IMG/VR virus record: IMGVR_UViG_2609459844_000003
Span: 1-6,259 of that record
DNA length: 6,259 nucleotides
Origin: a virus
Lineage: Duplodnaviria > Heunggongvirae > Uroviricota > Caudoviricetes
Direction: 5' to 3' (one strand)
Shown here: positions 1-6,259 of the stretch, one piece after another
How the letters are laid out: every line of letters starts with the position of its first letter
Position numbering within the stretch: the stretch's first letter is position 1
Translations under genes and position numbers: made by a program
Notes under the pieces: generated by a model
Told to the model about the DNA's origin: nothing
Databases searched by the model: none
The model's input: the letters and a program-made list of their open reading frames with translations, nothing else

Positions 1-1263
<1,263 letters not shown>

Positions 1264-1560
1264 TAATTAATGCTTAGAACAGGATCATATACCTGTATCA
1301 GGTCAGTCCACTCTTCACCTAAACGTGCAGATGTGTTAATCCGTCTCCCTGCTTAGCACCACTCTTTTGGTGATATACCCGTTTTGGCATAGTCGGCGAG
1401 AGACTGGTGTTGCAGCACTGTCCAGTCCTGTTTTACCATAAACCCCCTAGTTTTATCTTTTAATTAATAGATATTAGTAAGATGAATCAATGATGTGCTC
1501 AGAGCAAAGCACATCCTGCGTTGCTTTTAGTGCCATTTAACCTATAGAGAGATATGACGC

Positions 1561-1806
1561 GTGAGAAAGTTAATCTGTCTAATTTCGTTCGTTGCAACAT
1601 GCGGATTCGGGTATCAGGCATACCAGCATCATGGACTGGCTTCTCTACTGGCTTTCTTAGTCAGCTTAGGGGCTTTTCTAACTGCTGTAGCCAACTTAAT
1701 AAGTGAGAAGAAGAAGTCATCCTCTATAAGCCAAGTGATTGGTAATAACTCTTCAGGAATACAAGTCAGTGGTAATTTAACCATTAATGAAAAGGACAAA
1801 AAATGA
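1561..1806 (+). CDS. hypothetical small protein with hydrophobic segments; possibly the N-terminal part of the downstream gene
   Basis: 81-codon ORF in AT-rich DNA, GTG start with only a weak AGAGAG Shine-Dalgarno-like element. One strongly hydrophobic segment (LASLLAFLVSLGAFLTAVANLI) and a weaker one before it. The stop overlaps the downstream ATG (ATGA at 1803..1806). The C-terminal GNNSSGIQVSGN motif recurs in the N-terminus of the next ORF. Confidence 0.4.
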   Translation: MRKLICLISFVATCGFGYQAYQHHGLASLLAFLVSLGAFLTAVANLISEKKKSSSISQVIGNNSSGIQVSGNLTINEKDKK

Positions 1807-2711
1807 GTCTTTTCGATCATAAGTCGGGTCAACATGTCGGAGATGGTTCTACCGCAATCCAAGTAACCGGTGATGCTATCATTGGTAATACTACTACTGA
1901 AGTAGTTACTATCTGTGAATTAGTAGTTCAAGCACAAATGGCTTCTTTAAAAGAGGAAGCATATAAACTTGTAAACCAACGAGCGATAGAATTTGGTAAT
2001 CAGATTGCAGCTAAACTTTCTAGTGACCTTGATCATAAATTAAAAGAGAAATTATCCGACCCTGACATTCAATATTCGATGAACCAAGCTGTAACTCAGG
2101 TGGCTCGAAAAGGATTTGATGAAAAATCGGAGTTACTTAAAGAGCTAATCGTTTCTAAAATTCAAACTGAAGAAGAAGAGGATAGTATAGTTATAGATCA
2201 CGCTCTTGAGGTGACATCTAAATTAACAACAAACGACATTAAATTTCTCTCTCTAATATATTACCTCAGAAACATAAATAAGATACGAAACGGTATTAAC
2301 ATGACAGCTCTTGCTGAAAGAAATGAAACTCACTTTGGATTAATTGGCTTTACCGTAGAGCAAAACCATTCAGCCCACAAAGAATACTATGCTCGCTATG
2401 ATATTGATTACATTAAATTCTTAGATAAAATAGAGTCTTTGAGAAAAATAAACATTGATCTCCTCAGCTTAAAAGGCGTTATCTTCACAGACAAGCAATA
2501 CGTAACAAACTATCAAGACCTACTTGGAAAAAGGACTGGAATCACCAGCTTTGAAAGCGATGAGATGTTCTTTGAAACATTTCCTGCTTTAAAGTTAACT
2601 CTAGATGCATTTGGCGTATCGACCATAAATGACTTTAATTCATATGTTTTAAATCCAATTGGCGACCTGATTGCTCAAAACTTTCTTCGGGCTCGGAACT
2701 TCCTTCAATAG
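1803..2711 (+). CDS. hypothetical protein, 302 aa, no recognisable family; AT-rich accessory cargo
   Basis: A 909-nt ORF in AT-rich sequence where chance ORFs are short. ATG at 1803 with AAAGGA Shine-Dalgarno 6 nt upstream. Protein is K/E/I/N-rich. I see no Walker A, HNH, DDE or obvious HEPN signature by eye. Confidence 0.8.
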   Translation: MSLFDHKSGQHVGDGSTAIQVTGDAIIGNTTTEVVTICELVVQAQMASLKEEAYKLVNQRAIEFGNQIAAKLSSDLDHKLKEKLSDPDIQYSMNQAVTQVARKGFDEKSELLKELIVSKIQTEEEEDSIVIDHALEVTSKLTTNDIKFLSLIYYLRNINKIRNGINMTALAERNETHFGLIGFTVEQNHSAHKEYYARYDIDYIKFLDKIESLRKINIDLLSLKGVIFTDKQYVTNYQDLLGKRTGITSFESDEMFFETFPALKLTLDAFGVSTINDFNSYVLNPIGDLIAQNFLRARNFLQ

Positions 2712-2745
2712 GATAAAAATTATCGTTTGTAAACATTCGACAGAA

Positions 2746-2771
2746 AAGGGTATTTTTATTAAGATACCCTT
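2746..2771. terminator. hairpin between convergent transcription units; possible weak terminator
   Basis: Perfect 8-bp inverted repeat AAGGGTAT / ATACCCTT (2746..2753 and 2764..2771) with inner pairs possible, 35 nt after the stop of the 302-aa ORF. The stem is AT-rich with only a GGG/CCC core, and there is no clean U-tract on the plus side and only a short T-rich tail on the minus side. Confidence 0.25.
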
Positions 2772-2890
2772 CAAATCCACACTTACTACAAATATATCTA
2801 TAAAAAATAATTTAATTATCGAGATACATATCATTACATGATGTAGAGCTGAAAACTATTCAGCCCAACTTACATTTATCACATTCATAT

Positions 2891-3151
2891 TCATTTAAAA
2901 TGATTTACAACCTTAACGTCTCTGTCCTTTAACTCCATAATTTTTCCTAGTTGCTTGCGTTCCAACTCAATTTTACTGATACCAGTCAGTTGGTTATTCG
3001 CCTTCTCAATAGTAGCCAGCAGCGGCCCGATCCAGAGAACAGCCTGGCAGTATGTCAGGGAGCTGGCGGTAATGGAGTCACCACCGACTGCGTCAGCGTT
3101 ACCGGTATCGGTGTGCATTGTACAAGCATTCACCGAATGCCTGCTGTACAT
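2891..3151 (-). CDS. hypothetical protein, 86 aa (questionable)
   Basis: ORF in a locally GC-richer patch directly after the 79-aa ORF. No convincing Shine-Dalgarno before the ATG at 3151. C-terminal part is charged and helical-looking. Could be real, a gene remnant or spurious. Confidence 0.3.
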   Translation of the reverse strand: MYSRHSVNACTMHTDTGNADAVGGDSITASSLTYCQAVLWIGPLLATIEKANNQLTGISKIELERKQLGKIMELKDRDVKVVNHFK

Positions 3152-3168
3152 TCTCGGAACTCATACTT

Positions 3169-3408
3169 TCAGACAAACTGTTTCCAGATGATTTTATTAA
3201 AAATAGCCTTTCCCACCTCTAGAACCAACGCTGATACAAACATATAACCTCCAATCTCAGTCAACATATTAGAGGTAGCCCCACTAACCACTAATCCTAA
3301 ACCCCCTAACAACAAAAGTCCGATACCAGCCCAGAAAAGACTAAAGCTATGTACAGTAATTGAATAAACCAAATCTGTTAAGGCAACCTTCAGTTGAAAC
3401 TTATTCAT
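3169..3408 (-). CDS. small hydrophobic membrane protein, 79 aa, unknown function
   Basis: ATG at 3408 with GGAG Shine-Dalgarno 8 nt upstream, 67 nt downstream of the Rz stop on the same strand. Contains long Gly/Leu-rich hydrophobic stretches (FSLFWAGIGLLLLGGLGLVVSGA and GGYMFVSALVLEVG), consistent with two transmembrane helices. Confidence 0.6.
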   Translation of the reverse strand: MNKFQLKVALTDLVYSITVHSFSLFWAGIGLLLLGGLGLVVSGATSNMLTEIGGYMFVSALVLEVGKAIFNKIIWKQFV

Positions 3409-3475
3409 TATACAATCTCCATCTGCATGTTGAATTCATCCATGATCGTACTCATAAGCAGGTAGAGCTTTTCCA

Positions 3476-3982
3476 TCATTTATTCCGATAATTGTGATCT
3501 GACTCTCTCACCGAGTCGTAAATGCGCTCACACGTCATTCCCGAGCGGTAGCGTTCGTCAGCAATTGCAGCATAACGTTTAGCTTCTTCTGCAAGGCTTC
3601 CGAGCATGTCGGCGAGCACTGCGGCATCGGCTCCGACTGTTTTGCGTCTGACGGCAACGGCAAGATCTGTGGTGTGCTTTGCTGCATCCAGGCGGGTGGC
3701 AAGTTTTGTTGCTTCGGTGCGCAACTGGCTAACAGTGGCAGACAGGCCAGCAACAGTGGCAGCGGCTTTGGCGGCTTTAGCTTGAGCATCTTTTACAGCC
3801 TCATCACGGGCAATAATGCGCCCTTGTTCAATCATGCGGGCCGCAGCCTGCGCGTTCGCTACCTGCGAAGATTCCGCGCTATCACGTTCCGCCCATTTCT
3901 TTTGCCAGCCCCAGTCGCTCCAGACGCTTCCGGCAATAAACGCACAAGCCACCAGCAGAAACACAGCAAATGCTTTACTCAC
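3476..3982 (-). CDS. Rz: phage i-spanin Rz (inner-membrane spanin subunit)
   Basis: Lies immediately after the endolysin. Preferred start is GTG at 3982, overlapping the endolysin TGA stop (GTGA) with GGGGGA 8 nt upstream. N-terminal transmembrane segment [20 protein letters not shown], then an Ala/Lys/Glu-rich coiled-coil-like periplasmic region. Contains an embedded +1-frame lipoprotein ORF. The track's alternative ATG at 4045 would overlap the endolysin by 66 nt and has a poor Shine-Dalgarno. Confidence 0.8.
3535..3789 (-). CDS. Rz1: phage o-spanin Rz1 (outer-membrane lipoprotein), wholly embedded in Rz in another frame
   Basis: Begins MLKLK, as lambda Rz1 does. Lipobox LLASC (signal peptidase II site) after a hydrophobic leader; proline-rich mature part with Cys residues. 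GAGG Shine-Dalgarno 9 nt upstream of the ATG at 3789. Confidence 0.75.
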
Positions 3983-4527
3983 TGATCTATCCCCCAACAC
4001 GCCAGCGCGCTTTCCTGGTCCCGGCGGATAACCTGACCATAACATCCGTCTTTCTGGCCTTTCGTCAGCCGACAGTCACGTCCACCGTCTTTAATCCACC
4101 AGCGAATAGCCTCACATGCTCCCTTGCGGTCACCGGCATTAATTCGTTTGTAGAAAGTTGACGGGAAACATTTTCCTGGACCGATGTTATAAGGACAAAA
4201 TGACGCGATACCCACTTTCTGAGGTTCGGTCAGAGACACCTTGATATTGCGTTCCACCCATGTCAGCGCTTTGTCGCGCTCAATGGAATTTACAATGTTG
4301 CACTGCGCTTTTGTTGCCGTCATCCCTTTGACGACACGCTTACCATCGATAACCGTCACGCCACGACATAACGTCCATACTCCGCCCGGATCCATCACCG
4401 CCACCAGCGTATTACCTTCTTTCTCTTCGATAAACTGATCGAACAGTACCGGTGCTGAAGCCCCGGCAGCCAATAGCGCCAGCATGGCGGCACTAAGTTT
4501 ATTTCTTGTTCCCGGAGACATGACCAT
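3979..4527 (-). CDS. R: phage endolysin, T4-lysozyme-like (GH24) with N-terminal SAR (signal-anchor-release) domain
   Basis: 182 aa. The C-terminal two thirds closely match lambdoid/Stx-prophage R lysozymes as I recall them ([70 protein letters not shown]...[19 protein letters not shown]). The N-terminus has a weakly hydrophobic Gly/Ala-rich segment [19 protein letters not shown] typical of SAR endolysins. GGAGG Shine-Dalgarno 9 nt upstream. Confidence 0.93.
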
Positions 4528-4768
4528 TAAGGCGGTCCTCCCGTTCTTTGCGCCGGTAATACCAGTTCACGGCACAGGTGATAACAGTGCAGGCAATACC
4601 GACGATGATTGCCCAGTCACTCAGGCTGAGACCTGCAATTTTGTCGACCAGCATCCACGAAACCTCTTTCGTTGAACTGGCGTAAGCCTTAGCAGAGATA
4701 CCACAGCCTGTAAGTGTTGTTCCTGTTCCATATGAAAGCCTGCTGGAAAGTGTGCTCATTCTGGCCAT
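4499..4768 (-). CDS. S: phage holin, pinholin-like (S21-type architecture) with dual-start motif
   Basis: 89 aa, overlapping the endolysin start. N-terminus M-A-R-M gives two in-frame starts separated by a positive residue (holin/antiholin arrangement); GGAGG sits 2 nt before Met1 and 11 nt before Met4. Gly/Thr-rich weak first hydrophobic segment, strong second transmembrane segment WAIIVGIACTVITCAVNWYY, highly charged C-terminus RRKEREDRL, resembling phage 21 S pinholin layout. Confidence 0.8.
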   Translation of the reverse strand: MARMSTLSSRLSYGTGTTLTGCGISAKAYASSTKEVSWMLVDKIAGLSLSDWAIIVGIACTVITCAVNWYYRRKEREDRLNGHVSGNKK

Positions 4769-4939
4769 AACCTCCCCCTGTCCGGGAGACTGTTAACCCG
4801 GTTTACGGGTGTTAAAAAAACGCTGAATACGACTTGCCCATTTGATGCTGCAGTTATTAAGCTGACTTTTCAGCCTTTGACTGACTGAAAACCGACTAAG
4901 CCGCTCGAAGGAAAACGGTACGATGATTAAGGAGCTGAA

Positions 4940-5176
4940 ATGAAGGTTTCAAAAAAAGAGTTTGAAAAATTAAAAACAAGAGTGTGCATAGCCGAGATAG
5001 CGCTTGCTTATACACTTACAGGACTGTCATCAAAGTACCCGGAATTGAAAACTTCAGTAGTTAAGGCACTAAATGCGGATGTAAAACTGAACGAGTGTAA
5101 TAATCCTGAAGCAGCCAAAGCCATCTCAGACCTCTCAAAACTGATTGATAGCTTTACTGTCGTTGGTCCGGAATAA
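4940..5176 (+). CDS. hypothetical small protein, 78 aa, opposite-strand moron between tRNA and holin
   Basis: Strong AAGGAG Shine-Dalgarno 5 nt upstream of the ATG. Looks lower in GC than the flanking lysis genes. Predicted soluble, helical and K/E-rich. No family recognised. Confidence 0.6.
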   Translation: MKVSKKEFEKLKTRVCIAEIALAYTLTGLSSKYPELKTSVVKALNADVKLNECNNPEAAKAISDLSKLIDSFTVVGPE

Positions 5177-5263
5177 ACTCTTTCCGATAAATTCGTGGTG
5201 TTTCGACGTGTCACCAGGGATTCATACAGTTAGCTCAGAAGGCCGATGCTCTCCAGTGATGGA

Positions 5264-5340
5264 TGGTGGCCCTTGCCGGACTTGAACCAGCGACCAGGCG
5301 ATTATGAGTCGCACGCTCTGACCAACTGAGCTAAAGGGCC
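5264..5340 (-). tRNA. ileZ: tRNA with anticodon CAU, most like tRNA-Ile2 (lysidine-modified) of lambdoid/Stx prophages; may be annotated tRNA-Met
   Basis: Minus strand 5'-GGCCCTTTAGCTCAGTTGGTCAGAGCGTGCGACTCATAATCGCCTGGTCGCTGGTTCAAGTCCGGCAAGGGCCACCA-3', 77 nt. Folded by hand: 7-bp acceptor stem GGCCCTT/AAGGGCC, D-arm GCTC/GAGC, anticodon loop CTCATAA (CAT), T-arm GCTGG/CCGGC with TTCAAGT loop, encoded CCA. Anticodon arm resembles E. coli ileX-type tRNA. Confidence 0.9.
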
Positions 5341-5396
5341 CTGACGCTGCGGTGCCGGACCGCTATTATTCCGGTAGATTGCGCGCTGATACACAA

Positions 5397-5421
5397 TGAA
5401 CCGCCCCGGGAATCCTGGAGA
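5397..5421 (+). repeat. IS629 left terminal inverted repeat (IRL)
   Basis: Begins with the TG dinucleotide typical of IS3-family termini, 54 nt upstream of orfA. The exact IR length cannot be set without the right end. Confidence 0.55.
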
Positions 5422-5450
5422 CTAAACTTCCTGAGAAAGAGGTAAACAGG

Positions 5451-5777
5451 ATGACTAAAAATACTCGTTTTTCCCCCGAAGTCCGTCAACGGGCAGTCCG
5501 TATGGTTCTGGAAAGTCAGAGCGAATATGACTCACAATGGGCGACAATTTGTTCCATTGCTCCAAAGATTGGCTGTACGCCGGAGACTCTGCGTGTCTGG
5601 GTTCGCCAGCATGAGCGGGATACCGGGGGCGGTGATGGAGGGCTCACCACCGCTGAACGTCAGCGTCTGAAAGAGCTGGAACGTGAAAATCGTGAACTGC
5701 GCCGCAGTAACGATATCCTTCGCCAGGCTTCCGCTTATTTTGCGAAGGCGGAGTTCGACCGCCTCTGGAAAAAGTGA
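5451..5777 (+). CDS. IS629 transposase OrfA, 108 aa
   Basis: [108 protein letters not shown] is near-identical to IS629/IS1203 OrfA from memory. GAGG Shine-Dalgarno 8 nt upstream. Confidence 0.95.
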
Positions 5778-6259
5778 TGCCACTGCTGGATAAGCTGCGT
5801 AAGCTGTACGGGGTCGGACCGGTATGCAGTGAACTACATATTGCCCCGTCAACGTATTACCACTGTCAGCAACAGCGACATCATCCGGATAAACGCAGTG
5901 CCCGTGCGCAGCGCGATGACTGGCTGAAGAAAGAGATACAGCGCGTATACGATGAAAATCACAAGGTATACGGTGTGCGTAAAGTCTGGCGTCAGTTGTT
6001 ACGGGAAGGTATCAGAGTGGCCAGATGCACTGTGGCACGTCTCATGGCGGTTATGGGACTTGCCGGTGTTCTCCGGGGTAAAAAGGTCCGTACGACCATC
6101 AGCCGGAAAGCCGTTGCCGCAGGCGACCGCGTAAACCGTCAGTTCGTGGCAGAACGACCTGACCAGCTGTGGGTGGCTGATTTTACTTACGTCAGCACAT
6201 GGCGGGGCTTCGTCTATGTGGCGTTCATCATTGATGTGTTTGCCGGATACATCGTGGGG
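5777..6259 (+). CDS. IS629 transposase OrfB (DDE domain), 5' part only; -1 frame relative to orfA
   Basis: ATG at 5777 overlaps the orfA stop (TGATG), with an AAAAAG run at 5769..5774. Translation [99 protein letters not shown]...QLWVADFTYVSTWRGFVYVAFIIDVFAGYIVG is open to the window end. Missing from the ORF track because it has no stop in the window. Confidence 0.9.
   Translation, partial: MPLLDKLRKLYGVGPVCSELHIAPSTYYHCQQQRHHPDKRSARAQRDDWLKKEIQRVYDENHKVYGVRKVWRQLLREGIRVARCTVARLMAVMGLAGVLRGKKVRTTISRKAVAAGDRVNRQFVAERPDQLWVADFTYVSTWRGFVYVAFIIDVFAGYIVG

What the first reader, a model, noticed from the sequence alone, without database searches (positions are those of the whole stretch)
1735..1915. 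Peptide repeat spans the junction of the two ORFs, and an A6 tract at the junction would fuse them with a single-base change
Seen directly: the small ORF ends ...VIGNNSSGIQVSGNLTINEKDKK and the large ORF begins MSLFDHKSGQHVGDGSTAIQVTGDAIIGNTTTEVVT. This is a recurring approximately 13-residue unit (hydrophobic-G-[DN]-x-S-[ST]-x-I-Q-V-[ST]-G-[DN]) on both sides of the junction. The junction is GAC-AAA-AAA-TGA with the ATG of the large ORF overlapping the stop; the A run is 1798..1803. Inserting one A (A6 to A7) reads GAC AAA AAA ATG AGT..., an in-frame fusion to a 383-aa protein with an N-terminal membrane anchor, repeat linker and C-terminal domain. A -1 ribosomal slip on the A tract gives the same product. 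So the pair may be one gene split by homopolymer slippage (a recent pseudogenising or phase-variable indel, or a sequencing or assembly error), or may use programmed frameshifting. Alternatively the two are genuinely translationally coupled and share a repeat.
Basis: seen in the sequence. Interest (0 to 1): 0.7.

Follow-up and report, generated by a model that had tools for sequence, protein, structure and literature searches.

The report
Two coupled genes, not one split gene
The two reading frames are separate genes of a conserved prophage-borne pair, a small membrane protein and a 302-residue cytoplasmic protein, joined by an ordinary stop/start overlap, and what is unusual is the short peptide motif both proteins carry.

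Summary
The A6 run (1798-1803), the ATGA stop/start overlap (1803-1806) and the 383-aa product of a +1A or -1 shift are all as described. A shared peptide motif flanks the junction (profile-profile E 4e-7).

The split-gene, phase-variation and frameshift readings are not supported.
- In every standalone (about 280-305 aa) homologue locus examined, from 100% down to under 30% identity, the small and large ORFs are separate.
- All three relative frames occur: ATGA overlap, TAA+2 nt, TAA+3 nt in frame, an 8-nt gap, and 14- and 35-nt overlaps.
- The A run is often broken (AAAGAATGA, TAAAAATG).
- Eight near-identical E. coli copies all have A6.
- No fused homologue of about 383 aa turned up.
- No stimulatory RNA structure follows the site (z about 0).

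A conserved AAGGA lies 6 nt before the ATG.

The pair is a two-helix membrane hairpin protein plus an LPO_1073/Vpar_1526-family protein. It sits as low-GC cargo beside the prophage lysis genes. The motif (two 10-residue units, x-Q-x-h-G-[DN]-x4, on each protein) is the best-conserved part of both proteins and is disordered in monomer models. Rare relatives fuse a transmembrane helix or an HNH domain directly to a single motif region (two or three units). I infer that the motif docks the two proteins. Function is unknown; prophage defence is likely but untested.

The parts
1561..1806 (+). Small gene, 81 aa, GTG start: a two-helix membrane hairpin protein with a cytoplasmic tail.
   Evidence: ORF. 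26 homologue clusters of 81-112 aa. dN 0.19-0.32 with dS saturated, dN/dS at most 0.18, and 0 stops in frame against 4-12 in the other frames. PHROG 27656, E 2e-8. Not called as a gene in the closest E. coli assemblies.
1564..1629 (+). Helix 1 of the small protein (residues 2-23), hydrophobic, preceded by R2 and K3.
   Evidence: AF2 helix 2-23, pLDDT 73-77. Kyte-Doolittle peak of 1.97.
1633..1701 (+). Helix 2 of the small protein (hydrophobic part, residues 25-47), followed by the EKKK linker.
   Evidence: AF2 helix 26-56. Hydropathy peak of 2.43. Basic residues on both ends imply an N-in, C-in topology (positive-inside rule; inference).
1726..1788 (+). Motif copy in the tail of the small protein (residues 56-76: ISQVIGNNSSGIQVSGNLTIN), two 10-residue units.
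   Evidence: hhalign E 4.1e-7 against the motif of the large protein. Best-conserved internal segment of the small protein, 0.85. pLDDT below 50 in the monomer model. DNA repeat copies at 1728 and 1758.
1792..1796 (+). Shine-Dalgarno-like AAGGA inside the end of the small gene, 6 nt before the ATG of the large gene.
   Evidence: Read directly. An AAGGA/AGGGA/AGGA(G) element is kept 5-8 nt upstream of the ATG in almost every relative, whatever the junction type.
1798..1803 (+). A6 run: two Lys codons (AAA AAA), the last A being the A of the ATG.
   Evidence: Not conserved: AAAGAATGA, TAAAAATG and other junctions in relatives. Identical A6 in 8 near-identical copies. A6 frequency in the window is as expected by chance.
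1803..1806 (+). ATGA start/stop overlap (ATG of the large gene, TGA of the small gene).
1803..2711 (+). Large gene, 302 aa, an LPO_1073/Vpar_1526 family protein.
   Evidence: NCBIfam NF045477, 105.3 bits against a cut-off of 45. PF28206 on all 66 homologues, which are all full length from the same Met apart from one partial entry. 1472 representative relatives. AF2 pLDDT 85.5, pTM 0.82.
1824..1886 (+). Motif copy at the N-terminus of the large protein (residues 8-28: SGQHVGDGSTAIQVTGDAIIG), two 10-residue units.
   Evidence: invariant Q10, G13, S16, Q20, G28. Conservation 0.75 against 0.52 for the C-terminal half. pLDDT below 50 for residues 1-27. A recognisable form of the motif opens most of the 146 distant representatives inspected. 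DNA repeat copy at 1856.
1887..2282 (+). Conserved helical core of the large protein (residues 29-160).
   Evidence: Most distant relatives match only query positions of about 5-160. PHROG 19542 covers residues 4-171. Helices in the AF2 model.
2283..2708 (+). Variable C-terminal half of the large protein (residues 161-302).

Best explanation
**What it is.** The junction is the ordinary boundary between two separate, co-transcribed and probably translationally coupled genes of an old, conserved two-gene module.

- Gene 1 makes an 81-aa inner-membrane hairpin: two helices, with both ends in the cytoplasm. Its tail ends in a 20-residue motif, two units of x-Q-x-h-G-[DN]-x4.
- Gene 2 makes a 302-aa cytoplasmic, all-helical protein of the LPO_1073/Vpar_1526 family. 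It begins with the same motif.

**The A run.** The A6 run is incidental. It is two Lys codons that also serve as the spacer between an AAGGA ribosome-binding site and the ATG. It is not a shift site and not the scar of an indel.

**Coupling (inferred).** Ribosomes finishing gene 1 at TGA reinitiate, or are recruited by the internal AAGGA, at the overlapping ATG. This keeps the two products in step.

**Motif (inferred, about 45%).** The two motif copies are unstructured on their own. They pair as short beta strand-turn units, so the soluble protein docks on the membrane protein. This does non-covalently what a fused transmembrane helix does in the rare single-chain relative P0173.

**Function (inferred, about 50%).** The module is accessory cargo (a moron) of temperate phages, probably acting in phage exclusion or defence. 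The variable C-terminal half would be the specificity part.
For: **Two genes everywhere.** In all standalone homologue loci examined, an upstream ORF of 74-86 aa (taken from the conserved start) with hydrophobic helices and the tail motif precedes the large gene. These loci include the window, 7 further near-identical E. coli copies (L001, L002, L027-L031), and about 16 distinct more distant loci (L003-L022 and the remote L023, L025, L032, L033).

**Junction types vary.**
- ATGA overlap with A6.
- ATGA overlap with AAAGA.
- TAAAAATG: L020 and L021 share the same large protein and differ at the junction by one A-to-T change.
- TAA+2 nt.
- TAA+3 nt, in frame.
- An 8-nt gap.
- 14- and 35-nt overlaps in the +1 frame.

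All three relative frames therefore occur.

**No fused protein.**
- The 66 large-protein homologues are 300-309 aa from the same Met, apart from one partial 256-aa entry.
- The 26 small-protein homologues are 81-112 aa.
- No listed cluster member is longer than 302 aa or 96 aa respectively. Neighbouring accession numbers and locus tags show that annotators call the two genes as neighbours.

**The small ORF is under purifying selection**.

**A6 is invariant** in 8 independent near-identical copies that differ by 0-2 nt over 1151 nt.

**No frameshift apparatus.**
- RNA downstream of the site folds no better than shuffles, z -0.05 and -0.03.
- Rfam finds nothing at the junction.
- Rfam does find the ALIL frameshift pseudoknot of the IS3-family element at 5732-5848 in the same window.

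**AAGGA is conserved** before the ATG.

**The motif.**
- hhalign E 4.1e-7.
- It is the best-conserved segment of both proteins.
- It has pLDDT below 50 in both monomer models.
- A small protein's motif resembles its own partner's motif more than other partners' motifs: 45.7 against 36.7, permutation p 2e-5 over 14 pairs.
- P0173 is a transmembrane helix, one motif region and the domain in a single chain. P0169 and P0207 are an HNH-like domain, the motif and the domain.

**Context.**
- GC is 34-38% against about 52% in the flanks.
- The pair lies beside the lysis cassette, next to the terminase or portal genes where those were captured. It is on the strand opposite the phage late genes in three different prophage types.
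Against: - Coupling, membrane insertion, the protein-protein contact and any defence phenotype are all untested.
- The partner-specific similarity of the motifs is only weakly supported within the enterobacterial clade (p 0.065). Across clades it may partly reflect shared ancestry.
- The HNH-fused relative has no membrane partner nearby. The motif therefore cannot serve only to bind the small protein.
- There is no match to any PADLOC defence model and no structural relative.
- A very low level of -1 slippage on AAA AAA next to the stop codon in this particular allele cannot be excluded from sequence alone.
Confidence: 0.85

Rival explanations
1. One gene recently split by a one-base deletion in a homopolymer (a pseudogenising indel), or a sequencing or assembly error in an A7 run. 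The true product would be a 383-aa membrane-anchored protein.
For: The arithmetic works: +1 A gives an open 383-aa frame. A distant relative, P0173, has a transmembrane helix fused to the domain.
Against: The two-gene state holds in every standalone relative, down to under 30% identity, with true stop codons in three frame relations. Eight independent assemblies all have A6. No homologue of about 383 aa was found. Both ORFs are under purifying selection with their own conserved start and stop. P0173 has one motif region, not the two that a simple fusion of this locus would give.
Confidence: 0.02
2. Programmed -1 ribosomal frameshifting, or transcriptional slippage, on the A run. A fraction of ribosomes would make a small-large fusion alongside the two separate proteins.
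For: AAA AAA followed by a stop codon allows the P-site tRNA-Lys to re-pair in the -1 frame. The large ORF is in the -1 frame. An SD-like AAGGA lies just upstream.
Against: - The 0-frame heptamer is C AAA AAA, not the canonical X XXY YYZ.
- There is no downstream hairpin or pseudoknot (z about 0) and no Rfam element. The genuine IS3-family frameshift pseudoknot in the same window is detected at 116 bits.
- The run is broken, or the frame relation differs, in many relatives that keep both genes.
- AAGGA is 1 nt from the run. From my own knowledge, the stimulatory SD in dnaX lies about 10 nt upstream of the shift site, so this spacing does not match.
- For transcriptional slippage, selection against A or T runs becomes evident at about 9 nt in many bacteria (8 in some), which is well above 6 (PMC1088944).
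Confidence: 0.05
3. Phase-variable contingency locus. The A run changes length at high frequency and switches between separate and fused forms.
For: A homopolymer lies exactly at a gene boundary where +1 fuses the ORFs.
Against: There is no length variation among 8 near-identical copies from different samples. No fused allele is present in the protein collections. The run is only 6 nt and occurs at chance frequency. It is replaced by non-homopolymer sequence in relatives.
Confidence: 0.02
4. There are two genes, but the shared motif does not dock them to each other. Instead it is a self-association element, or both copies bind the same third molecule (a host or phage component), or it is a flexible linker with conserved composition.
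For: The motif is also present in HNH-fused relatives that have no membrane partner nearby. It is present in the single-chain transmembrane fusion, where no partner is needed. In L023 one small gene is followed by two paralogous large genes, each with the motif. Partner-specific covariation within enterobacteria is weak (p 0.065).
Against: The small protein's only conserved soluble part is this motif. The two genes always travel together in the standalone form. Motif variants track between partners: for example IQAGND occurs in both proteins of L014 and L017, and IQAG in both proteins of the distant pairs.
Confidence: 0.3

Closest known systems
LPO_1073/Vpar_1526 protein family (NCBIfam NF045477; Pfam PF28206)
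   Same: The large ORF scores 105 bits against a cut-off of 45. All 66 homologues carry PF28206. The identical protein is already deposited from E. coli (P0001).
   Different: The family has a name but no described function. I found no paper on it: one incidental mention of the locus tag Vpar_1526 in a Veillonella proteome table, and none for LPO_1073 or PF28206. The NCBIfam model starts at residue 28, so it omits the N-terminal motif. Nothing I could search mentions the obligatory small membrane partner.
Translationally coupled gene pairs with a 4-nt ATGA stop/start overlap (for example neighbouring trp operon genes in E. coli; own knowledge)
   Same: Same strand, ATGA overlap, and a ribosome-binding site buried in the end of the upstream gene at the usual distance. 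The adjacency is conserved.
   Different: Nothing unusual at the nucleotide level. The unusual part is that the two products carry the same peptide motif on either side of the boundary.
Programmed -1 frameshift sites of dnaX and IS3-family transposases (A AAA AAG, with stimulators)
   Same: An A-rich run at the end of an upstream ORF, with the downstream ORF in the -1 frame.
   Different: No canonical heptamer, no downstream structure and no conservation. A real example sits in the same window for comparison: the IS3-family orfA ends at 5777 with AAAAAG at 5769-5774, and the ALIL pseudoknot lies at 5732-5848.
Two-gene prophage exclusion modules with a membrane component, such as lambda RexA/RexB (own knowledge; functional analogy only)
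   Same: Prophage-borne, transcribed independently of the late genes, and made of one membrane protein and one cytoplasmic protein.
   Different: No sequence or fold similarity was detected to any known defence protein (PADLOC; PDB and BFVD). The phenotype is untested.
Homopolymer phase-variable (contingency) genes
   Same: A mononucleotide run whose length sets the reading frame.
   Different: The run is short and invariant among close copies, and it is replaced in relatives.

Membership tests
LPO_1073/Vpar_1526 family (NF045477 / PF28206) | Whole-protein HMM score above the curated cut-off. | tested here: met
   105.3 bits against a cut-off of 45, residues 28-295 on model positions 1-243 of 257. 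PF28206 is precomputed on the identical protein P0001 and on all 66 homologues.
Programmed -1 ribosomal frameshift site | Slippery heptamer X XXY YYZ in the zero frame. | tested here: not met
   The zero-frame sequence is GAC AAA AAA TGA, so the heptamer is C AAA AAA. Only the last tRNA-Lys can re-pair perfectly.
Programmed -1 ribosomal frameshift site | Stimulatory RNA structure a few nt downstream (hairpin or pseudoknot). | tested here: not met
   The MFE of 1804-1900 is -20.8 against a shuffle mean of -20.65 (z -0.05). For 1760-1850, z is -0.03. There is no Rfam hit here, while the ALIL pseudoknot of the neighbouring IS is found.
Programmed -1 ribosomal frameshift site | Shift site and frame relation conserved among homologues. 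| tested here: not met
   The run is broken in L005-L009, L011, L015, L016 and L020. The frame relation is 0 in L003 and L018, and +1 in L023 and L033.
Programmed -1 ribosomal frameshift site | A trans-frame fusion product is made. | not testable with these tools
   Needs a Western blot, mass spectrometry or a reporter assay.
Transcriptional slippage site | An A or T run long enough for RNA polymerase slippage (about 8-9 or more). | tested here: not met
   The run is 6 nt. The threshold at which selection is evident is about 9 nt in many genomes and 8 in some (PMC1088944).
Phase-variable homopolymer (contingency) locus | Tract length differs among closely related isolates, giving both ORF states. 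| tested here: not met
   All 8 near-identical copies have A6. No fused allele is present among the homologues or cluster members.
Split gene or pseudogene (recent indel) | Orthologues are a single intact ORF spanning both parts. | tested here: not met
   All standalone homologue loci examined have two ORFs with their own stops and starts. The only single-chain relative, P0173, is remote and has one motif region.
Translationally coupled overlapping gene pair | Same strand, stop/start overlap or a very short gap, and an RBS inside the upstream gene. | tested here: met
   ATGA at 1803-1806 and AAGGA at 1792-1796. Both features recur in relatives.
Translationally coupled overlapping gene pair | Translation of the downstream gene depends on translation of the upstream gene. 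| not testable with these tools
   Needs a premature stop codon in the small gene together with a reporter on the large gene.
Known anti-phage defence systems (PADLOC-DB v2) | A match to a model of a described defence protein. | tested here: not met
   0 families for either protein at E up to 1.

The most novel reading that the evidence does not exclude
The 2 x 10-residue motif is a portable 'handshake'. It lets a tiny membrane hairpin protein capture the N-terminus of a Vpar_1526-family protein by forming a shared beta structure. It replaces, non-covalently, the N-terminal module that other family members carry in the same chain (a transmembrane helix in P0173, an HNH nuclease in P0169 and P0207). 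On this reading the pair is an uncharacterised, widespread family (1472 representative clusters) of membrane-tethered phage-exclusion modules carried as prophage cargo.
Probability: 0.3. Interest if true: 0.55.

Novelty: new member of a known kind. Interest (0 to 1): 0.3.

Why it matters
**For annotation.** The boundary should be left as two genes, not 'repaired' into one or flagged as a pseudogene. The 81-aa gene is missing from the gene calls of the closest E. coli assemblies and should be added.

**For biology.**
- The result defines a conserved two-gene module for a family that has a name (LPO_1073/Vpar_1526) but no known function.
- It gives a concrete, cheap hypothesis to test: a motif-to-motif contact that tethers the soluble protein to the membrane.
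- The module sits where temperate phages keep host-benefit or defence cargo. The family's alternative N-terminal modules (transmembrane helix, HNH) are typical of conflict systems. A phage-resistance assay is therefore the obvious first experiment.

Tried and rejected
- **DNA searches.** I searched the pair (1440-2760) against complete E. coli genomes, phage records and plasmids. None matched. The closest copies are all in draft assemblies, which I reached through the protein index instead.
- **Family libraries.** The held copy of Pfam has no PF28206 model, and only sub-threshold noise was returned. PADLOC returned nothing. PHROGs gave only 'unknown function' families.
- **Genome-collection scan.** The scan of species-representative genomes returned a single locus. 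The viral contig scan was more useful, with 13 loci.
- **Modelling the pair together.** The proposed motif-motif contact is therefore unmodelled.
- **Lipoprotein signal.** I considered whether the N-terminus of the small protein is a lipoprotein signal (…VATC…). I rejected this because the Cys is not conserved.
- **Recent gene conversion between the motif copies.** I rejected this. By my own codon-by-codon reading the DNA identity is about 56%, no more than the peptide similarity implies, and only short 19-nt imperfect repeats are found.
- **Literature.** The Gifsy prophage defence paper that a search turned up concerns an unrelated ATPase protein.
Full report
**1. The observation**

- The small ORF runs 1561-1806 (GTG start, 81 aa) and ends EKDKK-TGA.
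- The large ORF runs 1803-2711 (302 aa).
- Its ATG (1803-1805) overlaps the TGA (1804-1806).
- The A run is 1798-1803.
- Adding one A gives a 383-aa open frame.
- The large ORF is in the -1 frame relative to the small one.

An A6 is not remarkable here. There are 7 matches in the window against 7.8 expected from shuffles.

The peptide similarity across the junction is real, but its unit is 10 residues rather than about 13. The unit is x-Q-x-h-G-[DN]-x4, and it occurs twice in tandem on each side.
- Small protein: SQVIGNNSSG and IQVSGNLTIN.
- Large protein: GQHVGDGSTA and IQVTGDAIIG.

It shows at DNA level as three imperfect 19-nt copies at 1728, 1758 and 1856. On this one pair the similarity is only modestly significant (23 of 5000 shuffles). 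Between the two protein families it is clear: hhalign aligns small 56-76 with large 8-28, probability 92.7%, E 4.1e-7.

**2. What the two ORFs are**

The large ORF is a member of the LPO_1073/Vpar_1526 family.
- It scores 105 bits on NCBIfam NF045477, against a cut-off of 45.
- PF28206 is recorded on all homologues.
- An identical protein is already deposited from E. coli (P0001).
- The 66 homologue clusters, at 40-100% identity, come from Escherichia, Klebsiella, Enterobacter, Citrobacter, Leclercia, Serratia, Pantoea and others. Apart from one partial 256-aa entry they are 300-309 aa and align from the same initiator Met.
- An exhaustive profile search finds 1472 representative relatives, mostly 275-330 aa.

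The small ORF is a real gene.
- It has 26 homologue clusters of 81-112 aa.
- It matches PHROG 27656 at E 2e-8.
- It is under purifying selection: dN 0.19-0.32 with synonymous sites saturated, and dN/dS at most 0.18 where it could be computed.
- It has no in-frame stops, against 4-12 in the other frames.

The model and the hydropathy profile give two helices, residues 2-23 and 26-56, with hydrophobic cores at 3-20 and 25-47. These are followed by a Lys-rich linker and a tail (57-81) with pLDDT below 50. Basic residues at both ends suggest that both termini are cytoplasmic (inference from the positive-inside rule). That would put the tail motif in the same compartment as the large protein, which has no signal sequence.

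**3. The junction in relatives: the decisive test**

I recovered the DNA of the pair from:
- 7 further near-identical E. coli copies;
- about 16 distinct more distant loci, including four remote ones (L023, L025, L032, L033).

In every case where the large protein is a standalone protein of about 280-305 aa, a separate upstream ORF of 74-86 aa (taken from the conserved start) precedes it. That ORF has hydrophobic helices and the tail motif.

The junction itself varies:
- ATGA with A6: window, L004, L010, L012, L021.
- ATGA with the run broken (AAAGAATGA): L005-L009, L011, L015, L016.
- TAAAAATG: L020, which encodes the same large protein as L021 and differs at the junction by one A-to-T change that simply moves the stop two codons earlier.
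- TAA plus 2 nt: L014, L017, L022, L025.
- TAA plus 3 nt, with the stop in frame: L003, L018.
- An 8-nt gap: L032.
- Overlaps of 14 and 35 nt in the +1 frame: L023, L033.

All three relative frames occur. No single frameshift could be a conserved way of joining the two ORFs, and no indel scar is shared.

No protein of about 383 aa appears among the homologues of either ORF. None appears among the listed members of nine clusters, where neighbouring accession numbers and locus tags show the two genes annotated side by side.

The eight near-identical copies (the window, L001, L002, L027-L031) differ by 0-2 nt over 1151 nt, and all carry A6. This argues against both sequencing error and phase variation.

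**4. Frameshift apparatus**

The zero-frame heptamer is C AAA AAA, not a canonical X XXY YYZ.

The RNA after the site folds no better than shuffled sequence, z -0.05 and -0.03. Rfam finds nothing there.

The same scan does detect a genuine frameshift stimulator in this window. It is the ALIL pseudoknot (116 bits, 5732-5848) of the IS3-family element, whose orfA ends at 5777 just after AAAAAG. This serves as a built-in positive control.

For RNA polymerase slippage, selection against A or T runs becomes evident at about nine nucleotides in many bacteria, and eight in some (PMC1088944). Six is short.

What is conserved at the junction is an AAGGA-type ribosome-binding site 5-8 nt before the ATG (1792-1796 here). 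This explains why the last residues of the small protein (…KD-KK) are so constant (0.96). Those codons carry the ribosome-binding site and the spacer for the next gene.

The best reading is ordinary translational coupling. I cannot exclude trace -1 slippage of tRNA-Lys next to the stop codon in the A6 alleles. Nothing suggests it is used.

**5. The shared motif**

The motif is the most conserved stretch of both proteins.
- Large protein: 0.75, against 0.52 for its C-terminal half.
- Small protein: 0.85.

It is nevertheless predicted to be unstructured in each protein alone. That is the usual signature of a segment that folds on binding.

A recognisable form of it (…Q.Q….S.AIQAG.D…) opens most of the 146 distant representatives I inspected. 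The small partners of the four remote loci end with the same motif.

Motif variants track between partners.
- L014 and L017 have IQAGND in both proteins.
- The remote pairs have IQAG in both.
- Over 14 pairs, partner similarity is 45.7 against 36.7 for non-partners, permutation p 2e-5.
- Within the enterobacterial clade alone p is 0.065, and shared ancestry inflates the first figure.

Three rare architectures are informative.
- P0173 has one transmembrane helix, a basic linker, a single motif region and then the domain, all in one chain.
- P0169 and P0207 have an HNH-like domain (PF13391, weak), the motif and then the domain.
- The HNH form sits next to an integrase and has no membrane partner nearby.

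So the position N-terminal to the motif is a slot filled by different modules. In the common two-gene form, the membrane module is a separate protein that ends with its own copy of the motif.

I infer that the two copies pair as strand-turn units, alternating hydrophobic and polar residues followed by G-[DN]. This would tether the large protein to the membrane. The presence of the motif in partner-less fusions leaves room for self-association or a common third ligand.

**6. Context and likely role**

The pair is a low-GC island, 34-38% against about 52% in the flanks. It lies beside the lysis cassette. In three different prophage backbones it is on the strand opposite the phage late genes, and next to the terminase or portal genes where those were captured.
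- Lambdoid, with a holin / lysozyme / DUF2514 cassette: L001 and this window.
- A GpA-terminase phage with a GH19 endolysin: L017.
- A P22-like phage: L020.

This is classic moron placement. Three things make phage exclusion or defence the most likely function (about 50%, inferred):
- the HNH fusions and an HNH_2 neighbour in L023;
- the conserved N-terminal half paired with a variable C-terminal half;
- the mobile-element association.

No known defence model matches, and no paper describes the family.

**7. Verdict**

The junction is ordinary. The modest interest lies in the conserved motif shared by the two partners of an uncharacterised but widespread prophage module.

Noticed in passing
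window 1-1239 (- strand): An IS3-family insertion sequence (orfA at 849-1196 on the - strand) ends about 320 nt upstream of the small gene. The closest relatives of the pair (L027, L029) lack it: their similarity to the window starts at 1233. The insertion is therefore specific to this genome and might affect the pair's promoter. Rfam also reports an 'isrC' sRNA hit (150 bits) at 1042-1164 on the - strand, inside this IS.
   Followed up: partly
window ~5385-6259 (+ strand): A second, different IS3-family element. Its orfA (5451-5777) ends just after AAAAAG (5769-5774), and the ALIL frameshift pseudoknot lies at 5732-5848 (116 bits). This is a genuine programmed -1 frameshift site in the same window. 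The roughly 4.1-kb prophage segment is thus bracketed by two unrelated IS copies.
   Followed up: partly
window 5264-5340 (- strand): A tRNA gene with anticodon CAT (ARAGORN calls it Met; Rfam tRNA 67 bits), lying between the prophage segment and the right-hand IS.
   Followed up: no
window 3476-4768 (- strand): Prophage lysis cassette: holin (4499-4768), lysozyme (3979-4527) and an Rz-like DUF2514 protein (3476-4045). The Pfam assignments come from the identical genes in L001.
   Followed up: partly
window 1561-1806; L001, L002, L027-L031: The 81-aa gene (GTG start) is not among the called genes in any of the closest E. coli assemblies, and the exact protein is absent from the protein collection (best hit 94%). 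Its orthologues in Klebsiella, Serratia, Pantoea and others are annotated. This is an annotation gap.
   Followed up: yes
window 2891-3408 (- strand): Two small unannotated ORFs lie between the pair and the lysis genes: 86 aa (2891-3151) and a hydrophobic 79-aa protein (3169-3408). Both are called as genes in L001 and have no Pfam hit.
   Followed up: no
L023 1350-4778: In a remote relative, one small membrane gene is followed by two tandem Vpar_1526 paralogues (281 and 283 aa), each starting with the motif. An HNH_2-domain protein lies about 460 nt upstream of the small gene.
   Followed up: partly
P0020 (309 aa homologue): This homologue carries an extra 7-residue unit in the motif (QVTGDLTQVTGDLNIGN), so the number of units can change by tandem duplication.
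   Followed up: no
window 4940-5176 (+ strand): A 78-aa ORF of low GC on the + strand, between the holin and the tRNA. It is called as a gene in L001 and has no family hit on record.
   Followed up: no

What the first reader, a model, noticed from the sequence alone, without database searches (positions are those of the whole stretch)
2736..2790. Hairpin between the convergent cargo and late-gene transcription units
An 8-bp perfect inverted repeat (AAGGGTAT/ATACCCTT, extendable with inner pairs) lies 35 nt after the stop of the 302-aa ORF. It sits between the plus-strand cargo module and the minus-strand genes, so it could help insulate the two units. The stem is AT-rich and no clean U-tract follows on either strand, so any terminator activity is probably weak.
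Basis: seen in the sequence. Interest (0 to 1): 0.2.

Follow-up and report, generated by a model that had tools for sequence, protein, structure and literature searches.

The report
Hairpin inside a decayed phage gene
The hairpin is real, but it lies in the wreck of a tiny zinc-ribbon phage gene rather than in true spacer DNA, and at most it is a modest end-of-message stem-loop for the neighbouring prophage cargo genes, which is an ordinary kind of feature.

Summary
The inverted repeat exists: AAGGGTAT 2746-2753 pairs with ATACCCTT 2764-2771. It extends to 11 bp with a 4-nt loop and starts 35 nt after the 302-aa stop. As + strand RNA it folds at -12.8 kcal/mol. It is unusual for its 179-nt AT-rich surroundings (about 1.7% of shuffles) but not for the whole window.

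It is not ancestral spacer. In relatives, a 71-74 aa zinc-ribbon gene on the minus strand ends 8-22 nt from the cargo stop (8 nt in the closest intact copies). The hairpin is its codons E-G-Y-L-N-K-K-Y-P-F. Here that gene (2938-2720) is a pseudogene with two frameshifts, two stop codons and H48Y.

The stem persists in five diverged lineages, with two compensatory pairs. Every internal wobble is G.U on the + strand. Codon choice makes the stem more stable than the peptide requires (combined p about 0.001-0.013). Four outgroup homologues with no converging gene lack the hairpin.

My best reading (0.42) is a 3' stem-loop of the cargo mRNA, acting as an exonuclease barrier or weak U-tract-less stop. 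The main rival (0.36) is a by-product of the G-Y/Y-P codons. A minus-strand terminator is unlikely because its U-rich tail is no richer than the peptide dictates. Low interest.

The parts
2746..2756 (+). 5' arm of the hairpin (AAGGGTATTTT). Read on the minus strand it is the codons (K)-Y-P-F of the ancestral small gene.
   Evidence: Searches show the arm. Codon assignment comes from intact relatives.
2757..2760 (+). Loop TATT. Intact relatives have a 5-nt loop. The window lost one T from the T-run 2753-2757, which has 5 T here and 6 in relatives. That loss is one of the two frameshifts of the small gene.
2761..2771 (+). 3' arm of the hairpin (AAGATACCCTT). Read on the minus strand it is the codons E-G-Y-L of the ancestral small gene.
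2720..2938 (-). Pseudogene of a 72-aa zinc-ribbon protein (motifs CxxC and HxCxxC, then Y-P). Its lesions are a +1 insertion at 2901, Arg26 to TGA at 2862-2860, Gln to TAA at 2814-2812, His48 to Tyr at 2796-2794, and the -1 deletion in the hairpin loop. The ancestral stop is at 2722-2720.
   Evidence: DNA alignment with the intact copies L044 and L045; three-frame translation; family membership.
2712..2719 (.). The true 8-nt spacer between the stop of the 302-aa gene and the ancestral stop of the converging small gene.
   Evidence: Searches show the same 8-nt gap in L044 and L045.
1803..2711 (+). 302-aa cargo gene of the LPO_1073/Vpar_1526 family (PF28206, NF045477), function unknown. The hairpin lies in its 3' untranslated region.
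   Evidence: A confident all-alpha model has no PDB fold match. No PADLOC hit.
1561..1806 (+). 81-aa predicted membrane protein, the first gene of the cargo operon. Its stop overlaps the 302-aa start. It is co-inherited with the 302-aa gene in relatives.
2891..3151 (-). 86-aa chimeric ORF. It is the C-terminal relic of a lambda-type Rz spanin whose stop codon was lost (TAA to CAA), so it reads into the first 15 codons of the decayed small gene.
   Evidence: phrog_214 positions 116-174 of 176.
3476..4768 (-). The late lysis cassette that the cargo transcript would enter antisense. It comprises holin 4768-4499, lysozyme 4527-3979, Rz (DUF2514) 4045-3476, and an embedded Rz1-like lipoprotein ORF 3789-3535.

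Best explanation
The hairpin is a dual-use sequence. On the minus strand it was, and in relatives still is, the codons E-G-Y-L-x-x-K/R-Y-P-F about eight codons before the stop of a small late-operon zinc-ribbon gene. On the + strand the same bases lie 35 nt past the stop of the converging cargo operon and fold into an 11-bp stem-loop in that operon's 3' untranslated region.

Proposed mechanism (inferred, not shown): in the lysogen the cargo operon is transcribed from its own promoter. The stem-loop marks or protects the 3' end of that mRNA in one of two ways. It may block 3'-to-5' exonucleases after factor-dependent termination further on. Or it may act as a weak, U-tract-less pause or collision point. 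Either would limit antisense transcription into the lysis genes.

In this window the small gene has since decayed, so the hairpin now looks intergenic.
For: Shown:
- The hairpin folds at -12.8 kcal/mol on the + strand, and that strand is the more stable one.
- The homologous hairpin is the best local structure within 120 nt after the cargo stop in all seven loci tested that carry the small gene. In six of them it scores best on the + strand; in L033 the best-scoring fold is on the - strand. L047 also has it.
- On the 11-sequence alignment, 90.8% of cells pair. There are two compensatory pairs: G-C to A-U in L035, at two synonymous third positions, and U-A to C-G in L011. Versions slid by 1-3 columns pair at only 36-58%.
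- All 12 wobble cells inside the stem, from about 5 independent changes, are G.U on the + strand and would be A.C on the minus strand.
- Synonymous recoding of the peptide gives a mean of -6 to -8 kcal/mol, against a native -11.6 to -12.7 (per-lineage p 0.02-0.10). Fisher's combined p over the four lineages other than the window's own is 0.0014 (codon-usage weighted) or 0.013 (uniform) on the + strand. On the minus strand it is 0.017 and 0.08.
- The Y-P half of the stem is conserved across the protein family (P invariant, Y nearly so). The complementary G-Y half occurs only in the subclade that converges on the cargo gene.
- Four outgroup homologues without a converging gene have no hairpin: L039, L041, L048 and L049.
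- The stop-to-stop distance is only 8-22 nt, so any 3' structure of the cargo mRNA must overlap the small gene.

From the literature: a terminator needs some distance from the stop codon to escape ribosome repression (PMC4824070), and 34 nt provides this on the + strand. A nascent-RNA stem-loop is required to position RNA polymerase collisions between convergent genes (bioRxiv 10.1101/2022.10.23.513370).
Against: - No U-tract follows the stem on the + strand in any lineage, so it is not a canonical intrinsic terminator. The scan did not call it.
- The stem has only 3 G-C pairs.
- The peptide motif alone already supplies about half of the folding energy.
- Codon identity between lineages is only slightly higher inside the hairpin than outside it, 0.69 against 0.58.
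- The lineages share ancestry, so the combined p-values are optimistic.
- Only about 5 independent lineages exist.
- The contrast with the outgroups is confounded with phylogenetic distance.
- Klebsiella (L007-L010) and Leclercia (L013) prophages carry the cargo module without this hairpin, so it is not indispensable.
- There are no transcript data.
Confidence: 0.42

Rival explanations
1. The hairpin has no function of its own. It is a by-product of the coding sequence. The codons Gly-Tyr (GGN TAY) and Tyr-Pro (TAY CCN) are largely reverse complements of each other, so the peptide G-Y-x4-Y-P forms a stem automatically. The pseudogene in this window simply has not yet mutated it away.
For: - Four of the six core pairs are fixed by the amino acids. 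Random synonymous recodings still fold at a mean of -6 to -8 kcal/mol, and 2-10% of them reach the native energy.
- P is invariant and Y nearly so across the wider protein family, so half of the stem is explained by protein constraint.
- Synonymous-site conservation is barely raised in the hairpin, 0.69 against 0.58.
- Zero substitutions in 22 stem bases of the pseudogene is not significant given its low overall divergence.
- An 8-bp inverted repeat is not unusual at window scale.
- L040, a second pseudogene copy, already carries a stem change.
Against: - The rare codon combination GGG/TAC is kept in four lineages and is replaced by the matching GGA/TAT in L035.
- Every internal non-Watson-Crick pair is a wobble on the same strand.
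- The combined codon-choice p is 0.001-0.013.
- The G of G-Y, and with it the hairpin, appears only where a cargo gene converges.
Confidence: 0.36
2. The hairpin is a minus-strand intrinsic terminator. It would stop RNA polymerase that has not been modified by the Q antiterminator when it comes from the lysis region. Stray transcription would then not run antisense through the cargo genes in the lysogen, while Q-modified late transcription reads through to the terminase genes.
For: - On the minus strand the stem is followed by a U-rich tail in every lineage: UUUUCUGU here, UUUUUUAU in L035, GUGUUUAUUU in L033.
- In L033 the minus-strand fold reaches -17.6 kcal/mol.
- In intact relatives the late operon must cross this site to reach the terminase genes, and Q-type antiterminators are encoded upstream.
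Against: - The U-richness is no greater than the P-F-L/I-S codons dictate. Six of seven lineages have p 0.17-0.88 and only L035 is low, at 0.01-0.05.
- All internal wobbles become A.C mismatches on this strand. The minus-strand fold is weaker (z -2.2) and the codon-choice signal is weaker.
- In intact copies the hairpin sits in the last third of a translated ORF, about 8 codons before the stop. There, ribosomes repress terminators (PMC4824070), and termination would yield non-stop mRNA.
- The scan did not call it.
Confidence: 0.14
3. The hairpin is a DNA-level element, either a cruciform or a recombination hotspot, that marks the right-hand boundary of the mobile cargo module.
For: In Klebsiella prophages (L007-L010) homology to the window ends about 25-33 nt after the cargo stop, just at the 5' arm of the hairpin.
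Against: - This is a single junction.
- In five other lineages homology runs straight through the hairpin into the small gene.
- There is no second copy or matching repeat at the left boundary.
- An 11-bp AT-rich stem with a 4-5 nt loop extrudes poorly as a cruciform (my own general knowledge, not tested).
- The strand-asymmetric wobble pattern points to RNA rather than DNA.
Confidence: 0.04

Closest known systems
Rho-independent (intrinsic) transcription terminators of E. coli and its phages
   Same: A short stem-loop placed a few tens of nt after a stop codon at the end of an operon.
   Different: The + strand has no U-tract. The stem has only 3 G-C pairs. The consensus scan does not detect it. 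On the minus strand the U-rich tail is explained by codons, and the site lies inside an ORF in intact relatives.
Bidirectional terminators and programmed RNA polymerase collision sites between convergent genes (Wang, Watters, Ju and Liu, bioRxiv 10.1101/2022.10.23.513370)
   Same: A single stem-loop shared by two converging transcription units. According to that abstract, a nascent-RNA stem-loop positions the collisions between gene boundaries.
   Different: Here the stem-loop is not between the gene boundaries of intact relatives. It lies inside the 3' coding region of one partner. The two units are active at different life-cycle stages (lysogen versus late lytic), so simultaneous convergent traffic is not evident. 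Nothing was measured.
3' stem-loops that stabilise mRNA against 3'-to-5' exonucleases, such as REP-type or terminator-derived hairpins (my own knowledge, not tested here)
   Same: A stable hairpin without a U-tract in a 3' untranslated region. This is the role I consider most likely.
   Different: It has no sequence relation to REP elements and no Rfam match. It overlaps a coding sequence on the other strand.
Phage 'morons' such as lambda bor, set antisense between the lysis genes and the DNA-packaging genes (my own knowledge)
   Same: An AT-rich, independently transcribed insert in the late region of lambdoid prophages, sitting between the spanin and terminase genes on the opposite strand.
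   Different: The cargo proteins are unrelated: an 81-aa membrane protein plus a Vpar_1526 family protein of unknown function. Classic morons carry a clear intrinsic terminator and this one does not.

Membership tests
Intrinsic (Rho-independent) terminator, + strand (cargo operon) | Stable stem-loop with a 3-8 nt loop shortly after the stop codon | tested here: met
   11 bp, 4-nt loop, -12.8 kcal/mol, starting 35 nt after the stop.
Intrinsic (Rho-independent) terminator, + strand (cargo operon) | U-tract (at least 5 U in 8 nt) directly after the stem | tested here: not met
   The tail is CAAAUCCA. The scan made no call. The U-tract is absent in every lineage.
Intrinsic (Rho-independent) terminator, + strand (cargo operon) | Transcript 3' ends map to the site | not testable with these tools
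   Needs Term-seq or 3' RACE.
Intrinsic terminator, - strand (late operon) | Stem-loop followed by a U-tract | tested here: inconclusive
   UUUUCUGU follows the CCC of the stem. The stem has a C.A mismatch (z -2.2). The scan made no call. The U content is no higher than the codons dictate.
Intrinsic terminator, - strand (late operon) | Lies downstream of the coding region it terminates | tested here: not met
   In intact relatives it lies about 8 codons before the stop of the small gene. It looks non-coding here only because the gene has decayed.
Conserved structured RNA element (selected secondary structure) | Base pairing maintained across diverged homologues through compensatory changes | tested here: inconclusive
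   90.8% of cells pair, with 2 compensatory pairs; 17 of 500 shuffles reach this. Codon-choice combined p is 0.001-0.013. Only about 5 lineages are available and they are related.
Any described RNA family (Rfam 15) | Match to a covariance model | tested here: not met
   No hit at 2700-2800 even at E up to 1.
Small phage zinc-ribbon protein family (no Pfam or NCBIfam entry) - pseudogene membership of 2938-2720 | Homology over the full length, including Y-x-C-D-x-C-x-x-G-x-M, H-x-C-x-x-C and Y-P | tested here: met
   Mean column identity is 92% in the 5-sequence DNA alignment that includes the intact L044 and L045. The motifs are recognisable across three reading frames. The family has 209 representatives at E up to 1e-3 and the motifs are conserved across it.
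Small phage zinc-ribbon protein family - pseudogene membership of 2938-2720 | An intact reading frame (required for a functional member) | tested here: not met
   +1 insertion, -1 deletion, two in-frame stops, and loss of the conserved His48.

The most novel reading that the evidence does not exclude
The hairpin is a truly dual-coding element. Selection for an RNA structure that serves the cargo operon on one strand has shaped the amino-acid sequence of the zinc-ribbon protein encoded on the other strand: the clade-specific Gly before the Tyr creates GGGTAT opposite the conserved Tyr-Pro ATACCC. The three co-diverging genes form one functional unit of a new kind: the 81-aa membrane protein, the 302-aa Vpar_1526 protein, and the converging late-expressed zinc-ribbon protein. 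An example would be a prophage defence or exclusion module whose late-expressed partner neutralises it during the phage's own lytic cycle. That would fit the partner's decay here, in a prophage that has lost its packaging genes to IS elements.
Probability: 0.1. Interest if true: 0.5.

Novelty: new member of a known kind. Interest (0 to 1): 0.2.

Why it matters
The hairpin matters little on its own. Short 3' stem-loops at convergent gene junctions are common, and this one is weak.

Two modest points are useful. First, the apparently intergenic 180 nt is an unannotated pseudogene, and the neighbouring 86-aa 'ORF' is a chimera. Any annotation or regulatory reading of this gap should start from that. 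Second, the locus is a compact natural case in which a coding sequence and an antisense RNA stem appear to share the same bases, with synonymous-site covariation. It could be tested cleanly with stem-breaking synonymous mutants.

The surrounding module is an uncharacterised, recurrent prophage cargo and may deserve study more than the hairpin does.

Tried and rejected
- An exact-match scan of one genome per species for the 35-nt hairpin sequence found nothing.
- A profile scan of the same collection with the cargo protein gave only 2 distant loci.
- Megablast of the region against 5,426 complete E. coli genomes matched only the IS end. A distant blastn found only 68%-identical cargo homologues in 10 genomes.
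- Nothing was found in 50,697 deposited phage genomes, by DNA or by tblastn with the small protein.
- Rfam gave no family at the site. The sigma-70-like match TCGACA-17-TAAGAT at 2737-2765 is one of 6 hits against 9.6 expected, so I dismissed it.
- The cargo proteins had no PADLOC hit. The 302-aa protein had no Pfam hit in the local copy, although precomputed PF28206 and NCBIfam NF045477 name the family.
- The AlphaFold model of the 302-aa protein is confident but has no meaningful PDB neighbour; the best E-value is 0.086, to designed helical proteins.
- The only paper containing 'Vpar_1526' is a Veillonella outer-membrane proteome, which is not informative here.
- The metagenome scan for the small gene returned only 2 loci, and P0079 had no viral locus. 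The comparative sample therefore stayed at about 5 lineages.
- A test for excess U in the minus-strand tail was negative.
- A test for raised synonymous conservation in the hairpin was weak.

Full report
OBSERVATION. The inverted repeat is present. AAGGGTAT is at 2746-2753 and ATACCCTT at 2764-2771. With three inner pairs (U.G, U-A, U-A) it forms an 11-bp stem, 2746-2756 with 2761-2771, around the loop TATT. As RNA, the + strand folds at -12.8 kcal/mol (z -4.65; 0 of 200 shuffles as good). The - strand folds at -11.5 (z -2.2), because the wobble becomes a C.A mismatch. Within the 179-nt, 26% GC gap 2712-2890, only 1.7% of shuffles contain an equally stable 40-nt fold. At the scale of the whole window, an 8-bp perfect repeat with a short loop is unremarkable: 2 are seen against 0.95 +/- 1.2 expected. 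The consensus terminator scan does not call the site. No U-tract follows on the + strand. UUUUCUGU follows the CCC of the stem on the - strand.

CONTEXT. The window is a mosaic, IS-flanked lambdoid prophage remnant of E. coli. The same sequence from about 750 to 5,200 is on contig ABXTAL010000006.1 of GCA_047678735.1. The minus strand carries holin, lysozyme, a DUF2514-type Rz with an embedded Rz1-like ORF, and a 79-aa membrane ORF. The + strand carries an AT-rich operon, 32-38% GC against 52-58% in the lysis genes. It has an 81-aa membrane protein and a 302-aa LPO_1073/Vpar_1526 family protein. In relatives from Klebsiella, Leclercia, Lelliottia, Citrobacter and metagenomes, this two-gene module sits antisense between the lysis cassette and the small terminase gene. 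This is a bor-like 'moron' position (my own knowledge). In intact phages the late operon therefore has to read through this site on the minus strand to reach the terminase genes.

WHAT THE 'INTERGENIC' DNA REALLY IS. In seven related loci, a 71-74 aa ORF on the minus strand converges on the cargo gene. It has two CxxC-type motifs and a C-terminal Y-P motif. The two stop codons are only 8 nt apart in the closest intact copies (L044, L045) and up to 22 nt apart in others. The hairpin is the codons GAA GGG TAT CTT AAT AAA AAA TAC CCT TTT, which read E-G-Y-L-N-K-K-Y-P-F, about eight codons before that gene's stop. In the window this gene (2938-2720) is a pseudogene. It has a +1 insertion at 2901, Arg26 to TGA at 2862-2860, Gln to TAA at 2814-2812, His48 to Tyr, and a -1 deletion in the A-run that forms the hairpin loop. 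The 86-aa ORF at 3151-2891 is a chimera. It is the C-terminal relic of a lambda-type Rz (phrog_214) whose stop was lost, so it reads into the first 15 codons of the dead gene. The true spacer between the converging genes is 2712-2719.

IS THE STRUCTURE SELECTED, AND ON WHICH STRAND? Gly-Tyr (GGN TAY) and Tyr-Pro (TAY CCN) are mostly self-complementary, so the peptide alone makes a stem. Synonymous recodings of the 12 codons still fold at a mean of -6 to -8 kcal/mol. The native sequences are better, at -11.6 to -12.7 on the + strand. Per-lineage p is 0.02-0.10. Fisher's combined p over the four lineages other than the window's own is 0.0014 (codon-usage weighted) or 0.013 (uniform), against 0.017 and 0.08 for the minus strand. 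These values are optimistic because the lineages are related.

On an 11-sequence alignment, 90.8% of cells pair, against 36-58% when the partner is slid by 1-3 columns. Two pairs show compensatory changes. One is G-C to A-U in L035 through two synonymous third positions (Gly GGG to GGA with Tyr TAC to TAT). The other is U-A to C-G in L011. All 12 wobble cells inside the stem, from about five independent events including the pseudogene copy L040, are G.U on the + strand and would be A.C on the minus strand. The only wobble that favours the minus strand is the outermost closing pair.

The minus-strand U-rich tail is no richer in U than the P-F-L/I-S codons dictate. Synonymous-site identity between lineages is only slightly higher inside the hairpin than outside, 0.69 against 0.58.

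THE WIDER PROTEIN FAMILY. An exhaustive profile search finds 209 representatives of the small zinc-ribbon family. It has no Pfam, NCBIfam or PHROG name. P is invariant and Y nearly so across the family. The G-Y that supplies the complementary arm occurs only in the subclade next to the Vpar module. Four outgroup loci in which no gene converges have no hairpin at the homologous codons, with folds of 0 to -5.8 kcal/mol. These are L039, L041, L048, and L049, the last of which sits among head genes. The correlation fits a role tied to the converging operon, but it is confounded with phylogenetic distance.

MECHANISM. My best reading (0.42) is that the hairpin is the 3' stem-loop of the cargo operon mRNA. 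The stop codons of the converging genes are 8-22 nt apart, so any 3' structure of the cargo message has to be written into the antisense of the small gene. The 34 nt from the stop is enough to escape ribosome repression (PMC4824070). With no U-tract, it would work as an exonuclease barrier after termination further on, or as a weak pause or collision point (bioRxiv 10.1101/2022.10.23.513370), rather than as an efficient intrinsic terminator. Either way it would limit antisense RNA over the lysis genes. The fold, its conservation and the strand bias are shown. The effect on transcripts is inferred.

RIVALS.
- By-product of codons with no function (0.36). About half of the stability comes free from the peptide, and the sample is small.
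- Minus-strand terminator sensitive to Q antitermination (0.14). The U-tail is explained by codons, the wobbles are mismatches on that strand, and in intact copies the site lies within the last third of a translated ORF, where terminators are repressed.
- DNA-level recombination boundary (0.04). It rests on a single Klebsiella junction that ends at the 5' arm.
- Note also that Klebsiella and Leclercia versions of the module lack this hairpin, so it is dispensable.

COMPARISON AND VERDICT. The element resembles a terminator-like 3' hairpin at a convergent gene junction. It fails the defining U-tract test for an intrinsic terminator on the + strand and matches no Rfam family. I file it as an ordinary new member of a known kind, a 3'-end stem-loop at a moron boundary. 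The useful correction is that it lies within an unannotated pseudogene and is inherited coding sequence. Interest is low (0.2). The most novel reading not excluded is true dual coding, in which RNA structure has shaped the protein on the other strand within a three-gene prophage module of unknown function (probability about 0.1).

Noticed in passing
window 2891-3151 (-): The 86-aa ORF is a chimera. It is the C-terminal third of a lambda-type Rz spanin (phrog_214 positions 116-174) whose stop TAA became CAA, so it reads into the first 15 codons of the decayed zinc-ribbon gene. A second, complete Rz (DUF2514 type) lies upstream, so this prophage carries relics of two lysis cassettes.
   Followed up: partly
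window 1561-2711 (+) and loci L007-L013, L030-L037, L043-L047: The 81-aa membrane protein and the 302-aa LPO_1073/Vpar_1526 protein form a recurrent AT-rich module. It is inserted antisense between the lysis and terminase genes of different lambdoid prophages of Enterobacteriaceae. Its function is unknown: no PADLOC hit, and a confident all-alpha model with no PDB neighbour. In five lineages it co-diverges with the converging zinc-ribbon gene.
   Followed up: partly
window 5264-5340 (-): A tRNA-Met (CAT) gene lies between the lysis cassette and the IS629-like element.
   Followed up: no
window 1042-1164 (-) and 5732-5848 (+): There are strong Rfam matches inside the two IS3-family elements. 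One is the isrC Hfq-binding sRNA model (150 bits), inside the orfA at 849-1196. The other is the ALIL frameshift pseudoknot (116 bits), just after the orfA at 5451-5777.
   Followed up: no
window 1492-1515 (+): The only other perfect 8-bp inverted repeat in the window is GATGTGCT / AGCACATC with an 8-nt loop. It lies about 45 nt upstream of the 81-aa cargo ORF, in the divergent region toward the terminase remnant. It could be a terminator or an operator.
   Followed up: no
L007-L010 about 4935-4945, compared with window about 2737-2746: Klebsiella prophages carry the cargo module, but homology to the window stops about 25-33 nt after the cargo stop, right at the 5' arm of the hairpin. A different 58-aa gene follows there.
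   Followed up: partly
L013 4909-5010: The Leclercia version of the module is followed by a different, GC-rich nested hairpin, GCCGGGAAAT...ATTTCCCGGC with an inner GTGCAA/TTGCAC stem, and then a T-rich stretch. Next comes a gene with a weak Acb2/Tad1-like Pfam hit. This suggests the region between the lysis and terminase genes is a hotspot for accessory genes.
   Followed up: no
window 3535-3789 (-): An Rz1-like lipoprotein ORF with an LLASC lipobox is embedded out of frame within the DUF2514 Rz gene.
   Followed up: no
L043 2501-2719 and L040 2501-2641: Independent copies of the small gene show stages of decay. L043 has only the Arg26 to TGA stop. L040 shares the window's lesions where the fragment overlaps it (both in-frame stops, His48 to Tyr and the -1 loop deletion) and adds a Gly to Glu change that turns one stem pair into G.U on the + strand.
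   Followed up: yes

Follow-up and report, generated by a model that had tools for sequence, protein, structure and literature searches.

A small mobile gene antisense to the late operons of Enterobacterales prophages as a candidate factor against superinfecting phages

The stretch of DNA analysed here, hereafter the window, comprises 6,259 nucleotides (positions 1 to 6,259 of the IMG/VR virus record IMGVR_UViG_2609459844_000003). It carries a lysis cassette with genes for a holin, a lysozyme and an Rz-like spanin, a tRNA gene and, between the holin and the tRNA gene, a small gene on the opposite strand (Table 1). An initial annotation had described the latter as a 78-codon plus-strand ORF that opposes the late operon, and this was confirmed, since the holin, lysozyme, spanin and tRNA genes are all encoded on the minus strand. 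The near-consensus AAGGAG Shine-Dalgarno sequence reported there was found as well; in relatives of the gene this position is taken by AAGGAA or AAGGA. Further, the ORF was said to be lower in GC than its neighbours and, indeed, its GC content amounted to 0.39-0.41 compared to 0.51-0.56 in both flanks. The tRNA, which is probably a lysidine-type tRNA-Ile2, was the only match in an Rfam search of the interval; E. coli prophage tRNAs with 92-93% identity to it are annotated as tRNA-Ile. It had been called Q-proximal. The tRNA is present, but an IS3-family element begins at 5398, for which reason the antiterminator gene is missing from the window. In E. coli relatives that are free of the IS, a Q-like gene follows ~3 kb past the tRNA, separated from it by DoxX and ORF6N genes. 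IS elements interrupt the prophage of the window to the left and to the right, and the gene may thus be part of a prophage remnant in decay.

Table 1 Features around gene 4940-5176 in the window and late-operon junctions occupied by its family.
Feature	Position	Strand	Description
DUF2514 Rz-like spanin	3476-4045	-	
Lysozyme	3979-4527	-	PF00959
Pinholin-type holin	4499-4768	-	First gene of the lysis cassette, left insertion boundary; PF16080 (3.9e-14), PF04971 (8.2e-9)
5' spacer	4769-4939	+	From holin start codon to gene, 171 nt
Speculative weak -35 hexamer, TTGCCC	4834-4839	+	TAAGCT 18 nt downstream; read from sequence
Candidate -10 element and transcript start, TAAGCT-N6-TCAGCC	4858-4875	+	Inferred from eight aligned upstream regions
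Shine-Dalgarno AAGGAG	4929-4934	+	ATG 5 nt downstream; read from sequence
Gene 4940-5176	4940-5176	+	ORF of 78 codons and stop; 8.5 kDa, pI 8.6, predicted three-helix-bundle protein
3' flank	5177-5263	+	From gene to tRNA, 87 nt
tRNA, anticodon CAT	5264-5340	-	Right insertion boundary; ARAGORN, Rfam tRNA (67 bits)
Junction 1			tRNA/holin (window, E. coli, Salmonella)
Junction 2			Rz/terminase (Klebsiella; between lysis and packaging genes)
Junction 3			methyltransferase/holin, holin of another family
Junction 4			DUF1327/holin
Junction 5			after tape measure gene
Junction 6			tail I/J
Junction 7			tail M/L

A scan of the window for sigma-70 consensus promoters revealed none upstream of the gene on the plus strand, and the same type of scan found no consensus promoter in the loci of the relatives either. 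In an alignment of eight upstream regions, TCAGCC was invariant and preceded by a TAnnnT hexamer 6-7 nt 5' of it. The corresponding sequence of the window, TAAGCT-N6-TCAGCC, is the sole upstream motif common to the gene and all family members; it also fails the promoter scan. In its general form, TAAGYT-N6-7-TCAGCC, the motif may represent a -10 element together with the transcript start. Whether one reads the hexamer TTGCCC as a weak -35 element is speculative: its counterpart in Salmonella is TTGTCC, and the hexamer is not kept across the wider family. We infer, as the initial annotation did, that the gene may have its own promoter and be expressed in the lysogen. The distance from the holin start codon to the gene varied little, with 171 nt in the window and 163-174 nt in every relative. 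A scan of the window for intrinsic terminators revealed none between the stop codon and the tRNA; the nearest one on the plus strand is located past the tRNA (5349-5363), and a terminator in late direction was not found in the window.

Many draft assemblies of E. coli encode the exact 78-aa protein (94 index blocks). The block is carried, for example, by E. coli GCA_014124245.1 and GCA_053804645.1 and by Salmonella GCA_007611335.1. The locus gave no match in complete E. coli genomes (megablast, blastn) or in phage records, and a scan of species-representative genomes returned one locus only. The protein of Salmonella is 91% identical to that of the window, and the two copies differ at 25 nucleotides, which are distributed over codon positions 1, 2 and 3 as 5, 2 and 18 (chi-square p = 1.7e-4). 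The dN/dS amounted to 0.15, with a binomial probability of ~1e-4 or less for so few non-synonymous changes. In all E. coli and Salmonella loci fetched (15/15), which include two different Salmonella phage backbones, the ORF was intact and had a strong ribosome-binding site. One frameshifted variant of 53 aa is present in databases (P0002). Family members are 35-57% identical, and their indels keep the frame. Judged by this pattern of substitution, ORF 4940-5176 is a genuine protein-coding gene under purifying selection. An ORF antisense to it (5008-5214, minus strand) was considered and rejected as a true gene, since it starts with GTG, lacks a ribosome-binding site and contains stop codons in Salmonella, Klebsiella and further relatives. 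The apparently low dN/dS computed for it (0.18) is an expected echo, because third codon positions are shared.

The protein contains 11 K and 7 E, and the maximum of its Kyte-Doolittle profile (19-residue window) was only 1.08, so that there is neither a signal peptide nor a membrane segment. AlphaFold2, run with a 20-sequence alignment, placed helices at residues 5-29, 36-51 and 56-71 with a mean pLDDT of 92.6, in agreement with the K/E-rich, helical protein without signal peptide described before. As modelled, the product is a small cytoplasmic three-helix-bundle protein. The polar residues Y24, K37, D47 and N51 are conserved in the family. Homology and structure searches, which had been recommended for a protein not recognised in the initial annotation, revealed neither a known family nor an informative fold: comparison with Pfam, PHROG, NCBIfam and PADLOC profiles gave no family match, the best E-value of a PDB profile search was 0.045, tblastn of the window protein against 50,697 phage records, including JBD26 and phi80, gave no match, and the three-helix model had no informative fold neighbour. 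The likeness of helix 1 to the tandem repeat in a tail-fibre-like protein of 972 aa (P0011) was taken as coiled-coil similarity.

Profile searches revealed ~20 clusters of relatives of 71-79 aa, all of them in Enterobacterales prophages. The family is thus small, rare, previously undescribed and confined to prophages of this order. Its members occupy seven junctions (Table 1) and are antisense to the late operon at every one (7/7). Besides the tRNA/holin junction there are six others, four of which are in the tail operon or between lysis and packaging genes. In four of the seven contexts the gene adjoins the lysis cassette, three times directly upstream of a holin gene, with holins of three families, and the remaining three contexts are inside tail operons, far from lysis genes. 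The genes M and L as well as I and J are neighbouring pairs in lambda. All family members have a GC content of 0.35-0.42. Since the seven junctions are in lysis as well as tail regions, the family is a mobile moron that is not specific for the stx position; it is carried on a mobile AT-rich cassette that is always antisense to the Q-dependent late operon. The tRNA-to-holin interval had been proposed as the equivalent of the stx site. The window gene does lie there, but a tie of the family to that site was not seen, since relatives are found at six other junctions. For comparison, stx2AB of VT2-Sakai is encoded on the late strand and precedes S, and bor follows Rz in antisense orientation. A survey of the same interval in related prophages, as suggested earlier, revealed varied cargo, for example an opposite-strand FlxA-like gene, a methyltransferase gene or HicAB. 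The label "moron" given before is fair, because this is a real opposite-strand gene that is small, AT-rich and sited in an interval of variable cargo. Of the characteristics of morons, insertion between genes that are adjacent or flank other cargo and a deviant base composition were both found, and an own terminator was absent from the window.

E. coli and Salmonella aside, the three-helix gene of all lineages is part of a two-gene cassette, together with a small convergent gene on the late strand that encodes a coiled-coil protein. Prophages of Klebsiella (for example K. pneumoniae CP021955), Citrobacter and Atlantibacter carry the full cassette. This partner has its own ribosome-binding site in a conserved region (GCCGAAAGGCRGGAG), shares the N-terminal motif MTxEQRIEALExxVxxLKKQL with its homologues and evolves with a dN/dS of 0.40; the 3' ends of the two genes overlap by ~14-32 nt. 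Each partner homologue inspected was followed by a convergent family gene, and the linkage was seen at six independent junctions. In Y. frederiksenii, where the antisense protein diverges strongly, the partner has a different C-terminus. The name "DUF5320", which NCBI gives to the Klebsiella partner, was not reproduced by a Pfam scan. In profile searches neither the partner nor the family protein resembled a known toxin or antitoxin, and neither is hydrophobic in the manner of type I toxins. Besides, the relatives have a conserved structured leader 5' of the three-helix gene, with 92.9% of cells paired and double changes in 5 pairs, and a covariance model of this leader (R1) scored 56-88 bits in held-out relatives and located the leader in held-out loci at 57-72 bits. 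The leader has two covarying helices and an invariant UCAGCC/GGCUGA pair. An Rfam search of the cassette of one relative gave nothing above noise. A mini-ORF in the leader of relatives (ATGGCTGATTACCTCTGA) was dismissed as a coincidence, since no spacing separates its ribosome-binding site from the ATG and since this codon is ACG in Klebsiella. Intrinsic terminators were found in relatives on the plus strand 3' of the family gene (6282-6313 in locus L024, 6245-6257 in locus L017) and, in late direction, beyond the leader at the far end of the cassette.

A search with the partner-profile HMM in six-frame translations of the window and of the E. coli and Salmonella loci L001, L006 and L011, including the region past the tRNA, gave no match. 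Likewise, R1 did not match the window or these three loci; with filters off, the best score in 4700-5000 was 3.7 bits. The fold of the window leader had no extra stability over shuffled sequence (z = -0.24); for this reason a pairing of the 5' sequence UCAGCCUU with the Shine-Dalgarno region, considered for the window, was discarded. These findings show that the window copy is an orphan which has no partner and a remodelled leader and is still under purifying selection. Because the window and Salmonella copies are both partner-less, their 25 mostly synonymous differences arose in a partner-less gene, and selection on such a copy agrees more with an effector than with a dedicated antidote. The two-gene cassette of the relatives points to a defence/self-immunity design more than to toxin-like lysogenic conversion.

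We tentatively favour the explanation, which we hold to be plausible though short of probable, that gene 4940-5176 encodes a protein-binding accessory factor expressed in the lysogen, most likely a prophage block on a late step of superinfecting phages. Its own weak promoter would transcribe the gene in the lysogen, and after induction convergent late transcription would turn it down. The three-helix protein would act by binding another protein and would interfere with superinfecting phages at the stage of virion assembly or packaging, and in relatives the partner gene on the late strand would provide self-immunity. The same logic was shown experimentally for Tab/anti-Tab, TerI/anti-TerI and Tai/Ati. 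More doubtful, albeit possible, is the wider proposal that the three-helix protein and its coiled-coil partner form an unrecognised defence/self-immunity cassette of Enterobacterales prophages, a hopping unit of ~0.6 kb that would be functionally like Tab or TerI but is not homologous to them and whose leader may link translation to the status of late transcription. What remains in the window would then be an orphan effector that lost antidote and leader and is kept by selection because the resident phage backbones would not be its target. The window copy is without the very partner and leader that make the defence analogy persuasive. Further, what matches the layouts of Tab, TerI and Tai is gene size, orientation and neighbourhood only, and a toxin/antidote pair or a regulator could look alike. 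The lack of a consensus promoter in window and relatives, of a terminator 3' of the window ORF, of homology to Tab or AtiEcA and of a PADLOC match likewise speaks against the favoured explanation.

An ordinary moron for lysogenic conversion or regulation, whose protein is made in the lysogen and modulates a host process by binding a host protein, for instance as a regulator, as a protease adaptor or in the stress response, and whose partner in relatives is an unrelated fellow traveller, would have no anti-phage role at all. The small, helical and soluble protein, with conserved polar residues that suit a binding surface, is compatible with this, as are the AT-rich, foreign composition, the varied cargo of the interval in related prophages and the survival of the gene without its partner in E. 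coli and Salmonella. However, given the strict linkage at six independent junctions and the overlapping 3' ends, functionally unrelated partners are hard to accept; besides, the antisense orientation at 7/7 junctions points to a link with late transcription, and searches revealed no likeness to small proteins known to modulate the host. We therefore regard such a role as rather unlikely. A further alternative is a safety device for lysis and late genes, in which antisense transcription, the protein or both damp a leaky late operon in the lysogen or the protein times lysis as a cytoplasmic antiholin-like factor. The holin gene of the window is immediately downstream in late direction, the position beside the lysis cassette recurs in 4/7 contexts, three of them directly upstream of holins of three families, and convergent transcription would counter read-through that is not antiterminated. 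In relatives, the far end of the cassette bears an intrinsic terminator in late direction; in phi80, whose arrangement is analogous, Tai falls when Q is expressed (PMC11364771). This is nevertheless distinctly improbable: three contexts are inside tail operons, far from lysis genes, it is the protein sequence, and not transcription alone, that is under purifying selection, the window has no late-direction terminator, and similarity to known antiholins or lysis regulators was not found.

Convergent and overlapping genes with a structured leader, and the presence of HicAB in the same intervals of Salmonella and Klebsiella loci, would also be compatible with an addiction-like pair, one protein being harmful and the other neutralising it, with overlap of the transcripts adding control at the RNA level and the window keeping the harmless half. 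We give this very little probability, since neither protein is like a known toxin or antitoxin or hydrophobic like type I toxins and since an orphan antitoxin is expected to decay, whereas the orphan copy is under purifying selection. The same selection, with a dN/dS of 0.15 between two partner-less copies, makes it hardly credible that the gene is a non-functional hitchhiker, left over from a degraded cassette and travelling with the lysozyme-holin-tRNA block. The lack of partner, leader and terminator in the window, the frameshifted 53-aa variant (P0002) and the IS elements that flank the prophage would suit a leftover, but in 15/15 E. coli and Salmonella loci, which include two different Salmonella phage backbones, the ORF is uninterrupted and preceded by a strong ribosome-binding site.

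Small opposite-strand genes in prophage late operons are usually left as "hypothetical". The studies on Tab, TerI and Tai demonstrate that such genes can be population-level defences which sabotage virion assembly or packaging and are paired with a late-expressed antidote. The 71-79 aa family is a compact, well-delimited candidate of this kind in prophages of E. coli, Salmonella, Klebsiella, Citrobacter and Yersinia, and it supplies natural variants with and without the partner as well as a leader RNA with covariation support. If the block on superinfecting phages favoured here is correct, the class would gain a new effector fold and a new target from this family, and such cassettes would move freely among late-operon junctions; if not, the ORF still stands as a real gene on which selection acts, with an incidental tRNA-to-holin position.

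Among the known systems, lambda bor, with which the gene had been compared in the initial annotation, is likewise a small opposite-strand gene beside the lysis cassette and is expressed from the prophage. Bor is a secreted lipoprotein. The position of bor is fixed, whereas the window family moves, and the window protein has no lipobox, no signal peptide and no sequence similarity to Bor; the parallel fails on content, as there is no lipoprotein signal (Kyte-Doolittle maximum 1.08) and no tblastn match in phage records.

Tab of the Pseudomonas phage JBD26 is a protein of 83 aa that is encoded on the opposite strand, has its own promoter and was demonstrated to block tail assembly via the tape measure protein; anti-Tab, which binds Tab, is encoded by a convergent, overlapping gene on the late strand (PMC10884400). 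We checked this layout in JBD26 and found atab at 13377-13628 (+) and tab at 13582-13833 (-). Both Tab and the window protein have ~80 residues and no recognisable domain, are encoded opposite to the late operon and are classed as morons; the adjacent, convergent small gene on the late strand with overlapping 3' ends is a further likeness that applies to the relatives, the window copy having no partner. In contrast, Tab is always located between the terminase genes and in Pseudomonas Mu-like phages (PMC10884400), whereas the family occupies seven junctions in lambdoid and P22-like prophages of Enterobacterales. The activity of Tab is demonstrated; the window family is known from sequence and predicted structure. 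No homology to Tab, AtiEcA or TaiEcA was found; hhalign comparisons with the family profile A3, which covered Tab (YP_010299225, JBD26 gp31) and AtiEcA, gave probabilities of 0.15 and 0.24, respectively.

TerI of the Listeria prophage phi10403S (65 aa, 8.3 kDa) is transcribed constitutively by a promoter of its own, is encoded opposite to a lytic operon that carries the self-immunity genes, and targets the terminase; homologues were reported in A006 and A500 (bioRxiv 10.1101/2025.02.27.640495). The likeness to the window gene is that of a gene for a small protein opposing the lytic operon. However, the TerI gene belongs to the early lytic module of a Gram-positive system and overlaps a gene on the other strand, and tblastn revealed no similarity among 50,697 phage records.

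Tai and Ati of coliphage phi80 share the host family and the phage type with the window gene. They form a noncontiguous operon in which the defence gene tai interrupts the Q-controlled late operon in reverse, beside a small late-strand gene for counter-defence; expression of Q reduces Tai (PMC11364771). TaiEcA has 203 aa compared to 78 aa of the window protein, and tai and ati are divergent whereas the cassettes of the window family are convergent. The reverse gene within a Q-controlled late operon is common to both, and the location of tai between lysis and packaging genes is that of the Klebsiella members. Most Tai homologues have no recognisable Ati (PMC11364771), and the partner-less copy of the window resembles them in this respect.

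The 78-codon ORF between the holin gene and the tRNA is a real gene under selection, which encodes a three-helix protein and is an opposite-strand prophage accessory gene. Its description in the initial annotation was correct throughout: the start is preceded by AAGGAG, GC drops to 0.39–0.41 over the ORF versus 0.51–0.56 in the flanks, and the protein is K/E-rich (11 Lys, 7 Glu, pI 8.6); a hydrophobic stretch was looked for in it and was not present. Public assemblies with the label E. coli contain the identical protein in 94 index blocks, and Salmonella enterica serovars have a 78-aa copy of 91% identity, there on two phage backbones, one with lambda-type head genes and a PF06323 Q, the other with a P22-type portal and a PF03589 antiterminator. 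A block of 1.37 kb that spans lysozyme, holin, ORF and tRNA is common to E. coli and Salmonella at 91.9% identity, and the two ORFs differ at 25 positions, 5/2/18 of which fall on codon positions 1/2/3. The dN/dS amounted to 0.15 (holin for comparison, 0.016). One frameshifted variant of 53 aa is known. An antisense ORF of 68 aa (5008-5214) was rejected: it lacks a ribosome-binding site and its frame is interrupted by stops in Salmonella, Klebsiella and others; its dN/dS is close to that of the ORF, as expected, because both share third codon positions.

Features of the window and of comparison loci (L numbers) from other genomes or contigs
Feature	Position	Strand	Remark
IS3-family element	1-1232		HTH_Tnp_1 orfA at 849-1196 (-)
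Opposite-strand cargo gene 1, 81-aa membrane protein	1561-1806	+	
Opposite-strand cargo gene 2, 302 aa, LPO_1073/Vpar_1526 family	1803-2711	+	NCBIfam NF045477, E = 4e-30; phrog_19542
86-aa ORF	2891-3151	-	
79-aa predicted membrane protein, adjoining	3169-3408	-	
DUF2514 Rz-like spanin	3476-4045	-	embedded lipoprotein-like frame
Lysozyme	3979-4527	-	PF00959
Holin, pinholin type	4499-4768	-	PF16080 / PF04971
Ribosome-binding site AAGGAG	4929-4934	+	5 nt upstream of ATG, from sequence
Three-helix gene, 78 residues	4940-5176	+	ORF call
tRNA, anticodon CAT	5264-5340	-	sole tRNA by ARAGORN, labelled tRNA-Met
IS3-family element	5398-6259		HTH_Tnp_1 orfA at 5451-5777 (+)
Leader, L017	5926-6003		
Leader, L024	5926-6003		
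Leader, L029	5925-6003		
Leader, L027	4940-5022		
Leader, L021	2998-3061		
Leader, L022	147-208		
Leader, L033	1103-1181		
Leader, L037	2911-2970		
Partner ORF, L018	6215-6478	-	
Partner ORF, L027	5228-5404	-	
Partner ORF, L029	6221-6427	-	
Partner ORF, L024	6221-6565	-	
Partner ORF, L021	3293-3430	-	
Partner ORF, L033	1399-1611	-	
Partner ORF, L043	2501-2677	+	
Partner ORF, L045	2501-2761	+	
Strong intrinsic terminator, L017	5872->5853	-	late direction
Strong intrinsic terminator, L029	5871->5854	-	late direction

The minus strand of the window bears a lambdoid lysis cassette of holin, lysozyme and spanin. The segment between the IS elements (1233-5397) shows 99.95% identity to E. coli draft assemblies from which these IS copies are missing; the drafts read, in late direction, Q-like antiterminator (DUF1133), ORF6N, DoxX, tRNA, the ORF (other strand), holin, lysozyme and spanin. 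The right-hand IS stands between the antiterminator side and the tRNA and lysis genes and, therefore, late transcription of the window copy may be cut off. The tRNA probably decodes AUA and is of the lysidine type, as are ileX and ileZ, because E. coli prophage tRNAs 92–93% identical to it are annotated as tRNA-Ile; ATA codons number two in the 78-aa ORF, one in the lysozyme and none in holin and spanin. A second opposite-strand cargo (1561-2711) sits between the spanin and the packaging side, at the bor/Tai position, and showed neither likeness to phi80 TaiEcA nor a PADLOC match. The 86-aa ORF looks like the remnant of a second spanin since it matches Rz-like spanins in the C-terminal third only (phrog_214 positions 116–174 of 176); its 79-aa neighbour matched no family.

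Homology and structure searches were suggested in the initial annotation; homology searches gave a family and structure prediction a predicted fold. A word-indexed search with the 78-aa protein returned the 90% cluster only, an exhaustive phmmer search of 1.84 billion representatives added six small proteins, and the subsequent profile search yielded 21 clusters of 71–79 aa, every one named ‘hypothetical’, from Atlantibacter, Citrobacter, Klebsiella, Xenorhabdus, Providencia and Yersinia. No model in Pfam, PHROG, NCBIfam or PADLOC matched the family. In an alignment of 20 sequences Y24, K37, L44, D47, N51 and F72 were invariant, and from it AlphaFold2 predicted a three-helix bundle (helices 5–29, 36–51 and 56–71; pLDDT 92.6, pTM 0.75). 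One phmmer match, P0011 (972 aa, tail-fibre-like), has at least eight tandem repeats KVSKEEFNxLGNRVxAAESSITQTAEEIAL with 44% identity to helix 1 over 28 residues, probably a coiled-coil convergence. The family is rare: tblastn against 50,697 phage records gave zero matches, five IMG/VR contigs carry it, and species-representative genomes, scanned with a narrower pattern, contained one locus. The DNA of the interval 4769-5263 was unmatched among 5,426 complete genomes of E. coli, although the exact protein is in 94 index blocks of draft assemblies; its carrier lineage is seemingly present as drafts only, and the abundance of IS copies would suit an E. coli background that is Shigella-like or IS-rich.

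The family is small and mobile, and in every locus its gene runs antisense to the late operon, while the junction varies: tRNA/holin in E. coli and Salmonella, Rz/small terminase in Klebsiella, upstream of a PF05106 holin in Xenorhabdus, DUF1327/holin in the Providencia type, after the tape measure gene in Citrobacter, tail I/J in Yersinia and two viral contigs, and tail M/L in Atlantibacter and one divergent Y. frederiksenii member. The spacing from upstream neighbour to start codon is 163–174 nt in all loci (window, 171 nt). The insertion unit is what the initial annotation called it, a moron, being mobile and AT-rich, and the opposite-strand placement holds as well; the tie to the stx-equivalent position does not, since a family found at so many junctions makes that position incidental, and the analogy to bor was not upheld. 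Further opposite-strand cargo of the Q-to-holin region are HicA/HicB toxin-antitoxin genes in Salmonella and Klebsiella prophages (L002, L004, L009 ~11949-12356 (+); L017, L018 7946-8608 (+)).

In hosts other than E. coli and Salmonella the insertion measures ~0.6 kb, comprises two genes and has a structured leader. The second gene, the partner, is a late-strand ORF of 45–114 aa whose ribosome-binding region, GCCGAAAGGCRGGAG, is conserved. It is always convergent with the three-helix gene, the 3′ ends of the two overlapping by 14–32 nt, and its product has a coiled-coil N-terminus (MTxEQRIEALExxVxxLKKQL) and a variable C-terminus. In Providencia-type loci a DUF1327 protein has this motif fused to its C-terminus. 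A partner profile search gave 21 clusters, all hypothetical and from the same genera as the three-helix family, and in both partner contexts inspected (2/2) a convergent antisense gene was present. The partner matches phrog_1805, to which no function is assigned there; the NCBI name DUF5320 for the Klebsiella partner was not reproduced by Pfam. In a Yersinia pair dN/dS was 0.40 for the partner and 0.21 for the three-helix gene. In the Y. frederiksenii cassette leader and partner N-terminus are unchanged, the partner C-terminus is different and the antisense protein is marginally family-like (L045/L046 2730-2975 (-), 7.7 bits); partner and antisense protein may be diverging in concert.

The leader, ~60–85 nt long and conserved in the relatives, contains an invariant 5′ TCAGCC, a hairpin with compensatory changes and, directly 5′ of the AAGGA ribosome-binding site, a second covarying hairpin (CAGAGG/CCUCUG, CCGAAG/CUUCGG, GGAGG/CCUCC) whose loop holds an invariant GGCUGA complementary to TCAGCC; this UCAGCC/GGCUGA pairing might form a pseudoknot or act as a switch. 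Across the three elements pairing was found in 92.9% of cells, with five pairs showing double changes. Eight leaders were used to build a covariance model, R1, which recovered held-out leaders at 56–88 bits, and Rfam contained no match to the leader. Some relatives have a plus-strand terminator 3′ of the three-helix gene, and in some a strong terminator in late direction lies past the leader; in L017 and L029 the latter lies at the far end of the cassette, right before the next late gene, where it would stop non-Q-modified transcription. A consensus sigma-70 promoter was detected neither in the window nor in the relatives, and the sole upstream motif conserved in both is TAAGYT-N6-7-TCAGCC.

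The window copy is an orphan. Neither the window nor its E. coli and Salmonella relatives encode a partner homologue, R1 had no match in the window, the fold of the 82-nt putative leader was no more stable than that of shuffled sequence, and the scan revealed neither a terminator 3′ of the ORF nor the late-direction intrinsic terminator. Upstream remnants are TAAGCT-N6-TCAGCC (4858-4875), preceded at 18 nt by a weak TTGCCC, and AAGGAG. This derived state is common to the E. coli and Salmonella copies, whose differences are mainly synonymous, and selection therefore acted on the gene without its partner; that it is a dead hitchhiker is highly improbable.

The reading we tentatively favour, as possible and not yet probable, is that the three-helix gene would be expressed in the lysogen from a weak promoter and shut off by convergent late transcription, and that its product would act by protein binding and serve as an anti-phage factor of the late stage, while the partner would confer self-immunity. 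A moron for host-directed conversion or regulation is a less likely explanation; a safety device for lysis or the late operon is improbable, and a toxin/antidote pair ranks just after it. The anti-phage hypothesis is concrete and testable, and the natural variants of the family are useful.

Three known systems resemble this arrangement. Tab, 83 aa and without known domain, has a promoter of its own and is an opposite-strand product of the interval between the JBD26 terminase genes. It blocks tail assembly of invading phages and is neutralised through binding by the product of atab, a convergent gene on the late strand (PMC10884400); the JBD26 record confirmed this layout with a 47-nt overlap. 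In a Listeria prophage the opposite strand encodes TerI (65 aa), which blocks packaging and is counteracted by anti-TerI genes on the lytic strand (bioRxiv 10.1101/2025.02.27.640495). Tai/Ati of phi80, whose layout we inspected in the sequence record, forms a noncontiguous operon inside the late operon under Q control; Tai falls when Q is expressed, and only 5/57 Tai homologues come with a recognisable Ati (PMC11364771). Homology of these systems to the three-helix family was found neither by tblastn against the phage records nor, for Tab and AtiEcA, by profile comparison; the likeness is one of architecture, namely size, orientation, a late-strand neighbour and the place inside the late operon.

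Follow-up and report, generated by a model that had tools for sequence, protein, structure and literature searches.

The window, a stretch of DNA of 6,259 bp analyzed here at its full length, carries a 4.16-kb piece that appears to be all that survives of a prophage on its contig, running from a tRNA gene to a gene for a 302-aa protein and bounded by IS629 on one side and an ISCfr6-family element on the other. Comparison with related prophage sequences leads us to favor, with a probability of about 60%, a reading in which this fragment is an orphaned prophage remnant whose upstream region was lost by IS-associated deletion. The antiterminator gene Q and the late promoter, ~2.8 kb further upstream, would most likely have been removed in this lineage, and the tRNA and lysis cassette would then persist as a remnant without their native late promoter.

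A prophage fragment between two insertion sequences

The window is the exact reverse complement of an entire 6259-bp draft contig, JNPF01000094.1 (GCA_000703525.1, E. coli 2-156-04_S3_C1). Both contig ends lie inside IS3-family elements, and the record holds nothing past 6259. The contig stops inside both IS copies because these are multi-copy repeats, at which the assembler breaks. What a preliminary description of this DNA took for a replacement of the Q side by IS629 is partly an effect of the contig end, and a deletion should not be read from an IS at the end of a contig unless the far junction is known.

The prophage fragment between the two elements (Table 1) is well matched in draft genomes. 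Window 1233-5397 corresponds to positions 13295-9131 of L001, one of four IS-free draft assemblies (L001-L004) in which this stretch recurs with 1-2 substitutions (99.95% identity); the SNP at 2027, specific to the window, is synonymous. Nothing closer than 72-78% to the fragment was found in E. coli complete genomes or in the phage collection. The tRNA lies upstream of the holin, endolysin and spanin genes on the same strand, as in a lambdoid late region.

Table 1. Features of the window and of the IS-free relative L001 (positions in L001 carry its name)
Feature	Position	Strand	Remarks
IS3-like element, 'ISCfr6 family' in RefSeq record	1-1232	(-)	~20 bp missing at contig start
orfA of ISCfr6-family element	849-1196	(-)	
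Prophage fragment, 4164 bp	1233-5396	(-)	collinear with L001 13295-9132
302-aa LPO_1073/Vpar_1526-family protein, 35% GC	1803-2711	(+)	PHROG of unknown function
Small ORF, 80-86 aa	2891-3151	(-)	
Small ORF, 79 aa	3169-3408	(-)	
DUF2514 / Rz-like spanin	3476-4045	(-)	Pfam PF10721, E = 2.6e-43; PHROG Rz-like spanin
Embedded out-of-frame 84-aa ORF in DUF2514/Rz-like gene	3535-3789	(-)	
Phage lysozyme (endolysin)	3979-4527	(-)	Pfam PF00959, E = 1.2e-20
Holin, P21 S / HP1 class II type	4499-4768	(-)	Pfam PF16080, PF04971; PHROG holin
ORF, 78 aa, convergent with tRNA, AAGGAG upstream	4940-5176	(+)	called gene in all relatives
tRNA, anticodon CAU, tRNA-Ile2 (ileX/ileY/ileZ) type, encoded CCA	5264-5340	(-)	ARAGORN and Rfam tRNA
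Spacer, tRNA 5' flank to IS629, 56 bp	5341-5396	(-)	identical to part of doxX-tRNA spacer in IS-free relatives
IS629, bases 1-863 of 1310, cut by contig end	5397-6259	(+)	annotated IS629 boundaries
IS629 orfA	5451-5777	(+)	ORF/gene call
IS3-family frameshift pseudoknot, Rfam ALIL	5732-5848		116 bits; within IS629
Early genes	L001 upstream of 5779		
Q-like antiterminator	L001 5779-6333		Pfam DUF1133, marginal Phage_antitermQ; PHROG 'anti-termination protein Q-like'
Promoter-like TTGACT-18-TATATT	L001 6330-6359		overlaps Q-like gene stop codon
Rfam c4-a1b1	L001 6353-6405		
Rfam isrK	L001 6366-6441		
Terminator	L001 6421-6436		
Rfam C4	L001 6469-6554		
ORF6N anti-repressor	L001 6602-7165		
Rfam STnc100	L001 7616-7793		
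doxX	L001 8362-8796		
tRNA	L001 9188-9264		
78-aa ORF (opposite strand), then holin, lysozyme, DUF2514 spanin	L001 past tRNA		
Two small ORFs, 302-aa Vpar_1526-family gene (opposite strand), HNH endonuclease and terminase genes	L001 further on		

Window 5397-6259 is 98.7% identical to an 'IS3 family IS629' of the Stx2a phage LC567824.1 (1310 bp; its base 1 aligns with 5397), against a threshold of at least 98% identity to annotated IS629, and the IS629 terminal sequence TGAACCGCCCC is present. The element has orfA and orfB with a programmed -1 frameshift signal, the ALIL pseudoknot. The orfB reading frame is incomplete and runs off the window end; its fragment has HTH_21 and rve domains, and HTH_Tnp_1 is also found in the IS629 gene calls. 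IS629 turns its left end (IRL) to the tRNA, and the transposase genes read away from the tRNA. As had been described, the element begins 56 bp upstream of the tRNA, the first base of the IRL being 5397.

At the opposite end of the fragment, the transposase-upstream end of the ISCfr6-family element faces the prophage DNA, with the junction at 1232/1233. Copies 99.8% identical to this element occur in many E. coli genomes. It leaves the lysis genes on one side and the terminase and head genes on the other. Within the 5' portion of its orfA, the Rfam family isrC (the Salmonella 'Hfq binding RNA') has a full-length match (1042-1164, minus strand, 150 bits), and the isrC family seems to coincide with the transposase leader and 5' coding region of an IS.

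The neighborhood of this junction is also broken elsewhere. The contigs of several otherwise IS-free relatives (L003, L004, L016, L020 and L022) end near L001 13778, and the final 51 bases of L015 (15442-15492) are the same as window 1-51, which points to an independent insertion event ~480 bp from the window site, in which the same ISCfr6-family element took the opposite orientation. Many lysozyme-bearing contigs of 2-5 kb were considered as candidates for sharing the window arrangement; L022, one of them, does not share it and breaks inside the tRNA and at L001 13778.

Several small genes accompany the lysis cassette. Within the DUF2514/Rz-like gene, the N-terminus of the embedded 84-aa ORF resembles a lipoprotein signal with a lipobox, and this ORF probably encodes an Rz1-type outer-membrane spanin. 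Neither the 78-aa ORF nor the 79-aa ORF has a family match in Pfam or PHROG. The gene for the 302-aa protein is probably a mobile cargo gene because of its low GC content and its location on the opposite strand. Copies more than 90% identical to it are named in Citrobacter and Enterobacter genomes. The 78-aa ORF has a strong Shine-Dalgarno sequence. In the relatives, the terminator for the strand of this ORF lies beyond the tRNA, just after doxX (L001 8853-8872, minus strand). In the window, IS629 precedes the position of this terminator, and transcripts reading through from the 78-aa gene would then run into IS629, sense to its transposase.

The late region of IS-free relatives

The preliminary description expected Q and the late promoter at the site that IS629 occupies. 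In the IS-free relatives, the insertion point is L001 9131/9132, in the 391 bp that separate doxX from the tRNA. The end of the Q-like gene and the tRNA downstream of it are 2854 bp apart, with the isrK/C4/anti-repressor module, STnc100 and doxX between them. The comparison bears out the anticipated order of antiterminator, then cargo and tRNA, then lysis genes, but not a Q/pR' adjoining the insertion point. The tRNA of the intact relatives lies among the cargo genes of a late region of lambdoid, Gifsy-1-like layout, in which the order, judged by family matches, is Q-like antiterminator, isrK-matching promoter/terminator, C4 RNA and anti-repressor, doxX, tRNA, and then holin, lysozyme and spanin.

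The likeness to the antQ-isrK-orf45-anrP region of Gifsy-1 in Salmonella lies in the succession of a Q-like gene, an isrK match and an ORF6N anti-repressor in the IS-free relatives; the order antQ-isrK-anrP has been described for Gifsy-1 (PMC4825925). Unlike Gifsy-1, the IS-free relatives have C4 and c4-a1b1 matches between isrK and the anti-repressor. The whole module is absent from the window, and in the relatives it is recognized by family matches only. L001 6330-7793 joins a Gifsy-1-like antQ-isrK-anrP module with a P1-type C4 RNA.

A second point of reference is phage 933W, whose annotated record places ileZ between Q/pR' and the stx/lysis genes, just as the preliminary description had said of such phages. 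Its ileZ-argN-argO cluster (between Q/pR' and stx2) resembles our case in that the tRNA is of the same type (92% identical) and follows the antiterminator and precedes the lysis genes on the same strand; moreover, a tRNA-Arg(UCU) stands beside the CAU tRNA in Salmonella relatives of the window prophage. It differs in other respects. The tRNA in the window is alone, and in the relatives it lies 2.85 kb from the Q-like gene, versus ~440 bp in 933W. The holin is of the P21/HP1 type and the spanin of the DUF2514 type, in a cassette whose identity to any E. coli or phage record is only 72-78%, and nothing like the annotated 933W pT promoter was found here. There are no stx genes in the window or the relatives, and outside IS629 only the tRNA matches Stx phages (~90%). 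We do not class this prophage among the Stx-converting phages.

Deletion or simple insertion at IS629

What lies, or once lay, beyond IS629 is addressed by two metagenome sequences. Over window 1161-5467 (4307 bp), both IS junctions included, the JGI metagenome contig L025 shows 100% identity. The IS-prophage-IS arrangement is real, because both junctions recur in L025. Short-read assembly can mis-join contigs at terminal repeats, and the fragment with its two IS copies might on that ground be taken for an assembly chimera; with both junctions found base for base in the independent JGI contig, and the left junction also in the ENA metagenome scaffold L023, we regard this as next to impossible.

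To tally losses, 90%-identity protein clusters were scored for JGI/IMG-sourced sequence, with all cluster members read. The flanking set of 20 genes ran on one side from the repressor to doxX, taking in the Q-like gene and the anti-repressor, and took in the 77-aa ORF, HNH, TerS and TerL on the other. A JGI/IMG-sourced member was found for 7/7 fragment genes versus 0/20 flanking prophage genes (Fisher p = 1e-6, although in effect one contig is set against two or three hypothetical ones in a single metagenome). L025 ends exactly at the IS boundaries, which implies that coverage was adequate and hence that flanking prophage DNA, if present, should have assembled. We take this as moderate evidence that the organism behind L025 lacks the rest of the prophage. 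The 7-versus-0 tally concerns that organism, which has the identical contig, and not the NCBI strain.

The scaffold L023 has the left IS junction (L001 13295) as in the window, with 3 substitutions in 4220 bp. In this scaffold (1-53, 4390-4444), the left end of IS629 abuts L001 8960, not 9132, in the same orientation and 171 bp further from the tRNA. This pair of junctions suggests deletions anchored at the IS629 end: a single IS629 with end-anchored deletions would account for both the shared orientation and the proximity of the two junctions, no coincidence being needed. The junctions may instead reflect two independent IS629 insertions 171 bp apart. That would need a hot spot, for which there is a parallel in the two insertions of the other IS type into this prophage, at L001 13295 and ~13778.

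Such a role for IS629 would have precedent. IS629 copies sit inside many Stx and other prophages of E. coli, and IS629 is reported to lie behind many polymorphisms with gene inactivation and genomic deletions (PMC9943667). Our case differs in that the IS629 copy is found in a commensal, non-O157 E. coli and in a prophage of another type, and the deletion mechanism proposed here draws on two junction variants only.

The reading to be weighed against deletion is a simple insertion of IS629 in an otherwise complete prophage, in which doxX, the anti-repressor and the Q-like gene would follow directly past the IS on another contig. The near junction falls exactly at the IS629 terminus and its flank is collinear with the relatives to the last base, as a simple insertion would have it, and the end of the contig inside the IS marks a break in the assembly and does not speak for deletion. 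Set against this are the lack of any of the 20 flanking genes in the data source with the identical IS-bracketed contig, the IS629 end 171 bp away in L023, and the second IS at 1232/1233, by which the late region is broken as well. We consider a simple insertion possible but doubtful.

The claim that Q was either displaced beyond the IS or deleted thus fares differently in its two parts: Q was not to be expected at the insertion point, and its loss in the lineage is most likely, given the 0/20 flanking genes and the L023 junction. The accompanying view of a defective prophage with an orphaned lysis cassette is probably correct, by the indirect route of the second IS at 1232/1233 and the absence of the flanking genes from the data source of L025.

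Searches for the source or the far junction were negative within their scope. A scan of genome contigs with the 46-bp tRNA spacer gave no match, and a scan of viral contigs gave only L005, a mosaic IS-free relative. No IS629 right-end junction was found among contigs with DoxX variants, the ends of which lie in the tRNA itself or in unrelated DNA. Among the cluster representatives that the search returned, the closest chromosomal homologues of DoxX were those of Citrobacter (~75% identity).

Transcription of the tRNA and lysis genes

In the intact relatives, no promoter-like site was seen between doxX and the tRNA. The tRNA and lysis genes probably depend on upstream transcription, presumably a Q-dependent late transcript. 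If the upstream region is gone, the lysis cassette and the tRNA have lost their promoter. If the insertion is a simple one, read-through of the IS by Q-modified polymerase is expected. Q-modified RNA polymerase of lambdoid phages resists terminators, and IS629 has just one weak terminator-like site, on its antisense strand, such that the polymerase could cross the 1.3-kb element and leave the tRNA and lysis genes inducible. This outcome is tied to a complete prophage beyond the IS, and the absent flanking genes, the shifted IS629 end of L023 and the second IS make it, too, a tentative prospect.

Outward transcription from IS629, raised earlier as a possible driver of the lysis cassette, could in principle serve both the cassette and the tRNA. 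The sole basis for this is the general precedent of IS-created promoters, and the proposal found nothing in its favor in our consensus scans: there is no sigma-70-like promoter on the tRNA strand of 5341-6259 and no promoter-like site on either strand of the full IS629. Furthermore, it is the IRL that faces the tRNA, and in IS3-family elements the IRL holds the inward -10 of the junction promoter, not an outward -35. We judge such a promoter to be very unlikely.

All of the components described here are of known kinds, namely ileZ-like phage tRNAs, IS629 in prophages and Gifsy-1-like antiterminator modules, and the locus has little import beyond annotation. Should the reading as an orphaned remnant be true, it would add one more case of IS-driven prophage decay in commensal E. 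coli.

Identity of the CAU tRNA

ARAGORN finds a single 77-nt tRNA in the window, on the minus strand with anticodon CAT, and the Rfam tRNA family matches at 5267-5340 (minus strand, 67.4 bits, E = 1.6e-13). For typing, the gene was aligned to reference genes from annotated records and differences were scored over 77 positions. It differs from K-12 ileY and from 933W ileZ at 6/77 positions each (92% identity) and from K-12 ileX at 8/77 (90%), versus 25/77 for elongator metT/metU (67% identity to metT) and 31/77 for initiator metV (60%). In the acceptor stem, GGCCCUU/AAGGGCC, it does not differ from ileY. The alignment places both C4:G69 and C5:G68 in the window tRNA, where metT has U4:A69 and A5:U68 instead; these two pairs are the main identity elements for E. 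coli TilS (PMC11947777). Because the differences to ileY, ileZ and ileX are few and the TilS identity pairs are kept, we assign the tRNA by sequence to the tRNA-Ile2 type and not to tRNA-Met, which upholds its earlier designation as an ileZ-type tRNA-Ile2 on the minus strand. Host TilS would be predicted to turn the CAU anticodon into lysidine-AU, such that the rare isoleucine codon AUA is read.

ARAGORN itself labels the gene tRNA-Met, from the anticodon alone, and many records annotate related phage tRNAs in the same way, so an elongator or initiator tRNA-Met that does not read AUA has to be considered. The distances to metT and metV, set beside those to ileY and ileZ, together with an ileY-identical acceptor stem that holds the E. 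coli TilS pairs and the annotation of 933W ileZ as an AUA reader, make this highly improbable. More generally, where software labels a CAU tRNA 'tRNA-Met', the identity pairs of the acceptor stem can assign it to tRNA-Ile2. The window tRNA shares with the lysidine34-bearing ileX/ileY of E. coli the acceptor stem of ileY, the anticodon loop and the TilS identity pairs. It departs from them in being phage-borne, in one additional D-loop base, in a U51-G63 wobble in the T stem and in a 27:43 mismatch, the last of which is shared with ileZ.

Rare codons and the role of the tRNA

In E. coli overall, AUA makes up ~4 per 1000 codons and ~7% of isoleucine codons. In this prophage type (28 genes), AUA accounts for 13.6 per 1000 codons and 23% of isoleucine codons, and its use is highest in low-GC cargo genes (46 per 1000 in a 345-aa ORF, 30 per 1000 in the 302-aa ORF). 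In the Salmonella relatives L012 and L013, a tRNA-Arg(UCU) and a tRNA-Gly(UCC) directly follow the CAU tRNA (10827-11059); of this Salmonella-type trio, the E. coli lineage retains the first tRNA only. The AUA richness of the prophage genes and the presence of tRNA-Arg and tRNA-Gly in the Salmonella relatives support a role in AUA decoding, and the sequence data fit the usual function of rare-codon supply.

It is conceivable, though we think it unlikely, that the remnant is under selection, with the tRNA-Ile2 copy or the neighboring cargo genes perhaps domesticated by the host. Under such selection, the IS629-anchored deletions from the Q side (to L001 8960 in L023 and 9132 in the window) would halt before the tRNA, a speculative account of the two endpoints to which we give little weight. 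If it were true, a domesticated tRNA-Ile2 might, for example, decode AUA-rich horizontally acquired genes.

The tRNA as a module boundary

Homology with five mosaic relatives (L005, L012, L013, L014 and L018) stops exactly at the 3' end of the tRNA (L001 9264, window 5264), and past this point the mosaic relatives have another holin and lysis module. The tRNA of the window lineage differs from that of the mosaic relatives at two positions in its 3' half, one in the variable loop and one in the T stem (U-G for U-A). These alignments make the tRNA look like a recombination boundary in lambdoid prophages, with the antiterminator/cargo module on one side and alternative lysis modules on the other. 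Two short-read contigs, L017 and L022, break inside the tRNA sequence, which suggests that this tRNA is present more than once in their genomes, for instance because several lambdoid prophages carry it.
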